The notes under the pieces: model-generated
Told to the model about the DNA's origin: nothing
Seen by the model: only the letters and a program-made list of their open reading frames with translations
The model's database searches: none
Made by a program: the position numbers and the translations under genes
From: Entomortierella parvispora E1425
Lineage: Eukaryota; Fungi; Mortierellomycota
Direction: 5' to 3'
Assembly: GCA_020891255.1 (NCBI GenBank)
Contig: BQFW01000015.1
Location: 2,604,001-2,668,000, forward strand
Length of the DNA: 64,000 nucleotides
Part shown: in pieces, positions 1-64,000 of the stretch
How the letters are laid out: the number at the start of each line of letters is the position of its first letter
Position numbering within the stretch: the stretch's first letter is position 1

Positions 1-1154
1 TTGAAATGAGCATCAATTCGATCTCGACAGCCTACTGCGGATCTTGCCCCAACATCCAACGCCACTCGATGCCAGTCTACTGCACTCATTTGTTCGGGAC
101 TGATCTCGGGCCAACACTGCTTTTCTTTGAGTTTTTCATGAGTTCCCTCTGAACCCCCGCTGAGAGGCAGCTCTTCATTGGTCCTGTTGCCTTGATGCAT
201 ATCGGAAGGGCCAGGGTTGGAGGTCGAGCTCAGTTGGATCCCGAGCTGGCTGTAAACTGACTTCATCAGCAGGGTATCCTCCTCGTTGGTCCAAGCGCCC
301 TTGGAGAGGAAGGGTCGAGCTTCGAGTAGTTTAAATCTGATTATACACGAGCTTTGGTTTCGCATCATATCCAGACCCTGTCTTTCCTTGGGGTCACTTA
401 GCATGCGGCTGAGTTCATGTCTCCATCGATCTGGATTTCTCTCCTTCGCTTTCTGGACAAGATCCTTTAAGATGCTGTCCTCCTCTTCTGTCCAGTAAGT
501 GTTGGGTTTCTTGTGTTTCTCTGTTGTAGTTATAACTCGGCCACCTTGCTTACTACCTTGGCTTTCTTCTCCTATTGCAAAAGAAGATACTGTTCTCTTC
601 CTGTCAATGTCATGAGAAGCTGGACGAAGTTGTGCCAATCGCAACATGATGGCGTCCAGCGTTCTGCATGGGAAATGGGTCGTCATCTCCATAGGTGTCG
701 CGCCGGCGTTGTGCATTTCCAAGAGCCTGTCCTTCTCGTCAGAAGTCCACTTTTTGAGAGGGATAGATACCCTGATATTGGAAACTTGGCAGATGACGGC
801 TTTACTTGACCGACCAGGAAAGAATGATATGATGGATCGGATGGTGGGATTCCTTCCGTCCGAGTAGAAATACTTGAGACGATCCAATTCATCTTTTGAC
901 CAGGCCACAGGGGAATTCCTGACTGAACGGGGCTTTCTCTTCTTAGGCTCCGTTGGAGGTGTACTTGGGACCGATGCTTGTGGAGCCATGGTTCCATTCC
1001 CAGCGATTGAGTTGATCAAGCCGCCATGGAAAAGTCGTGATTGCGGTGAAACGCGCATGGCGGTCAATGAGATCACCAGAGTTGATGGTCTGTTGATCAG
1101 TGGCATCCATGAACATGCATTGTGGATGCACTTTGAATGCAACGCAGCGAACAT
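1..1154 (-). CDS. Myb/SANT-repeat protein with presequence-like N-terminus, copy 0 (3' end lies outside the window)
   Basis: Hand translation of the minus strand from ATG at 1154 gives MFAALHSKCIHNACSWMPLINRPSTLVISLTAMRVSPQSRLFHGG...AWSKDELDRLKYFYSDGRNPTIRSIISFFPGRSSKAV..., with no stop seen before base 1. It is missing from the ORF track, presumably because no stop lies in the window. Confidence 0.88.
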   Translation of the reverse strand, partial: MFAALHSKCIHNACSWMPLINRPSTLVISLTAMRVSPQSRLFHGGLINSIAGNGTMAPQASVPSTPPTEPKKRKPRSVRNSPVAWSKDELDRLKYFYSDGRNPTIRSIISFFPGRSSKAVICQVSNIRVSIPLKKWTSDEKDRLLEMHNAGATPMEMTTHFPCRTLDAIMLRLAQLRPASHDIDRKRTVSSFAIGEESQGSKQGGRVITTTEKHKKPNTYWTEEEDSILKDLVQKAKERNPDRWRHELSRMLSDPKERQGLDMMRNQSSCIIRFKLLEARPFLSKGAWTNEEDTLLMKSVYSQLGIQLSSTSNPGPSDMHQGNRTNEELPLSGGSEGTHEKLKEKQCWPEISPEQMSAVDWHRVALDVGARSAVGCRDRIDAHF

Positions 1155-1389
1155 GTCCGATGAATCCTGTCCTCTGCTGTCCTGGCTGTCTTTTTTGGGC
1201 TGATCGTGTTGAGGAAAGAGAGAGAGGTTTTTTTTTTTTTTTTCAATTCCATATCTGTGACTTCGACGAAGCATTCGCTCAGATCGCGTCCTTGCCTCTT
1301 GCCAGAAAATCTACGCATGTCCGTTGCCACTTTTGACAAAACGAGAGAGCTCAAGCCAAGGGAATTGAAGATAGGACATTATTGCTCTT

Positions 1390-2706
1390 TTATTTTCTTC
1401 GGTAAACAAGGCTATTGTATTTTATCAGCACCTGAGATGGTGCCCTTGTGCCTACTACAGTCGCGACCTTTGCCCAGTCTCGTCCATGCAGCCTTAAGCC
1501 CTCCCTCAACCGTTCAATTTCCTCTTTTGTCCACCGTTCCCCCTTTTTGAGCATGAAATGAGAAGTAATTCGCTGTTGGCAGCCTTTTGCGGATCTTGCC
1601 CCAACATCCAACGCCACTCGATGCCAGTCCACTGCTTTCATTTGTTCCGGACTGATCTCGGGCCAACACCGCTTTTCATTGAGTTTTTCGTGAGTTCCCT
1701 CTGAACCCTCGCTGAGTGGCGGCTCTTCATTGGTCCTGTTTCCTTGATACATATTGGAAGGGTCGGGGTTGGAGGTCGAGCTCAGTTGGATCCCGAGCTG
1801 GCTGTAAACTGACTTCATCAGCAGGGTATCCTCCTCGTTGGTCCAAGCGCCCGTGGAGAGAAAGGGTCGACTTTCGAGTATTTTAAATCTGATTATACAC
1901 GAGTTTTGATTTCGCGTCATATCTAGACCCTGTCTTTCCTTGGGGTCACTTAGCATGCGGCTGAGTTCATGTCTCCATCGATCTGGGTTTCTCTCCTTCG
2001 CTTTCTGGACAAGATCCTTTAGGATGCTGTCCTCCTCTTCTGTCCAGTGAGTGTCCCGTTTCTTGTGTTTCTCTGTTGTAGTTATAACTCGGCCACCTTG
2101 CTTACTACCTTGGCTTTCTTCTCCCATAGCAAAAGAAGATACTATTCTCTTCTTGTCAATGTCATGAGCGGCTGGACGAAGTCGTGCCAATCGCAACATG
2201 ATGGCGTCCAGCGTTCTGCATGGGAAATGGGTCGTCATCTCCATAGGTGTCGCGCCGGCGTTGTGCATTTCCAAGAGCCTGTCCTTCTCGTCAGAAGTCC
2301 ACTTTTTGAGAGGGATAGATACCCTGATATTGGAAACTTGGCAGATGACGGCTTTACTTGACCGACCAGGAAAGAATGATATGATGGATCGGATGGTGGG
2401 GTTCCTTCCGTCCGAGTAGAAATATTTGAGACGGTCCAATTCATCTTTTGTCCAGGCCACAGGAGTATTCCTGACTGAACGGGGCTTTCTCTTCTTGGGT
2501 TCCATCGGAGGTACGCTTAGGACCGATGCCTGTGGAGCCATGGTTCCATTCCCAGCGACTGGGTTGATAACGCCAACATGAAGGCGATGCGATTGCGACA
2601 ATACGCGCGAGGACGCCAAGGACGGCATGAGATTCGAGGGATGCTTGACGAATGAAAGTCGAGGCCTCACATCAGGCAGGCATCGTGAGCACAATGCAGC
2701 CAACAT
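1390..2706 (-). CDS. Myb/SANT-repeat protein (5 repeats), copy 1, 438 aa
   Basis: Intronless ORF. Repeats start WTKDELDRL, WTSDEKDRL, WTEEEDSIL, WTNEEDTLL and WTKEEIERL...DWAKVATVVGTR, the classic W-T/S-x-E-E-D Myb helix-1 signature. Confidence 0.92.
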   Translation of the reverse strand: MLAALCSRCLPDVRPRLSFVKHPSNLMPSLASSRVLSQSHRLHVGVINPVAGNGTMAPQASVLSVPPMEPKKRKPRSVRNTPVAWTKDELDRLKYFYSDGRNPTIRSIISFFPGRSSKAVICQVSNIRVSIPLKKWTSDEKDRLLEMHNAGATPMEMTTHFPCRTLDAIMLRLARLRPAAHDIDKKRIVSSFAMGEESQGSKQGGRVITTTEKHKKRDTHWTEEEDSILKDLVQKAKERNPDRWRHELSRMLSDPKERQGLDMTRNQNSCIIRFKILESRPFLSTGAWTNEEDTLLMKSVYSQLGIQLSSTSNPDPSNMYQGNRTNEEPPLSEGSEGTHEKLNEKRCWPEISPEQMKAVDWHRVALDVGARSAKGCQQRITSHFMLKKGERWTKEEIERLREGLRLHGRDWAKVATVVGTRAPSQVLIKYNSLVYRRK

Positions 2707-2769
2707 GGTTGGAGATTGACGAAATGTCCTGGAGGTGGATGTCCTGATTGTCCTGATTGTCCTGCAGGA

Positions 2770-2870
2770 AAGATGCAGTTTCGGCGGAATTTTTGACGCG
2801 TGAAATTTTTGTCATCCGCGGTGGCTTTGATGCCGAACCGCGTCTGACATTCTAAGAGACCATGTCCTTA
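2770..2870 (-). promoter_or_regulatory. Conserved upstream module of the Myb genes containing ACGCGT (MCB-like)
   Basis: ACGCGT at 2796-2801, 90 bp upstream of ATG 2706. The flanking block GATGCAGTTT...ACGCGTGAAATTTTT...GTGGCTTTGATG...CGCGTCTG-CATTC-AAGAGA recurs upstream of other copies. Confidence 0.5.
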
Positions 2871-3010
2871 TTGCAATCCACGTCTGTCGGTCAATGCAGA
2901 TCCAGTCCGGATCGCATTGCCCGCTTCTTCATATCAGAACAGCTATACACGTCAATTATCTGAGATCGGCAAAGAAGAGAGAGGTCAATTAAAGGGACAG
3001 CGTGTTTTTA

Positions 3011-4342
3011 TTATATGTTCCTCTTTCGGAGAGTGTAATCGTACTTTGGTTTCACTTGAGACGCTGCCTTTGTACCTACAACAGTGGCCACCTTTGCCCA
3101 ATCTCGTCCATACAGCCTCAAACCCTCCCTCATTCTCTCAACTTCTTCTTTTGTCCACCGTTCCCCTTTCTTGAGCTTTAAATGGGAATCAATTCGATAT
3201 CGACAGCTATTGGCGGTTCTTGTTCCGATATCCAACGCTACTCGATGCCAATCCACTGCTTTCAATTGTTCCAAGTCAATTTCAGGCCAGCGCTCCTTTT
3301 CCCTGCGTTTTTTCAATGCTGCTTTTGAATCTTCCCTCAGTGATGGTCTGTCATCCGTCTGCTCTTGCTGAGCAGTATTTGAATGAAGTTTCGAAGGCGA
3401 GTCCAACTGGATCCCAAGCTGGCTGTATACCGATTTCCTGAGCATGATATCTTCACTTGCAGTCCACCGGCTCTTGGAGATGAATGGCTGTTTTTGGAGG
3501 CGTTCTAATCTCCCGATACACGATTTCTGGGTTCGCGTCATAGCCAGACCCTGTCTTTCCACGGGGTCACATAGCATGAGGCTCAGTTCATAGCTCCACC
3601 GATCTAGATTCCTCTCCTTGGCTTTTTGGACAAGGCGCTCTAGGACGCTGTCCTCCTCTTCTGTCCAGTAAGTCACGGGCTTTCTGAGCCTCTCTGTTGT
3701 AATTATAGCTCCGTCACCTTGCTTACTACCATGATCATCTCCTCCGTTTTCATCCCCCAATACTAAAGGCGATATCATTCTCCTCCTGTCGATGTGATAA
3801 GAAGCTGGACGGAGTCGATTCAATTGTTCCGTGATGGACAGCTGGGTTCTGCCTGGGAAATGAGTCGTAATCTCTAGAGGAGTTGCCACGCCAGCGTTGT
3901 AGAGTTCCAAGAGTCGATCTTTATCTTCAGGACTCCAGTTCTTGCGAGGGATAGGTGTCCTGATCTTGCGAATTTGACTGGCGACTACGTTCCTTGACCG
4001 ACCAGGAAAGAGTGATGAGATTGATTGGATTGTGGGATTCTTTCCGTCTGAATAGAGGTATTTGAGACGGTCCAATTCATCCTTTGTCCAGGGCACACGA
4101 GTCCTTTTGGTTGAAGTTGCCTTTCCCTTGTCAGCGTCAGACTCAGGTGCGGGCGAGACGGAGTCTTGTGGAATCAAAGCTTGATGCTTGGCGAATGAGT
4201 TGGTGAAGCTGACATGGAAAAGTCGCGATTGTGGTGAAAGACGCATGGTTGTCCATGAGACTGCAAATGTTGATGGTCTGTTGATCAATGGCATCCATGA
4301 ACACGCTTTGTGGATGCATCTTGAATGCAACGCAGCTGACAT
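3011..4342 (-). CDS. Myb/SANT-repeat protein, copy 2, about 443 aa
   Basis: ORF 3011..4471. The likely start is MSAALHSRC at 4342, homologous to the other copies; the upstream poly-K comes from a poly(A) tract. Five Myb repeats. Confidence 0.9.
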   Translation of the reverse strand: MSAALHSRCIHKACSWMPLINRPSTFAVSWTTMRLSPQSRLFHVSFTNSFAKHQALIPQDSVSPAPESDADKGKATSTKRTRVPWTKDELDRLKYLYSDGKNPTIQSISSLFPGRSRNVVASQIRKIRTPIPRKNWSPEDKDRLLELYNAGVATPLEITTHFPGRTQLSITEQLNRLRPASYHIDRRRMISPLVLGDENGGDDHGSKQGDGAIITTERLRKPVTYWTEEEDSVLERLVQKAKERNLDRWSYELSLMLCDPVERQGLAMTRTQKSCIGRLERLQKQPFISKSRWTASEDIMLRKSVYSQLGIQLDSPSKLHSNTAQQEQTDDRPSLREDSKAALKKRREKERWPEIDLEQLKAVDWHRVALDIGTRTANSCRYRIDSHLKLKKGERWTKEEVERMREGLRLYGRDWAKVATVVGTKAASQVKPKYDYTLRKRNI

Positions 4343-4590
4343 GGCCGATGAATCCTGTCCTTTGTTGTCCCGATTGTCCTGATCGTGCTGATTGTTCGGC
4401 AGGAAAGAGAGAGAAGGGGTTTTTTTTTTTTTTTTTTTTTTAATTCCCAAGTCTGTGACTTTGACGCACATTCGCGTTTGTGGGTCAAGGCATATCGAGC
4501 CTGGATTGCGTCGCCATGGCTCTTTTTCTCTTATCAGAAAATCTACTCATGTCTGTTGTAAGACTCGACAAAGCGAGTGAGGTTGCCTTT

Positions 4591-5919
4591 TTATTGTTTT
4601 TGTTTTTGTTTTTGACGAGTAAGCCCATTATATTTTATCAGCACCTGAGATGGTGCCCTTGTGCCTACTACGGTCGCGACCTTTGCCCAGTCTCGTCCAT
4701 ACAGCCTCAAACCCTCCCTCATCCTCTTAACTTCTTCTTTTGTCCAGTGTTTCCCCTTTTTGAGCATGAAATGGGAATTAATTCGTTCTCGACAGCCTGC
4801 TGCGGATCTTGCCCCAACATCCAACGCCACTCGATGCCAGTCTACTGCACTCATTTGTTCCGGATTGATCTCCGGCCAACACTGCTTTTCTTTGAGTTTT
4901 TCGTGAGTTCCCTCTGAACCCTCGCTGAGTGGCGGCTCTTCACTGGCCCTGTTTCCTTGATACATTTTGGAAGGGCCAGAGTTGGAGGTCGAGCTCAGCT
5001 GGATCCCGAGCTGGCTGTAAACTGACTTCATCAGCAGGGTATCCTCCTCGTTGGTCCAAGCACCCTTGGAGAGGAAGGGTCGAGCTTCGAGTAGTTCAAA
5101 TCTGATTATACACGAGCTTTGGCTTCGAGTCGTTGCCAGACCCTGTCTTTCCTTGGGGTCACTTATAATGCGGCTGAGTTCATGTCTCCATCGATCTGGA
5201 TTTTTCTCCTTTGCTTTCCGAACAAGACGCTTTAGGATGCTGTCCTCCTCTTCTGTCCAGTAAGTGTTGGGTTTCTTGTGTTTCTCTGTTGTAGTTATAA
5301 CTCGGCCACCTTGCTTACTACCTTGGCTTTCTTCTCCTATTGCAAAAGAAGATACTGTTCTCTTCCTGTCAATGTCATGAGAAGCTGGACGAAGTTGTGC
5401 CAATCGCAACATGATGGCGTCCAGCGTTCTGCATAGGAAATGGGTCGTCATCTCCAGAGGTGTCACGCCGGCGTTGTGCATTTCCAAGAGTCCGTCCTTC
5501 TCGTCAGAAGTCCACTTTTTGAGAGGGATAGATATCCCGATCTTGGAAACTTGGCAGGTGACGGCTTTACTTGACCGACCAGGAAAGAATGGCATGATGG
5601 ATTGGATTTTGGGATTCTTTCCGTCCGAATAAAGGTATTTGAGACGATCCAACTCATCCTTTGACCAATGCACAGAAGTCTTTTTGATTGGAATTGTTGT
5701 TCCCTTGTTAGCCTCAGACTCGTGTGTGGTTGAGACGGATCCTTGTAGAGCCAAGGTTCCATTCCATGCAACTGGGTTGATCACGCCAACATGAAGGCGA
5801 TGCGATTGCCACAAAACACGCGAGGAAGCCAAGGACGGCATGAGATTCGAAGGATGCTCGACGAATGAAAGTCGAGGCCTCACATCACGCAAGCATCGTG
5901 AACACAATGCAGCCAACAT
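4591..5919 (-). CDS. Myb/SANT-repeat protein, copy 3, about 442 aa
   Basis: ORF 4591..5961; start MLAALCSRCL at 5919 by homology; five Myb repeats. Confidence 0.9.
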   Translation of the reverse strand: MLAALCSRCLRDVRPRLSFVEHPSNLMPSLASSRVLWQSHRLHVGVINPVAWNGTLALQGSVSTTHESEANKGTTIPIKKTSVHWSKDELDRLKYLYSDGKNPKIQSIMPFFPGRSSKAVTCQVSKIGISIPLKKWTSDEKDGLLEMHNAGVTPLEMTTHFLCRTLDAIMLRLAQLRPASHDIDRKRTVSSFAIGEESQGSKQGGRVITTTEKHKKPNTYWTEEEDSILKRLVRKAKEKNPDRWRHELSRIISDPKERQGLATTRSQSSCIIRFELLEARPFLSKGAWTNEEDTLLMKSVYSQLGIQLSSTSNSGPSKMYQGNRASEEPPLSEGSEGTHEKLKEKQCWPEINPEQMSAVDWHRVALDVGARSAAGCRERINSHFMLKKGKHWTKEEVKRMREGLRLYGRDWAKVATVVGTRAPSQVLIKYNGLTRQKQKQKQ

Positions 5920-5984
5920 GGTCGAGGATTGACGAAATGTCCTGGAGATGGATGTCCTCATTGTCCTGAATGTCCTGCAGGAAA

Positions 5985-6080
5985 GATGCAGTTTCGGTGG
6001 AATTTTTAACGCGTGAAATTTTTATCATCCGCGGTGGCTTTGATGCAGAGACGCGTCTGTCATTCAAGAGATCGTGTCCT
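5985..6080 (-). promoter_or_regulatory. Conserved upstream module with ACGCGT (x2)
   Basis: ACGCGT at 6009-6014 (90 bp upstream of ATG 5919) and at 6051-6056; same flanking block as 2770-2870. Confidence 0.5.
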
Positions 6081-6109
6081 TTCTTTCTTTTTCATTTTCG
6101 CCTGGTCAA

Positions 6110-6480
6110 CGAGGGTTGTTTACGTTGTAGCGACAAGAACTGGCGTCTTTGCACCCACTGCAGCTACATCCTTTGCCCAATCAAATCCACTCTTCCCAAG
6201 GCCTTCCTTCAGCTTTTCAACCTCATCTGTAATCCAGTGTTTCCCTTTCTATGGAATTAATTGTTACAACTGTCTTCAGCTCTAGTCCCAACACCCAACG
6301 CCACTCAACGCCAGTCCACTCATTGCTTTCAATTGCTCCAAGTCGATCTCGGGCCGGCGCCCCTTTTCCTCGTGCTTCTTTGATGATGCTCTTGAATCTC
6401 CCCACAGGGGCGATCCATTATCAGTCTGGTCTGATGACCAGCATTTGGATGAAGTTTGGAAGGCGAATAGAACTGGCCAC
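6110..6480 (-). pseudogene. Decayed C-terminal fragment of a Myb-array gene
   Basis: The minus strand reads EEKGRRPEIDLEQLKA (cf. KERWPEIDLEQLKAVDW) and then shifts frame. Downstream it reads WITDEVEKLKEGLGKSGFDWAKDVAAVGAKTP (cf. repeat 5). No N-terminal half is present. Confidence 0.75.
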
Positions 6481-6645
6481 CAAGCGACTGTACTGTACAC
6501 TGGTCACCACAGGAGAGAGAGAAATCAAAAACTCCTTTCTTTTTTTTATCTACGCAAACTCACGTCTGTCGGTGAAGGCAGATCGAATCCGAATCGCATT
6601 GCCATTGCGCTTCTTCGTATCAGAACAGTTATGCATGTCAATTAT

Positions 6646-8043
6646 CTAGGATTGGCAAAGAAGAGAGATGTCAAAGGAAATGTACGATTGGACTTTTTTT
6701 TTTTTTTTTTTGTTTATATACCTCATTTGGCAAATAAGCCTATGGTATTTTGCTTCTACTTGGGATGGTGTCCTTGTCAGTACTGCAGCTGCAACCTTTA
6801 CCCAGTCTCGTCCATACAGCCTCAAACCCTCCCTCATCCTCTTAACTTCTTCTTTTGTCCAGTGTTTCCCCTTTTTGAGCATGAAATGGGAATCAATTCG
6901 CTGTTGGCAGCCTTTTGCGGATCTTGCCCCAACATCCAATGCCTTTCGATGCCAGTCCACTGCTTTCATTTGTTCCGGACTGATTTCTGGCCAACACTGC
7001 TTTTCATTGAGTTTTTCGTGGGTTCCCTCTGAACCCTCGCTGAGTTGCAGCTCTTCATTGGTCCTGTTTCCTTGATACATATCGGAAGGGCCAGGGTTGG
7101 AGGTCGAGCTCAGTTGGATCCCGAGCTGGCTGTAAACTGACTTCATCAGCAGGGTATCCTCCTCGTTGGTCCAAGCACCCTTGGAGAGGAAGGGTCGAGC
7201 TTCGAGTAGTTCAAATCTGATTATACACGAGCTTTGGCTTCGAGTCGTTGCCAGACCCTGTCTTTCCTTGGGGTCACTTATAATGCGGCTGAGTTCATGT
7301 CTCCATCGATCTGGATTTTTCTCCTTTGCTTTCCGAACAAGACGCTTTAGGATGCTGTCCTCCTCTTCTGTCCAGTAAGTCCAGGGTTTCGTGTGTCTCT
7401 CTGTTGTAGTTATAACTCGGTCACCTTGCCTATCACCATGGCTTTCTTCTCCCATTGCAAAAGAGGATACTATTTTCTTACTGTCAATGACATAAGAGGC
7501 TGGACTAAGTCGTGCCAATCGTGACAGGATGGAATCCTGCGTTCTGCCTGGGAGGTCTTTCAGCATCTCTAGAGGCGTCGCGCCGGCGTTGTGCATTTCC
7601 AAGAGTCGATTATCCTCCTCAGTGCCCCACGGTTTGCGAGCAGTAGGCACCTTGAACTTGCGAATTTGAAAGGCGACTGCGTCTCTTGACCGACCAGGAA
7701 AGAATGGTGTGATAGATAGGATTGTGGGATTCTTTCCGTCCGAATAAAGGTATTTGAGACGATCCAGCTCATCCTTTGACCAGAAGGTATGGGTGTTTTT
7801 GGTTTTAGATGCCATTCTATCTTGGGCGTCTGACTCTGGCGTGGTCGAGACAGTTGAGACGGATTCTTGCGGAGCCAAGGTCCCATTCCGTGCAACTGGG
7901 TTGATCACACCGACCTGAAGGCGACACGATTGCGACAAGACGCGCGAGGAAGCCAAGGACGGCATGAGATTCGAAGGTTGCTTGTGGAATGGAAGTCGAG
8001 AACGTACATCACGGAAGCATTGTGAACACAATGCAGCCAACAT
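6646..8043 (-). CDS. Myb/SANT-repeat protein, copy 4, 465 aa
   Basis: Intronless ORF with the same architecture. The C-terminal KKKKKK tail comes from read-through into a poly(A) tract. Confidence 0.9.
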   Translation of the reverse strand: MLAALCSQCFRDVRSRLPFHKQPSNLMPSLASSRVLSQSCRLQVGVINPVARNGTLAPQESVSTVSTTPESDAQDRMASKTKNTHTFWSKDELDRLKYLYSDGKNPTILSITPFFPGRSRDAVAFQIRKFKVPTARKPWGTEEDNRLLEMHNAGATPLEMLKDLPGRTQDSILSRLARLSPASYVIDSKKIVSSFAMGEESHGDRQGDRVITTTERHTKPWTYWTEEEDSILKRLVRKAKEKNPDRWRHELSRIISDPKERQGLATTRSQSSCIIRFELLEARPFLSKGAWTNEEDTLLMKSVYSQLGIQLSSTSNPGPSDMYQGNRTNEELQLSEGSEGTHEKLNEKQCWPEISPEQMKAVDWHRKALDVGARSAKGCQQRIDSHFMLKKGKHWTKEEVKRMREGLRLYGRDWVKVAAAVLTRTPSQVEAKYHRLICQMRYINKKKKKKVQSYISFDISLLCQS

Positions 8044-8216
8044 GGTCGAGGATTGACGAAATGTCCTGAAGTGGATGTCCTGATTGCACTGGGTGTCCCG
8101 ATCGATGGTCTAGCTGGAGAGATGCACTTTGAGCGAAAATTGACACGCGAAATCGACACATCGATCGCGCGTGGCTTAGATCAGAGCCGCGTCTGTCATT
8201 CAAGAGACCATGTCCT

Positions 8217-9557
8217 TTATTTCTTTTCCTTGTTCGCCTTGTAAACCTGGTATCTGTACTTTGAAGCGCACTGAGCTGATGTCTTTGTTCCCACTACAGT
8301 TGCGACCTTTGCGTAGTCTCGTCCGTACTGCCTAAGGCCGTCCTTCAGCTTTTCAACTTCTTCTTTTGTCCAGTGTTCCCCCTTCTTGAGTTTGAAATGA
8401 GAAGCAATTCGATCTCGACAGCCTGCTGCGGATCTTGCCCCAACATCCAACACTACTCGACGCCAGTCCACCGCTTTCAGTTGTTCCCAGCTGATCTCAG
8501 GCCAGCGCTCCATTTCCTGGTATTTGTTTAACGACGCCTTTGAACCTCGCCTCATTGATGATCCGGAATCAGTCTGCACTGTCTGAGTAGTATCTGGATG
8601 TGGTTTGGAATGCGAGTCCAACTGGATCCCAAGCTGGCTACATACTGAGTTCCTCAGTAAGCTATCCTCATATGCAGTCCAAGGGCTCTTGGAGACAAAT
8701 GGCTTTTTTTCGAGGAGTTCTAATCTCGCCATACACGCTTTGTGGGTGCGCACCATAGCTAGACCCTGTCTCTCCATGGGGTCACTGAGCATGAGGCTGA
8801 GTTCATGGCTCCATCGATCAGGATTTCTCTCCTTGGCTCTCTGGACAAGACGCTTTAGGATGCCATCCTCTTCTTCAGTCCAAAAAGTCCTGGGCTTCTT
8901 GAGTTCTTCTGAGGTGACAATAGCCCCCTGGTTCTTCGTGCTACTGTGGTCGTTGACTCCATGATTTTCTTTTCCCAAGACATAATGGGACACCATCCTC
9001 TTCCTGTCGGAGAAATAGGATCGCGGACGAAGGCGGCTCAGTTGACTAATGACGGATTCCTGGGTCCTGCCTGGAAAGTGATTCAACATCTCTATAGTTG
9101 TTTCGCCGGCGTTATAGAGTTCCACGAGTCGAGCTTTCTCGTCCGGGCTCCATTTCTTGCGAGGAATAGGTGCTCTTAGCTTGGAAAGTTGAATGGCGAG
9201 AGCCTTCCTAGATCGTCCGGGAAAGAAGGATGTGATAGATTGGATTGTTGGATTTTTTCCGCCCGAATAGAGATGTTGGAGTCGATCCAGCTCATTCTTT
9301 GACCAGGGCACACGAGTCTCTTTAGGCGGACTTTCCGTCTCCTCTATTGCTTCATGCTGAGGCATGGTAGAGGCCATGCTCTTTGAAGTCAAGGATCGGT
9401 TTCGGGTGAATGACCTGATCAAGCCGGCATGGAAACGTCGTGGTTGTGACAATGCGCGCGAGGGTGCTAATGGAGCCTTTAGATTGAAAGGCCGCCTGAC
9501 GAATGAAAGCCGAGAACGCACATCACGGAGGCATCGTGAACATGATGCAGCCAGCAT
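8217..9557 (-). CDS. Myb/SANT-repeat protein, copy 5, 446 aa
   Basis: Intronless ORF; MLAASCSRCL...QPRRFHAG leader; five Myb repeats. Confidence 0.9.
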   Translation of the reverse strand: MLAASCSRCLRDVRSRLSFVRRPFNLKAPLAPSRALSQPRRFHAGLIRSFTRNRSLTSKSMASTMPQHEAIEETESPPKETRVPWSKNELDRLQHLYSGGKNPTIQSITSFFPGRSRKALAIQLSKLRAPIPRKKWSPDEKARLVELYNAGETTIEMLNHFPGRTQESVISQLSRLRPRSYFSDRKRMVSHYVLGKENHGVNDHSSTKNQGAIVTSEELKKPRTFWTEEEDGILKRLVQRAKERNPDRWSHELSLMLSDPMERQGLAMVRTHKACMARLELLEKKPFVSKSPWTAYEDSLLRNSVCSQLGIQLDSHSKPHPDTTQTVQTDSGSSMRRGSKASLNKYQEMERWPEISWEQLKAVDWRRVVLDVGARSAAGCRDRIASHFKLKKGEHWTKEEVEKLKDGLRQYGRDYAKVATVVGTKTSAQCASKYRYQVYKANKEKK

Positions 9558-9781
9558 GGTCGATGATGTGTCCCTTGCAGTCTTGATTGACCTGAATGTC
9601 CTAGAAGTCTCTGATTGTCGAGGAGAGATGCAGTTTGGGCGAATTTTTTTTGGACGCGTAAAAATTTATTATAAATCCTTCACTTGTGGCTTTGATGCAG
9701 ATAGAGATGGCCGTTACCATTCCTTCTTCTGCAGGAAGGACGCACACGCACACGCGCACGATACACACCCAGTGGGCAGGT

Positions 9782-10350
9782 TTAATAGATAAAAGGGTCG
9801 TTTTGATCCTGCCTGCGGTTACTCTGGTTGCTGCCTTCCTTACTTTGCTCTCCCAGCACAGATGAGACCACCATCCTTTTCTTGTTTGCGAAGTATGATG
9901 CGGGAAGAAGGCAATTCAACTGTGACACAAGAGATTGGTGTGTCCGGTCAGGGAAGTGTTCCAGCATGTCGTATGTGGCCACAACAGCGCTGTGCAATTC
10001 CAAGAGTTTCTCCCTGTCCTTGGGACTCCAGTCAGTTCTTGCGAGAGGGCATGTTCACAGTGGGTATAGATTCGATTGATAAGAGCACGTTTTGACTGGC
10101 CAGGAAAGAGCGCCATGATGGATTGAGGTGTAGGGTACCTTCCGTCTGAGAAAAGGTGTTTGAATAGCTCCTTTTCTTCTTCTGGCCAGGGCACACGTCT
10201 CCTTTTGACTAGAGTTGTTTCCGTCTTCCTTGGTTCTGACTGGGGTATAGATGCGATTGGTCGTTTGTGGCTTTATTCGGCTCATGGCTCAGCGTGGTCG
10301 AGGCTTGCGATAATATACGATAAAAGCACGCCCTGTAGCAGGTGGCCATT
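9782..10350 (-). pseudogene. Frameshifted, 3'-truncated Myb-array copy (N-terminal half only)
   Basis: VPWPEEEKELFKHLFSDGRYPTPQSIMALFPGQSKRAL is repeat 1. An apparent 4-bp ACTG duplication (aagaACTGACTGgagt) shifts the frame before WSPKDREKLLELHSAVVATYDMLEHFPDRTHQSLVSQL (repeat 2). A stop follows the linker. Confidence 0.8.
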
Positions 10351-10650
10351 CCCGCCTGGTTATCATCATTTGGAAGCAGGAAATGGAGTATGTGGAAAAG
10401 ATAAAGGGGGGAAAGTCCCTTTTCTTGTGCCCTCTTCCTTTTTTTTTTTTTTTTTTTTTTTTTTGGGTTGATTTCATACGACGTTTTTGTAGCTGTGAGA
10501 GGCAACATCCATGGACTAGACGCATCTTTTCCATTGTATCCTGTCCGTTGCACTGTGTTGGGATCAATACATTTGACGGAAGGTAATGGCTCGAATGTGT
10601 CCTGGACTGAATCCTGCTTTCTCCAAGAGTTGATAAAGTAAAAACGAAAT

Positions 10651-11940
10651 TTATTCCAAATATTCATTTCGGAATTTCATGTAGATCTGCCAAGGCGTCC
10701 TTGTCCCAAGAGCTTGGGAAATCCTGTCCCAGTCGTCTCCATACTTCAAAAGAAGGGATTTCATCGACTCCAGTTCTTCCTTTGTCCACGATCCGACATG
10801 ACGGTTCGTCATCATGTTCATGAACCGTCGTCGGCAATTATATTTATCTCTGCCCCCCATTCGCTCGGACACACTGCTCCAGTCTATGCCTCCTAGTTCC
10901 ATCGAGTGCGGGGCTAGATATCTCTTTTTGGATCGTCCTGCCTTCTTCCCTGGTGTCTCCTGACTGCCCTCATCATTGTCCTTGCTACTTGAAGTGTCGG
11001 CAGCGAGATCAATTCCTGGGTAGAAATTCGGTCCAATCTGAGCTGCCACCGCAGCTCTAAGTAGCTCATCCTCCTCTGCAGTCCAGCGGGCGCAAGCGGG
11101 CAGACCGCGATGCCGCAGTGAGTTCAATCGTTGAATAGCCGTTTTCACACTCCGAGACGGATGCAGCCCTTGTCTATTATCCGAGTTACTCATGAGTCTT
11201 CCCAGCTCCACTTTCCAATGCTCCGGGTCAGCCTTCTTTGCCCTCTGGACGAGTTTTCTCAAAATTTCATCCTCTTCAGCGGTCCAATATTGGGGTTTAG
11301 ACCGGGTGCCATCAGTGTTGACGCTTTCTTTCTTCTCTAAGATTGCTGGCGTCAGCTTCCTGACTGAGCGCCGATGACGAAGGAGTCCCAGCCTGTGGAG
11401 GATACTTAAATGAGTTCTATGCTCAAACGATTTCACCATGTCGATCGGCTCGACACCCGAAGCCTCCAGCGCCAAAAGCCTGTCAATCTCGTCCCGCGTC
11501 CAAGCCCGCCCACGGGTACTCAATTTCAACCTCAATACTTTCGTCTTGAGGGCAGGAAGGGTTCGATCAGGAAATTCGGTCTGAAGCTGGTCTCTGGAGC
11601 AAGACTGGCCGTCTGCAAAGAGCTGAATGAGGCGCTGGGTTTCCTCATTTGTCCAGAGGGCCTTCTTTGAGTCTCCAATCATCGTTTTTGGAATGTTGGC
11701 TGTTTTTAGGCCATTACCAGCGCCCGGTGCTTTGTTGTTCTCGAGAGATGGGGTGCTGATAGTGAAGGACCTACTGTCTGAAGCCGTATTGTTCTTTGCT
11801 ACTTGGCGCGTGTTGGAAAAGGTCCAACCGGGAAAAAGGTGTCTAGGCGATGCTGCCGTAGCTAGAGAACATGTCGATGGACGGAGTACGGCTGGTACAC
11901 AAATGCTGCGGATGCATCGGGGATGGAGTATGGTCAACAT
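10651..11940 (-). CDS. Myb/SANT-repeat protein, divergent copy 6, 429 aa
   Basis: Repeats WTNEETQRL, WTRDEIDRL, WTAEEDEIL, WTAEEDELL...IDWSSVSERMGGR and WTKEELESM...DWDRISQALGTR; Arg-rich, acid-free N-terminus. Confidence 0.88.
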   Translation of the reverse strand: MLTILHPRCIRSICVPAVLRPSTCSLATAASPRHLFPGWTFSNTRQVAKNNTASDSRSFTISTPSLENNKAPGAGNGLKTANIPKTMIGDSKKALWTNEETQRLIQLFADGQSCSRDQLQTEFPDRTLPALKTKVLRLKLSTRGRAWTRDEIDRLLALEASGVEPIDMVKSFEHRTHLSILHRLGLLRHRRSVRKLTPAILEKKESVNTDGTRSKPQYWTAEEDEILRKLVQRAKKADPEHWKVELGRLMSNSDNRQGLHPSRSVKTAIQRLNSLRHRGLPACARWTAEEDELLRAAVAAQIGPNFYPGIDLAADTSSSKDNDEGSQETPGKKAGRSKKRYLAPHSMELGGIDWSSVSERMGGRDKYNCRRRFMNMMTNRHVGSWTKEELESMKSLLLKYGDDWDRISQALGTRTPWQIYMKFRNEYLE

Positions 11941-12069
11941 GATAGATGGTAGAGAAGATTCAATGATGTTGCCTGCCCATCTTTTGCATGCGTGACTTCA
12001 TTTTGCACAGAGCGTTGGATGGTCGGGTCGCGTTTCTTTTTTTTTTTTTTTTTTTTTTTTGGCTGTACC

Positions 12070-12260
12070 CACTGGGAATGCTTTTGCTGGAGCGGTGTCT
12101 TTCGTGTTCCATGAAGCAGGTACTTCACCCTGACTTGGTTGGCTGTCCTTGTTCCAACCAGCTCTGCGTTCCTTTCCTCCCCCTGATAGCCGTACTGTTT
12201 GACGCCCTCCTTCTCATGTGAACTTCACCCCTTTGACCAGCAGTTCTTGACTTTGGTTGT
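12070..12260 (-). pseudogene. Highly decayed Myb repeat-5 remnant
   Basis: Across shifting frames the minus strand reads LLVKGVKFT*, KEGVKQYG and AELVGTRTANQVRVKYLL, matching FMLKKGKHWT / REGLRLYG / ATVVGTRAPSQVLIKY. Boundaries are approximate. Confidence 0.6.
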
Positions 12261-12906
12261 TCATCTCAAACAAAAATCGTTGACAACAGGATATCGGAAC
12301 TCTGATTTGGTTACAACATACCCCAAAGCGAAGCTCGAGGGTAGAAGAAGCACCTTGCTGAACTAGTTTTGGACAGACTTCCACGTTGGACGCGTCGCAG
12401 ACGTGACCTCTTTCTTGAAATGAAGATTTACTGCTCCGTGCCTGTCGACTGCGCTGGTGCCTGAATCTGTGCTTGACGTGCAAAGGACAAGGCTGTTGCG
12501 CTTCCCTCCTCTCCTCACCCACGAGAGCCTTTTCTGTGAGGAACAAACGTCTACCAAGAAAACAGAGGGAAACAAAACAGCCTGACCGACAAAGAGCTCC
12601 TATCCAAGGCTGTCGTGGGTGTCTGAGTGTCTGTCCGCCTGTCTCTTGGTGTGCTCACAAAAGCTGAGGCCAACCTTCTTTCTCCGGGGCTTCTTCTTGT
12701 GCTTCCTACATGTACTTTGTCGCAAATGTATGTAGACAGGACCCACTGTCCGCTGTCTGCTCTCCAACTTCATTCATTCCGCTCGCCCGTCTCAATCTAA
12801 TCGCCTCATCTCATTCACCACTCTCCTTCCCCATCCCCATCCTCCCCATTCCTCGACTCTTCCTTTTCTTTTCTTTGGCTACAATAAACAACAAAAAACC
12901 AGAAAA

Positions 12907-13578
12907 ATGGACCCCTTGAAGACCACAGAAAAAGATGAATCAGGAGTACCCAATTTCAAGACGTCTCTCAAGACAAAGATCCGACGAGCCGTCTTTGTCC
13001 TCGTCTTGATCCTCCTCCCCCTCGACATCACCAACCTGATCCAGGCCACCAACATGAGCTGCTTCTGGGTACTCTCCCCGACCTTTCAGGGGCTTGCTAC
13101 CATCGCGGTGGATCTCATGTTGCTCTGCATTCACTATCCCAGAAAACTGACACCAAAGACCGAGAGGCTCTATGGGCGATTGGACTATGGGAATATCTTT
13201 TGGCGGTTCACTGTCTTAGCCTTGACGTTGGTGTGGCCTGTCCGAGAGATTATCACGACAGGACAAATCACTCAACCCGTGGGTAATGATTGTCAACGGA
13301 ACCTCAGCCACGTATCGTCGTTAGGGCGGGATGTCACGATGCGTGCAGGTGGACCGGGAGTGTTGGACTTGATCCCGGTGTTGAAGGTGGCTCGAGCAAG
13401 GTCGAGTGTCTGCATTGCCGTGAGTCTGTTCTTGACTTATGAACTGATTCTTTCGTACAACGACCGGCGGGCCAGGATCCGGAGGGACAAGCCCTTGAGG
13501 CAGCAGGCAGAGAAGGCTGCCGCGGTGTCCAGTACCGGTACCGACATTGAGCTGTCGGAGGTAGAGACTCGCACGTAG
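12907..13578 (+). CDS. Uncharacterised multi-pass (about 4 TM) membrane protein, paralog 1
   Basis: 223-aa ORF with four hydrophobic segments. Shares QATxxxCF, GNIxWR, WPxxE, DLIPxLKVxRxRxS and a C-terminal DxIEL motif with 14108..14851. Confidence 0.8.
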   Translation: MDPLKTTEKDESGVPNFKTSLKTKIRRAVFVLVLILLPLDITNLIQATNMSCFWVLSPTFQGLATIAVDLMLLCIHYPRKLTPKTERLYGRLDYGNIFWRFTVLALTLVWPVREIITTGQITQPVGNDCQRNLSHVSSLGRDVTMRAGGPGVLDLIPVLKVARARSSVCIAVSLFLTYELILSYNDRRARIRRDKPLRQQAEKAAAVSSTGTDIELSEVETRT

Positions 13579-13660
13579 TCCTGGGATGTACCGTAACTGT
13601 ACAGTACTGGTGATAATTATAAAAGAACCCGACCAGAGACAAACAGAGGTGCATTCAGAA

Positions 13661-13726
13661 CAGACAACAGACAACAGACAACAGACAACAGACAACAGAC
13701 AACAGCCAACCAGCCAACCAGCCAAC
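13661..13726. repeat. Compound microsatellite (CAGACAA)6(CAGCCAAC)3
   Basis: Counted directly in the sequence. Confidence 0.95.
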
Positions 13727-13850
13727 CGACAAAACAACAAAAAACAGCGAAGGAAAGGAATGGGCTGTCGCGTGTGCGTGTGGGCAAAATAAAATAAAAT
13801 TCAGGCACCGGCCGGATCCAGGAGAGGAGAGACGATCGACTCTTCCTTCT

Positions 13851-13914
13851 TTTGTTCCTTTGTTCCTTTGTTCCTTTGTTCCTTTGTTCCTTTGTTCCTT
13901 TGTTCCTTTGTTCC
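13851..13914. repeat. Microsatellite (TTTGTTCC)8
   Basis: Counted directly in the sequence. Confidence 0.95.
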
Positions 13915-14107
13915 TTCCTTCGTCTCTCCTGGAACTACCCACAACAAACAAAAAGTCGCCATCTTTCTTTCTTCTTTTCTTTTTGCATTCATCTCTTTGT
14001 CTTTTGCTATCCTCATTCACTCTCATTCACTCTCAATCACCCTCATTCACTACCTGCTCCTTCTCTCTCACGTACTCTCTCTCACTCCCATTTTTATCCT
14101 TTCCACC

Positions 14108-14851
14108 ATGCTATACTTTTCTAAAGATGCACGGATCAAAGAAGACCCTCGTGTCAGGATCCACCGCATCCTCTTGCTCTTTTCCCTCGCCCTCTTTGCT
14201 TTTGACATCTACAACGTTGTCCAGGCCACCCACCTCGCCTGCTTTACTGTTCTGGATCCTCTCCTGCAAGGTTTCGCCACCTTGGTCCCCGACTTTGCCC
14301 TTGCTCTGGTCTATTTGGCTCAACTCAAGCGACATGCCCAGAACCGTCAGGAACTCGCGGCGCAAAAGAAGCCATACTTTTGGTTCTCGTTTGGAAACAT
14401 CCTCTGGAGACTTGTCTTGTTGGCCGTGTTCTGGTTCTGGCCCTTCAAGGAGATGGCCATGACCCGTGAAATCACGTATCAGTCCCTCGAATACAACAAC
14501 TGTTCCACGGGTTCAGAAATAGAATCGGTCGACGGTCGATCTGTCATTGTGAGTTTTGGGGGCCTGACCGTGGCGAAGGACCTCATCCCGTTCCTGAAGG
14601 TGACCAGGGTGCGGACGTCGATTGGTTTTGCGATGGGGGCCTTGATGCTCGTGGAGATGGCGCTCTCGGTCGTCGCTCGCTTCAGCAAGGTGCGTGTGGA
14701 GCTCCGGAAGGCAAAGGACCTGAAGGCTGCTGCTCAGTCAGAGAGAGCACTCGAGGAAGCTGCTTCTTCTGCCGCCGTCACTGGTGCCGATATCACGAGA
14801 TCATCCTCCACAGTGGTGGACAACATCGAGTTGGGGTCTCGACGAGTCTAG
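14108..14851 (+). CDS. Uncharacterised multi-pass (about 4 TM) membrane protein, paralog 2, 247 aa
   Basis: The likely start is ccaccATG at 14108; the upstream part of the track ORF is microsatellite-derived. Motifs are shared with 12907..13578. Confidence 0.8.
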   Translation: MLYFSKDARIKEDPRVRIHRILLLFSLALFAFDIYNVVQATHLACFTVLDPLLQGFATLVPDFALALVYLAQLKRHAQNRQELAAQKKPYFWFSFGNILWRLVLLAVFWFWPFKEMAMTREITYQSLEYNNCSTGSEIESVDGRSVIVSFGGLTVAKDLIPFLKVTRVRTSIGFAMGALMLVEMALSVVARFSKVRVELRKAKDLKAAAQSERALEEAASSAAVTGADITRSSSTVVDNIELGSRRV

Positions 14852-15626
14852 ATAGCGCAGATGGCAAGGTCTGCTTCCACAACAGCAATAGTAACATAGT
14901 AGCAACAACAATAATATACCAGCTCCTCCTCATTCGCGAGGGAGAACAAGCCCACACAGAAACACACAAACGACCATACGCACATGCATTCACCGCCAGA
15001 AAAGAAGCCCCAAGGCTGTAGTCCACCCTGCTCCGGCTCACAACATCAAACAGAAAAGCCCAAATTCAGAGTTCGTGAAGAAGGGATGAGCAAAGGCACC
15101 TTCATTCGCATTCGACACGACATTCTCTTGTGGAATCTTGGATATTGCCATCGACCTTATCATCGTCTTTTCCTTCCTTTTCTTCTCTGCTCACTCTCTC
15201 CCACTCTTCACTGGGCTGTTTGATTCTATCATTCAAAACATGACGTCTACAGACGTATCCATGGTTATTGTAAAGGAGCCGACCTTGTCTGGCTTTGACT
15301 TTGTCCCCTGGCTACACTCCGCCGTTTCGAGCTCCAAAAGATCATTCACTTCTGGACGTTCATATGGTTTATTTTCCACTTCTTCAACGTAGTGCACGCA
15401 GGTACCTAGGGCGTTTCTACTATTTCCCTAGATCTTCTTGCCCTGAACACGTTCTTCTTCCAAATCCAGAAAGGAGGAAACAACACAAAGCCGAGCCCCC
15501 CTCTGTCTGAGAGGTATCAACCAGTCATTGAAAACAATAAAATCATCACGAGCACAAGAACGCGATTTCCAGGTCAAAAAATTTGTGTTTTGAAGCCCGA
15601 AAAAGAGGAGAAACAAACTGTTCTAT

Positions 15627-18283
15627 TCACTGCTGACCATCTGTTTTTCGCACCTTTGAAGAACTACCGAGCGCGTCATGGCTGTCCTCGCCACCAGTCT
15701 CAATGGCAGACACCCTGTCCACAGTCGCGAATGTAGCAGATGTGGCCGACGACGCGGTAGGGATTTCGCCTACAATTTCTTCGTTACTGCTGAGGATGCC
15801 TTCCCGCTTCCGTTTCTTGTACTCTTGTGCCCTCCAGTACCACCAATTGGGTCCGTCCCGCTCCATCTCAGCCTTGTTTGTCTTCATTTTGCGATGAAGC
15901 TTCGATTTCAGATGTTGCTCCCAACTCTTTGGTCCATGAATAATTACAGGTTGTGGAGTCTCAGAAGACCCAAAGCTACCGCCAGCATTCTTTTTGTCCT
16001 TCATGATCCGTTGCATCTGTGTGCAAATCTCGCATTCTTTCTTCTCCCACGACTCTAACGCAGAAATGGCACTATCGGGACGAATGAATGCAAGACAATA
16101 GGCGTCAGTTTGCTTCTTCAAAGATAGTCAGAGGGCCAACAGTCGACAAGTTCTTTTTTCAAATCCTTACTCAAGATCTCGATGTTCTATCGTAAGCATA
16201 TCCTTTGCGTATATATTGAGCTCTGAAGGGTCAGGAAGGTCATTTCCAGCAAAGAAATCTATACAACGACCACAGTGGCCAGCCAGGACGAGCAAAAAAA
16301 AAGTCAGAAATGGGCTACGGAAACACGGGCTAAAGAGTCCGTGTCAACGCCATGCTGAATCACTGATCATACCTTTCGCGATCTTGACGGCGACATTGCC
16401 CACGTTTTCCTTCCATGTATCCAAAGATGTCGCGTCTAGGAGGAATATCTTGACATCCTTCTCCTTGCAAAGCGGCAATAATTTATTGCGGATCCAGAGC
16501 ACCTGGCGTTTTGCATATTGCCTCGTCTTTGCTTTCATGATCTCTGTGCATTCCTTCTTCAGTGCCTCTAGTTCCTTTGTGTCTGTGGGCGATCGATAGT
16601 ACCAGATTCAAGATGTGATTAATGCGATCATCCAATATTTCCAACTCTTTTGACCTGCAAATAGCATCCTGCTGCCACACGTACCTGTTGACTGTCCTGT
16701 TGCCAAAGCTGCTTCAACAGCTGTGAAGTACGGATCGAATTCCTTGTAACCTTAGGCATCAGAGGAATCAAGAGGTCAGCAAACATCTGTGGTAAAAACA
16801 GGATATGAAAAGTAAAACGTTCATATCTTCTTACCAATCGCTTGCCATATGCCTCGCTCATAGTCTGTGTCCGGACCAACGCTCTTTCTCATGCCTTTGA
16901 TTTCGTCAAAAAGTCCACCCTAGTGTTTTTAAATAGCCCAAAATATAGAGGACGTCCATCTCTGTGAGTCCTTGATTGCTTTTACCTCATTGGCCGCAAT
17001 ATTTGGTTCCATCAAGCATACCTTGATCATGGCATCAACTCTTGCGTCTAACCGAGCGTTCAGGACATCGGATGCCGAGTACACCCAAAATATACATGTT
17101 GGCATCCTGTATTCAGCCATCCATGGTTAGAGACTCCAATGATTTGCTTTGATAAACTCCTTGCATCGATCGTCTCTCGTTCTCACCTCAGTCTTTGAGC
17201 ATCCATTACTGAATGCTGTTTTTTGATCAAATCGCTCTGACACTCGCCAGTCTCGAAAAAGACCTTTAAAAAAATTGAAATAATTAATACCAGATCACCC
17301 ATTGCCACCAAAATGACAAAATCAAATCAGAGATCCTCATATCACCCACCTGCAGAGATCGGGTAATCTTGCGGCGGTCATTCTCATGCCACTTGTTGGC
17401 CATGAGAGGGTCTACTTCCTTGAGCTTTTGGTATAAGGTGGCTGTATCCGAGTCTCTCAGGAAAGCCTCATTTGCTCTAACCTCTTCTTCCTGTTCCTTG
17501 ACTTGGTTATCAGAAAGGAGTCGTCCAACGTTTTTTTTCGTGTCCAAGAGTGTATCCCGCCAAAGGAGTGACTGTACGTAATAATGAGTTCCGCCCACCA
17601 CCACTGGCAAATGCTTTCGCTCATGGATCTTTTGGATCTATGTTTCAGCAGCAGAAAAAGAAGCGCCCTTTGGTTAGCGCCCGACTTTTTTCTTTGTTCC
17701 TATAACTCATCAGAGGTGGGGTGTACGCATGATTCTAGACTTCTCAAGTCAAAATTCCAGTCTGAGCCTCCAGTGCGGTCACCCTGTATTTTTTTCCCCT
17801 CTCTGTTCTTACCAGGTCCAGCGCATCAGCTTTGAAATCCAAGACGGAATACTCCTGATCCATGGGCAAGAAATCCATCAGATGGTGAACGACACCTTCG
17901 CGCTCCTCGATCGGCATCTTGTTGGTGATGATGTCCAGGCCTTTATAAACCTGAAGTGTGTCCGCGTTGATCACTTCGCCAGAGAGCTCTTTGGCCAGTT
18001 GGATCGAGAGGTTGGATTTCCCGACGCCTGTTGTGCCAATCACGGCAATGACTCCCGGATCCATGGCTCTATTGAGGGCTCTTCTCTGATCAAAGACCGA
18101 TGTGGAGCTGCTTGAGCGGGTTTGATTCAAGAAACGCGGTGACTGTTGACGAGTCTGACCGCGCGCAAGTATTTGTGGGAATCGGACGGCGGATGAAATG
18201 GCTGCCCTTGAGAAAATGGACGCGGTGTTCGCTGAAGTAATGTGGTTATGGACAGTCGCTGAAATGAGTCGCCATGCATGCAT
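15627..18283 (-). CDS. MOD5: tRNA dimethylallyl/isopentenyl transferase (multi-exon)
   Basis: VIAVIGTTGVGKS P-loop, INADTLQVYKGLDIITNK, HHLMDF, PVVVGGTHYYVQSLL, KTRQYAKRQVLWIRNK and a C-terminal C2H2 finger (CEIC...WEQHLKSKLH). In-frame ATGs at 18283 and 18064. Confidence 0.95.
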
Positions 18284-19105
18284 TTCTCCTTTGGTGGTCC
18301 AATGTCGTTCGTCGTTTCCGCTGTCCAATGCAAGGAAGGTGGTCGCGGGCAGAAAGGAAGAAAGAGCCAAAAGAGCCAGTGCTGCGTCATGTGGAGAGTT
18401 GGTGGCGCATTGCGTGAACAAGCCACAAAAAAAAAAAAAAAAAAAAAAATGAAAACCCTTCAAAAAGAGTGGAAGGACACGAAGGGTGAAAGCATGATGA
18501 ACATGTTCATTATCGGGAGGTATTATTTCTTGGTCAATCATTGTCGTGATTTTATTGAGGTAAAGAAAATCTCGAGATGGGGGCATGAATTGACTAAATT
18601 AAAAAAAAAAAAAAAACTTCTTGAAGATGAGGTAGAGAAGGTCAGATAAAGAACTTGCTGGGTTCAATGTGTGAGAAATCAAGAAAGGGAATTGGTATCC
18701 GTTGGTCCAGCAAGCCCACAAAAAAGAGCATGATGAAGAGTATTGAGTGGAGGAAAGTACAGAATGAACAAAATAAAAAAGGCAATGAAGCATCTTCAAG
18801 AATAAAAGAGAAAAGGAGGGTGTCGATGGGTGCAAAAACAAGACACAAAAAGACTCTGGGGCCACGGTGGGAGCACTGATGAGGGGGTTGAAGAAAGAAG
18901 CAAACTACACTTGAGCAAGCACGTCCGGTCGAGATCGCTATTCCCTTTGTAAAAACTTCACATTGCGGCGATCGCGACCATCCTGCTTATCCATCATCGC
19001 TCGGCTCTTTCCGTTTCTTCCTCCCACTGATCCAAAGCCGTCCAATTGTCCCATCGTCCAGTGAACTATTCATCCCCTTATATCGCTAGCTTCCGTGTAG
19101 GAAAC

Positions 19106-21009
19106 TTAGGCCTTGGCCACAAAGTGACCAAAGACCAAGTCGCAACCATCAAACTCGTACAGGATACGATCCGTGCGAGTGAAGCCAGAGACACGGCCCA
19201 TGGCCTTGATCATGTGACGCTGGCGGCGCTCCGTCTGGCGCTCCGTCTCCATCTGACCATCCTCAGTCAAATGGGACGAAAACAAGGTAACGCTCATGGT
19301 GCCAGGCTGGAAGATCTCGACAACACGCGAGATCAAGTCAGTCAAAGTCTCTGGTCCGGTGTAAGGAACCTGGGCAACAACATCCTCAGTCTTGGCCGCC
19401 TTCTCCTCCTCAGAAGAATCGCCGTTCTCGCTCGAAGCGGACGAGGCAGAAGCAGAGCTCTCGCCCGAGGTAGTGCGAGCGCGGCTCTTGGAAGACTTCT
19501 TCTGGCGCAATCCAACAGGGATGTTGGTCTCGAAGGAGGCATACGAGCAGACGGGCTCGGGGGTCACATGGATGGTGTAGTAGTTTCCTTCCTGGAGAGC
19601 GTTGGCAGAGTAACCGCAGGGTGTGAACAAGAAAGAGTCCAACTGAGCCTGAGGGAAGAGGCCGGCCAATCCAGTTTCCTGGTCCACACGCACACCGCCG
19701 ACAGTACCCGCAACATCGTCAGGACGCTGGTAGAATCGCTTCATAGCCTCTGGGTTGAGGTTGGTCATCAAAATCTCGACCGTCTGATCGTGCGAAGGGT
19801 AGAGGTAGCTGGCGCTGCTGGCCGAAGAGGCCATCGAGATTGAGGACGACGAAGAAGACACAGAGGAAGCCGAAGACTCTCCAGGGGACGCCAATGAGGT
19901 AGAATCTTGTCCTGAAATGAGGTCGCGGGTGACAATGTTCAGGTTGCGAGGAATGTCATCAGCAACGGCCGAGACCTCAGCATCGGGAACAGAAGCATCA
20001 TGTCCACCAACGATCAAGGTCTGCTCATCGTTATCCACAGAGCCGACGCTGTTGCGGCGAGAGGTGATGTGGGACAAACAATCGTCCTGGGGTGCAGTCA
20101 AGTACAGACACCAGTGATCACCATTGACCTTTCCGACAGTGTAGGCAGATCCGTGCTCTATTGAAAAAACAATGTAAAATAAGATTAGGGGATTGACAAC
20201 AGCAAACAATGACAAGCCACCGTGAGATAGAAGATCAATCATCTGAAAACAAACTAAAACTTACCGAAATGGCGATCCAAGAACTCAACCTCGTCCTTCC
20301 AATCGCGGTGTACGTGCAATTGACGCTCAGGGAACATGAATGTCTTGCGCGAGTAGAACACACGCCAGACCTTCTCGAAGCCACAGTAGTTCTGGGCAAT
20401 CTCCAAGATCTTGGGCAACGCCATCAACAAGGTCGTGGTGCCGCAAGTCTTGAGAATGAGCTTGTGAGGGTAGACAAAGAACGAGGACTCGCTCAAAAGG
20501 AACGCGTCCATGCAGTCATTCTGAATCTGGTTCAGAACCTGGCATTTGACAATGGCCAGCATCTCGTCCCACACGGGCTTGGGAACAATGCGAAGTCCAT
20601 AACGGTCAGATCCTCCATGAGAATTGTCCGTCACGGTTTCATCTCCAGTGCTAACAGTCGACTGGAGTTCGGCAGGGATAGTACGAATTCCCTGCAAAAG
20701 GTAAGGAGCTGGACCAAACCAAATCTCCAAAAGCTTCTCGGGACCCTCAAAGGATCCAGCTTCCTGGGTGTCATTGGTAGTATCCAGGAAGGCATCATTC
20801 TCAAAACCAGCCTCGTTGTTGTGCAAGTGAGCAGGGGCAACAGGGGCTGGGGCGGCGGCGTCGGAAGTTACGGTAACATCGTTGTTGGTGGCGGTGGCAG
20901 TAGAAATGTTGTTATCGACAGAGTCGTTGAGGTATTGCAGGGCAGCAGACTTCAGCTCACCGGTGGCGGCGGCTTGGGCCAGGGAGGGGAGAGGGACAGG
21001 AACAGTCAT
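19106..21009 (-). CDS. SPE2: S-adenosylmethionine decarboxylase proenzyme (2 coding exons; intron about 20158-20264)
   Basis: FEGPEKLLEIWF, AFLLSESS (self-cleavage site), LILKTCGTTTLL, FYSRKTFMFP, FTPCGYSAN, YYTIHVTPEPVCSYASFETN. Confidence 0.96.
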
Positions 21010-21912
21010 TCACGTGGGGGTCTTCGGGTGGTGTAAGAAAACGGATTAGGGTGGTTTTCTAAGAGGATGCACGAACACGAGGGACACTGGAGGTTGCGTT
21101 TCTGACGAAATGTTGGGCAGGTAGTTTTTGGAATGTAAAGTCCTAGAAGAGGATAGGGAAGACACGAAGGGGCATGAAAGAAGGGAGGTTAGACAGGGTA
21201 TCTGATCAACAGGCCTGTGGGGAAGAAGTGAAGAAGTGGAGATGGAAACACCACAAACACAACAATTTCAACACGACACGCGAGAGCGGGAGTTGCAGTG
21301 TGGCGTGGGGTGTTGGTTTGGTTTGGCTCAGAGCAATGTCTGTGTCCACACCGTCATCGGCCTGGAGCAGTGCAGGAAGGACGGGAAGGGAAAAAAGATT
21401 TCTAGGCTGCTCCTTCCGTGCGAGAGCGGGCGGCAGCGACAAAGTCGGAAAACAGATACGGCGATCCTGAGCAATTGGTCCTCTCCTGGAAGCTGGTACC
21501 AGATCAACTTTCCAGGTCTAGTCTCCTTGGGTCTGATTTTCATGTTGCCGCAACCAAGAGACAACAGGAGTGACCTGGTTTGTTTCATCCAGCATGGTCT
21601 GTTCATTCAATTGGTATATCCTGAGTCGAAAATCGAAGGAAAAGGGACGCAGCATGGGAGGGGGACCAAAATAATAAACAAGAGAAAAAAAAAGTTGACC
21701 CGGATCCATTTGTGTTCTCCTTTACCTTTTTAACCGACTTGACAAGCCAAAAGCTGATGGTAGCGATCTGGGATGGGAGGAGGGGGGGTCGAACTCTTTG
21801 GAAGCAACAAAGAGTAGGTGTTGTTTTTTTGGTAGTTTTTTCTTTTTAAAAAAGGCGTGAAGTTTTCGAATAAAAAAAAGGTCTCAAAGATAGAAAAGTG
21901 GGAGTAGCGATG

Positions 21913-21999
21913 CTATCGGCAGCAGGGGATGGGAACGAAAGGCAACTGTGGGGTGAACTGGACGGTGGCGCAAGAGTTGAGGTCGGGACCTGGATGCAT
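21913..21999 (-). other. Candidate uORF (MHPGPDLNSCATVQFTPQLPFVPIPCCR*) in the inferred SPE2 leader
   Basis: ATG at 21999 to TAG at 21913, just downstream of a canonical 140-nt intron (GTAAGT at 22217, CTAAC branch, CAG at 22078). That it belongs to the SPE2 mRNA is inferred. Confidence 0.4.
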
Positions 22000-23163
22000 A
22001 GCAAGTGGGGCGAGCTGAATGATCAAAAACGGAATTTTGAAAAAGGGAAAAGCTGGTTGTAAAAAAAGTCGTAAAGCCTGGAATGGGAAATGGGAAATGC
22101 CAAGAGGATGGTTAGGAAGAGTGAATCATGATGTCATTAGCATTCAATCAGCCAGAGGTCAATGTCTTGAACGCGAAGAAGCAGATCAGCACCAGTTCCA
22201 AGGAGATCTCGACTTACAACTAGGAGTGCTTTTACAAGTTTTTTTAAAGAGTGTGTTTGGGGGTAAGGGGCGGCTAAAAAAGAAGAGACTTCTTTTTTGA
22301 AAGGGATGTGGGGGTTGGGGTGATCAGTGATCAGATGGGGGGGGGGTGTGGAGGTGATGGAGATGTGTCGAGGGAAAGGAAGAAGAGAGAAGAAAAATTG
22401 AAAGACCTTCGAGGGGAAGGAAGACAAAAAATTTTAGCCACCGCTGGACCGCGCGCTAGAGCCGTGGACGGAAAAAGTAAACAAAAAACAGAAACAGTTC
22501 TCAGTATGCAATTGAGCCAGATCTTATCGCCCAGGGGCTGGGTCGCAGCCGAGCTGCTTTTTTGGGATGTCCAGGTGCCCTCGGATTGGCGGGGACTCGA
22601 TACCGTTGTTCCTAATTCGCTCTGTGCACACGACCCATTACTCGTCCTGGACCTTCCACTCATTGTGTGTGCTTTGCTTGGCAAGACAATTCTTTTTTTC
22701 GTTTCTTGTCTTTTGTGCTCGATAGGATGTCTTGTCCGTCGTGCTTGCCTAGCTTTTCTCTTTGAAGGAACATATTCAATAGATCGGCTCTCACACTACT
22801 TTATTGTTTTCTCTGTTCTATCTTTCTCCGAGTTCAAGTCTGCCGCCGCATCTTGCATCTTGCATCTTGGGAAAAACCAAAGTTTTGCTCTGGTTATTTT
22901 CATGGAGAAGGAAACATGAAAGACACGGGTCAGAAAACGAGATGCGCACAAACAACAAAAAAAAATAAAAAAAAAAAGATTCGCAATCGAACGTAGCGAG
23001 GGAAGAGTTGTTCAAGATCAAAGATGGTGGAAAAAGGAAAAACTTGACCATTTTGGTTGGTTCTTGCACAAGAGCACATAGACAACATCCCACAGACCTT
23101 GTCTGTAGCGATAAACAAACAGCCCTTACCTTTCATATGAACAGACATGCACGACACACCGAC

Positions 23164-25484
23164 TCAAGGACTGATAGAGCCATGGTCATCTAGGCGGTGG
23201 AGGAGGTTCATAGTACTTTCATACAGACTGAATATAATTCCGCCCGACATCTATTGTGATTGAGGAGAGTAGTCCATCAGTATCTCCTCCTCAATGGGTA
23301 TCTTTGTGTGACAAGTTTTCAAGCTGAAATAACTTTTTTGGACGGGGTCATCGACCAATGAACCTTGTGGGCGTGGATTACAGCATACGATCTTCTTACC
23401 GACAGTCGTGCCAGGCGAGGAGTGGCACCTTTCCAAAATGCCAGAACTCCTTCGTTCTTGAACACTTTCCATGCACAATCAAATGCTCCAGAATAGAGCT
23501 CCTTGGCACGAAGTCCCTGCATCTTTGTCTTGACAACGTCCAGAGGCATGGTAGTGTACACAGTGATGATGCCGGCCAGCGCTCCAATACCAAACGAATA
23601 TGTTGTTGGAAGCTTTGCGCCAGGGGCCATCTTTGCCTTGGCCATATCACTTAGGGTAGAATAGACACCAAACCTAACAGCACTGTTGGCGCCTTGTCGA
23701 GCCATTACAGGAACAACGCCTCTGTAGATCCCTCCGAATCCCTCTGCCTTAACGATCGATGTCACACCTAGGTTCAATAGAGATTTTTTTAGTCGGGTGC
23801 CTGATCGTCATTGCAACTCTTCGTACAAAACCGTACGTACCATGAACAAGACCATTGTATTTTGGCACTAGCAAGTTACCATCGTGGATCAGTTTGGTCC
23901 TAGATTCAATTGAGTAGATCAGAATAGTAGAGGTAAGCCCCTCGAGGTCGTTTGTTATATACCATGGATCGTCATCATTGTCATTGCTAGCTCCCCAACG
24001 TAGGTGCTGAGACAACTGATATCGGCCAGCAAACAACTCCGAGCACGATCTGAGTCTAATTCTTCTCTTTGGTGTATCGATGCCATAACTTACTTGATAG
24101 TTTCGGTTGGGGTCACTACAAGAACGGCCTCCGTCATTCCGGCGCCGAGACCCGCTATTTGGCGGAGGAAATAATAAAACCGAGATCATCGTTTAGTCCC
24201 CTATCCTCTGAAGCAATCCTCTCCCCAAGCCCTAGGAGACAAGAGGCATCCACCTACCTAGCATAGAGCGCACGCCTGAGATGTTTCCGTCTGCATCCTT
24301 GAGCATCTCTCGGAACTGGTCAAACGCAAAGAAACGTACACCTGCCTTTGCGGCTGTGCCAATAACGAGAGCCGAAAGTCCCCTGTATATAGCTGTGACG
24401 CCTTGTGTCCGCACCGTGCTCACCAGACAGTCGACTGGACCCTTGAACTTCTATGTTGGCATTCAGAGGAAGGTCATGGGAGCATTGGTCAACAAATGTG
24501 AGCAACGATCTCCGTTGTTCTTTTTTCTCACTGTTGCACAATAGCAACAGATTGCCTTCACCAATGCACATTGTTCTCCTTGATACTTGACGCCGCAACT
24601 GTTCATAGCAAGCCGCTCCTCACACGATGGAACAGACCATGCCTACTCGAGACTTGATTGCAGCCACGGTTCACTTGGAATGGATCTTTCTCTCTTCCAG
24701 CTATTTTTTCATTCGCCCGTGCCTCGTGTCCCCCCTCTTATTCTTTTTTTTTTTTTTTTTTTTTTGTGCACGGTGCACGGTCGTTTCCTCCCGGTCCAAT
24801 CCCCTTTGTAACTTTACTCGGAGCAAGAAGCGGTTGATGTTTTTGTCGTCTGACGCTCAAAGCCCAGCATCCACCGGCCCATTCTTCAAATTGTTTCCAT
24901 TTTCCCACGAAAGCGTAATAAACGACAAAGTACGGCCCACACTTCCACACGCAAACACCCGAGACACGGCGGTCATCTGTGACCGACCTGACTTGCCCTC
25001 TTCTGCGCGTCCTGTAAGAGCATCAGCCGCTGAAATCAGTGCAGCCAGTGTGAAGAATCCTCGAGCTTCCGACCCCATGAGCCGTTAGCATGTATACTCT
25101 CACCCTTACTCTCTTTCAGGAAAGACAAGCAAAGACATGGACAAGGATAGAGAACAAAAACAAAAAAAAAACAAAAAAAGGGTTGGTTTACTGCGCCCGA
25201 TGTTGTTATCCATCTTACCACGCCTCCATTCTTTGCTGACCCTAGACCACCATCCTGTAGTTGTAACTGGGTCTTGACGTATTCAGTAGGATAGGTAATG
25301 ACGGCTTCCGCAGCTCCTGCTACGGCTCCGGCGGTCAACGTGTACAGTGGCGGTTCTTTTTTCTACAAGGTGAAGTGAGGCGAGACGATGAGAGCTTAAT
25401 TTTTTTTTTTTTCCTTCTCCACAATGTCCTTGTTGGTCTGAGCACAGCATGACAATGACAATGCATTACTCTTTGCGTGGCCAT
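23164..25484 (-). CDS. CTP1: Mitochondrial citrate/tricarboxylate carrier (SLC25, multi-exon)
   Basis: Spliced reading: MATQR|KKEPPLYTLTAGAVAGAAEAVITYPTEYVKTQLQL, YRGLSALVIGTAAKAGVRF, VVTPTETIK|TKLIHD, ARQGANSAVRF, MPLDVVKTKMQ, WKGATPRLARL|SGGIIFSLYE. Three Px[DE]xx[KR] carrier motifs. Confidence 0.93.
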
Positions 25485-25875
25485 GGTGAATGGTAATGTA
25501 GAAAGAAACTCGCTCGAGTTATCCAAGAGTCGGGAAGAGTGGGGAGAGTGTATCCGTGTGTTGTGTTTGTGGGGTGAAAGGGGCGGAAGGAGGAGAACAA
25601 TCAAAGTGGACGCATGTCACGACTGTGGGCAATTTAGGTCTCGCCCCCAAAAAGGGTCCGTTCATTCATCTCTTTTTGGTGTTCGCTCGGGGGTTCCTGG
25701 CGGAGGGGTTCGCTTCCCTTCCCCCCTTTCGCTTCAGTCTTTTGATCCAATCCGTCAACTTGGTCCAATCCGTCAACTTGGTCCGCTCGCTCGTTCTCAT
25801 GGTTGAATGCAAATGCTGTGGTTTTTTATTATGAGTGTGTTTACTTGCCGTCGTTGCTGCCATGAGTTGGCACAC

Positions 25876-28285
25876 TTACGACGATTCCTCGCCCTCAGAC
25901 GCGGACTCGTCCACATCCATGTCCATGTCCGCTTCCAGTTCAACAGCACCAAACGTTGGCTCTGTCCACTTTCCATCGAGGAGCTCCTGGTACCGTTGTG
26001 AGAATGCGTCCTTGTCAGCAACGGCTCTGTTGGCCCTCCACAGGATCTTGTTGGCTGCCTCGATTTGTTTCGTGTCGTTCAAGTACTTCAAGAACGACAG
26101 GTAGGTATCTTCGTTCTTCTCGTCCACCTGAATAGCCTTGTCGTAGAGCAGGGAGATCTCTTTGGAAGAGTCCTCTTCGTCCTCTGCATGCTGCTTCTCC
26201 AACCGGATGCAAGCTATAAAGATCGAGAGAACTGGCAAGCTCTTCTTCATCAATGACCGGTATACACGGCGAACACCCTCAATGCCCTCCACATTGTCGA
26301 CCCAGTCCAAGAACCAAGCGCCGACACTTTGTTTGATTTGACCAATCTCGGCCCTCTCGACAGTGACATCAGGCAAAAGTGTTGTCGTGATACGGATAGC
26401 TTCCAAAAAGGCCTCCTCGACCTGCTCTTTGGTCATCTCCTCCTCCCTGTAAGCCGTCCGCAAGAAGGTGATATACTCGCGCCAGACCTCGAATCTCTCA
26501 GAGTGATCCTTCAAAGCACGGGCAAAGATTCTAGGTAACGTCGCGGCTTGCTCCGAAGGTGAGAGCGTGCGCACAAGACGAATCTGCTGCAACAAAAGAG
26601 GCGCAGACTCTGGGTGCTGAACAACAGCCTTGTCTAGGAGAGCGAGAGCCTTCTTGGAGAGTGCCTCTACCTCCAGGGTTGAGTTTGAGAAGAGCCAGTT
26701 GATCTGCAAGAGGTACAACTTCTCAGAGTGGATCTGCTTCTTGCTTGCAGACGAAAAGATCCTGTCGATCGTTTTCGAGAAGTACAGTTTCTGTGGTACC
26801 AAGAGAACAAAGTTAGTTCATTTGCCACCAATTTGTATATCATCCAGTTGAATAAAAATGCCCACATACCAAGTTCTCCTCCTGAGTTTTTTGGTGCTCC
26901 TCTCCCATGTTCTCGACAAACAACTCGTACATGTGGACGTCGCCTCCTTCACAACAGCTCCAGAACTCCTTGACAGTGGCGGCAACTCCCATGGCGTAGC
27001 CTTCATCATCAACCTTGTAGGCATCGATGGAACGACGAGCAACCAAGGCACGAGCCTCAGGCAAGCCCTTGAAATCACGATCGATAGTGTCATAAATAGC
27101 CTGAATCGAGTCCTCCTGCAAAGGCTTTGGCTTAATAAACGAGTTGGCGATATCCAAGAATCCTTTACGGAAGGAGAATGAGTCGGGAATCTCCTTGATA
27201 CCATTCCTGAATACAACCATGGCCACCTCTCCGCGCAACACTGGGTTCTTTTCCGTCTTGAGTGCTTCTGCTTTCTCCTCGGTCAAAGGTGCACGCTTGG
27301 CCTCTTGCTTTGCCTTCTTGTTGCTGTTCTTGCTTCCCTTTTTGGGCTTTCCTGCCGTGGTCTCTTCCTCATCCTCCTTTTCGAAAGCAGCAAACTCCTC
27401 ACCAGTGACAGTGGGAAGCTTGATCATGTTGTCTGTGTCAACCTCCTCATCCTTCAACAAATCTTCCTCGACCTCCTCTGTTGAGGCATCAATTCCCAAA
27501 ATTTGACGACGAGCGAGAATCTTTGCGATATAGACGAGTTCCAGACGGAAGTATTCGTGCCACAGGCTCTCTGTGGTGGTATTAAGACGCAGGGCTCGCT
27601 GCAAAAGGACTATTGGGGTCAACATAAATATGATAATGTGAGCAAACCCGGTCAATCATTCCTCTCAGTATAAGTTGGGTATGCGCTCGTTGTTTTACCT
27701 CTAGCAGCAACAATGTTGGCATTCTCCTCCCATTCCCATGCGGCGGCAAGGATCCACATCTTTTCATTCATGGGGTGCAGTTGAATGACCTGGGCGTAAA
27801 TTTTTCCAAGAGTCCTGCTTGCTCCTGTCTTCTTTGCAAAGTTGATGTACTGGAGCCAGATCGAGATGTCGCCGCTGAACTTTGTGAGGCATCTCTTGAA
27901 GATGAAATAGATACGACGAGGTCCTGCATAGTCGGAAATAGATTGCTTTGTGTTCACCATACGAGCGCGGCGTTTCCTCCTGAGATCGTCCAGGTTCATT
28001 TCATACTCGATATAGCGAAGAAAGTCAGCCTTCTTGGCAATCCTACGCTTGAGTGCATATTCAAACTTTTCGCGCCTTTTAAGAATGGAGGTGATCTCTT
28101 TCTATAGATTCAAAATGAACAGCAGCATATCTCAATGAGTTAATGATGGCCCTCCAACCTGGAGACGTTGTCCTGAACTCTACAGGGCAACCAAAGGGAC
28201 GCACCTTTGTGAAGAGACCCTTCTGCTCGAGATCTCTCATCTCTGGGAGCATCTCCTCCATATAGAATCGCACGGTGTCAGCCAT
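25876..28285 (-). CDS. UTP6: U3 snoRNA-associated protein 6 (HAT repeats, multi-exon)
   Basis: MADTVRFYMEEMLPEMRDLEQKGLF, RREKFEYALKRR...DFLRYIEYEMNL, IWLQYINFAKK, MWILAAAWEWEENANI, LWHEYFRLELVYIAKI. Confidence 0.92.
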
Positions 28286-28378
28286 GGCGAGGAGTGTGGG
28301 TTGGGGTTAAAGTGCGGAAGGCTGTGTCTGTGAGGAAACGAGAATGAGGCACCAAGGGATGATGAAGGACAAACCAAT

Positions 28379-28428
28379 GAATGGAATGAATGGAATGAAT
28401 GGAATGAATGGAATGAATGGAATGAATG
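28379..28428. repeat. Microsatellite (GAATGGAAT)5+ in the UTP6/YDJ1 divergent promoter
   Basis: Seen directly; a (TCC)n run also lies at about 28843-28876. Confidence 0.9.
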
Positions 28429-28896
28429 CAGCGACCCAGTCCGAGAGGTTGAGTGAGTGAGGTGAGTGCGTGGATGGTCCTCTCTCTCTCCATGGCTTTT
28501 TTTCTTTTTTTTTTTTTTTGTTCGCTCAAAACAAAACAAAGTGACTGCCGTTTCCCACCGTCCAGAACATTCTGCACGTGATCGTGCCTTGATTTTTTTT
28601 TTCTTTTTCTTCTTTTTCGCTGACAGAGAACCGAGTACCTGCCCCTCCCCGCCAGGCCAGAAACCAGAAAAAATGACCGCCCACAGTCCACCCGTCCACC
28701 AGTCCAACGGCCAGTGTCTGTCCGTCTGCCAGTGCCAGGACAAAAGACGATCATCATCCCATCCTCCGCTCCTTCTCTCTTCTTCACTCCATCATCCGGC
28801 ACATCCTCCCGGACCAGCTTTCCTTTCTGTCCCATCTCCATCTCCTCCTCCTCCTCCTCCTCCTCCTCCTCCTCCTCTCCAGCAACACTGCACATC

Positions 28897-30553
28897 ATGG
28901 TCAAGGAAACCAAGCTCTACGAGGCCCTCGAGGTCGATCCCGGATGCTCAGACTCTGAGCTCAAGAAGGCCTACAGAAAGCTGGCCCTCAAGTACCACCC
29001 CGACAAGGTACAGCAATGCCGTCATGGTGGCCCCTTGCCGTCTGCCATCTACCCTCATCCCATCTTCATCTCGGCCCATCATCTACGGGAACAACAGCAA
29101 CCACCGGTCACAGCCACAGCCGTAGCCATAGCCTCCCAGACATGGCACCCGCAAACACCACCCACCTCCGCCATTCGGGGGCGATCCCCTTGCTGTGGAC
29201 TGATGTGGATTTCAGCCACAAAAGACACTTTACCGCCTCTCATTTTGACTTTCAACCCCCCTGGATTCTCTTTGACAGCTGACCAATGGAGCGACCTTGA
29301 CTCACCTTTGTTATTTCTTTTTGCAATATAGACTGGAGGCGCTACTTCTGAAAAGTTCCAGGAAATCAGCCACGCATACGATATTCTCTCTGACTCGCAG
29401 AAGCGTCAGGTTTACGACCAATACGGCGAGGCTGGTCTCTCGGGCGAGGGCGGTGCTGGCGGTGGAATGGGAGGTCTCTCTCCTGAGGATCTCTTCTCCC
29501 ACTTCTTTGGAGGTGGCGGTGGCGGTGGACGTGGCGGTCGTCCCTCCGGACCCCGTCGCGGCAAGGATGTCGCTCACGGATTGAAGGTCTCCTTGGAGGA
29601 TCTTTACAAGGGAAAGACCACCAAGCTTGCTCTTCAGAAGAACGTTCTCTGTGAAAAGTGCGAGGGTAAGGGTGGCAAGGAGGGCGCTGTCAAGACCTGC
29701 AACACCTGTCACGGCCAGGGTTACCGCGTCATGCTCCGCCAGATGGGACCCATGATGCAGCAAATCCAGCAGCCCTGCGGCGACTGCCGTGGTGAGGGTG
29801 AGATTATCAACGCCAAGGACAAGTGCAAGCACTGCAATGCTCGCAAGGTCATGCCTGTTCGCAAGGTTCTTGAGGTTCACATTGACCGTGGCATGAAGGA
29901 CGGCAGAAAGATTGTCTTCAACGGCGAGGGTGATCAGGCCCCTGGCACCATCCCCGGTGATGTTGTCATTGTCTTGGAGCAGAAGGAGCACGACCGCTTC
30001 AAGCGCAACGGCGACGACTTGTTCTACGATGCCAAGATTGACTTGGTTACTGCTCTTGCTGGAGGCAAGATCCAGATCCCCCACTTGGATGACCGTATTC
30101 TCATTGTCGAGATCCTTCCTGGCGAGGTCATCAAGCCTGGTAAGTCTCATGTCGGGTTGCCTTCTGGAACTTCTAGTTATTCAGTGTTTATTTGTCAAGT
30201 ATGAACCTCTTTGATCTAACTCTTAATCTGAACTTGCTCATATAGGTGATTTGAAGGCTGTCATGGGCCAGGGTATGCCCACAGAGAGACATCACGACTT
30301 TGGCAACTTGTACATTCAGTTCGAGATTGAGTTCCCTGCCGCCAACTGGACCGAGATCTCCAAGATTGAGCAGCTCCGCTCGATCCTCCCCCCTACCGCC
30401 GAGTTGCCTGCTCTCCCTAAGGGAGCTCATGTCGAGGAGGTCTCCTTGACCGAGATGGATCCCCGCCAGAAGGCAAGAGCCGAGCAGGGCCATATGGGTG
30501 GCGATGATGACGAGGAGGGTGGCCACCCCGGTGTGCAGTGCGCGCAGCAGTAG
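28897..30553 (+). CDS. YDJ1: Type I Hsp40/DnaJ co-chaperone (3 exons)
   Basis: [13 protein letters not shown]...KYHPDK J-domain, G/F region, four CxxC(xG) zinc-finger motifs and a C-terminal CaaX (CAQQ). Introns at about 29008-29330 and 30140-30245. Confidence 0.96.
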
Positions 30554-31812
30554 AAAGTTTTGTTATCCTTAATCTCCCCCTTCCTTCCTTCACCATATAC
30601 ACGCAGCGTCTGCAGCTTAAACTCTTGCATCTTCGTAGACATCTCCCCCACTCTTTTTAGCACATTTTGACAAAGAATGATAAAAAAAACCCAGACACTT
30701 TCTCGTCATAAATACGTAGAAAGCTGGCTAGATACATCTCTTTTTGGACCCTCAAATCGAAAATGTTACTCAGATTGCTTGCAGCATCCCTTTCAATCCG
30801 TTATTATCGGCGGCGGGCAATATGTTTATAATGATAGATCGGTAGACTGTTGCGTTAGCTCTCTCTTCTTTTGTAGGGGTGACCTATTGTCCTTTTCTTC
30901 CGTTGATGTCAAGCACAGAGCTGACCTTCTGCCTAGACACCTTCCGCCTAGACACCTTCCGTCTTGACGCGTGAATTTGAGGCAGTCGTTTGCAATTTTT
31001 TTTTGGGGGTAGGGGGGGTTGAAGCTGTTTTGTACCACAAAGCTAAAGCTCCTCCGATGACAAAAAGCCCTCCATGCAACCTTTTCTCCTCGGAGGTTTT
31101 GCTTTTGCTTTTGTTTTTGAGCGACAAACAGTCGGGAGAAGTACATCCCGCGCAGTGGCATGGTAGCTTGTTACCTATCATTCGGTGGAAGACGTCGATT
31201 CCACCATATCTCATTTGACGGGTAGGACTATGAACCCTTGCACTTCACATCAAATCGGCTGTGGCGCGCTGTTGATTCCATGAGCCCAAAAAAAACAACG
31301 ACGTCAACATCGAGCGTCTTAGATCATCCGTCTTCCCAGAGATGTTGTCCAAAGATCCAGGGGGACCAAGCATCTAGACCTAGGGTATTCCTCAAAGCCC
31401 AAGGATGCCCTGCGAACTCGACACAACGTTGTCAGCGATTGTCTACTTACCGCAAGCCCGCTCCTTCAATGGCAAGCTCGAGCGGCGGTATCATCCAAAC
31501 GCATTTTTACTTTGTTTTCCTCCTCTTCACTTGCTGGGTGGACTCTGTGCCGATTCTAGACAAAGGGCGGCAACATCCTGGGGCTGGAGGACAACGCCTA
31601 CCACGGTCCTAAAGAAACGAAAACTGGGAAGAAGGAAGGGAACGTCGGAAAAGTTGGTCAGTGGAATCGGCCAGAGCTTGTTTCCCGCAATGACACACTG
31701 TCTCCACCATGGAGTTGCCGAGATATAAATGCCCTGAGCTTTTTTTTTTCTTTCTTTCTCTAAATCACCTCCATCCTTTACTCTCTTGAGCCTCATCACA
31801 AACATATTTGAC

Positions 31813-42535: not shown

Positions 42536-44885
42536 ATGACCGTGTCCAACACGCGACCACTATTCTGGACAGCCCTTGGGTCCATGACCTTTCTAGCCCT
42601 CAGCAATATCGCCGTTACTGCTTCTGCTGAGCAATGTCCGCCACCTATCACTGTGACAAAGACGGAAACCTCCACCGTTTGGGCTGGTAAAACAAAAAAA
42701 CAGTTGTCTGACCTCAAAAAAGGGGAGATTCTGTTTTCTCATGCAATCTTCTTTGATCATAGATGGTAGCTGGCCTACCAAAACTATAACTCAGATTGTC
42801 CCCGCAACATACTGTCCTTCTTCTCCTCGGTACAATTGCTTTGTGGTTCACACGACAACCATGGCTGCCCAAATTCCTCAGGCAACTATTCACATGGTCC
42901 TGCCTCCAACACCAGAATCGAGGAAGGCGGGCATCAAGGGTAACATGGATGCGCTGGGACTCGAGTCTGAAGGACTGAACGAGTTGATCGAACAGATGGA
43001 ATCCTTGGGATTCGAAGCTGAAGAGTTTGCCGCAGAAGGAGAAGAGCCCGATCACCCCGAAGCCATCGTAATCACGGATCCCGTCCAGGCCCTTCTGCCT
43101 ACTCCTACAAGACCCGATGCAGGACTGCCACTGCCCACACCTGAGTTTGCAGGACCTGCTTGTGTAAACTACAAGACCGAGACAGTGACGGCACCTTGTC
43201 CAGCAATAACGACAATGAATTTGGACAAAGATGGGTGCGCGATCATCACAAGCACGGCACTCGTCATGACAACGGCCACAGCTGTGCCAGAGAACCAATA
43301 CTTTGGAAGGGAAGAAGTTGATCTGACCTATACATACACGTACGCCTTCCACGATGAGGGCGAGACTTCAAAGAAGAGGAAGCATCACCACAGGACTCAT
43401 CCTCACAAGCACCATTCTACCACCACCGCCGCCGCTGCTGCCATTGTCGCTTCTCCGACTCATTCGACTGTGGCGCCTCCTGCAGCTCATGACGTCGTGG
43501 TGTCGCCTCCTTTGGAGGTGACAAAGACATCCCACACGACGTTCTCTACCCATGTGAGCTACACGCTCTCGTTCGACTTTACCTATGGGATGCCGTCAGC
43601 CTCTCCGCTTCCTACACCCATGCCTGCGCTCCCAGAGCTCCCTCCTCCATCACCTCCAACCCAAACAGCCGCGCCCCCACCCGCTGCTCCGGTGCCTGCA
43701 CCAGAACCTAATGTCGAGCCGACCCCATCCGACTCTGCACCTCCTCCCACACCCTCTGTCACGTCGACCTCTGGAGGCGCTGCTGCCGACTCTGGGTCTA
43801 CACCAGCGGAGTCTTCAACAACACCAGACCTTATCGTCTCAGAAGATGAAGAGTTTGTTCCCGCACCCGCTTCGGTTGATTTGACAGGTATCGGCTCAGA
43901 AGATGATCCCAGCAGTGAGATCGAAGACCCGAGCAACATTAGCGACCCACTCCTCGCAAACGAGCCCCATCCTGAAGACCCAGCGGTCGTGTCTGTCGTA
44001 GACGACCCACCTGCTCAAGACCCTCCTACTTCCACAGACCAGAAAACCAAGGCCTGCCAAGCCTGTGCTGAACCCTGTCTGGTGGAACTCGATATCGTAG
44101 CCAAAGCAGAAACACCCCTGTTGCAAAAACTGTTTGAGAACCGGATCCAAAAGGTGATTGAGTCCCTCAAGATCACGCTTCAGAACGAGATCACGCTGCC
44201 ATCGGCCCTGCCCACAAAGACGGCGCCCATGAGTCCGTCCTCGGCCGAGAACGGACAGTCCATGGGTCTGTTTGCAAGACTTCAAGTCGACGCTCAGACC
44301 TCGGATCTGTTCCTGAAGACCGTGGAGGACCGATGTGCCAAACTGGAGGCCGAGTACAAAGAAAAGCTGCCGAGTCGGTGTAAGCAGGTTGTGCACCAGG
44401 ATTGTGACACGGGCGATTGTCTTCAGCGAGAGGTCGACAAGGCAGTTCAGTTGTTGGATGTGATGCTTTCTTCAGAACTGGCCAAGGACGCCAGTCGACT
44501 CCGAACCGAGATCATTGTGGACTTTAAAAAGAAATGCGACGACCACAACATCAAGGTGGAGAAACGAGGTCTTTTGGGCGGTCTGTTGGGTGACAAGCTG
44601 GGAGGAGCGCTGGACAAGACGGTCGAATCCCTTGCCGGAGGCGTAGACGAGGCAGTTGTGAAGCCATTGACAGGCCAGAGTCTGGTGCAATCTCTGGTGG
44701 ATGGCTTGGCAGACTCGGTCAACACTGTGGTGGATAGTTTTGTTCGCAATTGCAACAGAAAAGGTCTGTTGGATTTCGACACGGAGACGGGCGTGGGCAC
44801 ACTGGCGGCCATTTCAAGCGTGTCGCTGGATCTGTTCAAGCTTGTGTGTGTCAAGGCCAATGCGGATGTCAAGGCGGACGTTTGA
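42536..44885 (+). CDS. Secreted Pro/Ser/Thr-rich (mucin-like) protein with Cys-containing C-terminal domains (intron 42687-42762)
   Basis: Signal peptide MTVSNTRPLFWTALGSMTFLALSNIAVTASA; the splice W-A|D-G-S is in phase; His-rich patch; KR dibasic sites. Confidence 0.8.
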
Positions 44886-45174
44886 GTCGAAGGATAGCTA
44901 CCCCTGCATACGAGATTTTATTCATAATGATGACAACCAAAAGAGCACTGATGACCGAATAAATGAAGAACCAAACTTTGGCGCGTGGACACGTTCTTTG
45001 CCCTTGGACGACGACGCGATGCACGGATGCAATGCATCCCTTCCGCTGGTCTCTTGCACCGCCCATTGGCACCGCCTTCTTTTTGTTCACACCCTTTTTC
45101 ATTTCACTCTCTCATCTCTTTACAAAGTCATTCCCCCATTTGCTTCATTCTTGCTCATCTCGGCTCATTGCAGC

Positions 45175-46461
45175 ATGTTCAAGAAAAAGTCATCCTCCCT
45201 CCATCGCAGCGGTATCAGTCCTTTTGACCTGCCAGAGCTCGTCGAGCACATCGCCTCCTTCCTGTCCCAAGGAGAAATGGCCACTTGTCTCCAAGTCAAC
45301 CACCGTTTCCACAACATCTTGCTCCCACTCCTCTGGCGGAAGTTCTGTGTCCTTCTCCCTCCCCTTTCATCGCCCCAACCCGAGCCGAGCAATCCTGCAA
45401 ACTCTGTCCGGCATCTGACCCCTTCCAACAAGGGGAACAAAATGCCAGATCCATCCACCAGCCGAGTGTATAACCGTTCTCGGGACCCAGTCCTACTAAA
45501 AAGTATCTACAAGTTCCGACCCTTGGTCCAGGTCCTGCACCTCGAATTCTTTGCAGGCGCGTACCTTCAACATTTCGTCGACTCGCCCCTGTACAAAACC
45601 CCGTTTGCACAGCCTTACAACCCGCAAGCAAGCGATCCAAAATGTTCGCCACCAAAGGGCTTGGTCTCGCTCAGGATCATGACAGGCCTCTCACAGGACG
45701 GTAGCTATTTGACGGCCCATGATGCCATCTGCTCGACAGAGTCCATCTTGACCTTGGTCCGATGGAACCGTTGGTTGACGGTGTTGCAACTCCCTTCCTC
45801 CCTTTTGCTTTCTGAACAAGGCGTCACAAAGTTCATGGACATTCTCCTGGGCGCCACACAGCTCCAGGATCCGGAGGGCGGTGTTCTCAAGAGCGACATT
45901 GCCCGGTCTCGGCCTTGGTCGAGAACATTGTCCTCGATGCAAGCAGCCGCCGCCGTCGCAACGTCCCCTCTTTGCTTACAAAATTTGGAGAGCCTCACGA
46001 TCGGGGCAGAGGGGCTCAAGCCTAGGTCCTTGCCGTATGAGCGCATTCGCATAACGCGCTTTGTTCAAGCATGTTGTGCCCGCTTGCCAAGATTGCATGA
46101 ACTTCATCTTCTTTTCATCATTGCGTACCGGGCACAGAGGGAGGATCGCAGGGGTGAACTGCCAGTGTTGGAGGCTGAGCTGGCCTCCCTTGATCTCTCC
46201 TCCACGTCCAAGGGAGCCACTGCTTCCGAGAACCCGTTTGCGTTGTTGCCCTCGCCCACGATCAGGATCTTGACGTTGCCGAGAGGTCTGGGGGAGGCGA
46301 ACAGTTACCTGGGCAACGATCTGGTAGAGTGTACCATTCAGAACTGGGTCAAGAACTTGGACGAGTTGTCTGTTCCAGGATATGTGCCTGAATGGAAGGA
46401 CAATCTGACAGCGCTCATCAAGTGGCACCACCCATTCCTCGCACGATTGGACCTCGATTGA
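45175..46461 (+). CDS. F-box domain protein (RNI/LRR-like type), 428 aa
   Basis: N-terminal SPFDLPELVEHIASFLSQGEMATCLQVNHRFHNILLPLLWR F-box followed by Leu-rich segments. The upstream part of track ORF 44701 is not credible as coding. Confidence 0.82.
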   Translation: MFKKKSSSLHRSGISPFDLPELVEHIASFLSQGEMATCLQVNHRFHNILLPLLWRKFCVLLPPLSSPQPEPSNPANSVRHLTPSNKGNKMPDPSTSRVYNRSRDPVLLKSIYKFRPLVQVLHLEFFAGAYLQHFVDSPLYKTPFAQPYNPQASDPKCSPPKGLVSLRIMTGLSQDGSYLTAHDAICSTESILTLVRWNRWLTVLQLPSSLLLSEQGVTKFMDILLGATQLQDPEGGVLKSDIARSRPWSRTLSSMQAAAAVATSPLCLQNLESLTIGAEGLKPRSLPYERIRITRFVQACCARLPRLHELHLLFIIAYRAQREDRRGELPVLEAELASLDLSSTSKGATASENPFALLPSPTIRILTLPRGLGEANSYLGNDLVECTIQNWVKNLDELSVPGYVPEWKDNLTALIKWHHPFLARLDLD

Positions 46462-46693
46462 AAAAAAGAAAAGTCGTTTTATATTTCTGTTGTTTGGTTT
46501 TAATATTAAAGACGGACGGATTATCGACAGGTTTGCTGGTATTGCACAAAGTTGGTATATAAAATAAAATAAAAGATGTTGGATGCTCGAGCGTATGGTG
46601 GGAGCTCGGCTGTGAGGGGTAAGGGTCATTATCGAGGTTTTGACGAATGACGATTCCATGGAGAAGAGACGAAGCAAAAAAAAAAAAAGGTCT

Positions 46694-49600
46694 TTAGAAG
46701 CACAGGAATCCCTTCTTCTTTTGCATCTCTTCTTCCAACTGACTTTGGAGTCTGTCCTTGGCCCGGATGGCCTCGTCCTTGGCCTGGCGCTCCTGCTGGA
46801 CCTGTTGCTCCAGCTGGTTCTTGAGCTGCTCCAAGCCCTTGCTCTGACTCTGCACCAGTTCCAAGCTGCGCTTGACCTCTTCCAGGATACGGTTCATCTC
46901 CTTGTTTTCTTCTTCTAGCTGACGGACCTTGTTATCCTGCTGTTGTTGTTGCTGCTGGAATTGTTGCTCCAAAGTCTGGCCATGGGTCAGTTGTGCCTCG
47001 AGTTCCTGAGTTTTTGTTCGAGACGCAGACAACTCCTGTTCAGACTGAGAGAGCTTGAGGGCGAGTTCTTTTTGTTGTTCCTCAGACTTTGCCACGGCTG
47101 CGGCCACAGCCGCTTCGATCGCCGCCGCCTGTGCGGCCTTGTTGATCAAGGACTCGGAAGAGAGTGTTTGACCTAATCCAGACTTCTTTCTTGAAGAGGC
47201 TCCCTCATCTGATCGGACCGAGCCATTGTCGCTGTGATCAGAAGATGAAGGCACTGGAGGCAGGGCGATGGTGGGGGGTGGGGTATCAGGAGGGTTGCTC
47301 AAAAGACTTGAGCGCATCGACTGTGAGCTCGCGCGCGCCGAGGACGTGGTGGATCCTGCAGGTGAGAACCGAGGAGCAACGGACGCAGGAGGCGAAGGGA
47401 AGGATGAAGGCAAAGACGAAACCATGTCATCCGAAGGGGCATTCTTCTTTTCCAGTTCGGCAATCTTCTCTTCCAGCGACTTGATCAGACGAATTTGTTG
47501 AGCAGCCATTTCAGCCTGCTGCTGGCGCTCCCGATCCTCTTGTTCCTTCTTCACTGCCTCGGCTGCAAGTTCCTCCTCGGTCTTGTCATCGTCATCCACC
47601 TTACTGAAAGATCGGATATGGGTTGCCATCAATCCAGGCATCATATCCTCGTTCCCAGGAGAGCCAAAAGGAGTAAAAGGTGGCGTGATGGGGTTGCCGC
47701 CAGAGACAGCGAGTCGTTGCTGCTGTTGGCGATGTTCCTCTTCATTCTTGACGAGCTGAGCAGTCTTGGAAACCAATTCCTGTTCTTTGCTCTGGAGTTC
47801 AATTTCTTTCTCCAGCAGAGTCGACTCTTTGATCTCCAATTCCTGCTCACGGATCTTGCGCTCCTCCAAGACTTTTTGTTCATTCTCTTCCCGCTCCTGT
47901 CGTTCCAAGAGCTCCAGGTGGTCCCGTTGCTCCCGCTCCTCCTGCAGCTGGGTCTCGTGCAAGGTCTTTGCGTTCTCGAGGGCGATGGCGGCCTCCTGTC
48001 GCTTCTGGTCTGCAACAGTCAGATCCGAAAGCAGTGACTGAATCTTTTGCTCCAATTGATGAATCTCGTTCTCGAGCTCCTTTTCCTTTGCCCAGGGCTC
48101 CAACAAAGTCGCATCATCAAGTTGGGTCAAGTAGGCGCGCAATTGCGTCTGGAGATCCTCGGACGAGGGTTCGTCTTGACCAGGAACGATCGTCGCCTCG
48201 GTGCCCTCACGGAAATGAGACTGGGCATCCCTGGGATACGAGGGTAGGGAAAGGTTCTTTCCTTGAAGTTGAGACAAGAATTTAAGCATCGTTCTCACAG
48301 AGACCGTGCCTGGTTCCTGAGAATTAATATCGACGCTAATTCTCTTGGATTTCGACTCGTTGATTGTGTCTTGTTGTTCGGTCCTGGCAACAGTGTTTTC
48401 ATCCCCTGTTGTTGAGGTCGGGCTTCCTGACTGATTCTGGAGGACGATTGCATTACTGAGCTGCAAGTGGTGCTCCAGATCCATTGACAGCTGTTGGCTC
48501 TTTCTCTTTGTGTTGGCTTCCAAGGCGACGGCACGTTCCTGGCCCTCTTTGACGCCTTCAACCTGACCCTCCAGCTTTTCTTCCAACTCCTGGATGGCCT
48601 TCAGTTGCTCCTGCTGCAGCTGTTGCTGCTGCTCTGCGGACCACTGACTTAAGGACATGTGCTTTGCAGAGTTGATGGGCAGACTGTGTCTCAACGCCTC
48701 CAGCTCTTCCTTCAGACTCTCCAAAGCCGTCACTGCCTCATCCCTCGACTTGCGAGCCGAGTCAGCCTCCTCATTGATCGTGGCAAGGGTGGCCTGAAGA
48801 GAGTTCACAAGGCGGTTATGCGACTCCTCAAATTCTGTCATGTTTTGTCGAACCTGAATGACTTCCTGGTCCTTTTGAGCCAGAGCCTCGTTCAGCTCCG
48901 CAGTGACCTGGTTGATCCGGGCAGTTTCTGTGGTCTGAGAATTGGCGACTTGGGCGAGGGCGAGTTGAAGCTGATCAATATCGGCCTGTAGTTTCTCGAT
49001 AATTTGCTCCTGCAGCTTGTGTTGTTCCAGTTCGGCCTTGAGGACCTTGATCTCTTCTGAGCGGCGGTTCTTGAGCACTTTGAATCCATCCGACAGCATC
49101 TCATACTCCAGTTCAGCCTGTTGATGAAAAGGGAAGGGGGAGTCAGGAAGACAGTTAGGACGACTGTCACCGTCGCTCTTGTTCAAAATAAAATCGGCCA
49201 TTTTCTTACCTTGCCCTTGAACTCCAAAGCCTCGGCCTCGACTGTGGTGATCTTGGTCTCAAGCTCTTCGATGAGGGCCGCCTGAATATCGCGCGTGTCC
49301 TCCAGCTCTGTGATTTGTTTTGTCAATTCCTGGACCTTGAGAGGCTCGGCAGCATTCAGTTCCCGTTGTTCAGCGGCAGCATCTCTGAAGGGCGTGAGTT
49401 CCTCGAGCTCAAACTTGAGCCCACTGATCTCGGACTGTGCCTCAAAGTTCTTCTTCTCGGACTCTTGAAGTTGATCCCGCAGCTTTTTGATTTCTTGGTC
49501 CAATGTCTGGATGCGGGTGATGCTCTCATCTCTGGTGGGTTGTCCAACCAAAAAAAAAAAAAAAAAAAAAAAAAAATTAACCTCCCCGTCACGACAAAGA

Positions 49601-50882
49601 CAGATCAGGTCAAACACAGATCGGGTCAAAAAGGAACTTGTTTTTCCAATTCGTACCTGAGTCTCTCCAAGGATCGCACTTTGGCCTCCATCTCGCCTTG
49701 ACCCCTGACCAGCTGTCGCTCTGCCTTTTCTAGCTTTTGTCTCAATCCCGACAGCTCGCCTTCATAGGCACTCGACATGTCCTTGACGTCGCCCAACTCT
49801 GTCTCGCGACGTTTCAACACATTACGAACCAGCTGGACCTCGGTCTTTAGGGACATGACCGTCACTCTTTGTGCCTTGGCGTCGGCCTCGGCCTTGGCTT
49901 TGGTCTCCTTGGTCTTTGACAGTTCTAATTGCAACCGTTTCAAGTCTTCCTCCACATCTCCCGAAGACTCAAACGGGGCCTCTGCTTCCTCCTCTGCAGC
50001 TGCAGAGCTCGCTGTAGTAGCGGATCTGGTGATGGGTGTAAAAGAAGAGCTGTTAAAGGACCGGGTGCTGATCGGCATCGACAGTGTCTTGGATCCCAAG
50101 GTCGACGACTTTGGTCCAGAGGGGGCAGAGGCTTTGGGCATTGTACTAAACGATCGAGAGATCGTGGTCTGCTCACTCCTCAGAAGCTCTTCAAACATCT
50201 CGTCTGTGAAATCCTCGGGGTCTGGAGTGATCTCACCCGACCGTGCAGGGTTGGACTGAGGTTGAAGTGGCGTCGTATGAGTATCCGTGTTGTTCTCGGT
50301 CTTGCCTGCTGCGAGCATGGTGATTCGACGACTGATGTTGGATCCGGGGGCGTTGGCACGGATCTTGCGGGACCCAAACTTGGTGGTCGTCGACGGTGTC
50401 TGGTTTGATTCTGAAACGATCGCGGAGGAGGAAGAGGACAGTTGTTCTGCGGGCGCAAAACTCGAGGGTGGGTTATAGGTGGGTGTGGTAGTAATACTAG
50501 AATCAGAGAGGGAGGGTGAAGGTGCTGCACCCAAAGGGGCTGAACTTGAAGGTACTACTGCAGTGGACTGTGCGAGTTCAGACTCGAGGTCGAGCGAGTC
50601 GTAAAACGAGCTGGCGCTCACGGAGGTACTGGGAAGGGCGACCGAAGCACCAGCAGCAGTATCGACAGTACTATGGTCCGCATCCAGGGGTAAGGAGTGC
50701 TGCTGTTGGTACTGTTCCAGGGGAAACCGTTCAGGGGCAATCTGTCCTTGCTTCTCCTGCAAAAGGTCGTTGCTGGAGGTGAGTGGTTGTGGTTGCTCGA
50801 CTGCTGCTGCTGTAGACACAACCGAATGTGTCTCGACGGAGTCATGCTCGCGTGCATGGACCATAGATGGCTCGTCTGCCAT
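46694..50882 (-). CDS. Large coiled-coil protein, about 1,323 aa, 3 exons (50882-49657, 49531-49210, 49117-46694)
   Basis: Ser/Thr-rich N-terminus, long E/Q/K/L heptad segments, GT-AG introns in consistent phase, C-terminus KKKGFLCF. Confidence 0.8.
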
Positions 50883-52823
50883 GGCGGGAGAGGAAGGCAG
50901 GAGCGAGGAAGTAAGGGAAGAGTGAAAGGTTGGAGTAGCCCCCTTTTGGTTGGTCGATAGACAGGGGTGTTTCTTTTCGTAGAACAACGACGCGTTACTA
51001 TCTTCTTTTCTTGTCTACAGTGGAGTGGTTGCAATGGAGAAAATGAAGTGAATGTGAGAGCGTGGATGGAGACTGAGAAAGAGGAATGGAGTTGAAAGGA
51101 GGGAGGGAAGAGAGAGAGAAGGACGAAGGACGGGGACACCACGGAGAGGACCGTTCAAAGGAGGAGTAGGATGGAAAGGAAGAAGGGGAGCGAGCAAAGC
51201 GCGAAGGCAAGGAAGGGGTGCTAAAGCAAAATGAAGAAGCAAGAGAAGAGAGAATAAGAGAATATGGGGAGACAAAAAGAAAAAGAGGGCTACATCGCCG
51301 TGAAGGATGGATGGACGGCCCTCTTTTTCTCGTTCCGTCCACTTTTGAGCCCCTCCAGCTATTATCCACTCTCGAGGGCAAGGCATTCTTCACCTTCGCC
51401 CGTCTCGCACCTCACACACAGGTGCTGTCTGGACTGAGAGCAGTTGGTCTTGGGTCCATTCTCCATACCTCGCTCGATACCTCGTTGCTCTCAGATGCCC
51501 ACTCCTCTGGTCCAATTGCTCAACCACCAGTCGATGAATGAATAACGGCTCTCGGCAACGAGGTCAGGCTTTGTTTGCTTAGTTGGAACTTGAAAAAAAG
51601 CCCCATCTCTCTTTTCTTGGGGGTCAGATTGAATAGAAGGGCGACGGGAAAGAAGAGCCGAGCTGGGAGAAGGTGGCACCAAAGATGGGAAGAGGATCTT
51701 GGACTGATCTGGGAACACACAATGATGCACAACAGGAACCGTTGCAGCCATGCGCGCGCGACACTCGCGTTCTTTTGTCCAACCTTGATACCTCCAACGG
51801 ATACAAAAAAAAAAAAAGAAGAAAAAAAAAAAAAAAAGAGAAATACTCCGATGGAGAACGGCCAAAGAGGGGATCGCATGGGCAGATAAACCTTATGGGT
51901 GGAACGATGGGGAGACAGCAGGGCGAGTTCTTGTTTCTTTTTTACCTTTGTGGTTCTGGGGTGGTCCTTGAAGCTCAAGATGAGGAGAGGACGGATTCTG
52001 TGCGTGGAAAAAGGTCAAGGGGGAGCAGCTTCGAGATTGAAAGCGAGGAGTCGAGAAAGAAAGAGGCACAAAAAAAAAAACACCCAAGAGGACCACCATC
52101 GACATCGACGAGATCCTGTTCGCCCCTTTTGCTCGAACAGAATGCCCCCGCTACCCTCTGCCGACACCCGACAGGTTAACAGAGTCGACATCGGTGCATC
52201 CGTTGTGCGTCAAACTCGTTGTGCATACCCTGATCCTACTGCGAACAATTCAAAAATCGTCCCATTTGCAAAAGGGATCCAGGAGCATGGGAAAGCAACA
52301 AGTTTCAACCGCCTCTGATGTCCCTCGTTTACTGTTATTGCTTCTACTTTGTCAAAAAATCCTCCTGAGGCGATCCTTGCTGTTGCAGAGATGATTCGAC
52401 GCATGGCAAGATCCCCTTTTTATTCGTGATTCCAATTCGATGGCCACAAGTCCCAAGAGGAGCCAAGTCCCTGCCACGAAGGAGCCCCATTTCCAACTAG
52501 CCAATTCTCGATCCTATTTTTAACAAGGGAACTACATCTGAAGGACTCCGTTTCCTTTCTTCTCGAACTCCTGAATCCAGCTGCCGGGAACCAACCTCAT
52601 TATTATTCCCTTCCCTCTCCTCCAAACCGCGTTTGATGGAGCAGTGTGTGTAATAAATAAGTGTATATATATTTTTTTTGCGCAAGTTTTGATTTTTGTT
52701 GAAGACTGGTCGACAGACCCAATTTCTTCAAGCTTAATAGAAGCGTACTCTAGAGGAGCACCCATCGGCGAAGAACTCCACCCTGAACAAGCTTGTTGCC
52801 CTGAATTGCCGTTATTACAGCAT

Positions 52824-54300
52824 TTACCAGTCCTTCTTGATGTCGAAAGACTAGAATCAAAAACGACTGTTAGGGCTGGTCTCATCATTATCGTTTGGAG
52901 AACAGGGATCGTCCGTGTATGATTTCTTACCCAGTTCCACTCCTTGTGGATAGTGCCGTCATCATCGATAAACTTGGACTTTGCCTCGTAGTGTCCACGA
53001 GCCATCATACCGCTTGGTGCCTCCTCAACGGCAAACTATAATTGTTGAGAATTCGTGCTTACGTTAGCCTTTGGATGCTACTTTCATAGACAAGATCGAA
53101 TCTCTTTCTGATTCGCTCGATCTGAGCTTCCTTAAAAGTCTACTTGCCTTCTTCTCGTATGTCTGGGGGTTGGCAGCGTAACTTCCAATCATCTCTTCAG
53201 ACTTGTCAACTGTAAGATCATTGAAGGAAGGGTCAGACAGAGGAGTTAGCATTCCACAGGAACTAGAAAAATGAAGCAAGCAGGTTTGCCCTGATCCACT
53301 GAATGTTTGACTTGCCAGTGACACCCATGCGCTTGACAACCTGACGGTACTTGAGTCCAGAGACAACCTCGTGCTGGACCCTAAAGTTCCCATGGTGAAT
53401 ATAAAAGAACAGTGGCGTGTCAGTGTCTCCGATCCATAAACAAATCACAGGACGGGAGTGTGTTTATCTCTCTTACTTGAAAACAACCTTGAGGCGGTAT
53501 TCAACACCCTCCTTGATGGTGAAGGAGTGCTGCTTGAGGGCCTCCACTAAAAGACAATATGAAATTGCGGCGGAAATCAGCGGCGAGTCAAAAAAAAAAC
53601 CAAAAAAAAAACGCAGTGTCCCAATAGCCAATGCGGCTCGACGGGAAAGGCCGTCTGGGAAGGCTTAAAAGCAAGAAGACAATGGTATACCTGACTGAGT
53701 AAGGTCAAGAATGACATCGGGGCGACCTTCAACCAAGAGCTGAAGCTGAAGGACGACAACGTTGTGGGGATCTTCGAGCTTGGAGACTATTATGGTTAGC
53801 AGGAGATAAAGGTGTGTCAGTGTCAGCTACTCCTTCATTCGGTGGAACATTGCATGCTCGAAAGGAGCATGGCGCGTTTCTGGCGCGTGGGTTGATGATC
53901 ACCATCGTGATGATGAAGATGATGATAACAGGTAATCTGTTTTTGCCACTGCGTTCATCTTTTGTCATCCTCAATGTATTTCGTGTTGTTCCTGCGGTTC
54001 TGTTTTTTTTTTTTTTTTTTCCCATGCGACGACCTTCTTTTTCATCGTTTTTGTGTCCAGTCCAGAGATGATACAAAAGAAACGAGAGAATGGAAAGGGA
54101 AAAAGAAGGAAGGCAAAAAAAAAAAAAGACAAAGACAACATACCACCGGAGGAGGCGACACCGAGGGAGGCCTTCCAGCGGGCCAAGGACTCGTCGTCGG
54201 CGTCGAGCTTGTTGAGCTCGGCAAGGGATCTCTTCTCACCGGGCTTGTAGCCGGTGTTGTTGCCAAAGTCGTCGTCGTCGTTGTGGTGGCCCTGGGACAT
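52824..54300 (-). CDS. RDI1: Rho GDP-dissociation inhibitor (multi-exon)
   Basis: GYKPGEKRSLAELNKLDADDESLARWKASLG, FTIKEGVEYRLKVVF, VQHEVVSGLKY, EEMIGSYA, EEAPSGMMARGHYEAKSKFIDDD, W|SFDIKKDW*. Confidence 0.95.
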
Positions 54301-54324
54301 TGTGGATAGAGAGATTGAAGAGGA

Positions 54325-54965
54325 AAGAAGAGAGAGAGAGAGAGAGAGAGAGCGAGGAAAGGGAAGACGGGATGCGATGGGAGAAGAAGAAGAAGAAGAA
54401 GAAGAGAAAAGAAAGAAAGAGAAAGAAAGAAAAAAAAGAGGTACAACGCCTTCACACACACACACACCATTCGTCTCTCTGTCTCTCCCTGTCCCTCCCA
54501 CGCGGAGATCCGCCACAGCCATCGAGAGGCTGATTGGTCTCCCCTTCCCCTCTTTCCCTTGGCTGCCTGGTCGATATACATATGTATATATGTGTGTGTG
54601 TGTGTGTGTTCTCTCTCTTTGTGCAAACGACGACACGTTCCAGGGTGGGGGGGTGGTGTGGTGTGGTGTGGTGTTGTTTCTCGCTCTGTTGCATACAGGC
54701 ATACATGCACACATGCACACATTGCACACATTGCACACATTGCACACATGCCAACCAAACGTGCATGCAAACAACAATTATGAATGCGTCCAGAGAGCAC
54801 CATCCCTTTGTTCATGGGTGCGTCCATGCGAGCAGAAAAAGAGAGAGACGAGAGACGGACAGACACACAAACAGACTTGAAGACAGGTGGACAGACACAC
54901 ACACACACACACAGAGCCCTTTTCCTCTCCCTACATCTCTTTCATTCATTCATTCATTCATTCAT
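54325..54965. repeat. Microsatellite-rich divergent promoter ((GA)n, (GAA)n, (TG)n, (TGCACACAT)n, (CA)n, (TTCA)n)
   Basis: Seen directly between RDI1 and RAB4; it generates several spurious ORFs. Confidence 0.9.
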
Positions 54966-55180
54966 TTCCTCAATTCATTCCCTCTTCTCACTTATTCTCA
55001 CTCTCACTCTCTCTCATCGCATTCACGCCCCGCAACAACACCTTCTCTTGCTCAAAGCAAAGCACAGCGTTTCAGCCTCTCTGTTCTCCCTCCCTCTCCT
55101 TCCTCCGTTCCTTTCTCTTTATTCTCTCACTCCACTCCCTTTTACTTTTTTGTCCTTGGACACACAGAGGAACACCGACC

Positions 55181-57517
<2,337 letters not shown>

Positions 57518-57998
57518 CACTCTTCCTGTAGACGACGATCTGGACCAGGAAAAGGAAAGAGAGAAAAGCGTGATCGCCCCAGTGCCATAGACAGATATCC
57601 AGTCATTTTTCCTCCTCGACATATACCATTAAAGCAGACCCCCACATTCAAGGAGGAGGGGATGATTGAACAACACAGCACAACAAACAGGCAGATCACT
57701 ACATTGTTAAAGGGTCTTGTAACCAGACCAGAGGATGATGGAATGAAATGGAGGGGCGAAAAGTATTGATTTTTTTTATTGTCATTAAGAATAGTATACA
57801 AAAATGTGAACAAGATGACAGGACTCGGCGCGCCTCTTCTTTTTCTTTTCTTTCATGTTGAGTTTGGATGCGATACAAGTAACAGAGGTGGAGGCGGATT
57901 ATTGTTTTTTTTTGTGGACTGTTGTGGATAGCCTGCCCGCATAGAGTAGGCAGGGGTTGGTGCCTTTTCCTGAGGATGGCTAAGTTCCTTCTTGACCT

Positions 57999-64000: not shown

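Follow-up and report, generated by a model that had tools for sequence, protein, structure and literature searches.

A tandem array of intronless five-repeat Myb genes in the fungus Entomortierella parvispora

What are the products of a long series of neighboring, intronless Myb-repeat genes in a fungal genome, and are they working proteins? The question is raised by Entomortierella parvispora E1425, contig BQFW01000015.1, in a stretch of 64,000 nucleotides (the window) at one end of which the initial annotation had recognized such genes, interpreting them as a rapidly turning-over DNA-binding family typical of conflict systems. The evidence set out below makes it quite likely that they belong to a Mortierellaceae-specific family of intronless five-repeat Myb genes, which has been amplified into an array of functional, diverging factors.

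Organization of the array

The seven minus-strand ORFs first reported lie at exactly the coordinates then given, and joining the window to the adjacent sequence showed that the array reaches beyond the window edge, where an eighth intact copy is located. The 14-kb array, at contig positions 2,602,250-2,616,212, comprises eight intact genes and three relics, all head-to-tail on the minus strand; a family HMM run on six-frame translations from -11750 to 22000 recovered exactly three relics, as had been claimed, and no further copy. The features are as follows, negative positions preceding the first letter of the window:

-1750 to -404, minus strand: c0, intact copy, GenBank EMPS_11492
-174 to 1154 (in the window 1 to 1154, the first 384 codons), minus strand: c1, 442 aa in all, ORF running 174 nt past the window start
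1155 to 1389, minus strand: spacer c1/c2, 235 bp, 3' end of c2 and promoter region of c1
1390 to 2706, minus strand: c2, 438 aa, intact, five Myb repeats
2707 to 3010, minus strand: spacer c2/c3, 304 bp, with TCAGGACA present twice in tandem immediately before the c2 ATG
3011 to 4342, minus strand: c3, 443 aa counted from the conserved ATG; the mechanical ORF reaches 4471
4591 to 5919, minus strand: c4, 442 aa, intact
6129 to 6455, minus strand: relic A, fragment of repeat 4b and repeat 5, in two frames
6646 to 8043, minus strand: c5, 465 aa, family match stopping at 6721
8217 to 9557, minus strand: c6, 446 aa, annotated in GenBank
9806 to 10266, minus strand: relic B, fragment of repeats 1-2, in two frames
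10651 to 11940, minus strand: c7, 429 aa; the GenBank version has 343 aa
12108 to 12212, minus strand: relic C, short fragment of repeat 5, weak match (E 2e-4), marking the upstream end of the array

Intact neighbors are separated by 173-304 bp, which nearly reproduces the 235-305 bp proposed initially except that one spacer is only 173 bp long, while the relic-holding spacers measure 726 and 1093 bp. In the spacer at 1155-1389, some 70 nt before the c1 ATG, an A-tract precedes a CT-rich box, and a short promoter-like spacer of this kind (A-tract plus CT box) would belong to each unit. In c5 the ancestral stop codon is gone and the reading frame extends as a 25-codon tail into the spacer, where passage through the A-tract yields poly-Lys. 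The GenBank annotation covers four of the eight copies, with c1, c2, c4 and c5 unannotated and c3 shortened to 411 aa by the choice of a later Met as start.

Phyletic distribution and genomic context

An exhaustive search of representative proteins was the means by which the family became visible, word-indexed protein searches having given few relatives. Homologs were found only in genera of Mortierellaceae and are all labeled "hypothetical" or "Myb-like domain" proteins; with every homolog unnamed, and no paper on the family returned by a literature search, the initial impression of an undescribed family is upheld. The relatives examined usually have one copy per locus; in one of them a relic lies next to it, and another has at least two tandem copies. 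A scan of metagenomes for more arrays gave one weak match only.

In a metagenomic relative a single family member lies between two genes whose E. parvispora counterparts are found beyond the array:

17457 to 18586, minus strand: tRNA isopentenyltransferase gene, synteny anchor
19106 to 21009, minus strand: S-adenosylmethionine decarboxylase gene, synteny anchor

Searching six-frame translations with the family HMM as far as 22000 detected no family member or relic between these anchors in E1425. The flanking genes are 74-90% identical to those of a relative, and the Myb gene only 47-50%. The Linnemannia family genes sit in another neighborhood (ribosomal protein S7e, CTP transferase), and tblastx comparison with those loci for synteny gave only noise. 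A Pfam scan of certain downstream ORFs returned no matches. We also considered a transposon-borne Myb gene, such as the Myb-like partner of Harbinger elements, and rejected it, as each unit consists of only a Myb ORF with five repeats and a 173-304 bp spacer, set among housekeeping flanks with no transposase. A subtelomeric array was likewise rejected, the contig end being about 186 kb away and the array being flanked by housekeeping genes.

Repeat architecture and affinities

The proteins are 429-465 aa long with a pI of 9.5-10.1. The Pfam models Myb_DNA-binding and Myb_DNA-bind_6 match each of the initially reported copies with E-values of 1e-16 to 1e-26, and six of the copies in the window reach 71-91 bits where the Pfam gathering threshold is 24.4, placing them in the Myb/SANT superfamily (PF00249 / PF13921); Pfam detected no domain besides Myb in the copies. 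Together with these matches, an AlphaFold2 model of the 8217-9557 copy, c6, bears out the proposed organization of a leader plus five Myb/SANT repeats: five three-helix repeats (residues 87-127, 138-176, 228-283, 295-388 and 398-445) follow a disordered leader (residues 1-80). Each repeat starts with an invariant Trp, a disordered insert of about 47 residues (310-356 in c6) interrupts repeat 4, and repeat 5 is SANT/SHAQKYF-like. Repeats 1 and 5 are basic; the acidic or neutral repeats 2 and 4 may make no contact with DNA. Several copies additionally carry basic C-terminal tails. Each protein is most likely a sequence-specific binder of double-stranded DNA.

Among relatives of solved structure, SNAPC4 (SNAP190), the Myb-repeat subunit of the snRNA-activating protein complex, is nearest in sequence: the family profile matches it with an E-value of 8e-27, and a single copy used as query finds no other PDB entry below 1e-5 (6.6e-11). 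A multi-repeat Myb array is common to both, and one SNAPC4 repeat that is interrupted by a long insert can be aligned with repeat 4 of the family and its insert. Comparison with the Rh-Ra-Rb-Rc-Rd array of SNAPC4 gave three local alignments, overlapping and non-colinear (repeats 4-5 with residues 199-361, repeat 3 with 361-434, and repeats 4b-5 with 440-517). We nevertheless reject membership in SNAPC4, since the alignments are confined to the Myb repeats and the N-terminal region binding SNAPC1 and SNAPC5 is absent, a disordered leader standing in its place; moreover, the family has about 440 aa and eight tandem copies as against more than 900 aa and one copy for SNAPC4. A 1001-aa Haplosporangium protein, considered as a candidate for a separate SNAPC4 ortholog in Mortierellaceae, gave no PDB match below 1e-5.

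With c-Myb and Myb3R (R1R2R3) the family shares the three-helix repeat and the conserved tryptophans (profile E-value 4e-22 to the c-Myb DNA-binding domain), but it has five repeats rather than three, along with the split repeat 4 and the SANT/SHAQKYF-like repeat 5, and lacks their transactivation and negative-regulatory domains. Reb1, Nsi1, TTF1 and DMTF1 are likewise basic proteins of comparable size in which several Myb-like repeats are combined with insertions, and they give weak fold matches, but, unlike the array, they are single-copy nuclear genes. Membership in the Reb1/TTF1/Nsi1 group was rejected: the similarity to the Reb1 DNA-binding domain is marginal (5eyb_A, E 2e-6, with no stretch significant alone), the TM scores are 0.23-0.29 and the Myb-associated domain was not detected. 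Searches by fold gave nothing beyond generic multi-Myb matches at TM scores under 0.3, a consequence of the repeats being strung like beads. The resemblance to Reb1, TTF1, DMTF1 and SNAPC4 noted at the outset stands only for general architecture; SNAPC4 is the closest by sequence, but its defining non-Myb features are missing from the family.

The N-terminal leader

The N-terminal 40-45 residues are Arg/Ser-rich and nearly free of acidic residues, and in nearly all members have R-x-[F/Y/L] near their end, a motif characteristic of matrix-peptidase sites. The first 40 residues include 4-9 Arg and Lys and 0-2 Asp and Glu in 22 of 25 family members, as against about 11% Asp and Glu overall, and this acid-poor, Arg/Ser-rich composition recurs in genera whose leaders have no sequence identity. 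Tested purely on composition, the leader fits a matrix-targeting presequence, for which a net positive charge, hydroxylated and very few acidic residues and a cleavage motif with Arg at -2 or -3 are expected. By language-model features, residues 1-70 are nearest to small organelle-imported precursors, at a low score that makes this a lead only. Judged on composition and motif, the leader may well direct import into mitochondria, a reading towards which we lean slightly.

The alternative, to which we grant a substantial though somewhat less than even chance, is an ordinary family of nuclear transcription factors, duplicated in tandem like the R2R3-MYB clusters of plants and sub- or neo-functionalized as regulators of chromosomal promoters, with the leader a mere basic, disordered N-terminus. 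All the characterized relatives (SNAPC4, c-Myb, Reb1 and DMTF1) are nuclear, and the basic C-terminal tails would suit such a role. In three of the four copies annotated in GenBank the start codon is placed later, so that the models begin past part or all of the leader. A classical NLS-like KKRKPRS is also present just after the leader in three copies, c0-c2, but this motif is not conserved among the copies. The recurrence of the leader composition across genera without leader sequence identity, and its ending at a motif of the matrix-peptidase type, argue in turn against a mere disordered N-terminus.

If mitochondrial import is accepted, a bolder reading may be entertained, which we hold to be distinctly improbable: the proteins would form a new class of nuclear-encoded, mitochondrion-imported Myb-repeat DNA binders, with the array as a diversifying repertoire that follows shifting targets, for instance mobile introns or further selfish elements, in the 66-kb, intron- and ORF-rich mtDNA (LC659289).

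Divergence, gene conversion and selection

The copies are 43-90% identical in DNA, with pairwise dN/dS of 0.36-0.75 and dS ranging from 0.18 to saturation. In the tree c7 is basal, sharing 29-30% amino acid identity with the other copies at saturated dS, and is followed by an old polytomy and a young clade of c1, c2, c4 and c5. Superimposed on this divergence are tracts in which copies that differ elsewhere are 96-100% identical, and these show recent gene conversion or unequal crossing-over. The c1 gene is a mosaic: its 5' 120 codons or so, together with the upstream spacer, are 95-97% identical to c0, and patches of its body are 98-100% identical to c2 and c4. Similarly, c4 and c5 are 100% identical over alignment codons 260-320 but only 67-80% in the 5' third. 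Contigs of a second isolate have a different arrangement. The eight intact copies, the three relics, the range of dS, the mosaic tracts and this other arrangement together substantiate the local birth-and-death process proposed initially.

The helices of the repeats evolve at different rates. Scaffold helices have an omega of 0.22-0.27 and recognition helices of 0.82-0.95, pairwise estimates that are blurred by gene conversion; across five phylogenetically independent pairs, pN/pS is 0.32 for the scaffold against 0.71 for recognition helices (Fisher P = 4e-4). Amino acid changes thus accumulate in the recognition (third) helices at about three times the rate seen in the scaffold helices, on which purifying selection acts. 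The leader has an omega of 0.44-0.46 and is therefore constrained coding sequence. The recognition-helix omega stays below 1 overall, and relaxed constraint explains it as well as positive or diversifying selection does. Hence a conflict system is at most a possible reading, as a recognition-helix dN/dS of about 0.7-0.95 fits relaxed constraint equally.

Relaxation taken to its extreme would give decaying duplicates, with one or two working copies, the rest pseudogenes-in-waiting, and the speed of the recognition helices simply marking lost constraint. The three outright relics, the missing stop codon of c5, the absence of the whole young clade from the GenBank annotation and a recognition-helix omega near 1 are what such decay would leave behind. 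We consider it unlikely: none of the eight ORFs, 429-465 codons long, is disrupted at dS from 0.18 to more than 0.9, scaffold omega is 0.22-0.27 even within the young clade (with one nonsynonymous against four synonymous changes in the scaffold helices of the youngest pair), and helices 1 and 2 are selectively spared, unlike in neutral decay. The copies would appear to remain functional, given reading frames kept whole even where dS is saturated and purifying selection acting on the scaffold helices. That the array is a mis-assembled repeat with fewer true copies is hardly credible. Logan short-read unitigs from the source sample do not extend far and end within the array, but they agree with individual copies at 99% or more and run across the c2/c3 junction. 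Moreover, the copies differ by 10-57% in DNA (far beyond long-read error after polishing, and too much for an assembly collapse), spacers and relics are arranged differently from copy to copy, and the published assembly combines Nanopore x409 with Illumina polishing (PMC8759367).

Evolutionary and functional implications

We propose that unequal crossing-over amplified a family gene into the array in E. parvispora E1425, and that recent gene conversion reshuffles segments among the copies. Given this conversion and the fast recognition helices, the array probably encodes a set of related factors of diverging DNA specificity. In dynamics only, it is analogous to KRAB zinc-finger clusters and plant Rf-like PPR clusters, with which it shares head-to-tail organization, relics, gene conversion and specificity residues that change faster than the scaffold; Rf-like PPRs are organelle-targeted as well. 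The folds are unrelated, and for the Myb array an antagonist, a target and positive selection would each be conjectural.

Few eukaryotic DNA binders have been studied as thoroughly as Myb-repeat proteins, to which the family adds a five-repeat architecture that is confined to Mortierellaceae and has no characterized member. Eight paralogs differing mainly in their recognition helices constitute a natural series for mapping helix changes onto DNA specificity, and the locus illustrates in compact form how unequal crossing-over and patchy gene conversion shape an array in an early-diverging fungus. We know of no mitochondrial DNA-binding family of the Myb type, and a literature search for one found none; if import is real, this would be the first. 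Were the improbable repertoire reading true, the array would be a fungal, Myb-based counterpart of the plant Rf-like PPR clusters, and if the leader does direct import, the tandem diversification would suggest that nucleus and mitochondrion co-evolve or are in conflict in fungi.

Extent and authenticity of the array

The initial annotation had described seven intronless five-Myb-repeat genes and three relics at the start of the window; every ORF on its list was recovered in place, and the array proved to be larger. The window covers record positions 2,604,001-2,668,000 of the 2.80 Mb contig BQFW01000015.1 of Entomortierella parvispora E1425. A protein search returned three proteins from the window or its contig, one of them named EMPS_11492, whose contig matches window 1-9548 exactly in the overlap. 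With the adjacent DNA the copy cut by the window edge (c1) becomes a complete gene of 442 aa, and an additional intact copy (c0) lies outside the window. A family HMM run against six-frame translations of the range -11750 to 22000 (negative positions precede the window start) gave eight full-length matches and three fragments, and no other family match in that range. These matches define a ~14 kb array, entirely on the minus strand, in which eight genes are intact and three are relics:

Members of the array
-1750..-404, minus strand, intact gene c0
-174..1154, minus strand, intact gene c1
1390-2706, minus strand, intact gene c2
3011-4342, minus strand, intact gene c3
4591-5919, minus strand, intact gene c4
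6129-6455, minus strand, relic fragment (family HMM)
6646-8043, minus strand, intact gene c5
8217-9557, minus strand, intact gene c6
9806-10266, minus strand, relic fragment (family HMM)
10651-11940, minus strand, intact gene c7
12108-12212, minus strand, relic fragment (family HMM)

The array lies ~186 kb from the contig end, flanked on one side by a gene without Pfam domains and on the other by isopentenyltransferase and S-adenosylmethionine (SAM) decarboxylase genes; no transposon features were found at the array. Elsewhere in the window (31927-40233), a Pfam scan of four long ORFs (31927-32715, 36359-37225, 37993-38877 and 39565-40233) gave no match at E <= 0.001. The E1425 assembly was built from Nanopore reads (x409) and polished with Illumina data (PMC8759367). 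Short-read unitigs, drawn from the assembly's own sample and hence not independent of it, match individual copies at >= 99%, and one of them spans the c2/c3 junction. Pairwise DNA identity between copies is 43-90%, and all eight ORFs are intact though inter-copy dS ranges from 0.18 to saturation. The array is thus not an assembly artefact, and its copies are probably not dead. The deposited GenBank annotation has gene models for c0, c3, c6 and c7 only, three of them N-terminally shortened; the absence of models for the young mosaic copies c1, c2, c4 and c5 may reflect multi-mapping RNA-seq hints or a lack of expression.

Protein architecture and spacers

Each copy is an uninterrupted ORF of 429-465 codons, and all score well over the thresholds of the Pfam Myb_DNA-binding and Myb_DNA-bind_6 models. 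An AlphaFold2 model of c6, built from a family alignment of 24 sequences, shows disorder over residues 1-80, followed by five three-helix repeats, the fourth of which has a ~47-residue disordered insert splitting helix 1 from helix 2:

Three-helix repeats of c6 (AlphaFold2 model)
Repeat 1, residues 87-127
Repeat 2, residues 138-176
Repeat 3, residues 228-283
Repeat 4, residues 295-388
Repeat 5, residues 398-445

The array proteins have a pI of 9.5-10.1, with repeats 1 and 5 strongly basic and repeats 2 and 4 neutral to acidic. In c5 the usual family stop is lost and 25 more codons are read into the spacer (6646-6720), an A-tract being translated as a lysine run.

Intact neighbors are separated by spacers of 173-304 bp that fall into two sequence types. 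In both, an A-tract precedes a CT-rich box located ~60-70 nt before the start codon, and one type has tandem TCAGGACA motifs as well; we infer that these spacers are probably compact promoters. Seven copies of this octamer occur in the array (at 2740-2756, 4375-4382, 5962-5969 and 8062-8083 among others), six of them within ~50 nt upstream of the c2, c3, c4 and c5 ATGs, with two tandem pairs. The entire window contains 12 against 3.7 expected, much of this excess being due to descent, since the spacers are homologous. The octamer may be a common cis-element or a 5'-UTR repeat.

Turnover and selection

Sliding-window identity revealed a mosaic structure. Copy c1 matches c0 at 95-97% over the upstream spacer and first ~120 codons and at 55-70% further on, while its middle is 98-100% identical first to c2 and next to c4; similarly, c4 and c5 are identical (100%) at codons 260-320 but merely 67-80% so in the 5' third. 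A 5' alignment placed the breakpoints identically. Such mosaics are the hallmark of recent within-array gene conversion or unequal crossing-over. In the phylogenetic tree c7 is the oldest branch; a polytomy follows that contains c0, c3, c6, three sequences from metagenomes and the stem of a young clade (c1, c2, c4 and c5). Another sample bearing this species name yielded contigs that cover just portions of the first 6 kb (88-95% identity). In one of them a 5' end like that of c3 is fused to a 3' end like that of c2, and a second lacks 442 nt of c3. The array thus seems to differ in composition among isolates, a hint at most because these contigs are filtered. Eight intact copies, three relics and mosaic tracts together bear out the earlier proposal of birth-and-death evolution.

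Over the whole gene dN/dS is 0.36-0.75, but omega is 0.22-0.27 in helices 1 and 2 (the scaffold) and 0.82-0.95 in the third, recognition helices. In five independent pairs sharing no tree branch (three from the window, two with metagenomic relatives), pN/pS stood at 0.32 in the scaffold but reached 0.71 in the recognition helices, pS being similar in the two, with nonsynonymous to synonymous counts of 158:66 versus 146:120 for the helix classes (Fisher P = 4e-4). Both contrasts imply a conserved scaffold beneath a changing, putative DNA-reading surface; positive selection and relaxed constraint fit these data equally.

Relatives and affinities

When the most divergent copy served as query in an exhaustive search without a profile, 890 Myb proteins were recovered; those with end-to-end alignments came only from Mortierellaceae (Linnemannia, Mortierella, Podila, Lobosporangium, Gryganskiella and Haplosporangium), at 20-25% identity to the window copies and mostly missing repeat 1. 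All are unnamed proteins. The family, which the initial annotation had not recognized as described, is real, undescribed and Mortierellaceae-restricted. Each of three Linnemannia species has an intronless gene that is its sole copy within 21 kb. A repeat-5-like fragment of ~68 residues, ~215 bp upstream of the single L. elongata gene (loci L003; L004 9583-9787), looks like a tandem-duplicate relic in another genus.

Nearer relatives, at 47-50% identity, come from soil metagenomes. One of them (L007, L008) follows a second copy in tandem, and another (L006) is a lone gene, divergently oriented, with the isopentenyltransferase gene on one side and the SAM decarboxylase gene on the other. In the window these two housekeeping genes are adjacent, ~520 bp apart, and the family HMM found no family sequence between them (17457-21009); hence the array occupies the ancestral neighborhood at a different spot, and the differing gene orders point to a local rearrangement. 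Neighboring proteins are 74-90% identical to those of the relative, as against 47-50% for the Myb gene; the family is evolving far faster than its surroundings.

Among known families, the best match of the family profile was to human SNAPC4, in its Myb array (E 8e-27), followed by c-Myb (4e-22), with Reb1, TTF1 and DMTF1 weaker; with a single-copy query SNAPC4 alone fell under 1e-5. In one alignment SNAPC4's own split repeat pairs with family repeat 4 and its insert. The alignments cover only Myb repeats and are not colinear, and we rejected membership because the defining non-Myb features of SNAPC4 are missing from the family.

The leader and possible functions

Of 25 family members, 22 have 4-9 Arg/Lys and 0-2 Asp/Glu within their first 40 residues, compared with ~11% acidic residues overall; Ser, Thr, Ala and Leu are abundant there as well. 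This composition holds across genera whose leaders do not align mutually, and the leader omega of 0.44-0.46 marks constrained coding sequence. The leader ends near an R-x-[F/Y/L] motif (R-x-Y in Podila), which we take to match the R-3 cleavage motif of the matrix-processing peptidase. By language-model features, residues 1-70 lie nearest to small organelle-imported precursors (ATP synthase subunits, ATPase inhibitor, COX5B and the RuBisCO small subunit), with low scores that offer a lead at most. On the other hand, three copies carry an NLS-like KKRKPRS, the GenBank models of three copies begin past part or all of the leader, and to our knowledge all characterized Myb relatives are nuclear. 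On balance we lean slightly towards import into mitochondria, possibly dual with the nucleus.

The suggestion that the array belongs to a conflict system is no more than a possibility. What emerges from these sequences is a tandemly amplified Myb-domain family of putative DNA-binding proteins whose five-repeat architecture is unusual and whose leader is apparently of the organelle type.

Follow-up and report, generated by a model that had tools for sequence, protein, structure and literature searches.

The first 12 kb of the stretch analysed here, a window of 64,000 nucleotides from the genome of the soil fungus Entomortierella parvispora, are occupied by a head-to-tail array of genes on the minus strand, each encoding a protein with Myb repeats. 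Each gene also opens with a short segment that looks like a mitochondrial presequence. The locus thus raises the question of whether a family of nuclear-encoded Myb proteins is carried into mitochondria. An earlier note on this DNA had answered that it is, and had compared the array to the clusters of organelle-targeted PPR proteins with which plants suppress selfish mitochondrial genes. Below we consider what the leader is made of, where it might send the protein, what the protein would do there, how the array has evolved, and whether the leader is translated at all.

The gene array

Seven paralogues of a protein with five Myb repeats lie in the window, one of them cut by the window edge, together with two relics (Table 1). 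The intact copies are intronless open reading frames of 430–465 residues, each with all five repeats. A further family copy, P0007, lies outside the window, for a total of at least eight. By sequence the leaders fall into two types: copies A, C, D and E have type I, copies 0 and B have type II. The segment from which the question arose, 2560–2706 on the minus strand, corresponds to codons 1–49 of copy A.

Table 1. Features of the Myb-repeat gene array, in window coordinates
Feature	Position	Strand	Leader	Leader ATG	Description
Copy 0	1–1154	−	1020–1154, type II	1154	Gene cut by window edge; A-type body
Copy A	1390–2706	−			438 aa; intronless ORF; Pfam Myb_DNA-binding 9.9e-23
Copy A leader	2572–2706	−			Codons 1–45; 1 acidic residue; net +4 in first 40 residues; ends R-L-H-V
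Tandem 9-mers, (A/T)TCAGGACA	2740–2765	−			Just upstream of copy A leader ATG
Copy B	3011–4342	−	4208–4342, type II	4342	443 aa counted from conserved ATG; leader ends R-L-F-H
Copy C	4591–5919	−	5785–5919	5919	442 aa counted from conserved ATG
Relic 1	6084–6518	−			From tblastn; C-terminal fragment, without leader
Copy D	6646–8043	−	7909–8043	8043	465 aa; C-terminus reads through poly(A) tract
Copy E	8217–9557	−	9423–9557	9557	446 aa; most Arg-rich leader (net +8), ends R-R-F-H
Relic 2	9800–10257	−			From tblastn; residues about 62–211, without leader
Copy F	10651–11940	−	about 11827–11940	11940	Divergent (29% identity to the others); two in-frame deletions in leader

On a related metagenomic contig (L001), a single orthologue is found between the genes for tRNA isopentenyltransferase (IPPT) and S-adenosylmethionine decarboxylase (SAMDC). 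Both genes are also present in the window, at about 17.7–21.0 kb, and since L001 has only one copy in this shared neighbourhood, the array is a local expansion, and a recent one. The loci in Linnemannia and Mortierella polycephala are without the IPPT/SAMDC neighbourhood.

Composition of the leader

An alignable leader of about 45 residues opens all seven copies and three metagenomic orthologues, P0002, P0008 and P0009, which are 47–50% identical overall. For composition statistics seven roughly independent sequences were used (A, B, E, F and the three orthologues). Asp and Glu account for 3 of 315 residues at leader positions 1–45, compared to 359 of 2788 in the remaining protein (binomial P 2.5e-15), and the ratio of Arg to Lys is 38:4 in the leader compared to 264:230 elsewhere (Fisher P 1e-6). 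Over their first 40 residues, the ten close members of the family (the seven window copies and the three orthologues) have a mean of 0.6 acidic residues and a net charge of +4.6; the corresponding values for 119 other Myb proteins found in the same exhaustive profile search are 4.3 and +1.0. A simple home-made presequence rule was passed by nine of the ten family members and by 28 of the 141 other best Myb matches. The leader thus has the composition expected of a presequence: it is N-terminal, net positive and nearly without Asp or Glu, contains more Arg than Lys, and is rich in Ser, Ala and Leu. The earlier description of an acid-poor leader, rich in Arg, Ser, Leu and Ala, on every copy is confirmed, far beyond chance, and the peptides quoted with it agree with the translations.

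The most conserved feature of the C-terminal part of the leader is the motif R-x-[F/L]-H. It had been likened to the sites cleaved by the processing peptidases MPP and Icp55, and it is real, occupying aligned positions 40–43 in six of the ten sequences (copies 0, B and E and the three orthologues). In the remaining four it is shifted or degenerate: copies A and C have R-L-H, displaced by one residue, copy D has R-L-Q, and copy F has R-H-L-F. The canonical residue at +1 of such sites is Ser, Ala or Thr; His at +1 of the putative leader site is non-canonical. An R-10 pattern is present in copies A (R34-V-L-x-x-S), C and D and in P0008. Processing motifs of all these kinds are short and carry little information. 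Most type I copies have Asp at position 12. The maximum 11-residue hydrophobic moment gives no separation of leaders (0.61) from controls (0.56), and the leaders contain several prolines.

Where the leader might send the protein

Similar N-termini are found outside the close family. Distant relatives in Mortierella polycephala, Podila humilis, Gryganskiella and several Linnemannia species are colinear with the array proteins and have N-terminal extensions of 50–170 residues; these fall outside the alignment made by the family HMM but again contain few acidic residues and much Arg, and several have R-x-[F/Y/L]-[S/T] at positions 42–60. A sister Myb subfamily around P0087, represented in many Mortierellaceae species, has a leader of about 45 residues with few acidic ones, and at its end stands a strongly conserved R-R-F-Y-[T/S]-P-S. 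This we take, from yeast N-proteome studies, to be a textbook R-3 pattern, cleaved by MPP and then Icp55. Among the 28 rule-passing proteins mentioned above, the origin of ten was looked up. Three are from other early-diverging fungi (Acaulospora morrowiae, Calcarisporiella thermophila and the chytrid Quaeritorhiza haematococci), two are from Mortierella species, and five are metagenome or Logan sequences.

A feature search of the ESM Atlas with the leaders of copy E and P0009 returned, as named neighbours, small imported organelle proteins: IATP (the ATPase inhibitor), Mt_ATP_synt, ATP_sub_h, COX5B, YGL041W-A, RbcS and CP12. The scores were about 0.5, which by the tool's own grading makes them a lead only. 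The first 50 residues of a generic nuclear Myb protein, P0004, served as a control and had Myb clusters as their only neighbours. Structure matches for the leader in the Atlas had TM values below 0.5 and were set aside as meaningless. An AF2 model of copy E predicts that residues 1–81 are disordered (pLDDT about 33, below 50).

Several other roles for the N-terminus were considered and rejected. A zinc knuckle formed by the N-terminal C/H-x2-C would have ligands that vary among copies (C-x2-C, H-x2-C, H-x2-Y, H-x2-H) and a second pair that is not fixed. When compared by eye, no leader fits the nonapeptide consensus of the peroxisomal PTS2. Uncharged hydrophobic stretches, as in a signal peptide, are at most about seven residues long (MLAALCS). 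The twin Cx3C/Cx9C motifs of Mia40 substrates are absent.

Composition, purifying selection on the leader (see below), the relatives, the R-3 motif and the language-model neighbours all favor the earlier proposal that these Myb proteins are targeted to mitochondria, which stands as a prediction of localisation. We estimate the probability that the leader functions in mitochondrial targeting, possibly with dual targeting to the nucleus, at roughly 0.6. The gene product would then be a nucleic-acid-binding precursor with Myb repeats and a cleavable, matrix-targeting presequence of about 43–45 residues at its N-terminus. The leader would be recognised by TOM20/TIM23 for import, and MPP would cut after the residue that follows the conserved Arg, perhaps with further trimming by Icp55 (R-3 type) or, in copies A, C and D, by Oct1 (R-10 pattern). 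The mature protein so released would consist of a disordered linker of about 35 residues followed by five Myb repeats, and would bind specific sequences in mtDNA or in mitochondrial RNA. By analogy only, it might plausibly serve as a promoter, terminator or replication-barrier factor on mtDNA, work that mTERF proteins do in other eukaryotes; alternatively it might bind RNA, as do the Myb repeats of Cdc5/Cef1.

The array genes could instead encode ordinary nuclear Myb transcription factors. Their conserved, basic N-terminus would then be disordered and serve regulation or localisation, perhaps as a degron, as a contact site for a partner or as a signal for the nucleus or nucleolus, and its likeness to a presequence would be superficial. 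The nearest characterised relatives, SNAPc4, c-Myb, Reb1 and TTF1, are all nuclear, and the conservation of the leader across species, at 40–49%, is rather high for a presequence. The genes might be autoregulated through Myb sites formed by the tandem 9-mers in their own 5′ regions, and the proteins would then act in the nucleus. An NLS-like PKKRKPR is present in copies A and 0 and in P0007, but it is missing from C, E, F and P0009, and no classical NLS conserved across the family was found. Nuclear and nucleolar signals are clusters of Lys and Arg, unlike a segment that starts at Met1, is free of acidic residues, is rich in Ser, Leu and Ala, and has Arg and Lys at about 9:1. Against this explanation there is also the recurrence of the same chemistry on non-homologous N-termini of distant relatives, the canonical R-F-Y/[T/S] site of the sister subfamily, and the language-model control, which distinguishes the leaders from a nuclear Myb N-terminus. 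A purely nuclear role is, in our judgment, unlikely; some copies of a mitochondrially targeted family may nevertheless reach the nucleus too.

The mature protein

Pfam models PF00249/PF13921 matched all six of the proteins tested with 72–92 bits (cutoff 24.4; E 1e-20 to 1e-26), and the Trp residues are invariant, with Myb-type spacing. The AF2 model of copy E, which was built from 16 homologues, has a mean pLDDT of 64 and contains five three-helix units with pLDDT 70–94, as well as disordered spacers at residues 182–223 and 315–349, the second of which lies inside repeat 4. The best profile matches in the PDB were 7xur_A (E 7e-28) and c-Myb 1h88_C (1.7e-20), and Foldseek matched 7xur_A at 1e-4. 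Judged by its sequence and predicted fold, the mature protein is a tandem Myb array of the c-Myb/SNAPc4 type.

SNAPc4 (SNAP190) and c-Myb likewise have multiple consecutive three-helix Myb repeats with regular spacing of Trp, but these proteins are nuclear, have no leader resembling a presequence and are conserved throughout the eukaryotes, whereas the array family is confined to Mortierellaceae. Its two long disordered spacers and the loop of about 35 residues inside repeat 4 also set it apart, and outside the repeats it is not colinear with SNAPc4. Orthology to SNAPc4, which would call for a colinear Rh-Ra-Rb-Rc-Rd block and for regions that interact with SNAPc, was rejected: the best PDB stretch covers only repeats 4b–5, and the search for full-length relatives found them in Mortierellaceae and none outside that family.

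Reb1, TTF1, Rtf1 and eta2 are also multi-Myb, sequence-specific binders of double-stranded DNA, and the AlphaFold Swiss-Prot search matched them at E 2e-4 to 1.5e-2. They differ in acting on nuclear rDNA, and no MybAD or termination domain was identified in the array proteins. The match to 5eyb is weak (Foldseek E about 0.09, TM about 0.2; profile 1.3e-5, no stretch passing alone), and membership in the Reb1/TTF1 group was rejected because the similarity is weak and confined to the level of the repeats. A polar terminator or barrier on mtDNA would be a plausible functional counterpart of these proteins.

Evolution of the array

The array copies are mosaic, or gene-converted. Between copies 0 and A, dS reaches 1.5 over the leader and only 0.06 over repeats R1–R2, which points to a recombination junction at the leader/mature boundary of copy 0. 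When pooled over paralogues, dN/dS of repeat helices 1, 2 and 3 is 0.18, 0.58 and 0.87. Among the structured parts it is thus highest in the recognition helices (helix 3), with the variation at exposed positions. No region had dN/dS above 1, in pairwise estimates pooled over copies that recombine and are not independent. The recognition helices are where the copies mainly differ, which suggests diversified target specificity and fits relaxed constraint after duplication equally well. Between genera, the family is only 20–25% identical, a sign of fast turnover.

It had been suggested that the array could be a system of mito-nuclear conflict or mtDNA surveillance like that of plant Rf-type PPR proteins, with binding to mitochondrial plasmids or mobile introns as an alternative. 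Carried further, this would be an arms race in which mitochondria-targeted Myb copies diversify to bind and silence selfish mitochondrial elements such as plasmids, mobile introns or chimeric ORFs. Plant Rf-like PPR clusters are likewise tandem, and encode repeat proteins whose specificity-determining positions change fast and which are targeted to organelles, as is predicted here; PPRs differ in being RNA binders with documented mitochondrial targets and documented positive selection. The circumstantial evidence for such a conflict is the lineage-specific tandem expansion (at least eight copies and two relics, compared to one gene on L001), the mosaic or gene-converted state of the copies, the contrast between recognition helices at 0.87, with variable sites exposed, and helix 1 at 0.18, and the fast turnover between genera. 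Against it, no value exceeded 1, the pooled estimates come from non-independent, recombining copies, and relaxed constraint explains the pattern equally well. An arms race also presupposes the mitochondrial localisation that is here a prediction. We consider it improbable.

Is the leader translated?

The frame that encodes the leader is free of stop codons in all seven copies and in the L001 orthologue, the other two frames contain stops, and the indels in the leader preserve the frame. Among paralogues, pooled dN/dS is 0.40 in the leader compared to 0.76 in the adjoining linker. Amino-acid identity to the orthologue is 40–49% in the leader, 19–28% in the linker and 49–62% in the repeats, and pN is below pS both within and between species. 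For a presequence, the leader is fairly well conserved across species.

The leader ATG, with A at −3, has no in-frame ATG before it in four of the seven copies; the upstream ATGs in copies 0, B and C are not conserved. Paralogues and orthologue share the start context catcgaCCATG. Tandem 9-mers equivalent to those upstream of copy A are found upstream of other copies at 4366–4383, 5953–5970 and 8062–8102, and also upstream of the L001 orthologue, in a run that spans about −15 to −60 of the leader ATG. They are probably a conserved 5′ element that positions the promoter/5′UTR relative to this ATG. In copies B and C, open reading frames of 486 and 456 aa extend upstream of the conserved ATG, with a K-run in B that is derived from poly(A). 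Since these upstream extensions are not conserved, the conserved Met is the likely start in both copies.

Database protein models disagree about the start. The model of copy E (P0005) includes the whole leader, that of copy B (P0006) begins at Met33, that of copy F (P0001) at Met87, and P0007 at the equivalent of Met17, so that one of the four modelled copies retains the full leader. The downstream Mets chosen are not shared among the copies, and the leader is part of the metagenomic gene calls P0002, P0008 and P0009. Exact translations of copies A, C and D had no match in the protein collection, and copy 0 was absent among the homology matches. We read the discordant starts as choices of start codon made by automatic pipelines. 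Because the gene models truncate the leader in most copies, predictions of localisation made with database proteins would miss the signal.

On the evidence of sequence, translation of the leader and purifying selection on it are both supported. A start downstream of the leader, which the earlier note had named as counting against its reading, is not supported, given the open frame, pN below pS and the conserved context of the ATG. That the leader is 5′UTR or promoter DNA, with translation beginning at a downstream Met as in the P0006, P0001 and P0007 models, is very improbable in view of a frame that is open in every copy and the orthologue while the other frames have stops, of in-frame indels, of pN below pS at both levels, of a conserved ATG and context, of model-chosen Mets that differ between copies, and of a copy E model and three metagenomic calls that include the leader.

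Other organellar nucleic-acid binders

In our reading of the literature no mitochondrial family of Myb-repeat proteins was found; the nearest case is the MYB-CC factor APL of Arabidopsis, of which a GFP fusion was seen in both mitochondria and nucleus (PMC3457046). APL is a precedent for a Myb-type factor in mitochondria. It differs in being a plant factor with a single Myb domain and a known nuclear role, not a multi-repeat family with a conserved N-terminal presequence.

mTERF proteins have been reported in all eukaryotes except fungi (PMC7826268). If the leader works as predicted, the array proteins would resemble them as nuclear-encoded, presequence-bearing, helical-repeat binders of organellar DNA or RNA with lineage-specific expansions. 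The mTERF fold and repeat are unrelated to those of Myb, and the array proteins have no Pfam match to mTERF.

Implications

Fungal mitochondria are generally considered to rely on few DNA-binding factors with sequence specificity. Presequence-like multi-Myb proteins similar to those of the array occur in Glomeromycota, in Calcarisporiella and in one chytrid. It is possible, and we put it forward tentatively, that Myb-repeat arrays form an unrecognised class of mitochondria-targeted, sequence-specific nucleic-acid binders in early-diverging fungi, filling the niche of mTERF and PPR proteins, with expansions that track fast-changing elements of mtDNA. Such a class would cover several subfamilies in Mortierellaceae. 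If the proteins are imported, they would constitute a new class of factors for organellar gene expression or genome maintenance, diversified by tandem duplication. If true, this would also offer a way to test how mitochondria and nucleus have co-evolved in Mortierellaceae, and the Myb fold would reach further than has been known.

A mosaic copy and the gene models of the array

In copy 0, the array member cut by the window edge, the boundary between the presequence-like leader and the mature protein is the position of a recombination junction. Compared with copy A, this gene has a B-type (type II) leader joined to an A-type body; dS between the two falls from 1.5 over the leader to 0.06 over repeats 1–2. 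Copy 0 was absent among the homology hits, and for copies A, C and D exact-match look-ups of the translated sequences found no entry in the protein collection. The database models of B, F and P0007, a further copy outside the window, start at internal methionines (Met33, Met87 and the equivalent of Met17, respectively), and the leader is thus wholly or partly lost from them. The frame of copy D passes the usual stop and continues through a poly(A) tract, adding about 25 residues that include a lysine run, which may be the onset of decay.

Upstream repeats and neighboring genes

Two to four tandem units of the 9-mer (A/T)TCAGGACA lie 15–60 nt 5′ of the start codon of every copy, and also precede the orthologue of another species, on a related metagenomic contig (L001). 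Exact matches within the window are nearly all confined to the 5′ regions of array copies. They may act as a promoter or 5′UTR element, or alternatively as a site of Myb autoregulation. Neither of two similar hydrophobic proteins encoded by adjoining ORFs in the window had any Pfam match.

Coordinates of the features discussed (window unless stated)
Feature	Position	Strand
Copy 0 leader	1020-1154	minus
Copy A leader	2572-2706	minus
Copy B	3011-4342	minus
Copy D read-through	6646-6720	minus
Copy F	10651-11940	minus
Tandem 9-mers	2740-2765, 4366-4383, 5953-5970, 8062-8102; L001 ~2190-2245	
Hydrophobic-protein ORFs	12907-13578, 13868-14851	plus
Two-gene set with P0023 (Mortierella polycephala, L004)	6522-7435, 8001-9557	

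Relatives in other Mortierellaceae

A sister Myb subfamily represented by P0087, with shorter proteins of about 360 residues, occurs in Mortierella, Linnemannia, Haplosporangium and Podila. Downstream of its acid-poor leader the sequence R-R-F-Y-[T/S]-P-S-[L/I/F]-T-T-S-Q-L-Q is strongly conserved; no other candidate MPP/Icp55 site in this set of proteins is as clear. The gene of P0023, a distant relative, is adjoined by a shorter one with a faint Myb match, and small tandem sets may therefore exist in further genera too.
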